Shown piece by piece: positions 1 through 64,000 of a DNA stretch of 64,000 nucleotides; position 1 is the stretch's first letter, and every line of letters begins with the position of its first letter. The stretch lies in NCBI GenBank assembly GCA_050261115.1, contig JBLNCY010000003.1, forward strand, positions 19,673 through 83,672. The letters are read 5' to 3'. The translations under genes and the position numbers were made by a program. Origin of the DNA: Methanocella sp. Its GTDB lineage: Archaea; Thermoproteota; Bathyarchaeia; Bathyarchaeales; Bathycorpusculaceae. The notes beneath the pieces are model-generated. The model was not told where the DNA came from and did no database searches. It saw nothing but the letters and a program-made list of their open reading frames with translations.

Positions 1-243
1 GCCGACGATGCCGATGTAGATAGCGGCAACCAGGACCGCGGAATAGTACAGTATCATGCTGACTGAAGCTTCGATGTTTATGATTGGAACGTTGAAGCCA
101 AGCGGGATACCTTCAAAAAACAGATCCATAATGCCTGCGGCAATTATGGTGGCTACTAGCCAGACGGCGAATGCTACGAGTACTTTTCGGTTTTCTTTTT
201 CTTCGCCTATTGTTAAGTGCTCGGTTTTAGTGTCCATAGACAT
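1..243 (-). CDS. N-terminal part of a membrane protein running off the window edge (possibly a heavy-metal P-type ATPase)
   Basis: Hand translation from ATG at 243 gives MSMDTKTEHLTIGEEKENRKVLVAFAVWLVATIIAAGIMDLFF...ILYYSAVLVAAIYIGIVG, open to position 1, with two hydrophobic segments. The family guess is weak. Confidence 0.6.
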   Translation of the reverse strand, partial: MSMDTKTEHLTIGEEKENRKVLVAFAVWLVATIIAAGIMDLFFEGIPLGFNVPIINIEASVSMILYYSAVLVAAIYIGIVG

Positions 244-747
244 TATTGTTGGCCTCAATTTTCATTGACGCTGGCGAGTTGGTGGTTGGTTGCTACTTAA
301 AAATATAGTTAACTATGAGAAGTAACCTGTTTTACGAATAAAAACGTGCTGGTGATCCGTGCGGCTTGGGGGTTTGGGGTGGTGTTTGTTTGTCGAGCGA
401 GTCGGCTATCTGTGCAGAAAATTTGGGTTGTTGGCTATTTTTTTTGCGTGTTTATTGGTTTGGGTGAGTTCTGCGGCTCTTTTCTTGTAGATGGATATGT
501 CGTATTCGAAGAGGTGTGTTTTTCCACACTGCCATTTTACTTCAGAGTCGAACTTGCAATTCTTTTTTTAAAAAATACTTTCGACAACAATAGCGTTTCA
601 ACATACAATTGGACACACAAAAAGTTAAAAACCAATCAACAACTAAGACACATGCACACCAGCATGATCACCTACCCACCTAGACAAAGCCAAAAAGGTT
701 CACCCCTAGTGAAACGTTAATAAGGTCTGCATCCGCACTTACCCTTC

Positions 748-1224
748 ATGCCCAAACCAAAACCCAGCGCCAAACCCAAACGTAACCGTAGCGGCAAACC
801 CCAACCTCCACAGCGCTCAATAACCGCAACAAAAACCTACTGGGTAGCTTTGGCTGCTATGTTTGCAGTGGTGTCCGCGGTTTTCGGGGTAACAATGGGG
901 TTAGGCGTCACTCAATCAGTTGTTCTGGTAGTTACGGTGGTTTTGTTGATTGGTGTAATCGGGTTTATCCGCACCACACCCTCAGACCTCTCGTTAAGTA
1001 AACGTGCGACTTTCATTTTTGCCGGCGCCTCGATCATCGGCTTTTGCATCTGGGTTGCTGTCATTTTCTCTGGCCTTATAACGCCGCTGGCGCAGGAGAA
1101 CGGGGAAGTTTTTGTTGCCATCACCAGTTTTACCATATGCCTAACGGTTGGCGCCTTTATCGGGGAATTGCTTGGACGTAGCAAGAAAATTCAAGATCAC
1201 CTCTTTTTGGGCATGAAAAATTAG
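748..1224 (+). CDS. Hypothetical four-TM membrane protein with basic N-terminus
   Basis: 158-aa ORF: Lys/Pro-rich N-terminus followed by four hydrophobic helices. Confidence 0.75.
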   Translation: MPKPKPSAKPKRNRSGKPQPPQRSITATKTYWVALAAMFAVVSAVFGVTMGLGVTQSVVLVVTVVLLIGVIGFIRTTPSDLSLSKRATFIFAGASIIGFCIWVAVIFSGLITPLAQENGEVFVAITSFTICLTVGAFIGELLGRSKKIQDHLFLGMKN

Positions 1225-1322
1225 CCCCCTGCCGCATTTTATCTAACTGGTTTTTTCATCAGAAGATTTAAGAGTACAAACCCTCGCATCTTTCTAACGA
1301 ACCATTCAGGACCGACCACCGC

Positions 1323-2201
1323 ATGAAATTCGGCATCATGACCCGCAACCCAGACGCCTGGAGCAGCACCCAAGTGCGAGAAGCGCTCACCCAACGGGGC
1401 ATACCTTATGAATGTTTTACTTTTCCCCGCCTAGTCGCCCGCTTAGCCTATAAGCCCTACTTTAAAGTTAACAACACAGACATACTCCAAGACCTCGACG
1501 CCTTGATTATCCGCCCCATCGGCAGGGGCAGCCTTGAGGAGCTCGTGTTCCGCATGGACATGCTCTATAAGCTTGAACGCAAAGGCTTCTACATGGTCAA
1601 CCCCCCCACGGCAATAGAGCACTGCGTCGACAAGTATGACATTCTTTCCTTGCTTGAAGACTGCGGGGTTCCCGTCCCCAGAACCCTCGCCACCGAGAGC
1701 GTGAATGAGGCGCTTAAGGCCTTTAATGAACTCGGCGGGGACGTGGTTGTTAAACCCATCTTTGGCAGCCGAGGCCAAGGCGCAACCCGCGTCAACGACA
1801 TCGACGTCGCAGACACCATCTTTAAAGCCATCACATTCCACCACGGCGTAATCTACATGCAAGAATTCGTCGAACATGGCTTTAGTGACATACGCGCGTT
1901 CGTCTTAGGCGACCAAGTAATCGCGTCAATGCGCAGAGTCGCCACTGGCTGGAAAACTAACTACAGCCGAGGCGCACGCCCCGCACCCGAAGAAATCAGC
2001 GGCAACTACAAAGAACTAGCCATCAAAGCAGCCAAAGCGGTCGGATGCAAAGTTGCAGGCGTGGACATTCTTGAAGGCCCATCGGGACCCTGCATCGTTG
2101 ACGTAAACAGTCAACCAGGCTGGAAGGGTCTGCAGCAAGTCACCAAGGTAAATATAGGCGACGAAATCGTCAAGTTTGTCATAAAAGAAATAAAAAAGTA
2201 A
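1323..2201 (+). CDS. RimK-family ATP-grasp alpha-L-glutamate ligase (MptN/CofF-like)
   Basis: Motifs DKY, VPxT, VVKPIFGSRGQG, YMQEFV, DIRAFV, WKTN, GVDIL and DVNSQPGW. Confidence 0.9.
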   Translation: MKFGIMTRNPDAWSSTQVREALTQRGIPYECFTFPRLVARLAYKPYFKVNNTDILQDLDALIIRPIGRGSLEELVFRMDMLYKLERKGFYMVNPPTAIEHCVDKYDILSLLEDCGVPVPRTLATESVNEALKAFNELGGDVVVKPIFGSRGQGATRVNDIDVADTIFKAITFHHGVIYMQEFVEHGFSDIRAFVLGDQVIASMRRVATGWKTNYSRGARPAPEEISGNYKELAIKAAKAVGCKVAGVDILEGPSGPCIVDVNSQPGWKGLQQVTKVNIGDEIVKFVIKEIKK

Positions 2202-2215
2202 ATACCTACTTTTCC

Positions 2216-2782
2216 TTATTTGTAAATGTCAAGTAGGTTACTTTTCTGTAGCACAAGTATTAAAGCTGCACATATCGCAACTGCCGGAATTAGGTATGTT
2301 GCGTTGTAGGTCGCTGAGTACAAAACAGGGTTCATTCCCGCTGGTGCATACATCCCGAAATATATGGCGCCTGAGGTAGTGGAGCATAAGAATCGTGCTG
2401 CTCCACCCACTGCGACACCGATAACAGGTCCAGCGACTGTTAGGTGCCGGAAGAATCCAGCTAACCCTAGACACGCAAACGCCAAGGGGTAGTCAAGGAG
2501 GAACTGGACTGGGTGCACGATAGTAGACGGGGTGACCGCGAGGTCAACGACGCCAAAGACTGCGCCGGCGAATATGCCGATTTTCGGTCCACGTCGAAGC
2601 GCCAGCCAAAAGATAGGCAGCATTCCAAGGTTGATTGAGCCGCCCTGTGGCAAGGCAAAGAACGAGTGGCTTACAAGCGATAATGCGCCTGCCAAGGCAA
2701 CAAAAATTATTATTTCCGCAAGGATTTTGGTTTGGAATATTGGTTTGTAAGGTTCAGACGGTTGATTGGTTTCTCTTTGCAT
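2216..2782 (-). CDS. thiT: Energy-coupled thiamine transporter S-component ThiT
   Basis: PQGGS, ALRRG, HPVQFLLDYP and YSATYNATY motifs; TPP aptamer directly upstream. Confidence 0.9.
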   Translation of the reverse strand: MQRETNQPSEPYKPIFQTKILAEIIIFVALAGALSLVSHSFFALPQGGSINLGMLPIFWLALRRGPKIGIFAGAVFGVVDLAVTPSTIVHPVQFLLDYPLAFACLGLAGFFRHLTVAGPVIGVAVGGAARFLCSTTSGAIYFGMYAPAGMNPVLYSATYNATYLIPAVAICAALILVLQKSNLLDIYK

Positions 2783-2880
2783 TCATGTTTCCCTCCGCCA
2801 GTATTACCTGGTTCAGGTTCACAGGGTCGACAGAAGCTACTGTCCTCTCAGCCGGCTCATTTACCAGCTCCCCAAGAACT
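2781..2880 (-). ncRNA. TPP (THI-box) riboswitch
   Basis: Minus strand reads GGGGAGC...GGCTGAGAG...GACCCTGTGAACCTGAACCAGGTAATACTGGCGGAGGGAA, matching the TPP consensus (CUGAGA, ACCC, GAACCUGA, UAAU, GCG-AGGGA). It lies upstream of thiT. Confidence 0.92.
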
Positions 2881-2904
2881 GCTCCAAAATAAGTCATATA
2901 GCTG

Positions 2905-2919
2905 CATATAGCCTTTTCC
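2905..2919 (-). promoter_or_regulatory. Putative BRE/TATA promoter for the riboswitch-thiT transcript
   Basis: GGAAAAGGCTATATG on the minus strand about 25-30 nt before the aptamer 5' end. Confidence 0.35.
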
Positions 2920-3094
2920 ACGTTTCCACAAACCAGAACAGCTCCAAAGAACACTACACATAAAGCAATACTTAGCGTTCAGTAGCGCATCTGATAGTAA
3001 AAGAGTTGAGGGTTTTGCTTTCTGGGCCACAACGCTTTCTTGAGCAAGAATTATAACCTTAAGCTACCCATTGTCTATGAAGGATGCTAATTGT

Positions 3095-3760
3095 ATGGAA
3101 AAGAGCTTTGACTGGTTTATAAAGCGCCGCAAAACCAAAGGCTTAGATACTGCTCATGAAGAGATCACTCGGGCATTTGATACGGTAACTTTGCTGCATA
3201 AAGCTACCCAGAGCTTCGCGAAAGGAAACAAAACCGACACAAAAAAGCACATAGAAAACCTCTACGCAACTGAAGCAGGCGTAGACAAACTCCGCACCCA
3301 AGTATTTATGGAACTCTCAACCGGCACAGCGCTACTGGCTGATTACCGCGAAGACCTTTTGCACCTAGTTAAACGCGCCGATATGCTAGCAGATCACACT
3401 AAAGATGTGGCGCGCTGCATAGAAATGCTCCTAGAGGTAGACATGCCCGAAGAGTTGTCTGGAAAAGCCGCGTCGATGACCAACAAACTGGTTGATATGG
3501 TTAATGTGCTGCGCAGTAGTGTAGAAAAGATTTCCGCAAACCCTGCACAGGCAATCAAGGAAGCAAAGCGGGTTGAGGATATCGAGCACACCATAGATGA
3601 GGAGTACCTCGAAACTAAGGGGTTATTTGTCAAGTATGGCGCTAACGTGAATAAGGGGGCGATCATTATTTTTGATGACTTGGTGGAATTCTTGGAGAAT
3701 GCTGCGGACATGTGCGCGGACACTGCTGACTACATATATGTGCTCTCAAGCAGAGAGTAA
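3095..3760 (+). CDS. DUF47 / PhoU-like phosphate transport regulator
   Basis: All-helical protein with E-x-x-x-D, REDLLHL..ADMLAD and LENAADMCADTAD repeats. Alternative start at 3071. Confidence 0.85.
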   Translation: MEKSFDWFIKRRKTKGLDTAHEEITRAFDTVTLLHKATQSFAKGNKTDTKKHIENLYATEAGVDKLRTQVFMELSTGTALLADYREDLLHLVKRADMLADHTKDVARCIEMLLEVDMPEELSGKAASMTNKLVDMVNVLRSSVEKISANPAQAIKEAKRVEDIEHTIDEEYLETKGLFVKYGANVNKGAIIIFDDLVEFLENAADMCADTADYIYVLSSRE

Positions 3761-3987
3761 CCCGCCTCCTTTTACCTTTCAAGATATGGATATGGCAGCA
3801 GAGAACCAACCGATTTATAAGTTGAAAGAAGACCGCCGCAGCCTAAGTTGAATTTTCCCAATATAAGGAACCGCCTAAACAGATAGGCGTATTTTCTAAC
3901 AGAAACAGATGCTTAACTAACACCAAACTCAATCTTCAACCGCACAAGAATCGTCTCAAAAAACTATCGAACGCTCCGATGTGCCGG

Positions 3988-4045
3988 GCTGTTGCATGCG
4001 GCCGTTGAGTCTATATATGAGGGGGGTCCCTGTGAGAGCAACAGC
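3988..4045 (+). repeat. Dispersed intergenic repeat, copy 1
   Basis: GAGTCTATATATGAGGGGGGTCCCTGTGAGAGCAACAGC, bounded by a perfect 8-bp inverted repeat GCTGTTGC (3988-3995) / GCAACAGC (4038-4045). Confidence 0.7.
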
Positions 4046-4221
4046 AACTTACCCATCACCCACAAGGATACACCCAAAACCTCCTAAAAACACAAGCAGA
4101 CTTTTTTGCTGGTGACAATATGAGTTTTTGTATAAGCAATGAGCCAATAATGTAAGCGTTAATTGAAGGAGGTTTAGCCTAAAGGCTACTTTTTAAAATA
4201 AAGTAGAGAGTGTGTGACTCT

Positions 4222-4446
4222 CTAGTAGGGGTCTTTTTTGCTTGTTAGGTACGCCCAGGCGCTGACTAGTGCAACGGTTAGGCATGCGCCCGCGACGCCG
4301 CTGATCAGGTAGGTAGTTACGCTGCCAAGAAGTGGGAGCACGCTTACTAGCCATGGGATGAGGAATGTTGCACATAGCTGTGCGATGATGCCCGCGACGA
4401 AGCCTAAGAGGGCGATTAGTCCGAATACTTTTAGTTTACTGGCCAT
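4222..4446 (-). CDS. Small two-TM membrane protein, divergent from the cdv operon
   Basis: MASKLKVFGLIALLGFVAG...AYLTSKKDPY; AGGTGA Shine-Dalgarno before ATG 4446. Confidence 0.75.
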   Translation of the reverse strand: MASKLKVFGLIALLGFVAGIIAQLCATFLIPWLVSVLPLLGSVTTYLISGVAGACLTVALVSAWAYLTSKKDPY

Positions 4447-4674
4447 AATATTCACCTTTTGAATCAAAGTAGCCCAGCGGTTCTTTTTAGTGTAACTTAC
4501 ACAAACATGTCTAAAACAGTAATATACGCATCCATCTTTAACATATCTAGTAGTTCTGTAAAGCGCAAAAACCCTCTATGTATATCTGTACATATATACG
4601 TACATATTGCAGCCATATTAACAACGTATAACTCACTTCCCACCACTCTACCAGTCAATAGAGGTAATAATAAC

Positions 4675-5334
4675 ATGTCAGAAAGATTCGCCAAAAAGTG
4701 GGAAGCAAAACGGGACGAACAAGCCTTTGGGGACAGAATTAAAGAAGCAGTAAACCCCCCAGGACCACTCAAACCAAGACTCGATTTTGCAGTCCGCCGT
4801 ATCGAACTCCAAGTCCAAAAACTAGACCAAGCAAACGAGAGATTTAGCCAAAGAGACAAAGCGATCTTTGCTCGTATCGTAGACGCCTACACAAAACACG
4901 ACAGCGCACGTGCAAACGTATTCGCAAACGAGTTGGCCGAAGTTCGTAAAATGAGCAAACTCATCATGAACGCCAAACTCGCACTTGAACAAATCACACT
5001 TAGATTACGCACCGTATCCGAATTAGGTGATGTTGTCTCAACCCTTGGTCCAGCAGTCGGCGTACTAAGAAGCGTCCGATCTGGTCTAGTCAGCGTGTTC
5101 CCAGAAGCCGAAAATGAACTCGGTGAAATCGGCAACATGTTAAGCGGCATCATGATCGAAGCAGGCCAAGGCAGTGGCATGACACTAAACTTCGACACAG
5201 TAAACGAAGACGCATCAAAGATTCTAGCCGAAGCAGCAACCGTCGCAGAACAGAAAATCAAAGACAAATTCCCCGACCTACCACCCAGCATGCCATCCTC
5301 TCTTGCTTCCACAGCAGAGAAACAGACCTATTAA
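4675..5334 (+). CDS. ESCRT-III/Snf7 protein (CdvB1/2-like paralogue)
   Basis: Snf7 core (ARANVFANELAEVRK, LEQITLRLRTVSELGD), C-terminal MIM2-like KFPDLPP, no winged helix. GAGGT SD before ATG 4675. Confidence 0.9.
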   Translation: MSERFAKKWEAKRDEQAFGDRIKEAVNPPGPLKPRLDFAVRRIELQVQKLDQANERFSQRDKAIFARIVDAYTKHDSARANVFANELAEVRKMSKLIMNAKLALEQITLRLRTVSELGDVVSTLGPAVGVLRSVRSGLVSVFPEAENELGEIGNMLSGIMIEAGQGSGMTLNFDTVNEDASKILAEAATVAEQKIKDKFPDLPPSMPSSLASTAEKQTY

Positions 5335-5357
5335 GAGTGGAGGAATAGAACACAAAA

Positions 5358-6098
5358 ATGTCTAACTCCAACCTCTTTCTTTCTATCGGTAAACCAATCA
5401 AGAACGAGTACGGCAGAGTAATCGGCAAAGTCGCATCGTTTGCCCTCTCCCCAAACGGTAAATTCGACGCGGTATACGTTGAATTCGGCGACGGCCAATT
5501 CTCCAAACAGCCCATGGAAAGCCTACGGTTCAATGGCGCTGAAATCACATTCGTCTCAAAAATCAAATCCCAAGCCAGCACCCTTTGCGATCACATCCCA
5601 CTCATCTGGCGCAAAGACGAAGCCCTAAAAGACCTGGTTGAAAAGAAGAAAATCACCCCCGAAGTCTACCAGGACCTCCACGCCAGCTTCGAAAACGTAC
5701 TAACACAACTCAAAAAAGAGGCCCAAGTAATCATCGACGAATCCGCAATCGAAATAGAACGATGCCAAGAAGAAATAACCTCACTAAGTTACGCGATCGC
5801 TAACCTAGAAATCGAGCATGAAATCGGCAAAGTTGACGACGAAAACTACAAGATCGCATTTGCCTTACTGCAAGAGACCCTGCGCCGTGCGACCGCTGAG
5901 AAAACAGACTTTGAATTAACCAAAAGCAGACTAAGCAGCGTACTATTAGGTGAACAAACTGCATCACAAAACGCAGCAGCAGCCGCCGCATTAGCTCCGA
6001 AAACTAACAAAATCTACGCTGAAACAGTCAACAACACCGTCACTAAGCTACCTGAGCCTCCAGTCGTCGTCTACGTAAAAGACAAACCAACCCTCTAG
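5358..6098 (+). CDS. cdvA: Cell division protein CdvA
   Basis: N-terminal PRC barrel (IGKPIKNEYGRVIGKV), coiled-coil with LEIEHEIG, and a C-terminal beta-strand PPVVVYV resembling the ESCRT-III-binding peptide. Operon context agrees. Confidence 0.85.
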   Translation: MSNSNLFLSIGKPIKNEYGRVIGKVASFALSPNGKFDAVYVEFGDGQFSKQPMESLRFNGAEITFVSKIKSQASTLCDHIPLIWRKDEALKDLVEKKKITPEVYQDLHASFENVLTQLKKEAQVIIDESAIEIERCQEEITSLSYAIANLEIEHEIGKVDDENYKIAFALLQETLRRATAEKTDFELTKSRLSSVLLGEQTASQNAAAAAALAPKTNKIYAETVNNTVTKLPEPPVVVYVKDKPTL

Positions 6099-6137
6099 AC
6101 GGAAACATCACGAAAGGTGGAGTAAGGGGAAAAATCG

Positions 6138-7034
6138 ATGGGCTTTATGAACCAAAACCCTCCCCCTATTCGTGAAGTAGCCACAAAATCTATTTCTACC
6201 CTAAAAGTCCAGCAGGGCAAGCTGGAACAGGCGAGTTACCGCTTAAAAGAACGTGACCGCATACTTTTTGAAACTTGCATGAGCGCGTTAAAGCGGAACA
6301 ACAAGGAAAAAGCCGCGATTTGCGCCACAGAAATCGCGGAGGTCCGCAAGTTAATCAGCTTCATCGGTAACGTGCATTTAGCTATTGAACGCGTTGTCAT
6401 GCGTCTTGAAACCATACGGGAACTCGGTGACATAGTTACTGACCTTAAGCCCGCTTTAACTTTACTTCAGGGCGTTTCTGCTCAATTATTCCAGGTGCTG
6501 CCGGATGTCAGCACTGAATTAAATAACGTTAACACAACAATCCAGGAAACCCTCCAACAGACAAAACTCACCACAGACGAAAACATTGTTGGAGTCGGCC
6601 GTAAGACCGAAGCCGGTGAGGAAATCCTAAAAGAAGTATCCTGCTTCATGGAGAAAAAACTCTCCGAAACCCTGCCTGAGCCGCCAGTGTCGGCTCCGGT
6701 GAAGGAAAAGGCACCTGCTCCGCCGATTCGTGAGCTTGTGGCTTTGACTGCAAGTTCTAGTCAAGTGTTTGGGCAGAAGTCACATGAGGAATCAGGGTTT
6801 GACCCACAGAAGACCCTGTTTTCATACAAGAAATCTGAGATTAAAGAGTTCACTGTTAAGGTTGAGAAGCCTGCGCCCAACCTCGAAGAGGTGCTGTTGG
6901 AGTATGTACGCAAGAGTAATGGCGAAATTGACTTGACCAAGTGCTCAAGTGAACTCCAAGCCTCTAATGAAGCCATAGAGAGAGCTTTGGAGAATTTGGG
7001 GTCGCAGGGAAAAATCAAGATTGAAGTACGGTAG
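6138..7034 (+). CDS. cdvB: Cell division protein CdvB (ESCRT-III with C-terminal winged helix)
   Basis: Snf7 core (EIAEVRK, RLETIRELGD), MIM2-like LPEPP, C-terminal wH (LLEYVRKSNGEIDL...ALENLGSQGKIKI). Confidence 0.88.
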   Translation: MGFMNQNPPPIREVATKSISTLKVQQGKLEQASYRLKERDRILFETCMSALKRNNKEKAAICATEIAEVRKLISFIGNVHLAIERVVMRLETIRELGDIVTDLKPALTLLQGVSAQLFQVLPDVSTELNNVNTTIQETLQQTKLTTDENIVGVGRKTEAGEEILKEVSCFMEKKLSETLPEPPVSAPVKEKAPAPPIRELVALTASSSQVFGQKSHEESGFDPQKTLFSYKKSEIKEFTVKVEKPAPNLEEVLLEYVRKSNGEIDLTKCSSELQASNEAIERALENLGSQGKIKIEVR

Positions 7035-7068
7035 CTGAAATAAGCCAGAGAGAGGAAAGAAATAACCT

Positions 7069-8259
7069 ATGAGTGCATCAAATGAGTTAGAAAAAGCGGC
7101 AACAGCCTATGCGCTGGATGCAGTTCGACTAGATAAGCAGGGACAAAAAGGCAGAGCCATAACGCTTTACCAGAAAGCCATTGAGAGCTTGCTGCAGCTG
7201 GTTCAGCTTTACCCGGAGTACGGTTTAAACAAGGTTTACGTTCAGCGAGCAATTGCCTATCAGGAACGCATCAAAGTTCTGCAGGGTGCCGTGTCATCGT
7301 CTGAGATGAATCAGGCGGCGTCTGAGGATGCCGGCGGCGGAGGCGGAGGAGCAACCATGGAAGGAGGCCCAAGCTTAAACGTGAAATCAAATGATGAGGA
7401 ACTTGTAGTTACCGAGAAACCTAAAGTAAACTGGAACGAAGTGGTCGGCTTAGAGGTAGCCAAGAAAGCCGTTAAGGAAGCCATCGTTTACCCAGTGCAG
7501 CGTCCTGATTTGTTCCCTCTTGGTTGGCCACGCGGCATTTTACTGTTTGGTCCTCCGGGTTGCGGTAAGACACTGTTGGCTGCGGCGGTTGCAACTGAGA
7601 TTGATGCCAACTTTTACTCGATTGATGCAGCGTCGATTATGTCTAAGTGGCTTGGAGAGGCTGAGCAGAATGTTGCTAAACTTTTTGGTTCAGCCCGTAA
7701 ATCCGCAAGCGAGGGTAAGCCCGCTATCGTCTTTGTGGATGAGTTGGATTCTTTGATGGGTAATCACAGTAACGAGGTCGGCGGTGAAATCCGCGTGAAG
7801 AACCAGTTCCTAAAAGAGATGGATGGCATCGTCGATAAGGGTAAGGCGCTGCATGTATACGTGATTGGGGCAACTAACAAGCCTTGGGATCTTGACTGGG
7901 CGTTTATCCGACGTTTCCAGAAGCGTATCTTAGTTCCGCTTGCTGATCACGCGACGAGACTAAACATGCTTAAGCACTATACTGAGACGCTTCAAGTCGC
8001 CAACGACGTTGATCTGCATGAGTTAGCGCGGTTATCCGAGGGCTTTAGCGGCAGCGACATTCGTGATGTTTGTCAGTCTGCGCAGCTTAGCTTGATTGGC
8101 GAATTCTTTGAGTCAGGCAAAGCCGCAGACAGAGAAGCAAAGCCTCGCCCGTTAACTATGGCTGACTTCCGTCAGATACTAGAAGAACGCAAACCATCCG
8201 TATCGCTGGAAATGCTAACAAGCTACAACCGCTGGTTTGAAGCGTTCAAAGCACTATAA
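7069..8259 (+). CDS. cdvC: Vps4-family AAA ATPase CdvC
   Basis: N-terminal MIT domain (AVRLDKQG...Y), Walker A GPPGCGKT, SKWLGE pore loop, Walker B FVDE, ATNKPWDLD..RRF. Confidence 0.95.
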   Translation: MSASNELEKAATAYALDAVRLDKQGQKGRAITLYQKAIESLLQLVQLYPEYGLNKVYVQRAIAYQERIKVLQGAVSSSEMNQAASEDAGGGGGGATMEGGPSLNVKSNDEELVVTEKPKVNWNEVVGLEVAKKAVKEAIVYPVQRPDLFPLGWPRGILLFGPPGCGKTLLAAAVATEIDANFYSIDAASIMSKWLGEAEQNVAKLFGSARKSASEGKPAIVFVDELDSLMGNHSNEVGGEIRVKNQFLKEMDGIVDKGKALHVYVIGATNKPWDLDWAFIRRFQKRILVPLADHATRLNMLKHYTETLQVANDVDLHELARLSEGFSGSDIRDVCQSAQLSLIGEFFESGKAADREAKPRPLTMADFRQILEERKPSVSLEMLTSYNRWFEAFKAL

Positions 8260-8268
8260 TGGAGGGCA

Positions 8269-8402
8269 CACAGGAAAAAGCACGCTGGGTTGGGTGGAAA
8301 GGTCCGGAGAGCAAGATAATTTTTAGCTCGCTCTCCCTTCTCCCCCTCAAACTATCTCCGGACCCCACATACCCCCGAACCGACCCAGCCACTGCTTCTG
8401 TG
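8269..8402. other. Long imperfect hairpin (candidate structured RNA or terminator element)
   Basis: Nested stems 8269-73/8398-402, 8278-82/8393-97, 8284-93/8380-89, 8294-97/8365-68 and a perfect 10-bp stem 8301-10/8355-64. Confidence 0.65.
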
Positions 8403-8412
8403 AACTTTTTGT

Positions 8413-8448
8413 CTGTTGCTTTGCTGACCTACCATCTCCCTTATATAT
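8413..8448 (-). repeat. Dispersed intergenic repeat, copy 2
   Basis: Minus strand ATATATAAGGGAGATGGTAGGTCAGCAAAGCAACAG. Confidence 0.7.
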
Positions 8449-8641
8449 GCTGAGAAGGGTAGCTGCCAGTACAGGGATCTTTTGGACAGAACTTAACTGG
8501 TGGCGGAACAGAGGCAACGTTTGGAACACGGCATTTCTACTAGGCCGCAGATAGAAAAATAGCGCAAAATATTTACCGTTTCCGCGCTCTAGCGACCTTT
8601 ATAATAACAAGAAAAGAAGGGATTGTTCTTATTCCTACCCT

Positions 8642-9742
8642 TTAGGGTTTGACAAACTGTTTTTTGGTTAGGAATAAGGCTGATGTGTGTAGGGCCAATG
8701 CACTTAGGGCTAGGGCTATGGGTGCTGTTGCGACGACTGTGGCGGTAGTGGGTGACGGTGAGGATTCGGGGCCAATGTATGCTGTTGCTGCAACTGCTCC
8801 TCCGCAGTACCATGTGACTGGTTGGTCGGCTGTAATTCCGCCGCCGATAGAAACATGGTCGATGCCTGCGTTGTGGTCATTTACCAAGCCTGTGGCGTTG
8901 AGGGTTTCTTGATTTTCTAGGTAGAAACGGGCTTCGCCTGTTCCGTTACCCTGAATGGCTTGGAGCTCTACTAGGTACCAGGTGCCTGCTTGAACTGTCT
9001 CAGTTGTGGTTAGGTTGTACATTGTGTGGTTGTCAGCATAGCTGAATCTCCAGTAGCAACTGCCGTTTTGCCGGATGACGCTTAGGCTACAAACCGAGTT
9101 TGCGGGGCTAAATATTTCCTCGATGCCGCTGTTATATATGCCTCCTGCGCCGATAAAGCCGCCATCGGTTGTTGGGAGATTACCAAAATAGACGTACCAT
9201 CGCCAATATATTGAGGTGTAGTTTTTGTCAAGCCACTTGTATAAGTACCCCCAGCTCTGGTTGGTTGCATAGTTGGTTTGGCATTTTAGAAAGTTGTTTT
9301 CTATGCTCAAAACCACGTCACTCGTGTCGGTGTCAGTCCATGCGTTCATATCACCTGATGCAAAGTCGTCGCGGAACACTTCACTCTCATTTTTTGGGTC
9401 AACGGTTGGTAATGGGCTGGGTGACGGAACAGGGGTCGCGGTGGGTGTGGGTGTTACTGTAGGGTTAGGTGTGGAGCTAGATGAGGAAGAAGATGAGGAG
9501 GATGAGCTTGTGGAGGAGCTGGATGACTTGGAGGGTTTGATTGTTGCTTTTGGGGTAGGGGTTGGTTCATCAGTGGGCGTTGGGGTGGGGGTAGCTTCGG
9601 GGGTTGACGTTGGTGTTGGGGAGGGTTCAGTGTTTTGGTATGTTGATAAAAATCCGGCGTTAAAGGTCACAACTGTAACTGCGATTGCAACTAAAAGGAC
9701 TAAGACGCTGGTGAGTGCCAAAAGTTTGCTATTTTTCTGCAT
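8642..9742 (-). CDS. Surface glycoprotein: N-terminal signal/TM, PT/S-rich linker, beta-sandwich (ConA/LamG-like) domain, C-terminal TM anchor
   Basis: PTPT and poly-Ser tracts, FRDDF...GTWYLVEL, many N-x-S/T sequons, hydrophobic C-terminus ending in KK. Confidence 0.75.
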   Translation of the reverse strand: MQKNSKLLALTSVLVLLVAIAVTVVTFNAGFLSTYQNTEPSPTPTSTPEATPTPTPTDEPTPTPKATIKPSKSSSSSTSSSSSSSSSSSSTPNPTVTPTPTATPVPSPSPLPTVDPKNESEVFRDDFASGDMNAWTDTDTSDVVLSIENNFLKCQTNYATNQSWGYLYKWLDKNYTSIYWRWYVYFGNLPTTDGGFIGAGGIYNSGIEEIFSPANSVCSLSVIRQNGSCYWRFSYADNHTMYNLTTTETVQAGTWYLVELQAIQGNGTGEARFYLENQETLNATGLVNDHNAGIDHVSIGGGITADQPVTWYCGGAVAATAYIGPESSPSPTTATVVATAPIALALSALALHTSALFLTKKQFVKP

Positions 9743-9869
9743 AATTGATCTTCCTAAAGGTCGGTTTAGAGGTCTAAAACAAGCCTATGCTTGTTATTAC
9801 AAAAATAGGTTAACGCTTGCTTATTATGTTATGTGATTGCTGCTTGCCTACAGCAAACGCTTGGTCAAC

Positions 9870-10508
9870 TCAAGGTTGGAAGCTAAAGCTTCCGTCCTTA
9901 GGATAATACACTACACCATCACAAACCTCCACCTGCGGGTGTTCTTTGTACTTGCCCCGATATTCCGCTACTATGCCCTCAACCTTTTCGGCGAATTGCT
10001 TGTATTCCTCATCAGGTACGCCCTTCCTTAACTTAAACTCAGCCAGTAGTTCCTCTTTGGAGTGTGTGCCTACCATTTTACGGCGAAGTGCACCCCCAGC
10101 CATTTTGCGGTAACTATAGCCCTCATACAGGAAAGGATCGTCTGCAAAACCCATACCTCGCAAGGCTTCTGCGACAACGCTTGGAAGCACAGTCCAGTCG
10201 GCATAAGCTAAAAACTCGTAAGGTTCAGGCTTATCCTTTTTGCTTTTAGGCTTAGGCGTTCTCCACACCCAAGGCGAATGGTCAGGAAACTCAGAGTCGC
10301 CTTCGGCTTGTTCTGACGGTGGTTCAGCGGTTGATTTTACCATGCCCGGCTGCGGCTCAAAAATATCACCCATACGGAGAAGATACCGCAAAGCAGCCTG
10401 GTCGGGAACCTTTGTGGCTTCAACCATGCCTAACCCGCTTGTTTTCTGTTCCTGCTGTATCCAGCTAAGCGTTGTTTTTGCCCGTTCAGACATTGACTTC
10501 TCAGACAC
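9870..10508 (-). CDS. Hypothetical protein with an MCM-C-terminal-like winged-helix motif
   Basis: GGAGG SD before GTG 10508. LLRMGDIFEPQPGMVK resembles the archaeal MCM WH signature. Confidence 0.6.
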   Translation of the reverse strand: MSEKSMSERAKTTLSWIQQEQKTSGLGMVEATKVPDQAALRYLLRMGDIFEPQPGMVKSTAEPPSEQAEGDSEFPDHSPWVWRTPKPKSKKDKPEPYEFLAYADWTVLPSVVAEALRGMGFADDPFLYEGYSYRKMAGGALRRKMVGTHSKEELLAEFKLRKGVPDEEYKQFAEKVEGIVAEYRGKYKEHPQVEVCDGVVYYPKDGSFSFQP

Positions 10509-10646
10509 TGTTATTCCAGCCTCCGCACAATGAACGTTTAGATTTCCTTTTCGACAAATAAATGAATATTCCCCGCCGGTCCTCCAGCATCCGACCTGTT
10601 GGCTGCAGTCACATAAGACTTAATGCGTTGTCTACCTGTGCTATAG

Positions 10647-11429
10647 GTGCTGATGAGTTTGCATCTGACACCATTAACTAGCGATATTGAGCCACAATTC
10701 TGGGCAACGGTTGAGCGCGATGCGTGTGATTACTACTTTTTCATTTACGATTTGCTCCTTCTTAAAAGTAAAACCGAGATTTTTTTAGCCAAGAAAGGCG
10801 ATGTAGTGGAAGGGCTCATTGTAATCTATGATGGAACTATCGCTCAGTTGCGCGGCAATAGAGACGCAGTGGCGTTTATGCTCAAGGCCTTGTCTCCCAA
10901 GCAGAGAGACGTGCAGGTGCCCTTGGACTGTCGGGATTTGGTAACAGCGCGGTTTCCCTCGGCGGGGATGGTTGCGGATATTACTTTAATGCGGCTTGAT
11001 AAGGGTAACGAGAAATTAATTGTATCCACCGCCCCCGAACCGTTGACGGCAAGTGACGCTGGCGACATAGCCGACTTAATGCATCGTTGCTACCCTGAAA
11101 TGTGGAGCGATATCCAGAAAGAAGCCGTTGAAGGATTGTTTAATATCAAAGAGGCGCTTTGGGTTGGCGTCCGTGAGGGGGGTGTGCTGACGGCGTTTGG
11201 GTATGCCATGCGTACTCCCAACGTTAGCCATGTAACTTGGATATGCACTCGACCAGAACATGAACGTCGGGGGTATGCTACATCGATTGTGTCCTGTTTA
11301 GTAAAGGCTTGTCTTGAGGTTTCAGATACTGCGATAATATATGTTATGAATGACAATGCAGTCGCTGGCCATGTCTATTCACGGGTTGGCTTTGTGCCCT
11401 ACAAGAAGTATGCGTTTGTGCGAACCTAA
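10647..11429 (+). CDS. GNAT family N-acetyltransferase (FR47-like C-terminal domain)
   Basis: ICTRPEHERRGYAT acetyl-CoA motif; N..A...YSRVGF. Confidence 0.85.
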   Translation: MLMSLHLTPLTSDIEPQFWATVERDACDYYFFIYDLLLLKSKTEIFLAKKGDVVEGLIVIYDGTIAQLRGNRDAVAFMLKALSPKQRDVQVPLDCRDLVTARFPSAGMVADITLMRLDKGNEKLIVSTAPEPLTASDAGDIADLMHRCYPEMWSDIQKEAVEGLFNIKEALWVGVREGGVLTAFGYAMRTPNVSHVTWICTRPEHERRGYATSIVSCLVKACLEVSDTAIIYVMNDNAVAGHVYSRVGFVPYKKYAFVRT

Positions 11430-11467
11430 CTCGGAAGCTTTCTGACATCAAAGCAACAGAGGCGCAG

Positions 11468-12145
11468 CTATAGATACATTATTGCTATGTTGCCGTTTCC
11501 GCAGTTTAGTGTCAGAGTCAGATTTCCTTCTCCGCCCAGTGTAGCGCCCTTTAGCCGAGTTGTAGTATCCATGCTTGCATCCAGAGTGACTCCTTGATGG
11601 GAGATTTGTCCGTTTCCGACGCTGGCTGCAACCTGAAACAGGGTACCTGTTGGCAAACCGACTTGGACGTTGCCGTTGAAAGCCATGGCGTTGATTTCTT
11701 TGCTGTTACAGCTGCTTTGAATGTCTATGTTGCCGTTGCTTGTAGTTACTGTCAGGTTGTAGGTGCTGGTGCTTGGGAGGTTAATGATGAGGTTTGCAGT
11801 GAAGTCGCCGTCGTTTATGGATTGTAGGGTGGCTCGGGTAGTTATGGTTGTGGTGTCTTCGGTTTTGGTTTCATTGGTGTAGGTTTTTACTTCGTTAAGG
11901 TAACCGTCGGGGGCTGCTATGTTGTAGATTAATTCGATTTGGCTACTGGTTGTGGGTCTGATTTCTATGTTGCCGTTAAAAATGGCGGCTGTGATTACAA
12001 CATTTTCTTTGGGTGTATAGGTGGTTTTGACTTGCCTTTGGGCCAAAGGCGCTGTTGCATGATACACAAATGCGATTACGCACGCACTCACGATTGCTGT
12101 CACTACGATTAAGGCGTAAATCATGCTTTTGGTTGATCGCTTCAC
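11468..12145 (-). CDS. Membrane-anchored DUF4097/adhesin-like beta-helix protein
   Basis: N-terminal TM and repeated NGNI/NGNV/NGQI motifs. Probable GTG start at 12145 after GGAG; ORF open to 12304. Confidence 0.75.
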   Translation of the reverse strand: MKRSTKSMIYALIVVTAIVSACVIAFVYHATAPLAQRQVKTTYTPKENVVITAAIFNGNIEIRPTTSSQIELIYNIAAPDGYLNEVKTYTNETKTEDTTTITTRATLQSINDGDFTANLIINLPSTSTYNLTVTTSNGNIDIQSSCNSKEINAMAFNGNVQVGLPTGTLFQVAASVGNGQISHQGVTLDASMDTTTRLKGATLGGEGNLTLTLNCGNGNIAIMYL

Positions 12146-12319
12146 GTGGACTCCCCGGGGATTCTTTTTAGCACATGTAGCTTGGCACTTTAAAATATTC
12201 CCTAACCCCCGAAAGATTCCCTTCTGCGGGAAACCAAGAATCAAGCCTCTTTTTTTTATTTCTTTTCTTAGATTATCTTTAACAGCAGGTTCTTCATTTA
12301 CCATTTAGGCTGATCGAGT

Positions 12320-12946
12320 TTGACTGACACCTGGAGAGAACCCTACCACGTTGTAATCGAGATCGAAAATAAAGAATGCAAAATGGTAGAAAAGCTATCG
12401 AATTTGGGGTTCAAGCACCTAAAAGTCGTTGACGTCCGAAGCGCTAAAGCAGGATGCGTTCGTCACCTAATGGATTTGGGCGAAGAACAAGCAAAAAAGG
12501 TACCCAAAGAACTCGCCGCCCCCGGCCATGTAGAGGGCAAATCCGCGGTATGGCTAGAAAGCCAAGGTTGCCGCGCCTGCAACACCATTCTGGGTCATGA
12601 CGCCTTTTTAGTGTCAGGCAAAAGCGTCCAAGACAACATCATCTCTTACAGCTTTATGGTGCCAACCCGCGAGGCATACCGAGGGATAATCACTGACCTA
12701 GAGAAAGCAGGCTACAAAGTTAACGTGCGCAAAGTAGGCAAATTTGAACAACAACTTGACGTCTTGACGGAAAATCAGGAACGCATCTTCTGGTTAGCCT
12801 TAAAAAGCGGCTTTTTTGACTACCCCCGACAGGTGGGCTTAGCAGAGTTAGCCGCGAAACTGGGGATTAGCCCTGCAACGCTTTCAGAGATTATGCGAAG
12901 AGGCACAAGACGGCTACTTGAGCACTACTTTAAACGGGAACTGTGA
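12320..12946 (+). CDS. Bat/HTH_10-family DNA-binding regulator
   Basis: LTENQ...ALKSGFFDYPRQVGLAELAAKLGISPATLSEIMRRG. Confidence 0.9.
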   Translation: MTDTWREPYHVVIEIENKECKMVEKLSNLGFKHLKVVDVRSAKAGCVRHLMDLGEEQAKKVPKELAAPGHVEGKSAVWLESQGCRACNTILGHDAFLVSGKSVQDNIISYSFMVPTREAYRGIITDLEKAGYKVNVRKVGKFEQQLDVLTENQERIFWLALKSGFFDYPRQVGLAELAAKLGISPATLSEIMRRGTRRLLEHYFKREL

Positions 12947-13142
12947 CAAAAGGCAGCTGCATTTAGCGTGTCTTGTGCTTTTGATGTAAAAGTTTGATTA
13001 TTTTACAAATAACTTAATATCTCCCAGTGTCGCATTTACGCCGATATAACGCGAAAAACTAAACCTCGTTTAGTCTGTCTTAAAGTTGGATTATAACCAT
13101 CAGTAAAAGACTAACGTTCTAAAATTCACGGATGAACTTAAC

Positions 13143-14405
13143 TTGAAAATTGAAGTACTCGGCGGAGCCCGAGAAGTAGGCGGCTCCTGTATATCAGTAG
13201 AGTCCGACTCATGCAAGGTTGCCCTAGACTACGGCACCAAGCTAGAAGACGAAGTCCCAAAAAAGCTACCCAAAGACTTCGACGCAGTCATAATTAGCCA
13301 TGCCCACCTTGATCACACGGGCAGCCTTCTTAGTCTATGCAAAAACAACAACCCCACTATCGTGGGTGCAGATATAACCCGCGACGTAACAGTCGACCTC
13401 CTGCACGACATGGTAAAAATTCAAACCGAAAAAGGCAACCTCGAATACAATGAGGGTCATGCAGAAAAAGTTGCAGCCTCATGGTGGAGCAGAGACTCCA
13501 TCGCCCTTCCCGGAATGAGCATTAAACTGCAATCCGCAGGTCACGTCGCTGGAGCAAAAATCACCAGCCTAGAAGCAGAAAAGAAACGCATAGTCTACAC
13601 AGGCGACATCTGCCTCCACGACACCGAAATCTTAAACGGCTGCCGACTGGAAACGCTACCCAAAAAGCCGGATGTGCTAGTCATGGAATCAACCTATGGC
13701 GGAAAAGTGCGGCCGCCAAGAGAGCAACTCGTAGAGGATTTTCTGCATCAAACCTATCTCACAATGAAGCGGGGCGGAAACGTACTGATACCCACTTTCG
13801 CGTTTCACCGCAGTCAAGAAATGGCCAAACGCATTGACACCGCCATTCAAAACGGGTTCCTACCCAAATATCACGTCTACACAATCTCGAACCTTGCGCA
13901 CAGAATAAACAGCTACTTCAACCAACAAAAACAACTCTTCACCAAAGACATCAAACAACAAAAACAACCCTTCACCTACCGACATGTAAAACACCTATAC
14001 CGAACCGCCCAAATAGAATACCCCGCAATCGTAATCTGCACCTCTGGGTTTGGACACGCCGGCGCCTCATTGCGGCTACTAACGGAGTGGGCAGAAGACA
14101 AAGATAACTCAGTTATCCTAACCTCAGGGTATCTGCCACCCGACAGCCCCCTAAAGACCGCCAAGGAAGAGGGCTTCTTTAAAATCGAGGATGGCGGCCA
14201 CTTCGACGTTAACTGTGAAGTAAAACAAATCGAGCTCTCAGGCCACGCCGACCAAAACGAGCTAGTCCGTATAGTTAGCAAGGTTAAGCCTAAGCGCACG
14301 GTGCTTGTTCACGGAGACTTGGAGCAGGCGGAGTTACTTTCGGAGAAGATAGGCGAGATGACTGACGTTAGAATTCCCGAGGCTAATGAAGTCATCGACG
14401 TCTAA
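13143..14405 (+). CDS. Beta-CASP metallo-beta-lactamase ribonuclease (aCPSF2-like)
   Basis: LGGAREVG, SHAHLDH, AGH, YTGD, ESTYG, SGHAD and LVHG motifs. Confidence 0.92.
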   Translation: MKIEVLGGAREVGGSCISVESDSCKVALDYGTKLEDEVPKKLPKDFDAVIISHAHLDHTGSLLSLCKNNNPTIVGADITRDVTVDLLHDMVKIQTEKGNLEYNEGHAEKVAASWWSRDSIALPGMSIKLQSAGHVAGAKITSLEAEKKRIVYTGDICLHDTEILNGCRLETLPKKPDVLVMESTYGGKVRPPREQLVEDFLHQTYLTMKRGGNVLIPTFAFHRSQEMAKRIDTAIQNGFLPKYHVYTISNLAHRINSYFNQQKQLFTKDIKQQKQPFTYRHVKHLYRTAQIEYPAIVICTSGFGHAGASLRLLTEWAEDKDNSVILTSGYLPPDSPLKTAKEEGFFKIEDGGHFDVNCEVKQIELSGHADQNELVRIVSKVKPKRTVLVHGDLEQAELLSEKIGEMTDVRIPEANEVIDV

Positions 14406-14593
14406 CCGCATAACCCAAAAATGAGGACATCGGACGGGCCCGGCAGAGTTTTTGGTTTAGACCTAAATGTAGGACAGGGTGCATGCTGAAGTCAAAATGG
14501 CCGCCGAAGCCTACGCCGATAAATATTAACTGGTTTAAGAGCCCGACGTATGTTGTGAGCCATTAATTGCGTACTTTCTTGTAGCGGCGATGC

Positions 14594-15319
14594 TTATTGC
14601 CGATTGAGCCTGAAGGCTATCATGTCGAGGAAGATTTTTTTGCTGTCTCTTAGCGGGTTAACTTTGGAGCCGCCTCTGTTTTTCTCTACCCAAATGACTG
14701 GCACCTCGGTAACTGGGTAACCGAGCTTTTTGCATTTGACAATCATTTCGGTGTCAAAAAAGTAGCCATCCGACCTAGAGCTGTTAAGTATTGCCTTGGC
14801 GACATCACGGTGCATGGTTTTAAATCCACATTGGTGGTCGCGGATGCCGTCGAGGAATAGGAGTCGAACTAGTACGTTGTAGGTTAAGCTAAATAGGGTT
14901 CTTTTGGTGTGGCGGTATACGACTGAGCCATGGATATGTCTTGAGCCTACGGCCATGCCGCCTTTTGCTTTAACGGTTTCAAGCAGCTTTGGTATGCAGT
15001 TTAGATCAGTTGCTAAGTCTACGTCCATGAATAGGATGATTTTTCCGTTGGCGGCGTTTACTGCATTCTTGATTCCCCTTCCTTTGCCGAGTCTTGTGGG
15101 GGAATGCAGGAGGCGTATGTTGGGGTCGGTTTGCACCATTTTTTGAACTATCTGGGCTGTGCCGTCGTTGCTGCCATCTTCAGAGACGATTATTTCGTAG
15201 CTGCTGGCTAGGGTCTGTACGGTGGCTTGGACTTTGCGTATGCACTGTTCTATCTGTGAAGCCTCGTTGTAGGCTGGTAACAAAATTGAAAGCTCCTTTC
15301 GGGATAGCTGTGGGGGCAT
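14594..15319 (-). CDS. GT2 dolichyl-phosphate hexose synthase-like glycosyltransferase
   Basis: PAYNE, EDGSNDGT, GKG, MDVD, DHQCGFK and FDTE motifs. Confidence 0.9.
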   Translation of the reverse strand: MPPQLSRKELSILLPAYNEASQIEQCIRKVQATVQTLASSYEIIVSEDGSNDGTAQIVQKMVQTDPNIRLLHSPTRLGKGRGIKNAVNAANGKIILFMDVDLATDLNCIPKLLETVKAKGGMAVGSRHIHGSVVYRHTKRTLFSLTYNVLVRLLFLDGIRDHQCGFKTMHRDVAKAILNSSRSDGYFFDTEMIVKCKKLGYPVTEVPVIWVEKNRGGSKVNPLRDSKKIFLDMIAFRLNRQ

Positions 15320-15510
15320 GCAATGTACCTGACCGAGTAGACTTAGAAAAGGTATAACACCTATCCATAAATCACTTCCGTATATCAATTAGAATGTTAC
15401 AAAGATGCTATTTAATCTGATTACAAGCACACCGTCATGCGGTAGCGTAGTGATACAGTTGCCAGTGGATTAAGATAATAAGGTAAAACGCCACAGCATA
15501 TTAGAAAAGC

Positions 15511-16500
15511 ATGCAAACCCCCACCCCGCAAGCCATCTGGAACCTCACAGACAACGAGTTCTCAGCCCTTCTTGAATCAAACCTACTCAAACCCCTAAAC
15601 GGCACTGTAAGGTTCTATGCACCCAGCTTCACATATTACCGATCCCAGCAATTCTGCGCCTCAACCAACGAATTCCCCACCATCTCAGTCACCGGCAACA
15701 ACTGCGCATTGAACTGTCGACACTGCGGGGGATCACTCCTAAAAACGATGCATCCCGCGTCTACCCCCCAAGCGCTTTTTGGGGTTGGTTCAAAGCTTAA
15801 AGCAGAAGGCGCAAAAGGAGTGCTCATAAGCGGCGGATGCCTAAAAGACGGTTCAGTTCCACTTGACGAATTTGCCTCCGCTATAGCGCAGCTCAAGAAT
15901 GATTTGGGCTTGACCGTATTTGTTCACACAGGCATAATTCAGCCCAAAACCGCCTTAGCCCTAAAAGCCGCGGGAATTGATGCTGCTTTGATCGATGTCA
16001 TAGGGTCCCGGCAGACTATAGAGAGTACCTTTAACCTGGATGTCACAGTAGATGATTACAGGCTTTCTCTACGGGCACTCGAAGACGCCGGGGTTCTGGT
16101 GGTTCCGCACGTCATCGTTGGATTAAACGGTGGTAAGCTGGATGGCGAAGCCCAAGCCATTCAAATTATTGCGGAGAACTGCAAGCCCCAAGCGGTCGTT
16201 GTCATCGCATTCATGCCTATCCGCGGTACACAGATGGCTAATGCCCCAGCACCTAAACCTCTTGACATCGCCAGAACCGTTGCTGCTGCCCGTGTTACTT
16301 TTCCAGATACGCCGATACGGTTGGGCTGCATGCGTCCCAAAGGCACCTCCCGCGATGTCGCTGATGTTTTGGCGCTTAAAGCAGGCGTTGACGGCATAGC
16401 TTTCCCTAGCCAGCAAGCGATCGAATACGCTAAACAGGCGAGATACAAAGTGGAGTTCTCTTCTTATTGCTGTGCTGATGTGTCAGGTTGTGCTAAATGA
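15511..16500 (+). CDS. lipS1: Radical SAM protein, archaeal lipoyl synthase subunit LipS1-like
   Basis: CALNCRHC, LISGG, GCMR and C-terminal CC motifs, as I recall for LipS1. Confidence 0.75.
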   Translation: MQTPTPQAIWNLTDNEFSALLESNLLKPLNGTVRFYAPSFTYYRSQQFCASTNEFPTISVTGNNCALNCRHCGGSLLKTMHPASTPQALFGVGSKLKAEGAKGVLISGGCLKDGSVPLDEFASAIAQLKNDLGLTVFVHTGIIQPKTALALKAAGIDAALIDVIGSRQTIESTFNLDVTVDDYRLSLRALEDAGVLVVPHVIVGLNGGKLDGEAQAIQIIAENCKPQAVVVIAFMPIRGTQMANAPAPKPLDIARTVAAARVTFPDTPIRLGCMRPKGTSRDVADVLALKAGVDGIAFPSQQAIEYAKQARYKVEFSSYCCADVSGCAK

Positions 16501-17138
16501 AGATAGAACGCTGCTTGCACAGTAAGACTAACCCTTTCTGAGCGCAGTAGCTTGGTTGAAATCACAATTACCCACGCTGAAATTGCAGCGGCCGAGATTG
16601 CTTCGGGAATAGCCACATTAGGCACATAGCCAACGGTGAACTGTAGTATCCAAGTGGCAGCCGCAATTCCCGCAAGCAAAATTGTGACTGCCGCTATCCG
16701 TCGCATGCCGCCTCGCCAGAACACATAGGTCAAGGTGAAGCCAGCAATCGGGGCTAAGACAAAGAAGGCAACTGACACCAAATAATGTGTCGGGGTATAG
16801 TCTTCGTTAAAGACTCCGATGCAGATGAGGGCTACTGTTGAGGCAGCAAACAAGACTGACCCCGCCTTTCCCAGGGGGCTTTGCTTAGTAAAACGATACA
16901 AGCCTAAAACGGCAAAAAGTAACGCAGAAACCCCAGCGCCTACAAGCCCAACAGTAAACAAGATACTTGTTAGGCCCGGCACGACTCCGAGGTCGCTTAG
17001 GGCGTTGTTTGTCCAGCTAAACGGTGGGTAAGACAGGATCGCGGCGACGATGAAGACCAACGCGATTACGGGTGAGAGATAACCAGCAATGCTCCCTAAA
17101 CGATTGGACTGCAACATAACCCCACTAAAGGTATGCAT
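16464..17138 (-). CDS. DUF998 family membrane protein
   Basis: FSWTNNALSDLG, GVF, H...S..FF motifs; five to six TMs. Confidence 0.8.
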   Translation of the reverse strand: MHTFSGVMLQSNRLGSIAGYLSPVIALVFIVAAILSYPPFSWTNNALSDLGVVPGLTSILFTVGLVGAGVSALLFAVLGLYRFTKQSPLGKAGSVLFAASTVALICIGVFNEDYTPTHYLVSVAFFVLAPIAGFTLTYVFWRGGMRRIAAVTILLAGIAAATWILQFTVGYVPNVAIPEAISAAAISAWVIVISTKLLRSERVSLTVQAAFYLHLAQPDTSAQQ

Positions 17139-17147
17139 GCGGTTGCT

Positions 17148-18284
17148 TTAAGAATTTGCGTTTGCAGGCACAAATCGCCGCAAATTAGCCAATCCACGCA
17201 GCTTCTCACGCTCACCGACCCGCGCCTCTTCAACCGCTTTTTTGAGAATACTGATGGATTCATCCATGGCTTTTCGGTCAACTGGGAAGGGGACGCCGTC
17301 TTTGCCGCCGTATGCGTAGCTAAATTTTACTGGGTCTTCCCAACTGGGCTCTTCACCATAAATCAGTTCCCCGACAAGTGCCAATCCGCGCACCGTAGCA
17401 GGGCCCACTCCCTCAATGGCTAAGAGTTCTTCGTAGTTGTTTGGTTGAAACTCGTAAACTCGATTAAGCGTATTCCAGCTGATGTATCGCGGCATGTTGA
17501 GGCTTGTTTGGGTTAAAATCCAAGGATTTTCAGATTTAGGTAGCCATGTGTATAGTGAGGTTTGGTTTTGGGGGCGACTGGCAGATTGGATGAGTTTCAT
17601 AAGCTTCTTAGGCGGCTCCTTCGATAAGTCCACGGATGCCTTTCGCGAAGCCTCGCTGTCCTTGGCAGCCATGTTTAGAGCTTTGTCTCGTTTGGTGTTG
17701 CATGCAACAGCGTTTTGGGGGTCATCTACGAAGCTGGCGGTTTGATCGCTTAGCCAGTGGTAGCGTCTGGCGCTTCTTAACTCGTCGCTCATGCCCTGTT
17801 GTATAACTGCCCATTTCCCTTTCTCAGTAAGCAGAAAGGCGTGGTGGTAGAGTTGGTAGCCGGTTTGTACTGCGGTGTTATCGACCTTGGCGGTCATTCG
17901 GCTGGCGTAGGTGAGTTCGTCGATTGTCTCCTGTGGGAACCCCCATTTTCCGCTTGCCCATGCGATGTCGGTGGGTGTTTTGCGGCTGGTTTTGCCTTTC
18001 CCGCCGCAGACTACCACGCCATGCTCAAGGGGGTCAAGAACGGACTTAAGCACGCCTGTGACGACTGTGGTAACACCGCTGCTATGCCAATCGTAAGCAA
18101 GCACACAGCCTAACGCTTGGAACCAGTATGGGTCAGAAAGGCGCAAGATAAACTGGGTAGTGCCATACTCGTCGATCATTATGTTGGCTATTTCGCGGGC
18201 TAATCCACACATCCGCCCAGTTAGCCACGAAGGCGCCTTACCGCCATGTAAAGGAAGAGTTGCGGTTCCAGAGCGATACATCAC
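17148..18284 (-). CDS. DUF763 family protein
   Basis: LPLHGGKAP, DWHSSG, AKVD, YHH, RRYHW, GVGP and GGKDGVPFPV motifs. Confidence 0.9.
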   Translation of the reverse strand: MMYRSGTATLPLHGGKAPSWLTGRMCGLAREIANIMIDEYGTTQFILRLSDPYWFQALGCVLAYDWHSSGVTTVVTGVLKSVLDPLEHGVVVCGGKGKTSRKTPTDIAWASGKWGFPQETIDELTYASRMTAKVDNTAVQTGYQLYHHAFLLTEKGKWAVIQQGMSDELRSARRYHWLSDQTASFVDDPQNAVACNTKRDKALNMAAKDSEASRKASVDLSKEPPKKLMKLIQSASRPQNQTSLYTWLPKSENPWILTQTSLNMPRYISWNTLNRVYEFQPNNYEELLAIEGVGPATVRGLALVGELIYGEEPSWEDPVKFSYAYGGKDGVPFPVDRKAMDESISILKKAVEEARVGEREKLRGLANLRRFVPANANS

Positions 18285-18496
18285 AAGTCAATGTGGAATA
18301 GCGAATGTTGGGATTTATGGATTATTGCATCATAAGTGGCAAATTAAAAAAATAGCCGTGTAACAGTCAAAAAGCCTTTCGAATTTACTAAAATTGGAAC
18401 TGTTGGTTGGAATGACTCGATTCAATAAACCCTGATTATTCATAATGCTTATCTTTAGGATGCTCTTCAACAATGCAGAAAACAGGTCTGATTTAC

Positions 18497-19456
18497 ATGG
18501 GAAACATCACGGTCGCCGTTTTAGGCGCAACTGGCTACAGTGGCCAAATAGGAAAGAAAGGAACCTCCACCGACATAACCCTCTATGACCTCAAAAAAGG
18601 CGAAGCCACAGTCACCCTAATCGAACCCACACGCTACCCAGAACGGTTAGCGCCCCTATTCTACGCATGCGCCTTATCCACCAAAGCTCTCGTAGTCGTC
18701 GACGAATTAAACGCCGCCCTTGGCGAGCAACTGGTTATGCTACAATGCAGCGCAATTAGAGGCGGCTACTTTGTGCTACGGAACTATATCCCAAAAGAAA
18801 AGATCGAGCCGCTAATCAAAGGCACAAGCCTCGAAAGCTTCGAATTCCTAAACGATGACCCAAACATGATACGCGAAAAACTCCTCGCTGAAGCCGCCCA
18901 GGTAAAAAACGCGGAGTCTGAGCAAGTTGGAACCGTCCCGGTTGACCATGCATTTAACGTAAAAGGCGTAGGTGTAGTGATTTTAGGCATAGTTGTCAAA
19001 GGGGTAATCCAGAAGCATGCAAAACTCAAGGTGCAGCCCAGCTCCAAAACAGCCGAGGTACGATCGATCCAGAAGCATGACGATGAATTCGATACCGCAG
19101 CCGCAGGCGACCGCGTGGGCTTTGCCCTCAAAAACGTTGACGTCGAGGACGTGGACCGCGGAGTCGTTTTAACCAACGATCCAGCTGTCAAAGTATCCAG
19201 CAAACTCGAGACCACTGCTTCGCTTGTTAAGTACTGGCAAACCCCCATTAAACCGGGTATGGTGATGCATGTTGGTCACTGGACGCAATTCATAACCGCA
19301 AAAGTTGAGGCAGCAAGTGAGGGCGGTGACTTCAGAAACCCCACCGTGACGCTTTCGCTGGATAAGCCGCTGGTGTATTTACCCGGGGATAGGGCGGTTT
19401 TGATGTATTTGGAGGGTGCTAAGCTGCGTGTTGCAGGAACACTCCAGCTACCCTAA
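18497..19456 (+). CDS. SelB/EF-Tu-like protein with degenerate G domain
   Basis: EF-Tu domain II (VDHAFNVKGVG, VRSIQKHD, GDRVGFALK) and domain III are present; canonical G1, G3 and G4 motifs are not. Confidence 0.8.
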   Translation: MGNITVAVLGATGYSGQIGKKGTSTDITLYDLKKGEATVTLIEPTRYPERLAPLFYACALSTKALVVVDELNAALGEQLVMLQCSAIRGGYFVLRNYIPKEKIEPLIKGTSLESFEFLNDDPNMIREKLLAEAAQVKNAESEQVGTVPVDHAFNVKGVGVVILGIVVKGVIQKHAKLKVQPSSKTAEVRSIQKHDDEFDTAAAGDRVGFALKNVDVEDVDRGVVLTNDPAVKVSSKLETTASLVKYWQTPIKPGMVMHVGHWTQFITAKVEAASEGGDFRNPTVTLSLDKPLVYLPGDRAVLMYLEGAKLRVAGTLQLP

Positions 19457-19560
19457 ATTTCATTTCTATATCTCTTTTGATGCTATAGCTGCCACACTGT
19501 AACAACATTTTTAATACTAGCTAATGCAAAATCTATTGTCTACTTCTCGAGGAATTAGTC

Positions 19561-20106
19561 TTGTTAGTAGAGAAACCTTCTGCAACTTTTCGCATTATCG
19601 AAATCATTCTCGGAATAACCGCGTTGGTCATTGGCGGTTTAGCGTTAGCGTTTCCGGTTGCCACTGTCGTGAGTATTGTGGTGTTCTTCGGAATTGCCCT
19701 AGTTGCCGTTGGTGTTTTAAGGTTGGCTACGGGTGCATCCTCTGATTGGTTGCCCTCTTCCATTAGGCGGTCCAATTCTATAATCGGCATTTTAGCGATT
19801 ATTTTTGGCGCGATTATCCTGTTTGCACCCTTTTTTGCTACGGAAGTGCTTGTCATCTTGATTGGGTTGGGCTTGTTGATTTATGGCGTCGGCAGAGTTG
19901 TAGCCGGTGGGGTCGCTAATCGTTTAAGTGGCGGGTTGCGTGCGGTTTTGGTGGTTATGGGGTTGTTGGTTGTGGTTTTTTCGCTTATTGTAATCTTTTT
20001 CCCCCTCGTGGGCGTTTTAACGTACGCAGTTTTTGTTTCTTTAGCGTTTATTATGATAGGCGTTGATAGTTTAGCATCTGGAATACTCGGTGCAAAGTTA
20101 GTCTAG
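19561..20106 (+). CDS. HdeD/DUF308 family membrane protein
   Basis: Repeated helical hairpins with GIL/GL..P motifs. Confidence 0.75.
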   Translation: MLVEKPSATFRIIEIILGITALVIGGLALAFPVATVVSIVVFFGIALVAVGVLRLATGASSDWLPSSIRRSNSIIGILAIIFGAIILFAPFFATEVLVILIGLGLLIYGVGRVVAGGVANRLSGGLRAVLVVMGLLVVVFSLIVIFFPLVGVLTYAVFVSLAFIMIGVDSLASGILGAKLV

Positions 20107-20759
20107 GCGGCTGACGCCCAAGTGAGGTATGAGCCTAAAAGGAACAGGATGCTAACTAACGCCATAATTATCCCCAGTAGCCACCGGTTCTTGCCTGCAC
20201 TTTCCCCAAGCTTCATGCCATACCAAAACACCCACGACACTCCGACAGCGTTAGAGATAACCCACGCTAGAATCTTCTGCGGAAGAACCAGAAAGGGTAA
20301 AGCCAACAAGAACCCCACCATCATATAGATGCCGACTATAGATAACCCGCCTAGCAACTCTTGACGTGTAAGTAGTTTATTTTTTGGTACTTCAGCATTG
20401 GGTATGTGGGTGATTATGTCTTTTGCTATGGCGTCTTTGCCTTTTTCGTCAAATCCTGCCAGGAAGGTGCCATTTAGGTAGGTTTTGACTTGGTTTAGAG
20501 TGGTTTCGGGGTTGTGGCTTGATTTTAGGGCTATAAGCTTGTTGCGTAGGGTGTTGCGTTCCATTGAACTCGATATGGCGTAGATTAAGCCGTCGATGGT
20601 GCCCCAGGCTAAGCAGGCAGCTAAGTTAACTGCGACAATGTAGATAAAGCCGGTGTTTAGTTCTGATAGGGCAACGTAGCCGTTTATGATAATGACCATT
20701 ATGACGGCGAAGGCTACTTCTCCAACGCGGTCTATGTATGAGAGGTATTTTGTGAACAA
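20103..20759 (-). CDS. VIT1/CCC1-like membrane protein
   Basis: Two TMs, a cytoplasmic insert, then three TMs; N.AWG..DG and LPF motifs. Confidence 0.6.
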   Translation of the reverse strand: MFTKYLSYIDRVGEVAFAVIMVIIINGYVALSELNTGFIYIVAVNLAACLAWGTIDGLIYAISSSMERNTLRNKLIALKSSHNPETTLNQVKTYLNGTFLAGFDEKGKDAIAKDIITHIPNAEVPKNKLLTRQELLGGLSIVGIYMMVGFLLALPFLVLPQKILAWVISNAVGVSWVFWYGMKLGESAGKNRWLLGIIMALVSILFLLGSYLTWASAA

Positions 20760-20911
20760 TGGATTTCGCCAATAGTCAGGTTGTTTGGGGGGCAGATAAC
20801 ATTTGTGTTAAGATTTCAACTGCACTTTAAGAGCACCAAGGCTGTCTGTTGAGAAAAATTAGGATATCACCTGATAGAATGTAGGCTTAAACAAAGAGGG
20901 GAGGAAAGAGG

Positions 20912-22093
20912 TTACTCTTCCTCTTCAGGCAAACCAATCTTGCGCAAATAATCCTTTGCAAACCGCGGATTATACGCTAACAACTCTTTTGACCGCAGCA
21001 GTCGTCGCTCTAGTCGATCTAGGGCAATTTTGAAGGTTGGTTCAACGCCCCAGCCTTCGCTTGCCGCAAAATAGTTGCCTCGTGTGGTTCGGAATTGTAG
21101 GCGGCAGTGCACCATTGGGGTTCCCCGCAGTTCGGTTCCGCGGTGGCTCTTGAGGTAGACAAACAGTGAGCCTAGCTGGAACGCTTCTTGGAAGCGGCGC
21201 GTAAACCCATCGAACTCTGCCATCATGAACTCCTGCTGGTCTGGGCTAATGTCGATGTTTTTCACTCCGAATTGGATTGTTAATCGGTGTTCGACTGTTT
21301 CCATTTGGCTTATGGGCTCTAAAAAGTCCAGTTTTGTTACCACACCCGCTAGTCGTTCGCCGTCTAGTATGCATAGGCAGGAGATGTCGTGTTTATGCAT
21401 CAGCGCCTCGCAGTCTCTAAGGCTCTTTTTTGGGTCAACGGTAATTACTGGTGAACTCATGATTCCACGGGCGGGTAATGCCAGGTGATCCACTTGGTCG
21501 CCTGCAACGTCTTGGTTACCCATTCGGATTGGGGGGAAATAGATGCTGTTGAGGATGTCTTGGATGCTGATGATTCCTACAAGGCGGCCTTTGTCCATTA
21601 CAGGCACATGCGAAACGCCGTATTCACGCATCAGTCCCATAACTGCGCCGACGCTGCGATTGGCCTCAATCGTGTATGGCGCCCTGGTCATGATTGTCTC
21701 CACGGCTCCTGATCCCCAGCTGCCGTCGACAACTGCGTGAATGACTGCCTCGTCGGTTACAAATCCGATGATCCGGCTTTTTTCAATAACAGGTAACTGG
21801 CGTACGCCAGAGCCAATCATTAATTTTGATATTCGGCTTAGGGAGTCACCTAAGCTGACCGCTGGTGCAGCAACCATTAAGCTTTTTACTTTTGTTCGGG
21901 TTAGATCTAGCCTGGTTCGTAGAATAGATCGCCGGCTAACCATTCCTACATACAAGCCTTTCTCGTCAAGGACGGCTAGGACTGGCGGCATGCCTTTCTT
22001 GAATCCCTCTAGACATCTTGAGGCAGGATCATTCTCTAAAACGGTACTAAATTCTTGAGAATATACATCCCTTGCAGTAGCTGTTATTGCCAT
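20912..22093 (-). CDS. 4xCBS domain protein fused to an HPF/RaiA-like domain (probable ribosome hibernation factor)
   Basis: Four CBS repeats, then TIQFGVKNIDISP...CRLQF...YFAASEGW....KIALDRLERRL, matching the S30AE beta-alpha-beta-beta-beta-alpha pattern. Confidence 0.75.
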   Translation of the reverse strand: MAITATARDVYSQEFSTVLENDPASRCLEGFKKGMPPVLAVLDEKGLYVGMVSRRSILRTRLDLTRTKVKSLMVAAPAVSLGDSLSRISKLMIGSGVRQLPVIEKSRIIGFVTDEAVIHAVVDGSWGSGAVETIMTRAPYTIEANRSVGAVMGLMREYGVSHVPVMDKGRLVGIISIQDILNSIYFPPIRMGNQDVAGDQVDHLALPARGIMSSPVITVDPKKSLRDCEALMHKHDISCLCILDGERLAGVVTKLDFLEPISQMETVEHRLTIQFGVKNIDISPDQQEFMMAEFDGFTRRFQEAFQLGSLFVYLKSHRGTELRGTPMVHCRLQFRTTRGNYFAASEGWGVEPTFKIALDRLERRLLRSKELLAYNPRFAKDYLRKIGLPEEEE

Positions 22094-22486
22094 TATAGAA
22101 TCACACAAAATCAATAGATGCAAGTATGATTTAAACATTCGACGCCCTGACCTCAATCGCTTAGTTGAGTAAAAGCTTAAATCGGTACAAACAAATAGCA
22201 ATGCATAATAGAACATACAAAAAATGGGGGCGGCATCACATTTTTACATAAAAATATTCGTTATGTTCTATATCAAACAATAAAGTTATTCGAGAAAAAA
22301 CCGGTAAAAAACACAGAAAATTACTTCCTAAAATAGATAAAACTAGAACAATTTATCCTTACAGTTTAAATAACCCGTCTGAGAGAGATAAATGGTGAGG
22401 CAAAAGACCTCAAGCTAGTTTTTAAGAAAAAAATCAAAAAAACAGCTTTTCACATCCGCTTCAGGTATGAAGGGACTCGATTAGCC

Positions 22487-22873
22487 ATGATGCAAAACCA
22501 AAAAGAAACCGTCGAACAAATACGAGTTGAATGGAAACGCCTCTGGAGCGAACGCCATGAAGACAAACTCCGTGCAGAGGGCATAGCAAACAACGACTAC
22601 AGCGCATTATTCATAGACAGAGGCACCATAATACATGCCACCCGTGACTTCAAAGTCTTAAACTTCAAAGACATCCTAAAGCAACACGAAATCGAAAATC
22701 CAGACAGATACATTCAACCAGACAAACATTTAGGCGGATGGAATAAGTTCGTAAAAGATAATATCACAAAGCAGTCCAGCAGCAGAAAAACAACTAATCT
22801 TATCGCTAAACCAAATAATAAAAAACAGCCAACCCAGCAAAAACAGAATAGCCGGGGCTGGCTGCATTTTTAA
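22487..22873 (+). CDS. Hypothetical protein at the head of the glycan cluster
   Basis: 128-aa ORF ending RGWLHF, co-oriented with the cluster. Confidence 0.65.
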   Translation: MMQNQKETVEQIRVEWKRLWSERHEDKLRAEGIANNDYSALFIDRGTIIHATRDFKVLNFKDILKQHEIENPDRYIQPDKHLGGWNKFVKDNITKQSSSRKTTNLIAKPNNKKQPTQQKQNSRGWLHF

Positions 22874-22908
22874 CAAAAGACCAACACCTGCACTAGGGGA
22901 ACTTTTGC

Positions 22909-23250
22909 TTGGTAAACTATCGAGACAGACTGGACATAATAGCTGATATTCTAAACGTCGTTAGCCAGGAGGCAAAAAAGACACAGATCATGTACCAAGC
23001 TAACCTCAGCTACAAAGTCCTACAACGCTACCTAACAGAGATAGTCGGAGCATCATTGGTTTCATTCCAAAATGATAGCCAACTCTATCTATTGACAGCG
23101 AAAGGCAAACAATACCTCGATGCCTACAAGGAATACATCAAGATCAGTAAAAGCATGGAAAAACGCCTAAACGATTTCTCATCAAAAAGAAAGGTGCTTG
23201 AGGAGTTATGTCCAGCGATACATCAAAACTGCCTAGATTCCTTTCGCTAA
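22909..23250 (+). CDS. Archaeal winged-helix transcriptional regulator
   Basis: YRDRLDIIADIL, KTQIMYQANLSY, LTAKG. Confidence 0.88.
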   Translation: MVNYRDRLDIIADILNVVSQEAKKTQIMYQANLSYKVLQRYLTEIVGASLVSFQNDSQLYLLTAKGKQYLDAYKEYIKISKSMEKRLNDFSSKRKVLEELCPAIHQNCLDSFR

Positions 23251-23269
23251 ATAACCGCGGTAGAAACTT

Positions 23270-23740
23270 ATGACTAAAAAACAATTCTTCTTCGGGACAT
23301 TACTATTTGTCCTACTTATGTCTCTGTTTATGACGCCATTGGCAGTCTGTCAAGAAGGCGCTGGGTCAGCAATTGATTCAGCTCAGCGAGCCATTCAAAA
23401 CTGCTATCAAGCGGCTAAGGAAGCCGAGTCGGCAGGAGCTAACGTTTCTTCTTTGATGCGTACACTGAACAAAGCAGCAGACCTGTTTTCTAAAGCAGAA
23501 CTTGCTTATGTAGCACAAGACTACAATGCCGCATACACATATGCCAGTCAAAGCCAAAATACCCTAAACGGCTTTACCGACCAAGCTTCAGAGCTACAGC
23601 AAAGCGCAAGTGCAAAAACGTCCCAGGAGGCAGAAGCTAACCTGCTGTTGCTGCTTGCGTCAGTCGTTGTGTTTGTGTCGGGGTTATCCACTTGGTTAGT
23701 TCTCTATAGACGGGAAAGGAGGAGTATACATGGGGCTTAA
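23270..23740 (+). CDS. Secreted helical protein with C-terminal TM anchor
   Basis: Signal peptide, Ala-rich helices (AESAGANVS), C-terminal TM followed by RRERR. Confidence 0.75.
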   Translation: MTKKQFFFGTLLFVLLMSLFMTPLAVCQEGAGSAIDSAQRAIQNCYQAAKEAESAGANVSSLMRTLNKAADLFSKAELAYVAQDYNAAYTYASQSQNTLNGFTDQASELQQSASAKTSQEAEANLLLLLASVVVFVSGLSTWLVLYRRERRSIHGA

Positions 23741-24323
23741 ACAATACAGAAACCTAATTTTTGTTCTGGCAATAGCACTTGCCCTCTTGATGGCCTCTCC
23801 TTCAATCCAACAGGTACTGGTATACCCGCAACCTGATGGGCTAACAGAATTCTATCTCTTAGACGGGAACCGTAATGCGGTCTACCCATCCAATGTCACT
23901 GCGGATGAAACCTATCGTATGTACCTACAAATTGCCAATCACCTTGGATCCTGCGCATATTATCAGGTGCAAATTAAATTCGGAAACCAAACTGATTCAG
24001 GCCCCAATAGCTTCAACCAAACCAGCAGCACACTGCCACCTTTAGGACCTTTAACGGTTTTAGTCGCCGAAAACAGTACAGAGGAAATTCCGGTTGACAT
24101 TTCGTTCCAATATAATGCTAACGCTTCATTGTTGAATGTTCAAAGTGTTACTGTTAACGGCTTTGGTTTAGGCACAAACTCGTCTATAGCTTATGATACC
24201 ATTAAGGGTGGTTTCTTTGGTAACTTGGTTTTTGAATTATGGATTTATAACAGTACAACAAGTGCTTTCCAGTATCATGAGCGCTACCTGAGCCTCTGGC
24301 TTAACATGATGCCTGAAAGTTAA
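23730..24323 (+). CDS. DUF1616-like membrane-anchored protein
   Basis: TM followed by TEFYLL, YP, I.NH.G...Y and LWLN. Confidence 0.75.
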   Translation: MGLKQYRNLIFVLAIALALLMASPSIQQVLVYPQPDGLTEFYLLDGNRNAVYPSNVTADETYRMYLQIANHLGSCAYYQVQIKFGNQTDSGPNSFNQTSSTLPPLGPLTVLVAENSTEEIPVDISFQYNANASLLNVQSVTVNGFGLGTNSSIAYDTIKGGFFGNLVFELWIYNSTTSAFQYHERYLSLWLNMMPES

Positions 24324-24350
24324 CAGCCCCATTTTTTGGAGGATACATAA

Positions 24351-24977
24351 TTGGTTTTAAAATCTAACACTATATTAGCCGTAGGTGCTCACCCAGACGA
24401 CATTGAGTTAGGTTGCGGTGGAACTATCCGGGCAGCTTCAAAGCTTGGAAAAAGAGTTATCGCGGTGTTTCTCTCCAAAGGAGAACATAGCGGTAATCCA
24501 GAAATTAGACCAAAAGAAAGCATTGAAGCGCTCTCACTGCTGGGTGTAAAGGAAGTTTATTTCGGCGACTTTCCGGACACCGAGATCCCATGTTCCAGGC
24601 AAGCTATCGATTTTCTTGAGGCGTTTTATGTTGCGAACAAACCGGAAACTATACTGACACACACCGTTAACGATATCCATCAGGATCATCGTCAAGTCGG
24701 CTGGGTCTCTATCTCCGCGTTTAGAAACGCTCCGCAGCTACTTGCGTACGAGACGCCTAGAGTTACACCGAATTTTTCTCCCACATATTTTGTAGACATC
24801 ACCAGCTGTGTAAATGATAAGTGGAATGCGTTGAAATGCCATTTTTCCCAGAAAACGAAGCGCTATATCACATACGAGTCCATGGTCAATTTAGCTTCTT
24901 TTAGAGGTAGCCAGGTTAGCCTCCCCGCCGCGGAAGCGTTTGAAGTTGTGAGGTATGTTGAAAGAAGCACGTTTTAG
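24351..24977 (+). CDS. PIG-L/LmbE family deacetylase
   Basis: AHPDD, HQDH, HFSQ and AEAF motifs. Confidence 0.92.
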   Translation: MVLKSNTILAVGAHPDDIELGCGGTIRAASKLGKRVIAVFLSKGEHSGNPEIRPKESIEALSLLGVKEVYFGDFPDTEIPCSRQAIDFLEAFYVANKPETILTHTVNDIHQDHRQVGWVSISAFRNAPQLLAYETPRVTPNFSPTYFVDITSCVNDKWNALKCHFSQKTKRYITYESMVNLASFRGSQVSLPAAEAFEVVRYVERSTF

Positions 24978-24989
24978 TGGCGTTTTTCG

Positions 24990-25658
24990 ATGATTGCGGC
25001 TGGCCATCAACCCAACTATCTACCCTGGCTGGGATTCTTCGACAAAATCAAACGGTCTGATGTCTTCATAATAGAAGACAACGTGCAGATCGAGCGGCAG
25101 GGATTCACGACTCGAAACCGCATCTTAACCGCTGACGGAGTAAGATGGCTGAGCGTTCCAATCGAGCATGTAAATAAACCGCTTCTAATCAAAGACGCCA
25201 AAATAGCCAATAAAGCTGAACCCCGTTGGAGCCAGAAGCATTGGCTCACAATCAAGCATGGCTACTGTAAAGCGCCATACTGGAGTAAATACTACAAGTT
25301 CTTTGAGGAAACCTATCAAACTGAGTGGGATTTACTAATCGACCTTAATATGCATCTAATCAGAGGCATAATGCGTTTTCTAAATATCAACAAACCGCTT
25401 GTCATGAGTTCAGACCTCGCGGCCCGAGGGAAAAAAACGGAGTTAATCGTGGCCCAATGTAAAGAAGTCGGCGCCGACATCCAGCTTGCAGGAAACGGCT
25501 GCAGAAACTACATAGACAGCAAACTCTTCGAGCAAAACGGCATTAAACTGGTCTTCCAAGACTTCAACCACCCCGTTTATGCCCAAGGCGGAAAACCCTT
25601 CGTTCCTAACCTCTCAGTTATTGACTATCTTTTCTGGAACGGAGAGAGAGTATGGTAA
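24990..25658 (+). CDS. wbqC: WbqC family protein
   Basis: HQPNYLPWLGFF, RNRI and NLSVIDYLF motifs. Confidence 0.9.
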   Translation: MIAAGHQPNYLPWLGFFDKIKRSDVFIIEDNVQIERQGFTTRNRILTADGVRWLSVPIEHVNKPLLIKDAKIANKAEPRWSQKHWLTIKHGYCKAPYWSKYYKFFEETYQTEWDLLIDLNMHLIRGIMRFLNINKPLVMSSDLAARGKKTELIVAQCKEVGADIQLAGNGCRNYIDSKLFEQNGIKLVFQDFNHPVYAQGGKPFVPNLSVIDYLFWNGERVW

Positions 25659-25677
25659 CCAAAATGGAGCACTAAAA

Positions 25678-26808
25678 ATGAAAATAAGTGGTTCTTTTCC
25701 AGATTTTCCAGAGCAAACCTTGAACTCTATCACCGACGAAGTCAGAGCGATGTTAAAAAGCGGGCGACTAACAGATGGACCGCACCTAGTAGAGTTCGAG
25801 GAAAAATTCGCCCAATACAACAACAGCAAATATGCCGTTGGGGTTAGTTCGGGTACCGCGGCGCTTGATGTTGCCCTACGAACCTTTAACCTCCAGGGCA
25901 GAGAAGTCATCGTTCCCACTAACACGTTTATCTCCACTCCCAACGCCGTAATTCATGCCGGGGGAAAGCCGGTTTTTGCTGACATGAACCCCGATACCTT
26001 GGGTTTAGATGTCGAGGATGCGAAAAGAAGGGTAACCTCCAAAACGGCGGGTGTAATCGTGGTGCATATCGCGGGTTTAGTTTGTCCACAGATTAATGAG
26101 CTAGTCGAGTTTTGCATGCAGCGGGGTCTCTTCTTGCTTGAGGATTGCGCTCACGCCCACGGCGCAATGCTGGATGGTCGGAAAGCGGGAACGTTTGGCG
26201 ACGCCGGCTGCTTCTCATTCTATCCTACTAAGGTAATGACTTCTGGTGAGGGCGGCATGGTCTTAACCGACAACGAGACGTTGGCTGAGACTGTTCGTTG
26301 TCTGCGTAGCTGCGGCCAAAACAGTGAGCGGCTGATGGTTATGCTGGGGCATAACTGGCGCATGAGCGAATTATCCGCGATCGTTGGAAAACACCACCTG
26401 AGCCATTTAGATGAGGCGATAGCTAAGCGCAACCATGTCGCAAGGTTATACGAGCAGCTCCTTGACGGTGCCTGGGGCGTTAAGCTCTTTAGTGTTCCTC
26501 TGAATGCCCGTCATAGCTACTACAAGTATCCGCTAAAGCTAAACGAGGGCATTGACCGTTTGAAAGTTGCAGCGATAATGAATGAGAAGTTCGGGGTTGA
26601 AACTGGGCACGTTTACTATCCCCCCTGCCATTTACATCCCTACTATAGAGAAACGTTTGGAACCAAAGAAGGGGACCTATCGAACTCTGAGCGGGTACTC
26701 AAGCAGGTGTTGTGTCTGCCGATGCACACGGCGCTTACGGATGAAAACGTACGTTACGTTTGTGAAGCTCTTGGTAAATCCATAAGCGCTGCTGTAAGCA
26801 GTAGATAG
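25678..26808 (+). CDS. DegT/DnrJ/EryC1/StrS sugar aminotransferase
   Basis: SSGTAAL, EDCAHAHG, SFYPTKVMTSGEGG. ATG 25678 follows GGAG. Confidence 0.93.
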   Translation: MKISGSFPDFPEQTLNSITDEVRAMLKSGRLTDGPHLVEFEEKFAQYNNSKYAVGVSSGTAALDVALRTFNLQGREVIVPTNTFISTPNAVIHAGGKPVFADMNPDTLGLDVEDAKRRVTSKTAGVIVVHIAGLVCPQINELVEFCMQRGLFLLEDCAHAHGAMLDGRKAGTFGDAGCFSFYPTKVMTSGEGGMVLTDNETLAETVRCLRSCGQNSERLMVMLGHNWRMSELSAIVGKHHLSHLDEAIAKRNHVARLYEQLLDGAWGVKLFSVPLNARHSYYKYPLKLNEGIDRLKVAAIMNEKFGVETGHVYYPPCHLHPYYRETFGTKEGDLSNSERVLKQVLCLPMHTALTDENVRYVCEALGKSISAAVSSR

Positions 26809-26820
26809 AGCGTTTTTTTT

Positions 26821-27444
26821 ATGGGCAACCGAGTTTGCAGGGGCCTTTTTATGGGGGCAGGTGAGCGGTTTCCCATTCGTAAATCCGAGTTGGATCGGTT
26901 CCGATTCGGGAAATTGAAGTTTAAAGAAGTGCAGAGCCAAACCCGCGATCGGGCCTTTTTGTGCCTTGATATCGCTTGTGGCGCTAAACCCTTTCCTAAC
27001 GCCAATGTGCTCTGCGATTTACATACCAAACCCGTTCCGGATCGAAGCATGAAGCAGCTGGTTACGGGGGGAAAGCCGTTTGTGCTCTGTAGTTGTAACG
27101 CATTGCCGTTTAAGGACCAAGCGTTTGATTTTGTAACCAGCTACTACCTTATTGAGCATACCGATAGTCCTTGGATTTTGCTAAAGGAGCTTAAACGCGT
27201 CTCTAGACATGGTTATATCCAGAGTCCGTCGTGGTTTAATGAGTTGCTCTATGGCGAGAAGGTTCATAACTGGATTGTCTCCAAAAATGGAGGTAGACTC
27301 TTTGTTAAACCCATCAAAGCGGGTTTGCCACCTATCAGGTTCGGGTTTGTCTTCCATAGGCTCTACCGATATGACTTCTGGCGCATAGTCCATGCAATTT
27401 TAGACGAGCAATTCCATCTATTCACCGTACAATACGATTTCTAG
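26821..27444 (+). CDS. Class I SAM-dependent methyltransferase-like protein
   Basis: LDIACG, LPFKDQAFD, IEH and ELKRVS motifs; start uncertain. Confidence 0.8.
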   Translation: MGNRVCRGLFMGAGERFPIRKSELDRFRFGKLKFKEVQSQTRDRAFLCLDIACGAKPFPNANVLCDLHTKPVPDRSMKQLVTGGKPFVLCSCNALPFKDQAFDFVTSYYLIEHTDSPWILLKELKRVSRHGYIQSPSWFNELLYGEKVHNWIVSKNGGRLFVKPIKAGLPPIRFGFVFHRLYRYDFWRIVHAILDEQFHLFTVQYDF

Positions 27445-27457
27445 GAAGTACCGAAAC

Positions 27458-28579
27458 ATGAGACCTTTGATACGATCCTCAAAACCCGTCTTTCCCCCAG
27501 AAGACATCCGTTTGATTCTTCAAGATATCGCAGGTGTGCTGGAAGCGGGCCAATTCCGAAATGGCAAAAACCTAAAGCTCTTCGAAGACACGGTCGCCAG
27601 CTATACCGGTGTCGGCGGCGCAGTTGCCTTTGACTCCGATTCCAGCGCTTATGAGACTGCCCTCCGCTACTTCGATGTGGCAGGGGGAGAAGTGGTGGTT
27701 TGCACTAACAGCTTTGTTTCGGCGCCCAACAGCGTAGTTGCGGCGGGAGGCAAGGTGGTTTTTGCTGACATAGCTGCGGATTCGCTTTCGATGGACCTTG
27801 AAAGCCTAAAACAAAACATTTCACTGAACACTAAGGGTGTAATTGTTACACACATTGCCGGTTTTCCAAATCCCCATCTAAAAGCGATCCAGCAGATCTG
27901 CAAAGATAAACGCTTGTTCCTAATTGAGGACGCCACCCACGCGATCGGGGCCACAGTTGATGGTCAAAAAGTCGGTAGCTTTGGTGACGCAGCAATCTAT
28001 GCTTTCACTCCCACCAAGGTAATCACGACTGGCGAAGGAGGCATGCTCGTCTCCAACAACTTGGAGCTTTGTGGGTTTGCCGAGCGGTTCCGTTTCTATG
28101 GTTCTGGTACGGGTAAAACTAACTTTGTAAATCTGGGCAGACATATGCTGCTCCCAGAGCTATCCGCGTTATTGGGTATCTATCAGTTAAAACGCTTAGA
28201 CGAATTCATTTCTCGACGTAACCAGATTGCAGAGCAGTATAATGCTGAGCTTGAGATTCCTGGTAGCTTCACAACCATCAAGTGTCCAGAGGGGTTCCAA
28301 AGTAGCTACTACAAGTATCCGCTGATTCTGGATAGCCGCGTCGATAAGGCTGCATTCACTAAACGCCTCTTTGAGGACTTTGGCATCGAAACGGGCAACG
28401 TCTTTTATCCACCGTGTCACATGCAGGGCGCATACAAAAAGTATGGTGTGTCATCGTATGGGGGCTTGTCGGTTGCTGAGCAGGTGTTGTCGCGGACGAT
28501 TACTTTGCCCATGCATATAGGACTATCTGATGACGACGTTGCTTATGTAATCGAGAAAGTCAAAGGCCTGTCAAGCTAA
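27458..28579 (+). CDS. Second DegT/DnrJ/EryC1/StrS aminotransferase
   Basis: EDATHAIG and FTPTKVITTGEGG; shares SYYKYP and YPPCH with 25678..26808. Confidence 0.92.
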   Translation: MRPLIRSSKPVFPPEDIRLILQDIAGVLEAGQFRNGKNLKLFEDTVASYTGVGGAVAFDSDSSAYETALRYFDVAGGEVVVCTNSFVSAPNSVVAAGGKVVFADIAADSLSMDLESLKQNISLNTKGVIVTHIAGFPNPHLKAIQQICKDKRLFLIEDATHAIGATVDGQKVGSFGDAAIYAFTPTKVITTGEGGMLVSNNLELCGFAERFRFYGSGTGKTNFVNLGRHMLLPELSALLGIYQLKRLDEFISRRNQIAEQYNAELEIPGSFTTIKCPEGFQSSYYKYPLILDSRVDKAAFTKRLFEDFGIETGNVFYPPCHMQGAYKKYGVSSYGGLSVAEQVLSRTITLPMHIGLSDDDVAYVIEKVKGLSS

Positions 28580-28710
28580 CGGTTAGAACTTTTCTGGTTT
28601 TTTCTAGACAAATTTTAGTTTTTTTAGGATGATATATCCTTAGGGCTTTAAGAGTCTGTTCTCTTGCAATAACTCTTGAGCCGCCTTTAGTTTTTCGAGG
28701 ACATCTTTTT

Positions 28711-29406
28711 ATGATCGAACAAATAAACTCCAACATATCAGTCGTAATTGCAACTCTCAACGAAGAAGAAGGGATAGGTCCTACAATCGACGAGATGCAG
28801 AGGGTTCTTAAGAATCCTTACTTGGTCGTTGTGGACGGTAACAGTGTTGACCGAACCATCGAAATCGCCAAAAACATGGGCGCCGATGTCATGCTCCAGA
28901 CGGGCAAAGGTAAAGGCGACGCAATGTTTCAAGGCTTCCGTGACATTGTCTCCAAAGTACCCTATGTTGTTTTCACAGATGCGGACTATACGTATCCGGC
29001 CCACTACGTTCCCCAAATGGTGGAGATTTTAGAGCAGAACCCCGACGTGGGCATGGTTATTGGCAATCGCTTTAGAGGCCAAATTAACGATTCCAAGTCA
29101 ATCACTAATCCCTTCTATGTCGGTAACCGCCTCTTGGCGTTTGCGCAGTTGGTTATGAATGGCGTAAAACTGGAGGATCCCCTGTCAGGTTTGCGGGTTG
29201 TCCGAAGTGAAGCTATTGATGGTTGGAGACCAAAAAGCAAAGGATTCGATGTAGAGGCAGAAATGAATGCGCTTATTGAGCGTAAGGGTTTTCGCATTGT
29301 CGAAATCCCCATTGATTACCGTAATCGAATGGGCGAGAAGAAGCTTAAACTGAGACATGGTTTAGGGATCATGCGGCGGATCCTCGCTGAAGGTTTGACC
29401 ATTTAA
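28711..29406 (+). CDS. GT2 DPM1-like glycosyltransferase
   Basis: TLNEE, VDGNSVD, GKG, DADYTYP, DPLSG and GFDVE motifs. Confidence 0.92.
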   Translation: MIEQINSNISVVIATLNEEEGIGPTIDEMQRVLKNPYLVVVDGNSVDRTIEIAKNMGADVMLQTGKGKGDAMFQGFRDIVSKVPYVVFTDADYTYPAHYVPQMVEILEQNPDVGMVIGNRFRGQINDSKSITNPFYVGNRLLAFAQLVMNGVKLEDPLSGLRVVRSEAIDGWRPKSKGFDVEAEMNALIERKGFRIVEIPIDYRNRMGEKKLKLRHGLGIMRRILAEGLTI

Positions 29407-29467
29407 TCGTCCCTCTTTTTACCGATTTTTTCCCATCGTATCTGGCTTTTTGGAGTAAATAGATTAC

Positions 29468-30460
29468 ATGACAATTGAACCCCCACTGAGATTAGGTATT
29501 GTTGGCTTAGGCAAAATGGGCATAATGCATGCCTGTTTACTGAATACTTTTCCCAATGTGGTGTTAGCGGGATTATGTGACAAAAGCCGCTTAATGCGAA
29601 ACATAGCAAAACAACCCTTCAAAAACGCAGTAGTAACCGATGACCTAGAAAAATTTTCTAGTCTGGCTCTTGACGCCGTTTTTGTTTTGACTCCGATTCC
29701 AAGTCATTATCCAATCATTAAACAAATCTATGAAAAGAAAATAGCAAAAAACGTGTTTGTAGAAAAAACGCTGTCTTCAAGTTACAGCCAATCCAAAGAA
29801 CTACAAGCCTCCTCTGAGCGGCTTAAGAGCGTAAGCATGGTTGGCTACATGAAACGCTTTGCGGTCACTTTTAACCTGGCAAAAAGCCTTCTTGAGCAGC
29901 AAGTATTGGGGGATCTGAGTTCTTTCTATACATATGCTTTTTCCTCTGACTTCACGTCCATTCAAGAGGGTTCAACGTTGCCATCGGCGCGTGGAGGCGT
30001 GCTGGAGGATCTGGGATCGCACGTTATGGATTTAGCTTTATGGTTCTTTGGTAACTTGAGGCCTACAAATGTAACTATTAATTCCGGTGTTGGCTCGGAG
30101 GATGATTTAACTTTCTCGGTTAAGGGGAAAGATGGTTTAGAGGGCAAGTTTGATGTTTCCTGGCGAAAACCAGAATATCGAATGCCCGAATTCGGTTTTA
30201 AAATCCATGGATCTAGAGGAAAGTTAAGTGTTAATGACGATGAAGTTTGTCTTGAACTCGATGGTGCCTCGACAAAGCGCTGGTACCGCCCAGACATGGA
30301 TGATAACGTCGGTTTTCTGCTTGGCGCCCCCGAGTATTACCGGGAAGACCAGCATTATCTAGATGCCCTGACGGCGAATGTGCCTTTGAAGGTTGATTTT
30401 AAGGAGGCACTCAAGGTTGACTTATTAATTGATCAGGTGAGACAACTTTGGAAAAACTAA
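29468..30460 (+). CDS. Gfo/Idh/MocA oxidoreductase
   Basis: GLGKMG, VEK, GYMKRF and GGVLEDLGSH motifs. Confidence 0.9.
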   Translation: MTIEPPLRLGIVGLGKMGIMHACLLNTFPNVVLAGLCDKSRLMRNIAKQPFKNAVVTDDLEKFSSLALDAVFVLTPIPSHYPIIKQIYEKKIAKNVFVEKTLSSSYSQSKELQASSERLKSVSMVGYMKRFAVTFNLAKSLLEQQVLGDLSSFYTYAFSSDFTSIQEGSTLPSARGGVLEDLGSHVMDLALWFFGNLRPTNVTINSGVGSEDDLTFSVKGKDGLEGKFDVSWRKPEYRMPEFGFKIHGSRGKLSVNDDEVCLELDGASTKRWYRPDMDDNVGFLLGAPEYYREDQHYLDALTANVPLKVDFKEALKVDLLIDQVRQLWKN

Positions 30461-31365
30461 ACCTCCTAGTCGGCGACAACCCCTTCCACGGGATTAGTCA
30501 TCTTTCACAGGAGCGGGCACGCGCCAGACATATAGAACACGCTGAAAACACCAGTAGCTATGCCGCGAATTTAGTGCAGCTTTCTTTAGAGAATGGCGCC
30601 GATGGCTTTCTTTGTTCTGTTGATGAAATTACACTATCAGTAATTGAGAAACTCAGCCATAGCTTCACTGGAAACGTTCAGCTCTACGTTATTGCACCCT
30701 ACGCTTACGAGTATGTACGTAAATCCACACAGACAGGTGGCGTTGGGGGGTTAGCGGCAAGCGTTGCGAAGTCGATGATTTTTTCTAAAAACATAAGAGT
30801 GATTGCTGCAAACCTTGGTGGTCTTGCACGGTTTGAGTTGGCGGCGTTGCTTGAGGCTTATGTGGCCTATGAGTTGTCTCGCATCAAGGCGGTTTCAGGC
30901 AAAAACATCCGGCTGGTCTCGTTTATGCTACATGAAATAGTCACTGACATGGTGTTAGCGCTAAACATGGAGAACCTATGTAAGTCCTACATTAAGTTTT
31001 TAGAGAAGAATAATGTTAGGCCTGGGTTTGAAACACGTAACTTTCCCTATTTGGTAAGTAAATTCAGCCAATGGGGGATTGACTTCGGCAAAATAACCGT
31101 AACCACCTCATTTAACAAGGTTGGTTTCCAAATGTGCCCTTCCCAAATAGATTGCGAAGCTGCACTAGAGAAAGCCAAAGACGCAGAAGTTATTGCTATG
31201 AGTGTACTTGCGGCTGGCTATCTAAAACCTGCTGACGCGTTTGGGTACATTTCAGGTCTTGACGGGCTTAGTGGCCTTGTTATCGGGGTTTCAAAGGAGC
31301 ACCAAGCTAAAGAAACCTTTAGGCTTTTTGCGGAAAACCCCTCTACAGCGCCTGTTTATGCTTAA
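30448..31365 (+). CDS. Conserved hypothetical protein (possible TIM barrel)
   Basis: LLVGDNPFHGISH, FNKVGFQM and IAMSVLAAG; overlaps both neighbouring genes. Confidence 0.7.
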   Translation: MEKLNLLVGDNPFHGISHLSQERARARHIEHAENTSSYAANLVQLSLENGADGFLCSVDEITLSVIEKLSHSFTGNVQLYVIAPYAYEYVRKSTQTGGVGGLAASVAKSMIFSKNIRVIAANLGGLARFELAALLEAYVAYELSRIKAVSGKNIRLVSFMLHEIVTDMVLALNMENLCKSYIKFLEKNNVRPGFETRNFPYLVSKFSQWGIDFGKITVTTSFNKVGFQMCPSQIDCEAALEKAKDAEVIAMSVLAAGYLKPADAFGYISGLDGLSGLVIGVSKEHQAKETFRLFAENPSTAPVYA

Positions 31366-32554
31366 CTTTGCGTTAGGAGGCCTTCTGATTTTTCTTATAG
31401 CAGCTTGGCTTTTAGTAGGCGCCATATTTTTCGGTTTACCTCTTTTCTATTTCGCTTATATGAAGAAGCGTTCGTATGGTCGCTGGAATCTTAGACTCGA
31501 CGGTAGTTATTTGCCGTCTGCCACCGTGCTTATTCCGGTGCATAACGAAGAAAAGCTGGTTCGACTCAAGCTTGAAAACATCGCCAAAGTCGACTACCCC
31601 GCGGACAAGTTGGAAGTCGTGGTTGTTAACGACTGCTCAGTCGACAGCACTATAAACGAAGTAAACCAATACATCGCAGCCCATCCGGAGCAGAAGATAC
31701 ATGTTTTTGATAGCCAAGTGCATCTGGGTAAAGTTGGCTGCTTAAACCGTGCGCTTGAAAACGTGCGGTCGGATGTGGTGATTATTTCGGATGTTGATTG
31801 CTTTTGGCCAAGCGACATACTCACTAAGTCACTCACCTACCTTTCGGATCCCACTGTGGGCGCTGTAACTGCGCGTGAGTTGCTTTTGAATTCAGGTGAC
31901 AGTTGGGTTACGATTGGCGAGCAATTCTATGATACCAACATCCAAGCGGTCCGAATCGGCGAATCAAAGCTCCACTCAACCATTATCTTTCAGGGTGGCT
32001 TTGCAGCCTACAAACGGAATGCATTCATGGAGTTTAATCATGCCACTGACGACTCTGGAACAGCTCTCGACATCGTGCAAACCAACCTGCGAACCTTGCT
32101 GATTCCTGAAATAGGGTTTTTCACAGTCACCCCAACCACTTGGCGAAGCAAAATCAACATAAAAATCCGCCGAGCAGGCCACTTGCAGCACCTCTGGGCA
32201 CGATCCCTAAATCTATTAGTTCATCGCAGGTTGATTATGCCCAAACGGATCGCAATACCAGAAATTATTCTACACATCTTTAATCCGCTTTTGATGATTC
32301 TGTTGGTTGCTTTGACCATGGCGGTGGCGGTTGCTTATCCGCTTCTGGGGCTGCTACTGCTGGTTATGTTTGGAGGCGTGTTGGCTGTGCGGCGGACAAG
32401 GGTTATGGCTTTTGAGTTGGTGCAGAATAACTTGATTCTGTTGTTGGCGTTGTCTTCTTTTGTAACTAAACGGAACTTCACGTTCTGGAAACCTGTGGCG
32501 GATTCCCGTTCAGCGCTTGACGACGCTGTCTTGCGAAAATTGAATTTAATATAA
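31358..32554 (+). CDS. Membrane GT2 glycosyltransferase (CESA-like)
   Basis: N-terminal TM, PVHNEE, NDCSVD, GK, SDVD, DD, R.R motif and C-terminal TMs. Confidence 0.88.
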   Translation: MLNFALGGLLIFLIAAWLLVGAIFFGLPLFYFAYMKKRSYGRWNLRLDGSYLPSATVLIPVHNEEKLVRLKLENIAKVDYPADKLEVVVVNDCSVDSTINEVNQYIAAHPEQKIHVFDSQVHLGKVGCLNRALENVRSDVVIISDVDCFWPSDILTKSLTYLSDPTVGAVTARELLLNSGDSWVTIGEQFYDTNIQAVRIGESKLHSTIIFQGGFAAYKRNAFMEFNHATDDSGTALDIVQTNLRTLLIPEIGFFTVTPTTWRSKINIKIRRAGHLQHLWARSLNLLVHRRLIMPKRIAIPEIILHIFNPLLMILLVALTMAVAVAYPLLGLLLLVMFGGVLAVRRTRVMAFELVQNNLILLLALSSFVTKRNFTFWKPVADSRSALDDAVLRKLNLI

Positions 32555-32705
32555 CACCCTCGCTCGCTAAAAACTCCCCAAGATGATGCATAGATAAGCC
32601 CAATTCCCGCAGTAATTCCATTCAATGCAGTTGCACACCCAACCATTAACTCCCCTTCCAACTGCCTCTAGCAATCGCCAAAGAAAACCAACAATCCCCT
32701 GAATG

Positions 32706-32775
32706 CCTCCTGTTGCCCTCTGCGGTTGCTGAGTCTATACATAAGGGAGGGAGTCCCTCGGCAGAGCAACAGAGG
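32706..32775 (+). repeat. Dispersed intergenic repeat, copy 3
   Basis: GAGTCTATACATAAGGGAGGGAGTCCCTCGGCAGAGCAACAG, inside an imperfect inverted repeat CCTCCTGTTGCCCTCTGC / GCAGAGCAACAGAGG. Confidence 0.72.
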
Positions 32776-32816
32776 ATATTGAAAGCCATCATTATTTCTA
32801 GTTGAGTTGAGCGTTC

Positions 32817-33731
32817 TTGGCTACCCACCAACCCACAGTCACAGTAGGTTTATGCGTAAAAAACAGCGCCCAATCTATAAAAACAGCAATCAGATCCCTT
32901 TGCAACCAAACCTATCCCGCACAGAAAATCGAGCTGCTGACAGTCGACGGTAACAGCCAAGACGGCACCCTCCAATTAATCCAGCAAAACCTTACCGCAC
33001 CGTTTGGAAGCGTACGCTTTCTAACCGAGAACAGCGGGCTAGGCATCGCGCGCCAGATGGTCGTTGAGCAAGCAAGCGGCAAATACATCGTCTGGCTAGA
33101 CGCCGACATGATACTCGACGCACGCTACATCGAAAACCAAGTAGCATACATGGAAAAGCACCCAACCGTCGGGATCGCCGCAGGCAAATATAACATACAC
33201 ATAGGCCACGGTTTAGCAGCTGACCTTGAAAACATCGTCTATGCCGTGGACTCAGTGTATGGACAACGGGGCAATGCCTCGAAGTTCGGCTATCTCCCCG
33301 GAGCGGAGGGTGCAATCTATCGGGTTCAGGCAGTAAGAGGCGTTGGCGGGTTTGACACTAACATCAACGGCGCCGCCGAGGACACCGAAATGGCCTACCG
33401 AGTCCGAGCAAACGGCTGGGAACTAGCAATTACCGGGGAATCCTTCACGGAGTCCACTCGCGCCAACTGGCAGTCCCTATGGCGACAATACGTCTGGTAT
33501 GGCAAAGGCGGCCACTACATTCACCATAAAGACCCCCGCTCCATCAGCATCGTCAAAATGTCCCCCATCGGAGGCTTCCTAGCGGGTATTATGCGATCAC
33601 CCGGTGCATATCTGTTGACGCATAAGAAGACCTTCTTTCTTTTACCATTTCACTATACCTATAAGCGTATAGCTTGGTTCGTCGGGTTCTGTAGTGCGCA
33701 CCTCAATGGGTATGGCCATAACATAAACTGA
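32817..33731 (+). CDS. GT2 glycosyltransferase
   Basis: VDGNSQDGT, LDAD, GFD and AED motifs. Confidence 0.9.
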   Translation: MATHQPTVTVGLCVKNSAQSIKTAIRSLCNQTYPAQKIELLTVDGNSQDGTLQLIQQNLTAPFGSVRFLTENSGLGIARQMVVEQASGKYIVWLDADMILDARYIENQVAYMEKHPTVGIAAGKYNIHIGHGLAADLENIVYAVDSVYGQRGNASKFGYLPGAEGAIYRVQAVRGVGGFDTNINGAAEDTEMAYRVRANGWELAITGESFTESTRANWQSLWRQYVWYGKGGHYIHHKDPRSISIVKMSPIGGFLAGIMRSPGAYLLTHKKTFFLLPFHYTYKRIAWFVGFCSAHLNGYGHNIN

Positions 33732-33752
33732 TGCCGTCGGGTCTTAGCAAGA

Positions 33753-34670
33753 GTGGTTATGTATATGACTGCGATGGTTACAGTCGGCATCTGTGTGCGA
33801 AACGGCGAAAAAACACTTCCCGCAGCCATAAACAGCATCCTAAAACAGAACTATCCCCAAGACCGCATCCAAATCATCATCGTCGACGACGGAAGCACCG
33901 ACAGCACCCCACAAATCATCGAAACATACACAAAAAAACATGGCAGCCAAATAAAACCATACAAATCCAGCTGGAGAGGGCTTGGTGCAGCCCGAAACCT
34001 AATCGTTAACCAAGCAGAAGGAAAATACCTGCTCTTTGTTGACGCAGACGAAATCTTAACCTCCGAATACATAAAACTCCAAGTCCAAACCTTGGAAAAC
34101 AACCCGCGGGTTGGAATCACCGCGGGAGTATTCAAAACGGTAGCCAACAACTTGATTCTAAACCTTGAAGTCGCCCCCCATATCGTCAACCAGAAAAGCT
34201 ATGGAAAACCCAAAAGCTTCATATGGAAAACTGAAAAACTCGTCGGCACCGGCGGAACAACCTTCCGCTTAGAAGCCATACGACAAGTCAAGGGGTTTGA
34301 TGAGCGCATTAGAGGCGCCGGCGAAGACACCGACCTAATTTTGAGAATCAAAAAAGCAGGCTGGCTGCTTCAACCCAACGGGGCAGAACTCTACGAGTTG
34401 CACGGGGGCTTATCAACACCTCATGCACTTTGGAGAAAGTATTACTGGTATGGCTTTGGTTGTCAGAGAAGCTTCAAAAAGACTCATGGCGCTTTTTCTG
34501 TACCGCGTATGACGCCGCTGGCGGGGTTAGTAACGGGGTTGCTTTATTCTTTTCCAGCATACAAGTTCCTGCGCCAAAAAGCAATGTTTCTTCTGCCGCT
34601 TCATTATGGCTTAAAACTTACCGCATGGACCTGCGGATTTATGAAAGGGCAATTAACAAAAATAGACTAG
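33753..34670 (+). CDS. GT2 glycosyltransferase (paralogue of the upstream gene)
   Basis: VDDGSTDST, VDAD, GFD and GED motifs. Confidence 0.9.
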   Translation: MVMYMTAMVTVGICVRNGEKTLPAAINSILKQNYPQDRIQIIIVDDGSTDSTPQIIETYTKKHGSQIKPYKSSWRGLGAARNLIVNQAEGKYLLFVDADEILTSEYIKLQVQTLENNPRVGITAGVFKTVANNLILNLEVAPHIVNQKSYGKPKSFIWKTEKLVGTGGTTFRLEAIRQVKGFDERIRGAGEDTDLILRIKKAGWLLQPNGAELYELHGGLSTPHALWRKYYWYGFGCQRSFKKTHGAFSVPRMTPLAGLVTGLLYSFPAYKFLRQKAMFLLPLHYGLKLTAWTCGFMKGQLTKID

Positions 34671-34700
34671 AAACAAAAAAGGAAAGGTTTGGTTGGTTTT

Positions 34701-36395
34701 CTATCTTAGCTGGATTGCAAACCAAGAGTTGAATCTTGGCCAGAAGAACAAGAGCCAGTTCCGATAGAAGAATCCTCTGACTGTGTCAAATGAGCGTTCT
34801 GGTGTTGGTTCAGGTGTTGCCGGTTCTGTCGGTGTTGGTTCCTCTGTTGGGGTAATGGTTGGTTCAGGGGTTTCTGTTGGGGTAGCTGTTGGTTCGGGTG
34901 TAGATGGAACTTGGGGTGCGCTTGGGCTCACTGGTTCTTCTGCTGGGGTTTGAGTTGGTTCGGGTGTGGCTTGTGTTTGGATTGGTGTCTCGGTTGGAGC
35001 TGGGGTAGCTACTTCGGTCGGTGTGGGTGCTGGAGCCTCGGTGGGTGCAGGTGTAGCGGGCGCAGTTGGAGCAGGAGTTTCAACCTGAACTGAGCCTGGT
35101 TTGTAGGCGTCGATTAATGCTTGTCCCATAGCGTTTGGTTGGTATCCGCTGCTTAGCATTGTTTCGCCGGCGTAGACTGGACCTAGACCTGAATCGCTTA
35201 GCCAGTAGTATGCGCCTGCGCCAATACCTAAATCGTATTGTGCTCTTAGCAGATTTGTCCACCAGGTAACGTCTCTTTGTCTGTTTGATGAATATGATAG
35301 ACATGAGCCCTCTTCGTTGACGACTAGTGGAGCGGTAACGCCCATGCTGTTTATTCCGGCTTGGAGTTGCGCTTTGATTCCTTCGTAGTCAGTTGCCCAG
35401 TAACTTGTTAAGTCGGTTGGTGCGTAGTAGTAGAGGTGGGTTGTGTAGACTAGGTTGGTTGCGCCTGGGATTGCGTCGGCGATTTGTTTGCACCAGTTTA
35501 GTGTGTTGCCGTATCCGTTGGGGAACCAGCCCATGCGCCATTGCATCATGATCAAGTGGTTTGAGCCTGTGCCGCGGATTGCCTCATACATAGTTTGTAG
35601 GTATGTTAGGAATCCTGCTGGGATGGGGTCAACGTCGCTGCCGAGGTTTGGTTCGTTCCACGCGTCAAAGATGACGTTTGGGTGATCCTTGAAGGTGATT
35701 GCCATGTCGCTCCAGAGCCATTTCCAGAAGCCGATTTCGTTGTTTGCATAGCCTGCGTCTGCTAGGAACCGGTTTGCTGGTTCGTCCCAGCCGCTTAATG
35801 GTAAGCCTTGCCAGCCGAAGTTGCTGGTTGCGTATTTGTCAAGGTCAAAGCTGCTTGCTGATGGTGTCAACGTGTATGGCACGAGGTCGACGTAGATGCC
35901 GTATTTGGCTGCTTCCGTTGCTAAGGTTTTTAGGTATTCTTTCATGCTGATTGGGTTTGTCATGTAGGTGTAGCTTGAGCTTTCCTGTGCAGGAACAATG
36001 TTGTCGCGGTAGTACCAGCTTGGGTAGAAAAAGACACGAATCATGTTGATGTGCCAAGTGTTCTTCATTACGTCGAATGTTTGAGCCATGATGGCTGGGT
36101 CTGTGTTCCATTGGACGCCCCAGTTGTCGCTGCTGCCTTGGCCCCATAGAATCATGTTTGGCGCAAAGCCCGCAAGGCCCATGCCCCTGAGGTAAACAGA
36201 GTTTCCGTCTGAATCAAGGATATAGGTTCCTGAGGTGTGGAGCGGGGAAGTTGTAGGTGCTGCCTGAACTGGTTGCATTGCAAGCACTGAAACCATGCTG
36301 ATTAAGAACAGGGCGGTCATGCAGATAGCGATTGGCTTTGAGAGTTTCTTGGCGTTTAGGGTGTGGAGTGTCTTCTCTAATATGTTTGTGTTCAA
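34701..36395 (-). CDS. Secreted GH5-like glycoside hydrolase with PT/PE-rich linker and aromatic C-terminal tail
   Basis: Signal peptide, LHTSG..ILD..G..V.LRG, NMIRV, acid/base WNEP, H.Y, nucleophile NEEG. Confidence 0.85.
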   Translation of the reverse strand: MNTNILEKTLHTLNAKKLSKPIAICMTALFLISMVSVLAMQPVQAAPTTSPLHTSGTYILDSDGNSVYLRGMGLAGFAPNMILWGQGSSDNWGVQWNTDPAIMAQTFDVMKNTWHINMIRVFFYPSWYYRDNIVPAQESSSYTYMTNPISMKEYLKTLATEAAKYGIYVDLVPYTLTPSASSFDLDKYATSNFGWQGLPLSGWDEPANRFLADAGYANNEIGFWKWLWSDMAITFKDHPNVIFDAWNEPNLGSDVDPIPAGFLTYLQTMYEAIRGTGSNHLIMMQWRMGWFPNGYGNTLNWCKQIADAIPGATNLVYTTHLYYYAPTDLTSYWATDYEGIKAQLQAGINSMGVTAPLVVNEEGSCLSYSSNRQRDVTWWTNLLRAQYDLGIGAGAYYWLSDSGLGPVYAGETMLSSGYQPNAMGQALIDAYKPGSVQVETPAPTAPATPAPTEAPAPTPTEVATPAPTETPIQTQATPEPTQTPAEEPVSPSAPQVPSTPEPTATPTETPEPTITPTEEPTPTEPATPEPTPERSFDTVRGFFYRNWLLFFWPRFNSWFAIQLR

Positions 36396-36598
36396 TTTTC
36401 TCTCTCTCTTCCTGAATTTGAAAGCCTACTTAGGATAGATCATTTTTATATTCTCTTGAAAATGTCGATTCACCGTTTTGCAAAGCACAATTCGCATAAA
36501 AAAACGCTACAAATTCAGGCAAAAAAGGATCATAAAGCCTATTTTCCCGAAATACGCCTAAAAACCGGTTATTTATCAACCCGCCAGGGAAGCAACCA

Positions 36599-37714
36599 AT
36601 GACAAGCACAATCGGCGTCTTCTGCCCCACACTCAACGTTTACGGCGGCGGAGAATTCGTCGCTATCGCCATCGCAAACACCCTCGCCCAACACCACCAC
36701 AACGTAATCCTATTCTCAGCAAATATAATCAACCCCACAGCAATCAAAAACTACTTCGGGGAAACCATCCACCACAACATCCAAACAATCCAGCAACCAA
36801 CCCACTTCGCCCCCCGCAGCTTACCCGACTTCTACCAAACAATCATCCACTCATACACCGCAAAAAACCGCTGCCACATCTTCATCGATGCCTTCTCAAA
36901 TTGTGTATATCCCTGGACAGACATAACCTACATCCACTTCCCTTACCTCAACCGATTCAGCTTCAAAGCAAACTTCCCTTACCTTAAGCGGCCACGCTTC
37001 ACTCAAGCCGGCACACTGCCACACGTAATTCTTGAAAGAAACCTGATAGATTACGATAAGCGGCTGGTTCTAGCCAACAGCCAATACACAGCAAACGAAA
37101 TCACAAGATACTCAAACAAGAAATCACAAGTTCTTTACCCACCATTCCCATCCACCATTACACAAACCAAAAACTTCGCTAAAAACTCTGAAAAGTTGGT
37201 TGTGACGGTTTCACGGTTAGACGCCAACAAACTCTTAGAGAAGATACCTAAGATCGCCGTGCAAACAAGCACAGATATAAAATTCGCCGTCATCGGACGA
37301 CTCTGCAGCCAATCCACCCTTGACTACCTAGAGACGCTCGTGAAACGGCAGGGTTTGGATGATCGCATAAAGTTTTATCCTAACGCTTCAGCTGAACTAA
37401 AGGCGGATTTACTAAAACGGGCGAAGGTTTATCTGCACACGATGGAAGGTGAACACTTCGGCATTTCTATCGCAGAGGCTATGGCGTTTGGTTGCATCCC
37501 GGTTGTTCATGACTCGGGCGGCATGAAGGAATTCGTTCCAGAACCGAACCGCTATGTCAATATTGAGCAAGCAGCAGAAAAGGTCGTTGAAGAAATAAGC
37601 AGCTGGACACCTGCGAAAAGTAGAGAAACCACTGAATCAGTCACACAATTTTCGCTTGAGAACTTTTCTGAGAAATTCATGGATATCTTTCACAGGCATT
37701 TTGGGGGCGCTTAG
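36599..37714 (+). CDS. GT4 glycosyltransferase (ALG11-like)
   Basis: GGGE, ANSQYT, LYPP and [14 protein letters not shown] motifs. Confidence 0.9.
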
Positions 37715-37715
37715 G

Positions 37716-38369
37716 TTGAATTGGTCATTAATCAGAGAATACAGAATTGGCCCAAGAACACTCTATAAGAGTTATAGAGTATCCAGAAAGACACGGGGCG
37801 CCCAATCATCGCCCTCCGCGTTACTTATCGACGGAAAAACTGACATCTACTTGGAGAAAACAGCTAAAATCATCAACAGTGGCTACTTGACTCTGGGTAT
37901 AGTTAACCGCGATTTCTATCCCGTGGCTAGACCCACGCGGCTTGCGATGGCTAAGGGTAGCACTCTTAAAATCAACGGAAACGTCCGCATGGGCGGCGGC
38001 GTGATGCTGGAGATATTCAAAGACGCTACAATCGAGTTAGGGAAGAATGTTGTTGTAAACTCTAACACGGCGTTCTTGGCAACAACCAAAATCACTGTAG
38101 GTGACCACACCAGCATATCCTGGGATGTTGAAATAATCGATTCAGACTTCCATCAACTATCGAAACCTGGAGCTGCATTGGCGGCGCCCATAAACATCGG
38201 TAACCATGTCCTTGTCGGGAACCGCGCCATCATCATGAAAGGTGTAACAATCGGTGATGGAGCAATCATAGCCGCAGGTGCCGTAGTAACAAAGGATGTA
38301 CCCCCAAACTGCTTAGCGGGTGGCGTACCGGCAAAAGTAATTAGAGAAAACGTCGCTTGGATTTCGTAG
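37716..38369 (+). CDS. Hexapeptide-repeat O-acyltransferase
   Basis: [32 protein letters not shown]. Confidence 0.9.
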
Positions 38370-38393
38370 CTAATAGTTTTTGAGTGAATACGT

Positions 38394-39584
38394 TTGCATG
38401 TCTGTCACGTTTGGGAAAGGTTCTGGCCCATCGATATAGGTGGCTTAGAACGCTACATACTCTGGCTAAGCAGTTACCTAGCCAAAAAGGAAGCCATAGA
38501 ATTCTCCCTCATAACGGGCCGGACAAAAATTCTACTTCTAACTAAAAATATCAATAAATTCGAAGACTCAGGCTTCCTTAAAGTCCACCGCTTGGGGCCC
38601 TCACCAGCCGATATAATTAACGGCTTCTGCATGTACACTCTGGGGTTCACGCCAAAACTCGTCGATAAAATGAAGTTTGCAGGCCTCTACCGAGAAGCCG
38701 TTGGATTAAAAATGGCCAAGACCGCCGACGTCTTTCACATCCACGGGATATGGCGGGACCTAGAATACATCAAACTCGGCATTAGCCTAAGCAGACATTA
38801 CAAAAAGCCGTTGGTGGTTACGTTGCATGGCGGGTACGTCGGTGACCCTCTGCATGGTGGTATGCCGTTGGAGTCGACTCAAGTGCGAGATATTTTGGAG
38901 AATGATGCTACCGCCATCACCACATACTCCAAAGAAATCCTGAGCACTCTTGAAAAAATGGGTTTAGGCTATAAAAGCCACTTAGTCACAAACTTTGTTG
39001 ATACCCCCCAATTCAGAAAACCCGCCCAGTCACCCAAGCATGACGTCACAGTCGTCTATGTAGGTAGGCTTGAACCAGTCCAGACCCCCGGCTTAGTGGT
39101 TGAGGCATTCAAAAAAGTCAATGATAGATTTCCCAACGCTAAACTCATCATCGTCGGATACGGTAGACTGTTTGAGCCGCTAAAGCTGCAAATCAAAAGG
39201 CTGAATCTCGAGGATGCGGTGACACTAACAGGTAAACAGACTGACGTGCGAAAATATCTCTGGCAAAGCGACGTTTTTGTAGCTACCAACTTTGGTTATA
39301 TCGCAATGTTGGAGGCGTGGGCTGCTGGGCTTGCGGTTGTGGCGCCAAACTTTGGGGTTCTAAAGGAGACTGTTAGCGATCGGTATAGCGGCTTGCTTTT
39401 TGAACCCAATAACGCCATGGATTTGGCGGATAAGTTGACATTAGCCATAGAAGATGCTTGGCTTAGAGAGCAGATGATTGCAAACGGCGCTCAGACCGTG
39501 CAAGGGTATGATATCCGTGCAGTGGCACCAAAGATGTCAGAGATTTACCGTGAAGTCACCGAAAAAAGTAACATAACGTTTTAG
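38394..39584 (+). CDS. GT4 glycosyltransferase
   Basis: GGLE, TLHG, YVGRL and LEAWAAG motifs. Confidence 0.88.
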   Translation: MHVCHVWERFWPIDIGGLERYILWLSSYLAKKEAIEFSLITGRTKILLLTKNINKFEDSGFLKVHRLGPSPADIINGFCMYTLGFTPKLVDKMKFAGLYREAVGLKMAKTADVFHIHGIWRDLEYIKLGISLSRHYKKPLVVTLHGGYVGDPLHGGMPLESTQVRDILENDATAITTYSKEILSTLEKMGLGYKSHLVTNFVDTPQFRKPAQSPKHDVTVVYVGRLEPVQTPGLVVEAFKKVNDRFPNAKLIIVGYGRLFEPLKLQIKRLNLEDAVTLTGKQTDVRKYLWQSDVFVATNFGYIAMLEAWAAGLAVVAPNFGVLKETVSDRYSGLLFEPNNAMDLADKLTLAIEDAWLREQMIANGAQTVQGYDIRAVAPKMSEIYREVTEKSNITF

Positions 39585-39593
39585 GGACCAGAC

Positions 39594-41696
39594 ATGAATA
39601 TCAACCAGAACTATTTATCACAGCACTTTCTCGCCATAGTTGTCATATTGCAAATTATAATGTATGCTACGTTGTTTCTCGATTTACCCCTTGCAAGAGC
39701 AGCAATAGGCATCGCGTATCTAACGTTTATTCCCGGTTATGTTCTAATCAAACTTTTGCGGCTCGATAGCCTCAACCCATGGGAAACAGTAGTTTACTCA
39801 GTAGGGTTTAGCATAGCTTTCTTAATGTTATGTGGTTTAGTGATCAACGAGTTTGGGCCTTTATTTGGGGTAACTTTTCCGCTCTCAATTCTGCCCCTGT
39901 CACTGTTTATCAACACGGCGGTTTTGGTGGGTGCCGCAGGTGCGCATATTACTAGAGGCAAACACACAAAATCCATGCAGAAACAAAGCATCAGCTTCAC
40001 CTTGCCGATGTTGCTGCTTGCCCTGATTCCAATTCTGAGCATAGCTGGAGCATACTATGTAGAAGCGACGGGTAACAACACGATCCTGCTTTTTATGATA
40101 CTTGCCATTGCAGGCTTATTCACCACAGCTGTCCTAAGTGATCGATCGACAAAGATTTACCCGTTTGCCATCCTCATGATCGCCCTTGCATTACTTTTGC
40201 ATGTTTCCTTAATGTCAAACTATATCTTACCCTACGGTGGTGACTCACCTGTAGAAATGTATGTTTTCCAGAACACCCAACAGAGCGGATACTGGAATTC
40301 TACTTTTGCGTTTATCTCAGATGAAGCCTACGGCCGATATAACGCGATGCTAAGCATCACTGTGTTGCCCACGATTTACTCGAACATGCTAAGTATAGAT
40401 CCAACGTGGGTTTACAAGGTAATTTACCCCTTGATTTTTGCGTTGGTGCCTGTGGGGTTGTATCTGCTCTGGCAGCCCTACATCGGCAAGAAACTCGGCT
40501 TCATAGCGGCCTTTATGTTTGTTGCGCAGTCCACTTTCTTTACTGAAATGATTGCGCTTAACCGCCAAATGATAGGCGAGCTCTTCTTTGTGCTGCTCCT
40601 GTTAACCATTTTGAATAAGGGCGTTAAGCGAGGCGGCAGGTTTGTCGCCTTTGCCATCTTTAGCTTCGGCTTGATCTTTTCGCATTATGCGCTGGCAGAA
40701 ATCTTTCTCTTCTTGATCTTCGCCGCTTGGGTTACCTCTACTTTGTACTTGAAGCGGCCAAGCTTCAATCTGCAACTTAGCATGATTATCTTTTTCTTTG
40801 TAGCCATGTTCCTTTGGTACATTTACGCTTCAGGTGCCGTCGTCTTTGATAGTTTCATGTCCTTCACCGGCTACATAAGTGCCCAGTTAGAGAACTTTTT
40901 TGACCCCGCCTCCAGAGGCACCACAGTTCTTGCTGGTTTAGGGCTTGCTGAGTCGCCCTCTTTTCTGAACACGATTAGCCGCGGCTTCGCATACCTTACA
41001 GAATTATTCATTGTACTGGGGGTTATAGCGATAGTTGCAAAAAAGACTCCCTTCCGGTTCGAACGTGACTACACTGTCTTTAGTGTCGTGACTGTTGTTT
41101 TTCTTGTGTTCCTGACACTTATTCCGGGGTTAGCTAATGCTTTGTCCATGACGCGGTTCTACCATATTCTCCTGATGATCCTGGCTCCCTTCTGCGCGGT
41201 TGGCATGTGGAAGGCCGCGGAATACCTCGCTAAGCGTCGCAGACAAGTGCTATTTACGGTGCTTGTGGTGGGCGTGCTTGTTCCATATTTTCTGTTTCAG
41301 ACTAACTTTATTTACGAGGTTGCCGGAACGGAGAGCTGGTCGATTCCGCTGAGTGGTTATCGCATGGATCCCACGCAGCTCTATGGTTCGTTTGGTTTTC
41401 TTGAGGCCTATAGCGTGCATGGTGCGACTTGGGTTTCCCAGTACGTGCCCTATGAGTATAATCTTGTTGCTGATAACGGATTGTTCACTGCTTTGCCGGC
41501 TTATGGCCTTGTTTACCGTGGTTACCTGATGCCGCTTTCTAACGAGACTAACCTTGAGCAGGGGCAGTTTGCCTACTTAAGCTACATTAGCATAAACTAT
41601 GAGCCCGAAACCTCTAATGGGACGATCCCAAGAGTGCTAAACCAAACCAGCATAGTTTACTCAAACGGCGGCAGCGAAGTCTACTATAAACCCTGA
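39594..41696 (+). CDS. DUF2206 family polytopic membrane protein
   Basis: FIPG, S.G.S, G.D...E, YNAMLSIT.LP, RQ, SHY and YSNGG motifs; many TMs. Confidence 0.85.
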   Translation: MNINQNYLSQHFLAIVVILQIIMYATLFLDLPLARAAIGIAYLTFIPGYVLIKLLRLDSLNPWETVVYSVGFSIAFLMLCGLVINEFGPLFGVTFPLSILPLSLFINTAVLVGAAGAHITRGKHTKSMQKQSISFTLPMLLLALIPILSIAGAYYVEATGNNTILLFMILAIAGLFTTAVLSDRSTKIYPFAILMIALALLLHVSLMSNYILPYGGDSPVEMYVFQNTQQSGYWNSTFAFISDEAYGRYNAMLSITVLPTIYSNMLSIDPTWVYKVIYPLIFALVPVGLYLLWQPYIGKKLGFIAAFMFVAQSTFFTEMIALNRQMIGELFFVLLLLTILNKGVKRGGRFVAFAIFSFGLIFSHYALAEIFLFLIFAAWVTSTLYLKRPSFNLQLSMIIFFFVAMFLWYIYASGAVVFDSFMSFTGYISAQLENFFDPASRGTTVLAGLGLAESPSFLNTISRGFAYLTELFIVLGVIAIVAKKTPFRFERDYTVFSVVTVVFLVFLTLIPGLANALSMTRFYHILLMILAPFCAVGMWKAAEYLAKRRRQVLFTVLVVGVLVPYFLFQTNFIYEVAGTESWSIPLSGYRMDPTQLYGSFGFLEAYSVHGATWVSQYVPYEYNLVADNGLFTALPAYGLVYRGYLMPLSNETNLEQGQFAYLSYISINYEPETSNGTIPRVLNQTSIVYSNGGSEVYYKP

Positions 41697-41708
41697 TTGC
41701 AAACCAGC

Positions 41709-41746
41709 GCTGTCTCTCCGCAGAGATCCCCTCCCTTATATATAGA
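41709..41746 (-). repeat. Dispersed intergenic repeat, copy 4
   Basis: Minus strand TCTATATATAAGGGAGGGGATCTCTGCGGAGAGACAGC. Confidence 0.7.
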
Positions 41747-41837
41747 AAAGTCCTAAACCTCAGCTTTATCGTTTGACATACTTTAGAAGCGCCCGGCAAC
41801 CAAACTCGCAGCAGATAAATTTCATCGGAGGTCGCGC

Positions 41838-42527
41838 ATGCCGAGGACACTTCTCAGAGTACTCAACGATGACAAAATCGAATCCATCGTAAAATGGCAC
41901 TTCATCGACAGATTCTTCTTTTGGATACCCCGCTTAAAACTCAAAAACAAGACCTTCTCGATAATTGGCAATAACTGCTTTGCGGGCGGCATATACCACA
42001 AATTCGGGCTCCAATACAGTACCCCCACAATCTGGACCTACATCTTCCCCGACGACTACCTCCGCCTTCTAGAAGACCTCAATTGGTACCTAAAGCAACC
42101 CTTAATATTCACCGCCAAAACCGGCCACGAAATGGCGCATAGGCACTTTGCATCAACTGGTCGCCGTTACCCCATCGGCGTCTTGGGCGGCGATGTAGAA
42201 ATCCACTTTATGCATTACTACACCGAAGCGGAAGCCCAAGAGAAATGGCAAAGACGACTCAAGCGTCTAAACCGTGAAAACCTTTTTGTCCTTTTCTCTG
42301 ATGGGGAGGAATACCGCAAGGAGCACCTTGCCCGATTTGAAAAGCTCCCCTATAGGCACAAAATCTTTTTTTCCTCAAAACCTCAGCCGAACTCCCGCTG
42401 CACCGTTTTCATCCCCGACTATCACGGCGAAGTGCACGTTTATGATTCCACCCGTAACCGGCGATACGAAAAATACCTTGACTTAGTTAAGTGGCTAAAC
42501 GGTGAGGAAGACTACCTTAAACAGTAG
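41838..42527 (+). CDS. DUF1919 family exopolysaccharide biosynthesis protein
   Basis: FSIIGNNCFAG, PT, YPIG, IHFMHY and KW.RR..R motifs. Confidence 0.88.
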   Translation: MPRTLLRVLNDDKIESIVKWHFIDRFFFWIPRLKLKNKTFSIIGNNCFAGGIYHKFGLQYSTPTIWTYIFPDDYLRLLEDLNWYLKQPLIFTAKTGHEMAHRHFASTGRRYPIGVLGGDVEIHFMHYYTEAEAQEKWQRRLKRLNRENLFVLFSDGEEYRKEHLARFEKLPYRHKIFFSSKPQPNSRCTVFIPDYHGEVHVYDSTRNRRYEKYLDLVKWLNGEEDYLKQ

Positions 42528-42536
42528 GAGCAAAAA

Positions 42537-43586
42537 ATGGATACAGACATATCGTCACAACCCTGGGTTACGGTAGTTATCCCTACCTACAAACGCGCCG
42601 GCATACTGTGCCAGATACTGCGGGCTTTTGAGCAGCAAACTTTTCGAGATTTTGACTTGGTGGTTGTGGTTAAGCCCTCAGGCGACGGCACCGAGGCGCT
42701 GCTGGAAGAGGCAGCACAAAAAATCAAGGTTAAAATGGTCAAGCAGACAGCAGGGCATATCGTTGACGCCTACTTTCTGGGTGTTAAGCATTCAACCGGC
42801 GACATAGTTGCTTTTCTTGATGACGACGCAATCCCCGCCCCTGACTGGCTTGAGCAAACCGTGAGGTTGTTCCAGACGCATGAAATCGCCGGCGTTACAG
42901 GCGACTCCTTTCCTGTGCTGCTAAACGGCGACGCATACCAAATCATAGAGGAACCCGAAGCACCCACTAGCTACACTCGCTTCGACTTTGCCCTGTTTGG
43001 TCGTCCGCTTAGGGGGCTTGAAGATTACAAAAACTGCATCGCCAACTCCGGCCTAGTTTACGAACGCGGCAACAACGCCTACTGGCGTAAACGTGGAGCC
43101 ACAAAAGCGCTGCTTAGAGGGCCTTCGATGGCGGTGTCGGGCGGGTTGCTTCGGAGCATTGACTTGCGTGGGGAGTGGATTTTGGGTTGCGCTTGGGAGA
43201 TGGTCTTGGGTTGGCATATTTGGCGGCGGGGGCTAAAGATGATTTATAGCCCAAACGTCAAGGTCTACCATATTGTTCATGGCCGAACTTCCAGTCGAGA
43301 CTTCTTGGCGCCACGTACCGATCTTTTGTGGGCGGTTGAGGCTGAACTTCTATTCTACCGCCTCTACCCTGAGGAACCCCAGCTTTCGCTGATAAGCAAG
43401 CTCGAGTCGGATCTGTTGCGTGTTTTGCACAGCTTGAAGTATATGCGCTCTAATTTGCCCTATAACCTAAGTAAGGTAGCGGGTATCTTTCTGGGTAACG
43501 TGATAGGTGCGAAATGGCTTATCTACAAGTTGATGGGTGCTTCGTATTCGCCCCTTGTTGATTTAGGTAGATTCCGCAGAAAATAG
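42537..43586 (+). CDS. GT2 glycosyltransferase
   Basis: VIPTYKR and FLDDDA motifs. Confidence 0.88.
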   Translation: MDTDISSQPWVTVVIPTYKRAGILCQILRAFEQQTFRDFDLVVVVKPSGDGTEALLEEAAQKIKVKMVKQTAGHIVDAYFLGVKHSTGDIVAFLDDDAIPAPDWLEQTVRLFQTHEIAGVTGDSFPVLLNGDAYQIIEEPEAPTSYTRFDFALFGRPLRGLEDYKNCIANSGLVYERGNNAYWRKRGATKALLRGPSMAVSGGLLRSIDLRGEWILGCAWEMVLGWHIWRRGLKMIYSPNVKVYHIVHGRTSSRDFLAPRTDLLWAVEAELLFYRLYPEEPQLSLISKLESDLLRVLHSLKYMRSNLPYNLSKVAGIFLGNVIGAKWLIYKLMGASYSPLVDLGRFRRK

Positions 43587-43594
43587 AGGAATCC

Positions 43595-44659
43595 ATGTTG
43601 TCTGCCCCTCTTGTTTCTATTGTTATTCTAAACTTCAACGGTAAAGATTACCTAAGAAAATGCTTAGAGTCTGTGTTATCAAGCGAATACCCCAATTTTG
43701 AGGTCATACTGGTAGATAACGCCTCAACAGATGACAGTCTGAAAAACGCAGAAGCCCTCTTTGGCAGTAACCCCAAAATAAAAATCATAAAAAACAAAGA
43801 AAACCTTGGCTTCAGCGGCGGTAACAACGTCGGCTTAAAACAGTGCAGCGGACAATACACCGTATTCCTAAACAACGACACCACCGTGGACCCTCAGTGG
43901 CTGACTCACTTGGTTGAGGCACTTGAAAATGACCCTACGATTGGCATAGCACAGAGCCTGATTTGCAGCATAGACGGCGAAAAAGTTCAGACAGCCGGCT
44001 GGCTGTACGGTAATTACCTGCTCAAAAAATATGCTCTCTTTATGGATAAGCCGAGCCGCATGGTGTTTAAGCCAAAATTTGAGGTATCATTTGTTTGTGG
44101 CGCCACAATGATTGTCCATCGAGATATCCTGAAACATATGGGTGCCTTTGACCCGTCTATCCCTTACTTTTACGATGACACGCTGCTCTCCTTGAAAGCA
44201 TTGATGGCAGGCAAAAAAGTGGTCACTGTTCCAGCCTCAAAAACTTTCCATGTGGGCGGCGCCACGAAAGTATGGCAAACTAGGTTTACAACATTCCATT
44301 TGCTTAAAGCCAATTTGGCTTTGCTGTTTGATGTGTACTATAAAAAAACGGATTTGGCATGGGCTCTGCTGGTTAATACCTTATATCTCTCTAGTAATTT
44401 GGTTTTCGTTTTACAGAAGAAAAACGTCCCGACTATACAGGGTAGTTTTGATGCGTTCCTATGGAGCTTAGGCAATCTCCGCTACCTATGGCGGAATCGG
44501 CTTGACCACTGGAGCAGAACCAAAATCTCGCCAGAGGAACTAAAGGAAAAGTTTGTTCGCATAAACATCCCTGTGCCCTTCTATCTTTTTCCGTCAAAAC
44601 TTAACAACAGACGTTTTACATATAGTGTTCGTGGATTAGAGAACACAGCGGTAGAGTAG
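43595..44659 (+). CDS. GT2 glycosyltransferase (rhamnosyltransferase-like)
   Basis: ILNFNG, VDNASTD, NLGFSGGNN and LNND motifs. Confidence 0.9.
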   Translation: MLSAPLVSIVILNFNGKDYLRKCLESVLSSEYPNFEVILVDNASTDDSLKNAEALFGSNPKIKIIKNKENLGFSGGNNVGLKQCSGQYTVFLNNDTTVDPQWLTHLVEALENDPTIGIAQSLICSIDGEKVQTAGWLYGNYLLKKYALFMDKPSRMVFKPKFEVSFVCGATMIVHRDILKHMGAFDPSIPYFYDDTLLSLKALMAGKKVVTVPASKTFHVGGATKVWQTRFTTFHLLKANLALLFDVYYKKTDLAWALLVNTLYLSSNLVFVLQKKNVPTIQGSFDAFLWSLGNLRYLWRNRLDHWSRTKISPEELKEKFVRINIPVPFYLFPSKLNNRRFTYSVRGLENTAVE

Positions 44660-44749
44660 TAAAAAGTAAAGTACATATGGCATTTTGCGTACTTGTTACT
44701 GTATATTCTCGGTGCAGATTCAGTTAATCATCTTACTTTTGGTGATTTA

Positions 44750-45184
44750 TTGCTAGAACAAAGGTACTCGCCCTTAAGCGAATGTAAAATTATCAATTTT
44801 CCAGTAGTCCATGACGTCAGAGGCAATCTCTCCTTCATAGAAGAAAACCGCCAGATCCCCTTCCAGATAAAACGCGTCTACTACCTCTATGACGTACCCA
44901 GCGGTGCAACACGTGGCGGCCATGCACATAAAGCGCTACATCAAGTAGTCATTGCATTAAGCGGCAGCTTCGAGATTATTCTCGATGACGGCTACAACAA
45001 ACGCTCCTTTTTCCTTAACAGACCCCATTATGGCATCTACATTCCACCTAGGGTATGGCGTGAGCTAGAAAACTTTTCATCCAATTCTGTTGCGCTCTCT
45101 TTGGTTTCTGAGGTCTATGATGAATCGGATTACATCCGGAACTATGACGCATTCAAGAGTTATGTCTACAATGGCTGGCAGTAA
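44750..45184 (+). CDS. fdtA: FdtA/QdtA-type sugar 3,4-ketoisomerase (cupin)
   Basis: DVRGNL, KRVYY, RGGHAH and YDESDYIR motifs; TTG start after GGTGA. Confidence 0.85.
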   Translation: MLEQRYSPLSECKIINFPVVHDVRGNLSFIEENRQIPFQIKRVYYLYDVPSGATRGGHAHKALHQVVIALSGSFEIILDDGYNKRSFFLNRPHYGIYIPPRVWRELENFSSNSVALSLVSEVYDESDYIRNYDAFKSYVYNGWQ

Positions 45185-45863
45185 AGAGAAACTCGTCATA
45201 ATCGGCAGCGGCGAAACAGCAGAGCTTGCCTACAGCTACTTTAGCAGAGACACAACCTATCAAGTTGCCGGCTTTAGCGTTGAAAAAGCCTACCTGCATG
45301 GTGGTGAAACGCTTTTTGGTTTACCCGTTGTCCCCTTTGAGGATATCGAAGGCTTCTTTGAACCAGAGACCCACAAGGCCTTTGTCGCGGTTTCTTTTAC
45401 TCAGTTTAATCGCCTTAGAAGCCGCCTCTTTAGGGCTACAAAAGAAAAGGGCTATCGCCTCTGCTCATACATAAGCCCACGGGCCTACGTCGATCCAAAC
45501 GTGCAGCTAGGCGAGAATTGCTTCATACTAGAAAACACCACCCTCCAGCGGGGCGTTAAAATCGGAGACAACATAACCATCTGGACCGGCAGCTCAATTG
45601 GGCACCAGTCACAGGTCGGCGAGAACTGCTTCTTAGCCATGCACGTTGCCATCTCAGGGTTCTGCACGGTAGGCGAGAACTGCTTCTTTGGCGTAAACAG
45701 CTGCACAAGTAATAACCTAAAAGTCGCCCCCGACTGCATCATCGGCGCAGGCGCCGTCCTAATCAGGAACACTACCAAGGGCGGCATCTACATTGGAAAC
45801 CCAGCGAAACCTCTGCCAAACAAAACAACAACTGTGTTTATTGAGGGAAAAGAAACGATATGA
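45171..45863 (+). CDS. NeuD/PglD-like sugar acetyltransferase
   Basis: IIGSG, N..R, hexapeptide repeats, IGH and GNPAK. Confidence 0.88.
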   Translation: MAGSKEKLVIIGSGETAELAYSYFSRDTTYQVAGFSVEKAYLHGGETLFGLPVVPFEDIEGFFEPETHKAFVAVSFTQFNRLRSRLFRATKEKGYRLCSYISPRAYVDPNVQLGENCFILENTTLQRGVKIGDNITIWTGSSIGHQSQVGENCFLAMHVAISGFCTVGENCFFGVNSCTSNNLKVAPDCIIGAGAVLIRNTTKGGIYIGNPAKPLPNKTTTVFIEGKETI

Positions 45864-46837
45864 CTGTCCTTGAAGAACTCGTGAGCCACAAGGCATCTAA
45901 AGATGAGGTGACGGTCAAAACCTACTGTCCACAGGATAAAGCGTTATGGGACCGTTTTGTCTATGGCGCTAAGAATGGGGTTTTTCTGTTCTACCGGGAC
46001 TACATGGAGTACCATCAAGACCGATTCCAAGACCATTCCTTGCTATTCTTCAAAAACAACAACCTCATAGGGATATTACCAGCCAACTTAGCGGGCGATA
46101 CGGTACAGAGCCACGGCGGCTTAACGTTCGGCGGAGTCGTCTCTGGCTATTCGATGAAGACGCCGCTGATGCTAGAAATCTTTGGCGCCTTAATTGAGCA
46201 CTGCAGAAGCATCGGCGTAAAAACAGTCCTCTACAAACCCATCCCATACATTTACCATTCAGTACCCGCAGACGAAGACCTCTACGCACTCTATAGGCAC
46301 AACGCCAAACTAGTCGCCAGAGGCGTATCCTCAACCATTCCACTAGCCAGCCAAAGAAGGTTTGCTGATAACCGCCGAGAATGCATAGTTAAAGCAAAAA
46401 AGAACAATCTAACGGTAAACGAAAGCCACGACTACGACACATACATGAAACTTTTAGAACAAACCCTCTCAAAACATGGAGTCAAACCAGTCCATTCCAT
46501 AGAGGAAATTAAACTCTTAGCTAGCCGCTTCCCAGACAACATCAAACTCTACACAGCGTTTAAGGATGAGCGGATGCTAGCAGGCCTGGTCATCTATGAG
46601 AGCCCCAATGTGGCACATTTACAGTACGCAGCTAACTCGCCGGAAGGACAAAAGATAGGCGCCCAGGATCTCATAGCCGATTACTTGATTTGTGAACGCT
46701 ATAAGGATAAGCGGTACTACGATTTTGGGATATCCACCGAGAAGCAGGGGCGCGTGCTGAATCGGGGGTTGATTAAGTATAAAGAGGATTTTGGAGCAAG
46801 CGCCGTAGTTTATGACATGTACCAAATAATACTCTAA
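45860..46837 (+). CDS. FemAB-like GNAT-fold protein
   Basis: FYRDYMEYH.DRF, SHGGLTFGG, DFGIST and K..FGA motifs. Confidence 0.85.
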   Translation: MTVLEELVSHKASKDEVTVKTYCPQDKALWDRFVYGAKNGVFLFYRDYMEYHQDRFQDHSLLFFKNNNLIGILPANLAGDTVQSHGGLTFGGVVSGYSMKTPLMLEIFGALIEHCRSIGVKTVLYKPIPYIYHSVPADEDLYALYRHNAKLVARGVSSTIPLASQRRFADNRRECIVKAKKNNLTVNESHDYDTYMKLLEQTLSKHGVKPVHSIEEIKLLASRFPDNIKLYTAFKDERMLAGLVIYESPNVAHLQYAANSPEGQKIGAQDLIADYLICERYKDKRYYDFGISTEKQGRVLNRGLIKYKEDFGASAVVYDMYQIIL

Positions 46838-46859
46838 GCGTCCAAACATCTTTTCTGGG

Positions 46860-47828
46860 GTGGAATTTATAGTTTTAGTTACAGCAGTTATGGCCTCATA
46901 CAACCATGAAAAATACATAGCGCAAGCCATAGAAAGCGTACTAAACCAGACATTCACCGACTTGGAACTTGTAATAGTAGATGATTGCTCCACAGATGCA
47001 TCCCCCGATATTATCAAAAAATACAGTGAAAAAGACCCTCGTGTGAGAGCATTCTTTCACCAGAAAAACCAGGGAATCGCCAAAACCCTCAATGACTGCC
47101 TAAAAGAAGCCCAAGGCAAATACGTAGGCTTCATCGGTTCCGACGACATGTGGCTCCCATACAAACTCAAAAGACAACTTAACCTCATAAAAGGCAACGA
47201 AGACAAAATCCTCTGGTCAAGCGGACAAGTCATCGACAGCAACGGCGCATTAACAGGCCAAAAAGTAAGCGACCTAATCGGGGAAGCTCCCAAAAGAAGC
47301 GGCAACCTCTTCCAAGACCTCCTAATCGAGGACTTTGTGTTCGGCCAAAGCGTACTCGTCAAGACAGAATACGCCCGAGAGGTCGGCTTTGATGAAAGCT
47401 TCCGATTCGTAAACGACCATCTATTCTTCATTAACCTCGCAAAGAAGCATGAGTTCCTCTATGACCCTGCCGATTTAGCGCTTTATAGGATTCATAAACG
47501 CAACACCACCGCCCTTCACCAAGAAACATGGTATAGGGAACGCATTTCGCTTAGAAACAAGCTCCTTGAGTCTTATAAGGGGGAAGTTGCGTCTTATGCG
47601 TTGGCGGATATTTACTATAAACTTGGACACGCTTACGACGTGCTTGGCAAAAGAATTTCAGCAAGGCATTATTACTTAAAAGCTCTGTGGGTTCCACAGT
47701 TGCGCGCCAACAGCGTGCTATATTTGCTCTCGATTGGAAACAAAGGGTTCATTGGCGCACAGTTAGAGCGTCATTATAAGAAGATGCTTTCTTTGCTTGC
47801 TAGTCGTAAATTGCAGTTTGCAGGTTAG
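46860..47828 (+). CDS. GT2 glycosyltransferase
   Basis: SYNHEKYI, VDDCSTD, SDD and YRIH motifs. Confidence 0.9.
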   Translation: MEFIVLVTAVMASYNHEKYIAQAIESVLNQTFTDLELVIVDDCSTDASPDIIKKYSEKDPRVRAFFHQKNQGIAKTLNDCLKEAQGKYVGFIGSDDMWLPYKLKRQLNLIKGNEDKILWSSGQVIDSNGALTGQKVSDLIGEAPKRSGNLFQDLLIEDFVFGQSVLVKTEYAREVGFDESFRFVNDHLFFINLAKKHEFLYDPADLALYRIHKRNTTALHQETWYRERISLRNKLLESYKGEVASYALADIYYKLGHAYDVLGKRISARHYYLKALWVPQLRANSVLYLLSIGNKGFIGAQLERHYKKMLSLLASRKLQFAG

Positions 47829-47900
47829 CCTTTAATACATCATTAACTAGAGTGTATGGTAATCAACTTCGCCTTTTGGGTTTTTTTTGGGGTTTCTAGG

Positions 47901-48800
47901 ATGAGTTATATTAGTTTAGTCAAGATTCCTGCGGAGACTGACGCGCCGTTTAAGGAGTCAATAGCTCAGGCGCTCGAATTGATTAATTATCGGTTCAAAG
48001 AGCGCACAAGGCGGGTAGTGATTAAGCCAAATCTGTGTTACTATTGGGACTGCACCACTGGCCAAACCACTACCCCCGCATTTGTGGCGGCGCTGATTGA
48101 TTTGATCCGCGAAAACCTCGGCGACGTAGAAATTGCCGTGGTGGAGTCAGATGCGTCGGCTATGCGCTGCAAATACGCTTTCCGCATGCTCGGCTACGAG
48201 CGGCTCGCGGCGGAGAAGGGTGTGCGATTGGTTAACCTCTCCGAGGATCAGGCAAACAGCACCGAGGTCACCTGTAATGGCAATAAATACACCTTCAACA
48301 TACCAAAAACCATCCAAGAAGCAGACCTCAAAATCAACATAGCCCACATAAAATACACCGTAGACCCCATCAAACTCACCTGCACCCTCAAAAACATCTT
48401 CGGCTGCAACCCCTACCAGAAGAAATTCAAGTACCACAGCGACCTCGGCAACGTCATCGTAGCACTCAACAAAGCGATGAAGTTTGACCTCCACCTAATA
48501 GACAGTAATGTAGCTGCGGGGGTGCAGCCTCGCAAGTTAGGGTTAGTTATGGCGGGCAGTGATCCAGTATCTCTGGATGTTGCTGCATCTGAAATCGCCG
48601 GCTTAGACCCTGAGGGGATTCCCTATTTTGAGTTGGCTGAACATGAAGGCGTCGGCCAGCGATCATATGTTGCTGTTGGAGCGGAACTTGACTTTTTCCG
48701 TGCCTTGTACCCCAAGATTACGCTGAAGATGAAGGTTAAGCGCCAGATTAAGCGGGGCTTAGTCGGCTTTGGGTTAGGTAAACGATTGGGGCTGGAATAA
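47901..48800 (+). CDS. DUF362 family protein
   Basis: VVIKPN, TT.P, VES, LKNIFG and DPVSLD motifs. Confidence 0.85.
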   Translation: MSYISLVKIPAETDAPFKESIAQALELINYRFKERTRRVVIKPNLCYYWDCTTGQTTTPAFVAALIDLIRENLGDVEIAVVESDASAMRCKYAFRMLGYERLAAEKGVRLVNLSEDQANSTEVTCNGNKYTFNIPKTIQEADLKINIAHIKYTVDPIKLTCTLKNIFGCNPYQKKFKYHSDLGNVIVALNKAMKFDLHLIDSNVAAGVQPRKLGLVMAGSDPVSLDVAASEIAGLDPEGIPYFELAEHEGVGQRSYVAVGAELDFFRALYPKITLKMKVKRQIKRGLVGFGLGKRLGLE

Positions 48801-49786
48801 TGGTGAAGCCTGTTAAGTTAGGTTTAATCGGTGTCGGCGGCATCGGCTCACTGCATCTCAAGCACGCGTTGATGCTTCCAAACGCAGAGGTCACCGCGGT
48901 AGCGGACACGGCAAAACCCGCGCTGAATAGGGCTAAAGAGGCAGGCGTAAAGAACACCTACACCCGCTACAGTGAGCTGCTAAAGAATGCGGATGTGGAC
49001 GCCGTACTAATCGCGTTGCCGACGCATCTGCATCTCCAATGCGCATGTGAAGCCGCCGAAGCGGGAAAGCACGTTTTCCTTGAGAAGCCCATTGCCGTCA
49101 CCGTCTCAGAAGCGAAAGAAGTCATTGCGGTCACTCAGCGTCAAGGCGTCAAGTTGATGGTAGGGTACCCGATGCGTTTCAACCGACATTTCCTCCAGCT
49201 AAAAGAGGACATGGCTAACGGCTTGTTAGGCGACATAGAGCACGCGCATGCGGTATATGTTTCTGCGGGGCCGTTTGTGCATCGCGCGGATGGGCATTCT
49301 CCGGCGCCAGTTCCCGAATGGTGGTTTAACCCTGATTTGACGGGCGGCGGCGTCTTTGTGGATTTAGGCTGCCACATCATTAATTTGATGCGTATGTTTT
49401 TTGGTGAGGTAACTGAAATCAAGAGCCAGTTTGGTCACCGTTACCATATGGATTTCGATGACTCGGCAGTGTGTTTGGCGAGGTTTAGCTCGGGAACTTT
49501 GGCGGTGGTTAATGTAGGCTGGTACTCTCAGCAGTACCTCATGCGGTTAGACCTGCTGGGTAGCGTGGCTCATGCCTCGGTTGAGCATATGCCGCCGCCG
49601 ACGTTGGTACAGTTCTATCAGATGCTTCGACGAGGCATATCTGAGTTTAATCAGCCCCACTACGACGAGTTAGCGTATTTTGTTGATTGCTTACGGGATG
49701 ACGTGGCTCCTTCGCCTTCGGGGCTTGATGGGCTGCGTGATTTAGAGGCGATTGTCCAAGCTTATAAAAACACTATCAATCTATAA
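48800..49786 (+). CDS. Gfo/Idh/MocA oxidoreductase
   Basis: GVGGIG, EKP and GGGVFVDLGCH motifs. Confidence 0.92.
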   Translation: MVKPVKLGLIGVGGIGSLHLKHALMLPNAEVTAVADTAKPALNRAKEAGVKNTYTRYSELLKNADVDAVLIALPTHLHLQCACEAAEAGKHVFLEKPIAVTVSEAKEVIAVTQRQGVKLMVGYPMRFNRHFLQLKEDMANGLLGDIEHAHAVYVSAGPFVHRADGHSPAPVPEWWFNPDLTGGGVFVDLGCHIINLMRMFFGEVTEIKSQFGHRYHMDFDDSAVCLARFSSGTLAVVNVGWYSQQYLMRLDLLGSVAHASVEHMPPPTLVQFYQMLRRGISEFNQPHYDELAYFVDCLRDDVAPSPSGLDGLRDLEAIVQAYKNTINL

Positions 49787-49803
49787 CCTGCTTTGGTGGC
49801 TGG

Positions 49804-51468
49804 ATGAATAAGGCTTTAGAGATCGGCAAGACCTCCGCAACTGGAAGCTTTCATCTGCTCTTGGGCGTTGTCGGCTCCACTGTGATTATGGCAGTGGGCA
49901 CGCTTGTTATTCAGGCGCTGCTATCAGTGGATGAAGTGGGGCTCTATGGAATGGCCATAATTCCCGCGGCGATGATTAGCTTCTTTAGGGATTGGGGCAT
50001 CAACTCCGCCTTAACCAAAGAGATCGCCAATCTACGCGTGAAAGGCAACACCAACCAAATCCATGACGTTATACTCTCAGGGATACTCTTTGAGTTACTA
50101 AGCGGTATACTGCTATCGCTGGTCTGCTTTGCCCTTGCTTATCCCATAGCGTTAATAATCAGCCCCGAAAACAGCGCCCAACTCTCTGTATACATATCCA
50201 TCATGTCGCTTTCGATTTTTGCGGGTGCGATAGCTTCAGCGGCCAGCGGAATCTTTGTCGGGTTTGAACACATGAAAATGAACAGTTTTGTGCTTGTTTT
50301 GCAGTCAATTGTTAAAACCGCGCTTGGGCCCCTGTTGATTGTTTTGGGCTTTGGCGTACTTGGCGCAGTTACAGCCGCAATGGTTTCGGTCCTTGCAGGC
50401 GGCATCATCAGCATACTAATCGTGTACTACACGCTCTTTAGGCCCCTGCACAGATGCCGGAACGGGAAATGCGACGTAAAAGCCACCCTAAAACCCATGC
50501 TACAATTCGGATTACCCCTCACCGCATCAACCACCGTTATCGGCGTATTGCCGTTGGTGTTCTCCTTTACCATGTCTATCTTTGCGGGCACCTGGATGAT
50601 GGGTAACTACTTTGCAGCCAGCAACTTCGCAGTTCTCTTAACCTTTGTTTCCACCCCCGTTTCCACCGCGCTGTTTCCAGTTTTCTCTAAGCTAAGTCCT
50701 GAGATGGAGCCTGAGTTGACCAAGACGGTTTTTACCTCTTCAGTTAAGTATACCGCTTTGCTGCTTGTCCCTGCCGCTTTAATGTTAATAGTGTTGGCAG
50801 ACCCTCTGGTAAACACTCTTTTTCCAAAGGACGGCATAATGCAAGCGCTTTTTGTTGCAAGGGCAGAACCCAAGTTTCCCTATGCGCCATTGTTCCTTTC
50901 CCTTTCCGTAATCGTTTACCTGTTTGTGTTGCTTGGTAACGTTAGTCTCGGGACGTTCCAGTCGGGTATAGGGAAAACGCGACAGATTATGAAGCAGAGC
51001 TTTTTGTCTATGGCATTAGGGCTACCGCTTGCTTATGTTATGGTTGCTTACTTTTACAGCATCGGCGGCGCTTCCTATGCAGTAATCGGGGGTATACTCG
51101 GGGGCGTCATCGCAAGCATCCCAGGAATGGCTTGGGGTCTTATCTGGAGTTGGAAAAATTATCAGGTTAAAGCTGACTTAAAAAGCTCCCTAAAGATTCT
51201 TTTGGCTTCGGTGCTGTCTGCTTTGGTGGCATATCTTCTGATTAGCTTTTTGAGTTTGCCTTGGTGGGTTATACTTCTTGTGGGGTTTGTGGTGTTCACG
51301 TTGGTTTATTTGACCGTGACTCCGCTTTTAGGCGCGGTTAATCGTGTGGATGTTGAGAACTTCATGGCGATGTTCTCGGGGCTGGGTATCGTTTCTAAAG
51401 TGGTTAATGTGCCTTTGAGGTATATGCACCGAATGTGTAGGGACAACTGCCCGCCTAAAGGTCAGTAG
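49804..51468 (+). CDS. Wzx/MOP-family oligosaccharide flippase
   Basis: About 14 TMs; G.Y, DWGI..A and ALFP.FS motifs. Confidence 0.88.
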   Translation: MNKALEIGKTSATGSFHLLLGVVGSTVIMAVGTLVIQALLSVDEVGLYGMAIIPAAMISFFRDWGINSALTKEIANLRVKGNTNQIHDVILSGILFELLSGILLSLVCFALAYPIALIISPENSAQLSVYISIMSLSIFAGAIASAASGIFVGFEHMKMNSFVLVLQSIVKTALGPLLIVLGFGVLGAVTAAMVSVLAGGIISILIVYYTLFRPLHRCRNGKCDVKATLKPMLQFGLPLTASTTVIGVLPLVFSFTMSIFAGTWMMGNYFAASNFAVLLTFVSTPVSTALFPVFSKLSPEMEPELTKTVFTSSVKYTALLLVPAALMLIVLADPLVNTLFPKDGIMQALFVARAEPKFPYAPLFLSLSVIVYLFVLLGNVSLGTFQSGIGKTRQIMKQSFLSMALGLPLAYVMVAYFYSIGGASYAVIGGILGGVIASIPGMAWGLIWSWKNYQVKADLKSSLKILLASVLSALVAYLLISFLSLPWWVILLVGFVVFTLVYLTVTPLLGAVNRVDVENFMAMFSGLGIVSKVVNVPLRYMHRMCRDNCPPKGQ

Positions 51469-51552
51469 GCTGCTTAGGAGAAGCCTTATAGACAACATTT
51501 CATTTATTCTAGAATAAGCAAACGTTTTGTCAACATTAAAGGAGTAGACTTT

Positions 51553-52338
51553 TTGCCCACAATTAATAGAAGAAATAATGCTCTAAGATTATCCATAGTT
51601 TTCTTAGTTTTCGGAGTTTTTGCTCTTTTCTATTCAGTCTTTTTTGAGATGCAGATAGCTGCGCTCATCGGGTTAGGTTTAACTTTCTGGGGTGCCGTGC
51701 TCGCTTTAGCAAGAACGGGTAGGCATGTCGAGAGTAGCCTCCTTGACGCCACCGCCCGATCCTCATACTTCACAATTGACCGCATGTTTAACGATTTAAA
51801 GTATAACGGGCAAGGCTACTATCTCCCCGCATATCCACGGGATGTATCCCTGCCAGATTACCTCAAAATCCTCAAGGAACCAGTCGTGTATATTTCTGAG
51901 AGCTTTGATGGTAAACCCTCTATTGACGAGTTGGCCTCGGGCAAACTGTTTTCTGCTCAAAACCGCGGGTTCTTCATTTCTTCACCAGGCAGCGGCATAC
52001 TGTCTGAAGTAGAGAAACAATTGCAACAGGACTTAAGCAAAATTAGCCCCGCTGACCTCGCCGAGGCACTGCCCAAATGTCTATCCGAAAACCTGAATCT
52101 AGCCAGAAACGCCGAAATGACTCTTACCCCGTCGGGTGCTAATTTCAAAGCGGTCGGCATCGTCTACGACACCCTCTACAATTCGGAGACTAAACCCCGA
52201 AGTGTGGGAATATTGGGCTGCCCAATTGTAAGCGCCGTTGCCTCTGCCCTTGCAAAATCCTCAAGTAAAACTGTCGTTTTAAAGGAGCAAACGATCATGC
52301 CGGGTAACAGTGTTAATGTTACTTTTGGTTTTGTGTAG
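51553..52338 (+). CDS. Hypothetical membrane protein (two N-terminal TMs)
   Basis: 261-aa ORF; C-terminal LGCPIVSAVASALAK. Confidence 0.75.
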   Translation: MPTINRRNNALRLSIVFLVFGVFALFYSVFFEMQIAALIGLGLTFWGAVLALARTGRHVESSLLDATARSSYFTIDRMFNDLKYNGQGYYLPAYPRDVSLPDYLKILKEPVVYISESFDGKPSIDELASGKLFSAQNRGFFISSPGSGILSEVEKQLQQDLSKISPADLAEALPKCLSENLNLARNAEMTLTPSGANFKAVGIVYDTLYNSETKPRSVGILGCPIVSAVASALAKSSSKTVVLKEQTIMPGNSVNVTFGFV

Positions 52339-52346
52339 GTGTATGT

Positions 52347-52553
52347 ATGAATTTTCCGTTGTCTGTTTCTGATGTTAGTCTGTGGCTTGCAGTTGTAGCC
52401 CTTATTATTTTGATTACGTCTGAGTTGCTTTATGCGTCGCCCAGTTATGCATCAAAGATTGATTTGGATAAGCGGTTGCTGAGGCTTTTTGGGGTTGGGT
52501 GTGGTGTAGCATTTATTCTCACTGTGCTTATGCGTGTGGGTGGCATGAGTTAG
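52347..52553 (+). CDS. Small two-TM protein closing the glycan cluster
   Basis: AGGTG SD; 68 aa; SLWLA...LLITSEL-like motif. Confidence 0.7.
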   Translation: MNFPLSVSDVSLWLAVVALIILITSELLYASPSYASKIDLDKRLLRLFGVGCGVAFILTVLMRVGGMS

Positions 52554-52733
52554 CGACCTATTTTTCTTGCCTTCTTTGCGTTTACTACATTTTTGTGTCC
52601 GCTGGTTTTTCTGTCAACCGAGTTTGGTTGCAACCAACGTTCACCTAAACCTGATGCTATCCCAAAACCTAAAGAATTTGGTATCTATCATTAAGGAAGA
52701 ATCCAAAAAACCACACACTGAGGAAGAAACTGG

Positions 52734-53414
52734 TTGTTTGCAGTAGGGCACATGGCAATCGCCTACCTTCTGGGAAAAGGTTCATCCATGGCGTTACATA
52801 CAAAAGTCAACATCCCTCTACTGCTGGTTCTCTCCATAATACCTGACGTAGATATCATTTTTGACTACTTAACAGGAGCACAGATACATCGAGGTCCCAC
52901 CCACTCCATTGTGGTGGCAGCGCTAATATTCACACCGCTCTTCATCCATTACGGAAAACAGGCAATTCCCTATTTCTTAGCTCTGATTTCGCATTTTGTA
53001 ATTGCTGACTTCTTTATAGGTGGCCAGCTGCAACTGTTTTGGCCTCTAACCACTCAACAGTTTGGCGCCTACGAGTTAGGCTTTTACTACATCAGCATCT
53101 GGAACCCTATCAATATCCTCACTGAAATAATGTTGTTTGCGACTGCGATGGCGATTCTCTACAAGACAGGTGATTGGCGGGCGTTCTTTAAGGCGGATAA
53201 GCTCAACTTGGTGCTTTTTTTGCCAATCGTCTGTGTGTTGCTGCCAAGCACTATAGGTTACCCCTTTGATGGTTCACTGCTGTTTCGCTCGCCCCTTTTG
53301 GCTTTTGCACACCTAGTTTTCTTAGCACTATTTACAATTGCGGTTTACAAGACGCTAATTTCAATATACCATCAATGGTTCTGCAGTGAAGCCGCAGATA
53401 GCTCTGTTGGGTAG
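52734..53414 (+). CDS. YdjM-like membrane metal-dependent hydrolase
   Basis: GH, PD.D, HRGPTHS, SH...D and LFWP motifs. Confidence 0.88.
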   Translation: MFAVGHMAIAYLLGKGSSMALHTKVNIPLLLVLSIIPDVDIIFDYLTGAQIHRGPTHSIVVAALIFTPLFIHYGKQAIPYFLALISHFVIADFFIGGQLQLFWPLTTQQFGAYELGFYYISIWNPINILTEIMLFATAMAILYKTGDWRAFFKADKLNLVLFLPIVCVLLPSTIGYPFDGSLLFRSPLLAFAHLVFLALFTIAVYKTLISIYHQWFCSEAADSSVG

Positions 53415-53421
53415 GTTGTTT

Positions 53422-53656
53422 ATGCATCGTCTCGGCGTTATCCTGCCCTCATCAAACTCCCACGGTTGAGCTTGACTTCTCTTAAGCATTTCAGGGCTCA
53501 GCTGTTTTGGGATTATGCGCGATTGCCCTTAAGGGTGTGACTGTTTGGAGTCTTGAGCGTATGGAGTTCGAGCTTGAGGAGGCAGCAAAGCTACTCTCGG
53601 ATGCGCAAGTGGATGCAGTTGGTAACCTTCGAAGCTTTGTCGAGGGATGCCGGTGA
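53422..53656 (+). pseudogene. Decayed maleate cis-trans isomerase / Asp-Glu racemase family fragment
   Basis: Pieces in different frames: MHRLGVILPSSNS / TVELDFS* / YARLP / LKGVTVWSLERMEFELEEAAKLLSDAQVDAV. Frameshifts, an internal stop and truncation before the catalytic Cys. Confidence 0.7.
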
Positions 53657-53774
53657 TTAGCAGTAACTCAGCGACCTTATGGGCTGCATTGAACGCGCTC
53701 TTGTTGGTTCAACCGCGCTGGGCGTTTGTTTACTCTATGATAGCTGGGCTGTCGCAAGTATCACTCTAACTGCA

Positions 53775-53830
53775 GTTGAACTTGTGGTTAGTTCTACATA
53801 TGGGGGGGGGGTTAGGTCGGCAGAAGCAGG
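53775..53830 (+). repeat. Dispersed intergenic repeat, copy 5
   Basis: GTTGAACTTGTGGTTAGTTCTACATAT-G10-TTAGGTCGGCAGAAGCAGG; closely similar to copy 6 in inverted orientation. Confidence 0.75.
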
Positions 53831-53929
53831 TAGATTCTTTAGGTCTTCAAGTGTAGGTGGCGGCCGTTTGTTGTTCGTAATTTTCATATAGATTGTCATT
53901 GTGTATCGGTAGGTTAGGGTTAACAGAAA

Positions 53930-54454
53930 TTGATAATGTCCGCTATGGATTTAAGAAAAGCTATGGAGCAAGGCTCGTTAACTATCTTCCCTCTTAGTGA
54001 TGATACCATCCGGGAGAATGGGGTTGATCTGCGGTTTTCAGATGAAATCGTATGTCTACAATCCACCGATAAAGTGCTAGATATTCAGTCGCCTAACCGT
54101 GAGGGGTTGTATGTAGCGGAAAAAGTGCCAGATAGTTTTGTGCTGGGTAAGTACGAGAAGATGCTGGTTGCCACGCTGGAGCATGTCAAGTTGGGTAACG
54201 ATTTAATGGCTTTCTGCCAGCTCCGAAGCACCTTTTCCCGGGCCGGCATCTCTATCCCTCCAACGGTTGTTGACGCGGGGTTTGAGGGCAACTTAACCAT
54301 CCAGATCTCAGGCGGCCCCTTTCCAGTCAAAATCCCCACAAAAACACGATTTCTCCACCTCGTGTTTGCCAAACTCCAAACGCCTCTGACACGGGGTTAT
54401 GAGGGGAAGTATAAGCATGACTGCGGCGTAGCTCCCCCTAAAAAGGACCGTTAG
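53930..54454 (+). CDS. dcd: dCTP deaminase
   Basis: NGVDLR, TLE, RSTFSRAG, VDAGFEGNLT and YEGKY motifs. Confidence 0.9.
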   Translation: MIMSAMDLRKAMEQGSLTIFPLSDDTIRENGVDLRFSDEIVCLQSTDKVLDIQSPNREGLYVAEKVPDSFVLGKYEKMLVATLEHVKLGNDLMAFCQLRSTFSRAGISIPPTVVDAGFEGNLTIQISGGPFPVKIPTKTRFLHLVFAKLQTPLTRGYEGKYKHDCGVAPPKKDR

Positions 54455-54503
54455 GCGCGCCATACGTTTTTATCCATTCCTGCAAAGTGTGGTATGAAGG
54501 AAA

Positions 54504-54926
54504 GTGGATTTTGACTACCCGTCAGATGTGTGCTTTAGCTGTAACTGCTGCGGCATATGCTGCGCTGACACAGACCACAAGTTACGACATATCCTGCTAC
54601 TCGAAAGTGAAGCCGAAGAAATATCCAACACAACAGGCAAACCCATCGAGGACTTTGCTAATGAATCCAACGGCACTCACCCTTACATCTATGAGATGAA
54701 AAAACAATACGGCGACTGCATCTTCCTCAAAGACAACAAATGCACCATATACGAATTAAGACCGCTCATCTGTCGCTTCTACCCCTTTGAACTAAAATAC
54801 TCCCCAGACAAGCGCACGCATGTCTTCACGGTCACCAAGGAGTGCCCCATGATTGGACAAGGCAAACCGATGCTGCACAAAGATTTCGAGGCACTCTACC
54901 ATTTGGCGTCTGAGCGGCTGCCTTAA
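54504..54926 (+). CDS. YkgJ family CxxCxxCC cysteine-cluster protein
   Basis: CNCCGICC, CIFL, CTIYELRPLICRFYPF, CP. Confidence 0.9.
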   Translation: MDFDYPSDVCFSCNCCGICCADTDHKLRHILLLESEAEEISNTTGKPIEDFANESNGTHPYIYEMKKQYGDCIFLKDNKCTIYELRPLICRFYPFELKYSPDKRTHVFTVTKECPMIGQGKPMLHKDFEALYHLASERLP

Positions 54927-55396
54927 AGCTGCGCGAGTACGTCGGCCTCTTCTAGTGTGACCCCACAGTAGTGGCATTTAAGCAGGAGAGGGTCGTCAGT
55001 TTTTACGTTGAATTTAGATTTTATGGGTTCTTTGTTATTGCTTACGCAGGTGGGGTTAGGGCATTTGATGATGCCTTCGATGGTTTTGGGAAGTTTTACC
55101 TCGGATTTTTCCATTACAGAGTAGTTTTTGATATAGTTGATTGAGGCGCGTGGCGCAACTAGGGCTATGCGGTTAACTTCCTCGGTGTTGAGCGCTTTAC
55201 CCTCGATTTTGACGATGTCTTTTACGCCGAGACGTTTGCTTGGTACGTTAATGGCTATGGTCATGACTTTCTTTTCTTTGCCGGTGATGCCCAATATATT
55301 AATGACGTCAAGTGCGTAGCCGCCGCGTATGTGGTCGATGACTGTGCCGTCTTTGATTTTGTTAACTCGAAGTTTCTGCTCGGTCTGCTCACTCAT
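54923..55396 (-). CDS. pyrI: Aspartate carbamoyltransferase regulatory subunit
   Basis: GTVIDHI, KDIVKIE, CPNPTC and CHYC motifs. Confidence 0.95.
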   Translation of the reverse strand: MSEQTEQKLRVNKIKDGTVIDHIRGGYALDVINILGITGKEKKVMTIAINVPSKRLGVKDIVKIEGKALNTEEVNRIALVAPRASINYIKNYSVMEKSEVKLPKTIEGIIKCPNPTCVSNNKEPIKSKFNVKTDDPLLLKCHYCGVTLEEADVLAQL

Positions 55397-55462
55397 ATGC
55401 TCCACACTACAAGGGAATGCTTTGGCTGCAGATAAGAATATCCACAAGAAAAAGTGGTGGAG

Positions 55463-56173
55463 TTAGCTCCGTAGATCAATTACGGTGGTGCCCGCAAATT
55501 TATCAAAGTAACGCATGAAGGCCTGATTTTTGATGCGTAGACCAAACAGCAAATCAAAGGGTAGCAGTGGCAGGATTTTCCCGAAGTTGCGAACCGCTGC
55601 GTGGTCGTAGCTCATTTTTTTGCCATCTGTACGGACAACTTTGAGGCCTAAGACGCGTTTACCTAAGCTTTGGCCATTGAAGCCCTCAAGCAATGTTGAG
55701 TAGAGCCAGAGTAGGCCCACGGTGATGAGTACGGCGGTGCTGACTTCGTTGCCTAAGCTGGCCGTGTTTGGCGTGAGCAATTGCGGGAGAAGTGTAATCG
55801 TCATTATGATTGCAAAAATCAAGGCAAAGTCAACTAGAAACGCGAACGCCCTCTTCTTGAATGAAGACAGCGGCAGACTTGTTGCTTTACCTTGAACGTC
55901 AGCAGCTTCCGCCCAGCCTTCCACGTCGTGGATAACTCGGACCGCGGCTTCGCCGGCGCGGCTAAGTTTGTATTTGCCGCTGGATGTCTGCTCGATAAAC
56001 GGTGAAAGAGCACGCAGATGGAAGCTGAGTTTGCCGGTGTCGACTTTTAGCATGTTTAGCAAGTCAGTGAACGATTGCTCGCCGTTGTTACTTAGATCCA
56101 ACAGTATGTCTCTGCGCAGTGGATGCGAGAGCACCGATAGTACTTTGGAGACGTTTTCTTGGTTTACAGCCAT
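55463..56173 (-). CDS. ArsR-like winged helix fused to an RDD membrane domain
   Basis: LSHPLRRDIL...LSFHL at the N-terminus; R..AFLVD, GQSLGK, R and D..AGT.V in the RDD part. Confidence 0.88.
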   Translation of the reverse strand: MAVNQENVSKVLSVLSHPLRRDILLDLSNNGEQSFTDLLNMLKVDTGKLSFHLRALSPFIEQTSSGKYKLSRAGEAAVRVIHDVEGWAEAADVQGKATSLPLSSFKKRAFAFLVDFALIFAIIMTITLLPQLLTPNTASLGNEVSTAVLITVGLLWLYSTLLEGFNGQSLGKRVLGLKVVRTDGKKMSYDHAAVRNFGKILPLLPFDLLFGLRIKNQAFMRYFDKFAGTTVIDLRS

Positions 56174-56340
56174 TTTTTCAAAACCATGCGTTTACTACAT
56201 AACAGGTTTGTTGAGTGGACGGTTTTGACTTATAGTACTTGTTAAGTGAGCTTCTCCCATATAAGTTACACTCAAAAGCCTCTTATTTTCTGATAAGCAA
56301 CTTTTTACTAGAGAATACTGTAGCATTTAAAGGATTGTAT

Positions 56341-57240
56341 ATGTCAAGCGCTGATCTAGCCGTTGCGGCGTATCGTGAGTTGGAGCCGGAGGATTTCAGG
56401 GTGCTAAGCATCATTGAGGCAGCCATGGCTCAGCATGAGTTTGTCCCAACCGAGCAAATACATCGGTTTAGCAAGGTGCCACTGGACCGCATCAACTATA
56501 CGTTGAGTAAACTGAATAAACTTAACTTAATTTACCGCGTCAAAGGCGCCTATGTTGGTCACACCCTGAATAATCAGGGCTATGATTGCCTAGCGATTCA
56601 TGCGTTGGTTAAAGGCGGCGTCATAGCTTCGTTTGGGCGCTCTCTGGGCGTAGGAAAAGAAGCCGATGTGTATGACGCTTTAACCCCCCAAGGTCGACGG
56701 ATTGCAGTCAAGTTTCATCGGCTGGGTCGCATAAGCTTTCGACAAACAAGACGCAAGCGCGGTTACATAAAGGAACGCAGTACTTGGCTCTATCAGTCAC
56801 ATTTGGCGGCAGAAAAGGAATTCCAAGCAATGAAACTCGCCTATGAGCATGGTGTTGCGGTGCCAGAGCCGCTTTGCCAGAACCGCCACGTGATCGCTAT
56901 GGGGATGATTGAGGGCGGCGAACTTGCCAAGTACAAGGATGTGGGAGACGCCAAAAAGGTGCTGCGGCAAATCCTGCGCAACGTCAAGTTGGCTTACACG
57001 AAAGCTGGTTTGATCCATGCGGACTTGTCAGAGTACAATATTATTCTGCAGCCTGAGGGGCTAATTTTGATTATCGATTGGCCTCAAGCGGTGAGAACCA
57101 ATCACGAGAACGCTAAAGAGCTTCTTGAGCGTGACCTCAAAAACGTCTTGACCTATTTTAAAAGGAAATTCAGCATCGATTTAGCGGTGGAGACCGCTTT
57201 TAAGTATGTGGTGGGGGAAGCAAAGCGCTTACCCATCTAG
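56341..57240 (+). CDS. rio2: RIO2-type serine/threonine kinase/ATPase
   Basis: N-terminal wH, GVGKEADVY, KFHRLGRISF, HADLSEYN and IDWPQ motifs. Confidence 0.93.
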   Translation: MSSADLAVAAYRELEPEDFRVLSIIEAAMAQHEFVPTEQIHRFSKVPLDRINYTLSKLNKLNLIYRVKGAYVGHTLNNQGYDCLAIHALVKGGVIASFGRSLGVGKEADVYDALTPQGRRIAVKFHRLGRISFRQTRRKRGYIKERSTWLYQSHLAAEKEFQAMKLAYEHGVAVPEPLCQNRHVIAMGMIEGGELAKYKDVGDAKKVLRQILRNVKLAYTKAGLIHADLSEYNIILQPEGLILIIDWPQAVRTNHENAKELLERDLKNVLTYFKRKFSIDLAVETAFKYVVGEAKRLPI

Positions 57241-57241
57241 T

Positions 57242-57490
57242 TTAGTGTTTGTTGGCGTCTAGGATTATGTAGAGTATGTTGTTGCCTCTTAGGAGCACGT
57301 TACCATAGTTGGTCATGAGTTGGTCGTCTTTGCATTCGGTTGCGCCTTCTAGGAGTATGTTCATGTGGCCGTCGCATCTTATCATTTTTCCTTTGTATTC
57401 ATGGCCGCTTTTAAGAACAACTTCGATGTTGCCGTGTAACTGTTTTATGAGAACGTTTAGTGGTTTTTTACTGGGTTCCATCATTGACAT
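57242..57490 (-). CDS. Sm/Lsm-like RNA-binding protein
   Basis: V.LK.G..Y.G, D.HMN..L and RGNNI motifs. Confidence 0.92.
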   Translation of the reverse strand: MSMMEPSKKPLNVLIKQLHGNIEVVLKSGHEYKGKMIRCDGHMNILLEGATECKDDQLMTNYGNVLLRGNNILYIILDANKH

Positions 57491-57522
57491 AACGCGTCAC
57501 TGATCCTATTAATATCTCATGA

Positions 57523-57539
57523 ACCCCCTCCCAGATATA
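57523..57539 (-). repeat. Core-only copy of the dispersed repeat, overlapping the likely lsm TATA box
   Basis: Minus strand (TTT)TATATCTGGGAGGGGGT, one mismatch to the core of copy 6. Confidence 0.5.
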
Positions 57540-57617
57540 AAAGCATTATGAAAAACAAAGCCATGATAGGCAATAAACGAGCCCTTGCATTAAAATTGCG
57601 GCTTATTATGGAGTATG

Positions 57618-57673
57618 CCTGTTGATCTGCCGACCTACCCCCTCCCATATATAGAACCAACCACGGGTTCAAC
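57618..57673 (-). repeat. Dispersed intergenic repeat, copy 6
   Basis: Minus strand GTTGAACCCGTGGTTGGTTCTATATATGGGAGGGGGTAGGTCGGCAGATCAACAGG. Confidence 0.75.
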
Positions 57674-58280
57674 CTACACATGGACATAAGCAAGAGGTTA
57701 CACAACTTTGCAAGGTGTGTAAGGAACCGCTTGCCTTATCTTTGTGCCGTCGAACTTGGCGAACTCATGTTGAGGGAGCTTTCTTGCTTAAGCAAGACTA
57801 TCTAAGCGGCTAGTCCAGCTAGTTAAATCATGGCGGAGTGGAAGTGAGGAGAAAAAGCATCGGGAAGTATTCGACGGTTATTTTTAGTCCGAACAGCCAA
57901 AAGATAATCGTATTGTGGTTGTTGGTGTTACCCTACTTTGGAGTGTTGCCGCGTCCTTTACCTAATGGGTTGGAGTTGTGCTAGGATAATTTCGGTTAAC
58001 TTCGCTCTTTCTGCCTTTGCCCAAAGATCTCGCCTCCAGTATAGCGGCGGGTTGGAGTGTTGTGTTTTAGATTATTCTAGCTCATTGTTCGCAAAATGGG
58101 TCTTAGGGCTTTATCTGCCTCTGGGGCATCGCCCCTTTACATAAAGAAATACCTTGGGGTGTGCGCGCGGTTTGGCGCTAAAAACTGCCTGTGTGTGTTG
58201 TTTTCTCCATGCCTGTGTTCGTTTTGTTTAAATATGAGTGTTTGAACTATGCTTGTGCAAAAAGAAGGAATATCTACAGT

Positions 58281-58721
58281 ATGGGTTCCAAGTCTCCAAG
58301 AGGCGAATTCGCCGCAAGGCAATTAGCTAAGAAACGTAAGAATTTCCGTTGGCACGATAGATACTTTAACAGGCGCATGTTAATGCTCGACGAAAAAGTT
58401 GACCCGATGCAGGGTGCACCACAGGCACGTGGAATCGTCCTTGAGAAGGTCGGTGTCGAGTCCAAACAGCCCAACAGCGCCATCCGCAAATGTGTCAGAA
58501 CACAGCTTATCAAGAACGGCCGCACCATTAGCGCATTCCTACCCGGAGACGGCGCACTAAACGTTGTTGATGAACACGACGAGGTAGTAGTCGAGGGCAT
58601 CGGCGGCACCAGAGGCGGCGCTATGGGAGACATTCCTGGTGTCAGATGGAAGGTCGTCATGGTGAACGGTGTCTCACTAAATGAACTCGTCTACGGACGA
58701 AAACAAAAACCGTCAAGGTAA
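58281..58721 (+). CDS. rps12: 30S ribosomal protein uS12
   Basis: [21 protein letters not shown] and [10 protein letters not shown]; ATG at 58281. Confidence 0.97.
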
Positions 58722-58727
58722 TAGAGT

Positions 58728-59330
58728 ATGTCACAAACAACAGCATCCACAAGTGTAGCTACTCCAGTCGAAATCAAACTGTTCCAGAAATGGAGCTTTA
58801 AAGACATCACAGTCAAAGACATTGGTCTGCAACGCTACCTAAACCTCACCCCAATGGTTGTCCCTCACAGCATGGGCCGCCATGAACACCAAAGATTCCG
58901 CAAATCCAAAGTCAACATCGTTGAACGCTTAATCAACAATATCATGCGCAGCGGCAAAAACGCAGGCAAAAAAGCCAAAGCAACCAACTATGTTAAAGAA
59001 GCATTCGAAATAATCGCAGCCAAAACAGGAAAAAACCCAATCGACGTCCTTGTCCAAGCCGTTGAGAACTGTGCTCCATGCGAAGACACAACACGCATCA
59101 GCTACGGTGGTGTCGTCTACCACTTATCCGTTGATGTCGCTCCACAAAGACGCATCGATCTTGCCTTACGCCATATAACTGAAGGTGCACGTGCCACATC
59201 CATCAACACCCCCAAAAGCATACAGGAATGCATTGCAGACGAATTAATGCTCGCCGCAAACAAAGACATCAAATCCGCAGGCTTTGCCAAGCGCAACGAA
59301 ATTGAACGCGTTGCACAAAGCAGCAGATAA
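58728..59330 (+). CDS. rps7: 30S ribosomal protein uS7
   Basis: KLFQKW, IVERLIN, GKK, VDVAPQRR and ERVAQSSR motifs. Confidence 0.97.
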   Translation: MSQTTASTSVATPVEIKLFQKWSFKDITVKDIGLQRYLNLTPMVVPHSMGRHEHQRFRKSKVNIVERLINNIMRSGKNAGKKAKATNYVKEAFEIIAAKTGKNPIDVLVQAVENCAPCEDTTRISYGGVVYHLSVDVAPQRRIDLALRHITEGARATSINTPKSIQECIADELMLAANKDIKSAGFAKRNEIERVAQSSR

Positions 59331-59677
59331 ACCAACCTTTCCTTTCTTATTCCTTATTTTCGATTTTTATTAGATGCCGCTCTTTATGCATGACTTCTCT
59401 CATTAGGCTAAGCTGTTTAGCTTAATCCATAAATGCGGTGTGCATCATTTCGCTCTCGCTGGCACTCGATCGTCTAGCCATCTCAGTTAGAATCATCTTC
59501 TCCCTGGAAGGACAACCTTTACTATACATTTACGTGTCAAACCATTAGCCATCTCCCTATTCATTTGCCGACGAAAAAACCACATTTTCAGACGGCAAAT
59601 GTCGCTATCGACCGATATATAAGAAGATTTGCCAGCACCTACAAAACCCTTAGAGTCGTAGAATAAAAATACAAAAA

Positions 59678-60865
59678 CTAAGTTTTCGCATGGATCTCAA
59701 TGATGTCGCCGTCGTCAAGCACGAAACTCAACCCGACCTTCTTGGGGCTAAACGGCAACCGCTTTGCCCAAACCATCGCAAACAAAAACTTTGACAACAA
59801 TTCTTTGTGGATGTTTTTTGCTAGGTCGTTAACTGTGGCGCCTTTGCGCATGGCAAAGGGGTGATCGCTATGTGCTTTCTCACCCGGCTCCTTTGTATAA
59901 ATGCGGATAATTCCCAGTGAATCAAAAATCGCTTTGCCCAACTCTGGAATTCCAAGTTTCCGTTCACAGGACATCGGAACAATCGGTAAGCAACCGTTAA
60001 GGTGTGTCTGGAGCGACTTTAGATTCGCCGCTGTTCCATTAACGTCGAGCTTGTTGGCGACGACTACTGCGGGTTTGTAGATGGTGTTTTCGTAGATGGC
60101 GTTCTCCACATCTTCCAGTGTTACGTCGCCGCTGATTCGTACTATAGCGTCGTTGATTCGGTAATTACGCAGTAGCTCCTCTACCTCTTTGTAGCTGCAG
60201 TCCACAAGTTTGCCTGTTACGATAATGCGTAGCTTAGCTCCTGCGGGGCGACGCTCAATGTTTACCTGGCCGCCTGATGCTTTAGTTACAATGACACGGC
60301 TTTTCTCCAGTTCCTCCAAAAGCAGCTCTAACTGCTTCACGGGATCATAGGTCAAATCTACCATCAAAATCACACCGTCGGCATTACGCGCCAACCCCAA
60401 AGTGACGTTTCCGCCCGCTTTTCCCTCAGCTGCGCCCTCCATAACTGCGGGTGCCTCAACAATCTGGTAAGACACATCCTTATAGTACATAATACCGGGG
60501 ACAGGAACGTGAGTGCTAAACGGTGTCGGCGTAACCACAACCTTGCTGTTGGTGGTGGCATTCATCAGGCTGCTTTTGCCCACGTTAGTCATGCCAACAA
60601 GCACTATCTGTGCAGAAGCGCCTTTTTCGATGAAAAGTTTAGGTCCACCGCTGCTCTTTCCCGTGCCCAACCGCTTCTTTTTATCGAGGTCTTCGCGAAT
60701 CAAGGCAATCTTGCGGTTTATTTCGCCGCGAAGCTTCATGGTGCCCTTGTGGTGCGGAACATACTTTAGAAACTCTATCATTGCTTCCATTTTTTCTCTA
60801 GGCGAACGGGCGGCTTCTACAGCTTCCCACTTGTCTAGTGCTTCTGGCGGCAAGTTAGTCGGCAT
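59678..60865 (-). CDS. DRG/OBG-family GTPase with TGS domain
   Basis: MPTNLP, HKGT, GMTNVGKS, NKLD and a C-terminal TGS domain. Confidence 0.92.
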   Translation of the reverse strand: MPTNLPPEALDKWEAVEAARSPREKMEAMIEFLKYVPHHKGTMKLRGEINRKIALIREDLDKKKRLGTGKSSGGPKLFIEKGASAQIVLVGMTNVGKSSLMNATTNSKVVVTPTPFSTHVPVPGIMYYKDVSYQIVEAPAVMEGAAEGKAGGNVTLGLARNADGVILMVDLTYDPVKQLELLLEELEKSRVIVTKASGGQVNIERRPAGAKLRIIVTGKLVDCSYKEVEELLRNYRINDAIVRISGDVTLEDVENAIYENTIYKPAVVVANKLDVNGTAANLKSLQTHLNGCLPIVPMSCERKLGIPELGKAIFDSLGIIRIYTKEPGEKAHSDHPFAMRKGATVNDLAKNIHKELLSKFLFAMVWAKRLPFSPKKVGLSFVLDDGDIIEIHAKT

Positions 60866-61042
60866 AACAACTTCGCAGATACTACATAAATCAACTTTAA
60901 GACAGTTTCTACTCCCCCACCCTGGTTTCGCCTAAAAAACGTCTCGTAAAGATAGTTGCGTCGCTATGTTACAACAAGCATATAATAAGAAGGCAAGGGA
61001 TAAACCACTTGCACTTAACCTGTTACTTTTGGATGGAATGCC

Positions 61043-62356
61043 ATGAAAACCTTGGCGGCGACATCTCTGCTCTTATGTGTAATTATCATGGTAGCAGTTG
61101 TTGCGTTCGAATATAATCATAGCACACAAGCAGCCGCCGCCACAGCACTACATGTGTCGGGCAACAAAATACTCGATGCCTACGGCAACACAGTAGTTCT
61201 CAGGGGGTTCGGCCGAGCGGGCGACATTGAATCCGCATCTGGCATGTGGAGCGGCCCCGGCGAACTGGTGTTTGCATCAGGCCAAAAATGGCTCCCCATA
61301 GAGGATAACGAGCCCAAAATGGATGCCACCTTCAAATGCTACAAGCAGGTCTGGAAGGCAAACATGATACGGGTCTTCATAAACGTAAACTGGTACATGC
61401 AAGACCACGTAATCCCCGCCGAAGAAGACCCAAAAAACTACCTCACCTACACGGCGTCCATAAGCTACCGAGACTACATCTCAACAGTCGCCTCAAATGC
61501 AGCCAAATATGGTATTTACGTTAATCTTTGCCCCTATCAGCTTCTGAGCGGATACCAAGATGAGATAAGCGGCGGAGCGCAAGGCTTGCCCCTATGCGAC
61601 TGGACCGACAAATGTACAGTATACCTGCAGGGCACAGGCCTAAGCGAAGAGGACTACTGGCATCAGTTTTGGACCCAAGTAGCCACCGACCTCCAAACTT
61701 ACCCGAACGTAATTTTTGAAGCCTACAATGAACCCCAAAACACAGGCGTCGACAACATAACAGAGGGCTACCTGGCTTACCTAAAAATCATGTACAACGC
61801 CGTGCGAAATGTAACACGGGATAACCTGATTTTTATGCAGTGGCAAGCAGGATACATACCCACCTACAACGACCTTAGCTGGTGCCAACAAATCAGCGAC
61901 GCGCTCCCTGACGCCGTCAACTTGGTCTACACTACCCACGCCTACCGCCACTCCCCTTACTTTAATCCCCAATGGGGCACAACCCCCCAGGAGGTAACAG
62001 CCCAACTATCCGCCGCAATCGAGACCATGGGGGTGAATGCGCCGCTAGTCATCAACGAGGCAGGAAGCTGCCAAAACACCATAACCCCCTACGACTTAAC
62101 AAACGAACTCAACTGGTGGAGTAGCCTAAACAGCGCCGCCAAAACATTAGGCGTTGGCTTAGCAGCTTACTACTGGATGTCCGATACCGATCTTGGCCCA
62201 GTATACTCCGGCCTATCCCTGCTCACAGGCGCATGGGAACATGGCGCTTCTTCACCGCAACCCAACCTGCTGGGCAGCATCTTTCTCAACGCCTCAAGCC
62301 CTCGCATGTACCTACGCTACAGCGTCTTTACCTTTGGAATAATGTTTTCTTTGTAG
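61043..62356 (+). CDS. Secreted GH5-like glycoside hydrolase (paralogue of 34701..36395)
   Basis: Signal/TM, LHVSGNKILD, NMIRVF, YNEP, H.Y and NEAG motifs. Confidence 0.85.
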   Translation: MKTLAATSLLLCVIIMVAVVAFEYNHSTQAAAATALHVSGNKILDAYGNTVVLRGFGRAGDIESASGMWSGPGELVFASGQKWLPIEDNEPKMDATFKCYKQVWKANMIRVFINVNWYMQDHVIPAEEDPKNYLTYTASISYRDYISTVASNAAKYGIYVNLCPYQLLSGYQDEISGGAQGLPLCDWTDKCTVYLQGTGLSEEDYWHQFWTQVATDLQTYPNVIFEAYNEPQNTGVDNITEGYLAYLKIMYNAVRNVTRDNLIFMQWQAGYIPTYNDLSWCQQISDALPDAVNLVYTTHAYRHSPYFNPQWGTTPQEVTAQLSAAIETMGVNAPLVINEAGSCQNTITPYDLTNELNWWSSLNSAAKTLGVGLAAYYWMSDTDLGPVYSGLSLLTGAWEHGASSPQPNLLGSIFLNASSPRMYLRYSVFTFGIMFSL

Positions 62357-63315
62357 AACCTAAAGAACTCCTCTTGGTAGGGGCCAATGTTGTGCACAGA
62401 AACTTTCCTAAACCCCGCATCAATAAACGCCTTGATGGTTTCTAGGTGCCGTTTTGGGTCGGAGCCGCAGGCGATGTTTTCTGTAACCTGCTTCTCAGTT
62501 ACAAGCTTCGCAACCTGCTTAAAAAACCGCGGCGTCGGCAACTCCCTATCTAACTCGCCTGGAATCGCTGTTATCGGCCAGAGCTTATGCGCTAACTTTT
62601 TAGCCTCTTCCTCGGAAGCGGCATAGCAGACAGTTGATTGACAGTAAAGCGGTAAATCCTCACCTGCTTCCTCGCGGAAGTTCTTGATAAAGTTCTCGTT
62701 GGGGGTGGTGGTGATTAAGCCGTCGCCAATTTTTCCTGCGGTTCTAGCCATTTTCGGCCCCTCAGCAGCGACGAAAATTGGGATGGGGTTTTTTGGGAGA
62801 GTGTAGATTTTGGCGTTTTCAACTATATAGAAGTCGCCGTAGTAACTCGACATCTTGCCCTTCCATAGTTGGCGAATTACCTCTATGGCTTCTTCTAGCA
62901 TTGCGCTACGGATTTCCTGCGGTGGCCAAATTGACCCCAAAATGTGCTCGTTGAGGTTCTCGCCGGTTCCCACCCCTAAAAAGAACCGATCAGGCATCAT
63001 AGCTCCGGCCGTAGCTGCGGCTTGAGCGATGATTGCAGGGTGAATACGCATCGTGGGACAAGTTACAAAAGTACCCACCCTCAGCTTCTCTGTAACCATC
63101 GCAACACCGCCTAGGGTGCTCCATATGAAGGGGCTGTTGCCCTGTTCGTCTATCCAGGGATGGTAATGGTCGGAAACTGTTGCGAAGGTGAAGCCTGCCT
63201 CCTCAGCCATCCTAGCGTACCGGACCAAATCATTGGGCGGATGCTCCTCAGACATCAAAGCGTACCCAACCTCAACTTCCTTTGGGTCTTCACCATTCAA
63301 TTTTACATGTGGCAA
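62317..63315 (-). CDS. F420-dependent LLM-class oxidoreductase (G6PDH-like family)
   Basis: SEE, SDHYHPW, VTCP, GVGTGENLNE and GDGLI motifs. Confidence 0.9.
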   Translation of the reverse strand: MPHVKLNGEDPKEVEVGYALMSEEHPPNDLVRYARMAEEAGFTFATVSDHYHPWIDEQGNSPFIWSTLGGVAMVTEKLRVGTFVTCPTMRIHPAIIAQAAATAGAMMPDRFFLGVGTGENLNEHILGSIWPPQEIRSAMLEEAIEVIRQLWKGKMSSYYGDFYIVENAKIYTLPKNPIPIFVAAEGPKMARTAGKIGDGLITTTPNENFIKNFREEAGEDLPLYCQSTVCYAASEEEAKKLAHKLWPITAIPGELDRELPTPRFFKQVAKLVTEKQVTENIACGSDPKRHLETIKAFIDAGFRKVSVHNIGPYQEEFFRFYKENIIPKVKTL

Positions 63316-63508
63316 AATATGGCACCATACTTACTGGGGATGGGTGGTGTTGATAAAGTGTGGTTTATGTCGCTGTACAGTCACAACGCTTGGGGCTTGG
63401 GCAGCTATGCTTTTACTTATTAGTGGGTATAAGTGGCACAGTCACAAAGTTATATTAGCGTGGATTGTCTGCTAGAACTGTTGCTTTTTAGGCAGGTGAA
63501 ATGATTAG

Positions 63509-64000
63509 ATGAAACTTTCTGCAAAAACAGCCTTAATTCTTAGCATACTATCCTTATGCTTATCTATTTCAGCGGCATCGGCGCAGACCGCAGACATCAA
63601 CAGTGTAGAAAGCCCCACTTCCGCTACCCTGAACTCAGTTTGTATCGTAAACAATACAACAAGCACCGATAATGACATAACTCAACTAAACGCCTGGGCA
63701 GTAGGCGACGGAGGAACCATCGTAATGTGGGATGGATCATCATGGACAGCCGTGGAGAGCCCCACGTCACTAAACCTGTATTCCGTTGTCTTCTCAGATC
63801 CTAATAACGGGTGGGCAGTAGGTGGAAGCGCCAATGAAGGTGTAATTCTACACTACAATGGAACCTGGAGCGAATGGACCCAAATAAGCTTTAGCGGATT
63901 CACCGACCAATTTGACACCGTTAACAACACCCTATACTCAGTGACAGTAACCAGTGACGGCATGAACGGCTGGATTGTAGGTGCAGGCGGAGTTACAATG
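63509..64000 (+). CDS. Secreted YCF48/BNR-like beta-propeller protein (partial, runs off the window)
   Basis: Hand translation MKLSAKTALIL... with repeated SPT..L.SV...WAVG..G.I..W/Y.G..W blades. Confidence 0.8.
   Translation, partial: MKLSAKTALILSILSLCLSISAASAQTADINSVESPTSATLNSVCIVNNTTSTDNDITQLNAWAVGDGGTIVMWDGSSWTAVESPTSLNLYSVVFSDPNNGWAVGGSANEGVILHYNGTWSEWTQISFSGFTDQFDTVNNTLYSVTVTSDGMNGWIVGAGGVTM

Follow-up and report, generated by a model that had tools for sequence, protein, structure and literature searches.

The minus-strand leader of a thiT gene in a Bathyarchaeia genome is a member of the TPP riboswitch family, and its comparison with related loci makes it quite probable that this element acts as a TPP-sensing OFF switch, controlling the translation of ThiT through a Shine-Dalgarno (SD) sequence embedded in the aptamer, in a host that apparently does not produce thiamine. 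TPP binding, the direction of control, its translational level and the start site are all predictions from sequence. Family membership was established by a cmscan search of the window (the whole 64-kb stretch of DNA that was analysed), in which RF00059 matched with 61.9 bits (E 1e-09) against a gathering cut-off of 54.3 bits and was covered end to end (positions 1–105 of 105), bearing out the full TPP consensus recognized in the initial annotation. TPP was the sole Rfam family to reach its gathering threshold in the window, and this is the single TPP match in the whole 2.15-Mb genome.

The segments CUGAGA, ACCUGA... and GCG.AGGGA are present in the window and invariant across 41 aligned relatives; in solved structures of the class CUGAGA forms the pyrimidine pocket and ACCUGA...GCG.AGGGA the pyrophosphate arm, both in contact with the ligand. 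RNAalifold analysis of the 41 relatives yielded 23 consensus pairs, eight of which exhibit compensatory changes, all within P3 and P3a, while P2 (with one G-U variant), P4 and P5 are paired without covariation. The latter helices are essentially invariant (P4 CCU/AGG and P5 are identical in 41/41 sequences), and therefore uninformative in this respect. P4 of the window carries a G.G at its base, as opposed to the G-U pair of the family consensus, and the fold of the 124-nt leader is not unusually stable (z -1.04). Positions of these and of the neighboring features are collected in Table 1.

Table 1. Features of the thiT locus in window coordinates; minus-strand elements are read from high to low numbers.
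Feature	Position	Strand	Basis or remark
Archaeal promoter: BRE-like ggaaaagg (2919-2912) and TATA box ctatatg (2911-2905)	2905..2919	-	Sequence reading and related loci
Predicted mRNA 5' end and 5' leader AGCAGUUCUUG	2873..2883	-	Promoter position
TPP riboswitch aptamer	2773..2884	-	RF00059 match; helices from leader folding and RNAalifold
Candidate anti-P4 strand CAGUUC	2881-2876	-	Same leader stretch as the 5' strand of the initially annotated P1
P2	GGG 2873-2871 with CCC 2826-2824	-	
P3	2869-2863 with 2856-2850	-	
CUGAGA	2851-2846	-	
P3a	2844-2840 with 2833-2829	-	
Invariant GAACCUG (junction and P4 5' strand)	2814..2820	-	Alignment of 41 relatives
P4	CCU 2817-2815 with AGG 2794-2792	-	
P5	CCAG 2811-2808 with CUGG 2801-2798	-	
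Shine-Dalgarno GGAGG(G)	2791..2796	-	AGG is the P4 3' strand; the two preceding G belong to the P4/P5 internal loop
Upstream out-of-frame AUG, 10-codon frame MNAKRNQSTV	2784..2786	-	GGAGG offset -10, off the genome peak
thiT, ECF-type thiamine S-component, 188 aa	2216..2782	-	AUG 2782-2780, stop TAA 2218-2216
Oligo-T run (T6, T3, T4), candidate archaeal terminator	2183..2197	-	19 nt past the thiT stop
RimK/MptN-like gene	1323-2201	+	Next gene, convergent to thiT

The identity of the gene behind the aptamer, initially called a bacterial-type ThiT, is corroborated by two profiles matched above their curated cut-offs, PF09515 (156.6 bits, cut-off 25.8, residues 21–182) and the TIGR02357 equivalog (139.4 bits, cut-off 108.45). 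The ORFs that follow the aptamer at 33 related loci share 41–71% identity with its product, and the carriers of PF09515 among 14 control genomes include L. lactis, B. subtilis and T. maritima. Since transcription in archaea ends at oligo-T runs, the candidate terminator past the stop codon suggests a monocistronic thiT. CdvA/Snf7 genes are among its neighbors in the window and give the stretch a thaumarchaeal look, but the host is not a thaumarchaeote. A search of this Bathyarchaeia MAG (94.85% complete) for ThiC, TMP-TENI (ThiE) and ThiN returned none of the three, and ThiL is present. The host thus appears unable to make thiamine and is marked as a scavenger, a context that, together with the TPP riboswitch, supports ThiT as a predicted thiamine binder/transporter. 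The EcfAA'T partners, whose presence the initial annotation had proposed to check, were located as an EcfA-EcfA'-EcfT module split over two contig ends. Contig C8 starts with two tandem ABC ATPase genes (EcfA, EcfA') and the N-terminal half of CbiQ/EcfT (profile positions 2–110), contig C11 ends with the complementary C-terminal half (109–213), and the two halves are presumably joined across the gap. Two further CbiMNQO-type modules in the genome are dedicated metal systems.

The initial annotation regarded archaeal TPP riboswitches as rare, a view that does not apply to this lineage, since the element occurs in 34/36 genomes of the genus and in 93/151 genomes of the class Bathyarchaeia. A TPP match lies directly upstream of 64 of the 74 ThiT genes of the class, and a TPP regulon (thiT, thiW, cytX-like, thiC, thiDN) spans most sampled genera of this abundant uncultured group. 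Other designs in the class include long leaders with an SD of their own, serving thiC, thiDN and cytX, as well as an oligo-T run following the aptamer of a related ThiT leader (L104), from which it follows that the compact form is a distinct design rather than an annotation artefact. Recent joint acquisition of riboswitch and thiT by horizontal transfer, also suggested initially, is not supported, both because the pair is class-wide and because a ThiT tree placed the five bacterial rows outside the 75-row archaeal side, a weak split (SH-aLRT 82) in an unrooted tree built by a quick method from the window and the 80 top-ranking among 566 confirmed relatives, so that bacterial diversity is under-sampled. 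Within this tree the window falls in a starred 14-row Bathyarchaeia clade. The pair may go back to an ancient inter-domain transfer.

The putative SD was correctly placed from the outset. GGAGGG (2796-2791) sits within the conserved ...CUGGCGGAGGGAA segment at the 3' side of the aptamer, and the thiT AUG follows 8 nt downstream. The 16S rRNA of this genome ends in ...GAUCACCUCCUAAG, in which the anti-SD CCUCC matches GGAGG, and the genome does use SD sequences: GGAGG at offsets -15 to -12, the genome-wide peak, precedes 0.8–1.1% of 1746 long-ORF starts per position, versus at most 0.2% of 9512 internal ATGs, and that of thiT begins at -14. With a 5-nt SD at only ~13% of crude long-ORF starts genome-wide, the SD dependence of thiT is an assumption. 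Among 101 distinct related loci, whose kinship means that such counts overstate independent support, an ORF of at least 150 aa starts 3–11 nt past the GGG in 87 (mode 6–8) and CGGAGGGA is present in 89, while the bacterial-type CGUAGGGA occurs at seven loci, five of which lack a close start. The additional AUG at 2786-2784 is missing in most relatives and probably not used.

A conserved archaeal promoter places the aptamer close to the predicted 5' extremity of the transcript. In 100 related loci aligned on the GGGG, TA-containing A/T-only hexamers peak at -40 to -38 (31–37 loci per position versus 1–5 elsewhere) and are preceded by gcAAAAc, delineating a conserved BRE/TATA at -40 to -33; the first ctatatg of the window lies at -38 to -32. 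Archaeal start sites follow the centre of the TATA box by ~26 nt, from which we infer an mRNA 5' end ~7–10 nt upstream of the aptamer, so that no separate expression platform would fit. RNA-library runs were also inspected, six of which contain 82–87% of the sampled sequence words. Contigs from four of these runs reach 92 kb and all diverge from the window at 2917 into the same unlike continuation; a transcript end at this position was rejected in favor of a strain difference, and the contigs accordingly say nothing on transcription. A consensus scan of the leader revealed no intrinsic terminator, although its sigma-70/terminator model is of the bacterial type and uninformative for an archaeon.

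Taken together, the location of the SD in P4, the GGG-to-start spacing (87/101) and the promoter position lend good comparative support to translational occlusion. In the proposed mechanism the entire 5' UTR (~100 nt) would be aptamer, with GGAGG, as the P4 3' strand and adjoining internal loop, serving as the ribosome-binding site. By bridging the P2/P3 and P4/P5 arms, TPP would lock P4 and thereby withhold the SD, perhaps along with the AUG via a weak P1, from the 30S subunit. In the absence of ligand, the three base pairs of P4 would open and the 5-bp SD:anti-SD pairing would prevail; the predicted cost of opening GGAGG in the free ensemble is 5.2 kcal/mol, and the SD:anti-SD duplex is worth -9.8 kcal/mol. 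Direct occlusion without a separate platform, as first proposed, is in this respect supported by comparison, but not the accompanying role of P1 as the occluder. In that alternative TPP would stabilize a canonical P1 whose 3' strand, containing the start codon, is the main occluder, the SD being secondary, and it is a rather unlikely account that nevertheless carries some weight. The letters of the proposed helix are indeed present (GUUCUUG 2879-2873 and CAUGAAU 2787-2781, with 6/7 pairs, one U.U and one G.U), the window can form 6–9 weak P1 pairs, and the AUG is fully paired in the minimum free energy (MFE) structure of the 124-nt leader (5'-GCA(G)UUC with GAAUGC, over 2782-2780). However, the predicted cost of opening the AUG in the 139-nt leader is only 0.3 kcal/mol, and the duplex between the 5' and 3' flanks of the window (-5.3 kcal/mol) is equalled by 20% of shuffled 5' flanks (p=0.2). 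Flank duplexes of the genus/order set are no better than shuffles (RNAduplex mean -2.13 versus -2.57 kcal/mol, p<=0.05 in 1/41), none of these 41 loci has five pairs at the canonical register, and RNAalifold found no consensus P1 in the 41 aligned relatives. On these three grounds P1 finds no support as a conserved helix in the genus of the window. Elsewhere it is better defined, a perfect canonical-register P1 occurring in 9/60 class loci, versus 0–1 at most shifted registers. Clean 5-bp versions in other Bathyarchaeia lineages (GGUUU/AAACC, GGUCU/AGACC, AGGGU/ACCCU) end at or adjoin the start codon, and in the one compact actinobacterial example inspected (L172) a strongly paired P1 3' strand enters the AUG. 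As P1 is normally part of the aptamer, its weakness and lack of conservation in the genus could impair ligand affinity.

How P4 would be kept open in the ligand-free state is suggested by the 5' end itself. In the unconstrained MFE structure of the 139-nt leader, CAGUUC pairs with GAA(C)CUG, and across the relatives a conserved 5' end, (C/U)AGUUC or AAGGU(U), is complementary to the invariant GAACCUG, hinting at a built-in two-state switch. According to this tentative model, which we consider somewhat less than an even bet, the first 6–8 nt of the mRNA would constitute the whole expression platform of a minimal two-state ThiT-type switch of Bathyarchaeia. Without TPP the 5' end would pair with GAACCUG, preventing P4 and leaving the SD GGAGG single-stranded, and upon TPP binding it would be displaced, allowing P4 to form and lock the SD. 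Alignment rows compared by eye show no covariation between the nucleotides bordering GAACCUG and the end of the 5' flank, and the invariance of GAACCUG means that conservation speaks for the alternative helix from one side only. If true, such a toggle would be a previously undescribed kind of platform in the commonest class of riboswitches, as well as a natural archaeal design for regulating translation by riboswitch, and would illustrate how an expression platform can be reduced to almost nothing in a working riboswitch.

It appears improbable that TPP acts on transcription or on the stability of the mRNA, through premature termination at a U-run or through decay, rather than on ribosome access. 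Termination-type designs do exist in the class, as seen in a Bathyarchaeia ThiT leader with GGGTTTTTTTCGGCCTTTTT directly past the aptamer (L104) and in a second leader with a similar T-run (L103), and a TPP riboswitch governs thiT in Lactococcus according to PMC8862789. In the window, however, the coding sequence begins 8 nt behind GGAGGG, no T-run is found from the aptamer to ~+95 of the ORF, and the terminator scan, within the limits of its bacterial-type model, was empty. Slightly more improbable still is an altered or relaxed specificity (for thiamine, TMP or a precursor) or a decaying relic, as might be read from the degenerate P1, the G.G of P4 and the poor discrimination between thiamin, TMP and TPP noted for P4-P5 variants of the TPP class (McCown et al. 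2017, PMC5473149), against which stand the intact ligand-contacting segments, an RF00059 score above gathering in 42/61 genomes of relatives, and conservation over the whole class.

The textbook translational-type TPP riboswitch (THI element) is that of E. coli thiM, with which the thiT element shares the aptamer family, helices P2–P5 and the predicted repression of a thiamine gene by TPP through hiding of the ribosome-binding site. It differs from this type in lacking a downstream platform and a separate anti-SD, the SD being the 3' strand of the aptamer's own P4, and in its archaeal promoter, the position of the aptamer at the mRNA 5' extremity, and a P1 that is weak or absent in the genus. 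Comparable in layout are compact TPP elements of Actinomycetota, in which the start codon lies at most 12 nt past ...AGGGA in 8/19 parsable loci and some of which (for example L172, L183, L184) contain CGGAGGGA, so that an aptamer and ribosome-binding site in one is found in bacteria too, limiting the novelty of the arrangement. Unlike the archaeal element, the 13 controls of this set that could be parsed, whether compact or not, have GC-rich 5' flanks that in most cases base-pair with the 3' tail and are almost devoid of complementarity to GAACCUG (alternative pairs <=0.7 in 12/13), and the genes downstream, of 270–505 aa, are not thiT. At the closest bacterial ThiT locus inspected (Rubrobacter, L121), the SD is separate from the aptamer and lies in a hairpin ~40 nt past it. 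In Lactococcus lactis, as described in PMC8862789, the TPP riboswitch RSthiT is located immediately 5' of a thiT of the same family (PF09515), differing from the window in its bacterial host and long 5' UTR.

Embedding of the SD has further precedents beyond the TPP class, and further parallels can be drawn to its eukaryotic members. SAM-II and SMK box riboswitches have an SD that is contained in the aptamer or overlaps with it, and to our knowledge all described riboswitches of this kind, including preQ1, are bacterial. The P4/P5 nucleotides of fungal TPP riboswitches reportedly pair elsewhere when ligand-free, as attributed to Cheah and co-workers in 2007. If the alternative helix holds, the thiT element would resemble these in having a P4-region strand captured by outside sequence without TPP, the fungal partner being a splice-site region with splicing as the output, as opposed to the mRNA 5' end and SD exposure here. 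The preQ1 riboswitch is similarly portrayed in PMC9410914 as having an SD within or overlapping its aptamer. This type, SAM-II and SMK box, although of other aptamer classes and ligands, share with the mechanism proposed for the thiT element a ligand that withholds the SD of the sensor fold with no need for a terminator or separate sequestor.

In the literature searched, no paper on riboswitches in Bathyarchaeota was recognized from titles and abstract openings, nor did anything turn up on a THI element in Thermoplasma or a thiamine ECF system in Bathyarchaeia, although Gupta & Swati 2019 and Rodionov et al. 2002 may list such elements. A 2017 survey (PMC5473149) put the total for Archaea at fewer than 100 riboswitches, and the fluoride riboswitch was, according to PMC8241225, the only natural archaeal one determined experimentally by 2021. 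This element of Thermococcus kodakarensis (Speed et al. 2018, cited in PMC8241225), natural and presumed translational, belongs to another class and is an ON switch, whereas the thiT element is a predicted OFF switch. Its small size (~110 nt, aptamer only) and canonical GGAGG make the thiT version a convenient object for testing a possible control of archaeal ribosomes by metabolite-binding RNA, and a candidate part for archaeal genetics.

The TPP riboswitch and the thiT gene behind it are both genuine, and the switch is well conserved. The initial annotation had recognized a TPP consensus, which the Rfam covariance model bears out: cmscan scores the match to RF00059 at 61.9 bits (gathering 54.3, E 1e-09) over all 105/105 model positions, as the sole Rfam family above gathering in the 64-kb window and the only TPP match in the genome (2.15 Mb, 66 contigs, 94.85% complete). 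The ORF that follows encodes a 188-aa ThiT (PF09515 156.6 bits; TIGR02357 equivalog 139.4 bits, cut-off 108.45), and the sequence there reads ...CUGGCGGAGGGAAACAUGAAUGCAAAG. When 41 relatives are folded to a consensus, helix P4 (CCU with AGG) proves invariant in 41/41, as does P5; compensatory changes affect 8/23 pairs, located in P3 and P3a. Since AGG is the 3' strand of P4, GGAGG comprises this strand and, from the internal loop between P4 and P5, two nucleotides, in line with the proposal that the Shine-Dalgarno (SD) motif lies inside the conserved 3' aptamer segment. Most likely, the element switches translation OFF, its SD being part of helix P4. Genes near thiT in the window include CdvA, Snf7, RimK/MptN-like and PhoU_div, a set suggestive of Thaumarchaeota, although the ThiT relatives point to Bathyarchaeia; at 4459-6098 (+) a Snf7/ESCRT-III-like gene (weak, 20.4 bits) adjoins CdvA (34.9 bits), the pair constituting a Cdv-type cell-division locus.

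Features of the riboswitch-thiT unit in the window
Feature	Position	Strand	Remark
BRE/TATA ggaaaagg/ctatatg	2919-2905	minus	alignment of 100 loci on GGGG
TPP (RF00059) match	2884..2773	minus	cmscan
P4 5' strand CCU	2817-2815	minus	pairs with AGG
GGAGGG	2796-2791	minus	includes the SD GGAGG
P4 3' strand AGG	2794-2792	minus	pairs with CCU
Out-of-frame AUG	2786-2784	minus	opens 10 codons
thiT AUG	2782-2780	minus	start of ThiT ORF
ThiT ORF	2782..2216	minus	188 aa
Oligo-T run	2197-2183	minus	downstream of thiT stop codon

The 16S rRNA of this genome ends in ...GAUCACCUCCUAAG, and a crude census of the first start codons of 1746 ORFs of at least 150 aa found a 5-nt SD at 13.0% of starts versus 2.3% at 9512 internal ATGs, with GGAGG starting at each position from -15 to -12 in 0.8-1.1% of ORFs versus at most 0.2% at internal ATGs. 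The thiT GGAGG lies at -14 from the AUG at 2782, on this peak, and at -10 from the AUG at 2786, off it, so that the former is the thiT start. A pool of 123 loci (43 from a genome draw plus the best 80 of 566 ThiT relatives) contained 101 that were distinct and parsable, in which the SD region reads CGGAGGGA (89 loci), CGUAGGGA (7) or CGAAGGGA (5), and an ORF of at least 150 aa begins 3-11 nt past GGG in 87/101. Among these 87 compact loci the spacing is 7 nt in 25, 8 nt in 24, 6 nt in 19 and 9 nt in 8, more rarely 5 nt (4), 10 nt (3), 11 nt (2) or 3 nt (2), and the start codon is ATG in 40, GTG in 34 and TTG in 13. Some of the 14/101 loci without a close start have a thiT copy that is frameshifted or lacks a start codon, and five of the seven loci with U for G in the SD region fall among them. 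Damaged-looking thiT genes are seen behind intact aptamers in three relatives, with only short frames past the usual start (L015, L025) or ACG at the relatives' start-codon site (L024); either sequencing errors or gene decay could account for them.

When 100 loci are aligned on GGGG they share gcAAAAc followed by CTAATATg-like boxes, and A/T hexamers containing TA peak at -40..-38 before GGGG. The usual archaeal promoter-to-start spacing puts the transcription start about 7-10 nt before GGGG, here predicted at ~2883-2880, so that the 5' UTR would consist of the aptamer alone; this would leave no room for a separate expression platform, as had been anticipated. Since there is an oligo-T run past the stop codon and the neighbouring gene is convergent, thiT looks monocistronic. 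Contigs from four RNA-library runs match from 2181/2240 to 2917, just upstream of the BRE/TATA, and then all share one unlike continuation, so that in a close strain the unit of promoter, riboswitch and thiT has another upstream neighbour; all four sets carry A for G at 2310.

The initial annotation also had the 3' strand of helix P1 take in the first two bases of the thiT AUG. The GUUCUUG/CAUGAAU pairing is present, but shuffles, RNAalifold and a register count lend it no support as a conserved element. The minimum free energy (MFE) fold of the 124-nt leader pairs 5'-GCA(G)UUC with GAAUGC, so that the entire AUG is paired (-34.4 kcal/mol, z -1.04), and 20% of shuffled 5' flanks match the native pairing strength to the 3' tail. 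Across the 41 genus/order loci, 5'/3' flank pairing averages -2.13 kcal/mol versus -2.57 for shuffled flanks and reaches p<=0.05 in 1/41; five pairs at the canonical P1 register are found in 0/41, and P1 is absent from the RNAalifold consensus of these relatives. Other Bathyarchaeia lineages possess a clean P1 (GGUUU/AAACC, GGUCU/AGACC, AGGGU/ACCCU) ending at the start codon, and 9/60 further loci of the class are perfect at the canonical register, where most shifted registers give 0-1. Thus, occlusion of the AUG by P1 holds for some relatives only, and as a feature of the window it is without support.

Another pairing partner of the mRNA 5' end is predicted when a longer leader (2883..2745) is folded: at the MFE of -37.7 kcal/mol, CAGUUC (2881-2876) is paired to GAA(C)CUG (2820-2814) and P4 is abolished. 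In ensemble energy the aptamer state lies 3.0 kcal/mol higher, a gap that shrinks to 0.6 with a 5' end at 2880. Complementarity to the invariant GAACCUG is shared by all the conserved 5' flanks in the family: (C/U)AGUUCUU, AAGGUCUC, AAGGUUU, AAGGUAAUUC and AAGGUGCAU. Flank:GAACCUG duplex energies are -4.30 (native) versus -2.18 kcal/mol (shuffled) in the 41 genus/order loci and -4.81 versus -2.42 in the 60 class loci, with p<=0.05 at 10/41 and 20/60 loci, respectively. In the predicted ensembles of the two sets, expected alternative pairs number 2.13 and 2.75 versus 0.65 and 0.76 with shuffled flanks, and P4 probability is 0.28 and 0.24 versus 0.50 and 0.47; the corresponding values for the window alone are 5.4 and 0.03. 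Fewer than 0.5 alternative pairs were found in 18 of 23 control TPP riboswitches (ThiW, permease, ThiDN, ThiC, others, one bacterial), the two clear exceptions, both from the window's family, being leaders of thiC with the same AAGGUUU flank, and 12/13 actinobacterial controls have at most 0.7. Shuffling the G-rich flank of the window gives duplexes as good as the native one (p 0.4), and covariation is impossible because the target is invariant. The ThiT-type leaders probably form a single lineage of orthologues, and since AAACC-type P1 3' strands resemble GAACC, an ancestral P1 strand would appear complementary to both. A two-state switch, in which the 5' end pairs with GAACCUG and removes P4, is a tentative model that we consider somewhat more likely wrong than right.

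Archaeal TPP riboswitches had been regarded as rare, a view that fails for Bathyarchaeia. RF00059 occurs in 93/151 genomes and 48/79 genera of an even class-wide draw, with up to 4 copies per genome, and in 30/151 genomes of a phylum draw, where four families outside the class have it in 8/13, 8/15, 2/5 and 2/3. Among the window's relatives it is present in 43/61 genomes, comprising 34/36 of the same genus and four further families of the order (f4 1/1, f6 3/3, f7 3/3, f9 1/1), and was not found in the seven families f2, f3, f5, f8, f10, f11 and f12 of that draw. ThiT (PF09515) is found in 73/151 genomes of the class (74 rows above the cut-off were used; 3 short second fragments and 6 rows below threshold were set aside), and among 14 control genomes in three, B. 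subtilis, T. maritima and L. lactis. Of the 74 ThiT rows, 64 have a same-strand TPP match no more than 300 nt upstream, and 59/123 TPP rows stand ahead of something else; 20 of these 59 places, inspected for the downstream gene, precede ThiW, cytosine/purine-type permeases, ThiC and ThiD-ThiN, as well as S-components with a weak PF07155-type match and, in a few cases, proteins without an assignment. Given this spread and these downstream genes, the class has a complete thiamine riboswitch regulon of the classical kind. McCown et al. 2017 (PMC5473149) gives riboswitch counts of 79, 6, 1 and 1 for four phyla of Archaea, and no report of such a regulon was found in literature on Bathyarchaeota riboswitches, THI elements of Thermoplasma or thiamine ECF transport in Bathyarchaeia. 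Near-identical DNA to the window occurs in sequencing runs from anaerobic digester, sludge, bioreactor and compost. In five genus/order loci (L005, L036, L040, L043, L047) a compact riboswitch directly precedes a 180-182 aa ORF other than ThiT, a small membrane protein with weak PF07155 similarity (ECF riboflavin-type S-component, 27-40 bits) and a candidate second thiamine-related S-component; one such gene (L009:1149-1589, minus strand) appears frameshifted. ThiT of two other order families (L004:705-1451, L039:1113-1856; 247-248 aa) has a partly hydrophobic insertion of ~70 residues that separates the conserved DYPxAF...GxxG motif from the C-terminal half.

Joint acquisition of riboswitch and thiT by horizontal transfer, raised initially as a possibility, is not supported: the window's genome shows no sign of a recent event, and the pair occurs across the class. 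The best 80 of 566 ThiT relatives in species-representative genomes are nearly all Candidatus Bathyarchaeia/Bathyarchaeota (44-71% identity), and a quick tree of these and the window (81 rows) places its ThiT in a clade with 13 Bathyarchaeia/Bathyarchaeota records, a weak split (SH-aLRT 82) separating five bacterial and one long-branched archaeal row from 75 archaeal rows. Methanofastidiosum and Thermococci records nest amid Bathyarchaeia in this tree, and no TPP match was found in their genomes, suggesting that there thiT arrived without the switch or has since lost it. An ancient transfer of this mainly bacterial family may have taken place, the tree covering the best 80 of 566 relatives.

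ThiC, TMP-TENI (ThiE) and ThiN were not found in the 94.85%-complete genome, which indicates, though does not prove, thiamine auxotrophy; Thi4 matches are confined to the profile's N-terminal dinucleotide-binding part, and ThiL is present (235 bits, cut-off 184). The EcfAA'T module sought as partner of ThiT was located at two contig ends: two tandem ABC ATPase genes and a first EcfT half (profile positions 2-110) open contig C8 (1-1816), and the second half (109-213) closes C11 (5875-7704), which reads as an ecfA-ecfA'-ecfT operon split by an assembly gap. The genome also has two CbiMNQO-type modules and further S-components. On contig C20 (21178-22660) a ThiL/PurM-like gene (TIGR01379 88 bits, below cut-off) adjoins the S-component with the top PF07155 score in the genome (106.8 bits).

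Two points merit follow-up: the distribution across the lineage and the possible toggle at the 5' end. Other layouts occur within the class. In one ThiT subclade (L104:1170-1200, L103) the aptamer runs directly into an oligo-T GGGTTTTTTTCGGCCTTTTT, with the start codon ~55 nt beyond, a layout that suggests a termination-type platform in archaea. The compact arrangement is retained in the thiC leader L142 (G135:C4) of a genus belonging to the window's family; an ATG ~7 nt after its GGAGGG opens a short frame of ~14 codons (by eye), possibly a riboswitch-controlled leader peptide, and a separate GGAGGT and the 432-aa ThiC follow, the latter ~84 nt downstream. The compact design is not new as such: in an Actinomycetota draw, 8/19 parsable TPP loci have a long ORF at most 12 nt past ...AGGGA, several with CGGAGGGA. 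In the compact actinobacterial L172 a strong GC-rich P1 takes in the AUG, whereas in Rubrobacter, the nearest bacterial ThiT locus, the SD is separate and lies within a hairpin. The present case is set apart by four traits that come together: its promoter is archaeal, its leader consists of the aptamer alone, its P1 is degenerate, and its conserved 5' end is complementary to GAACCUG.
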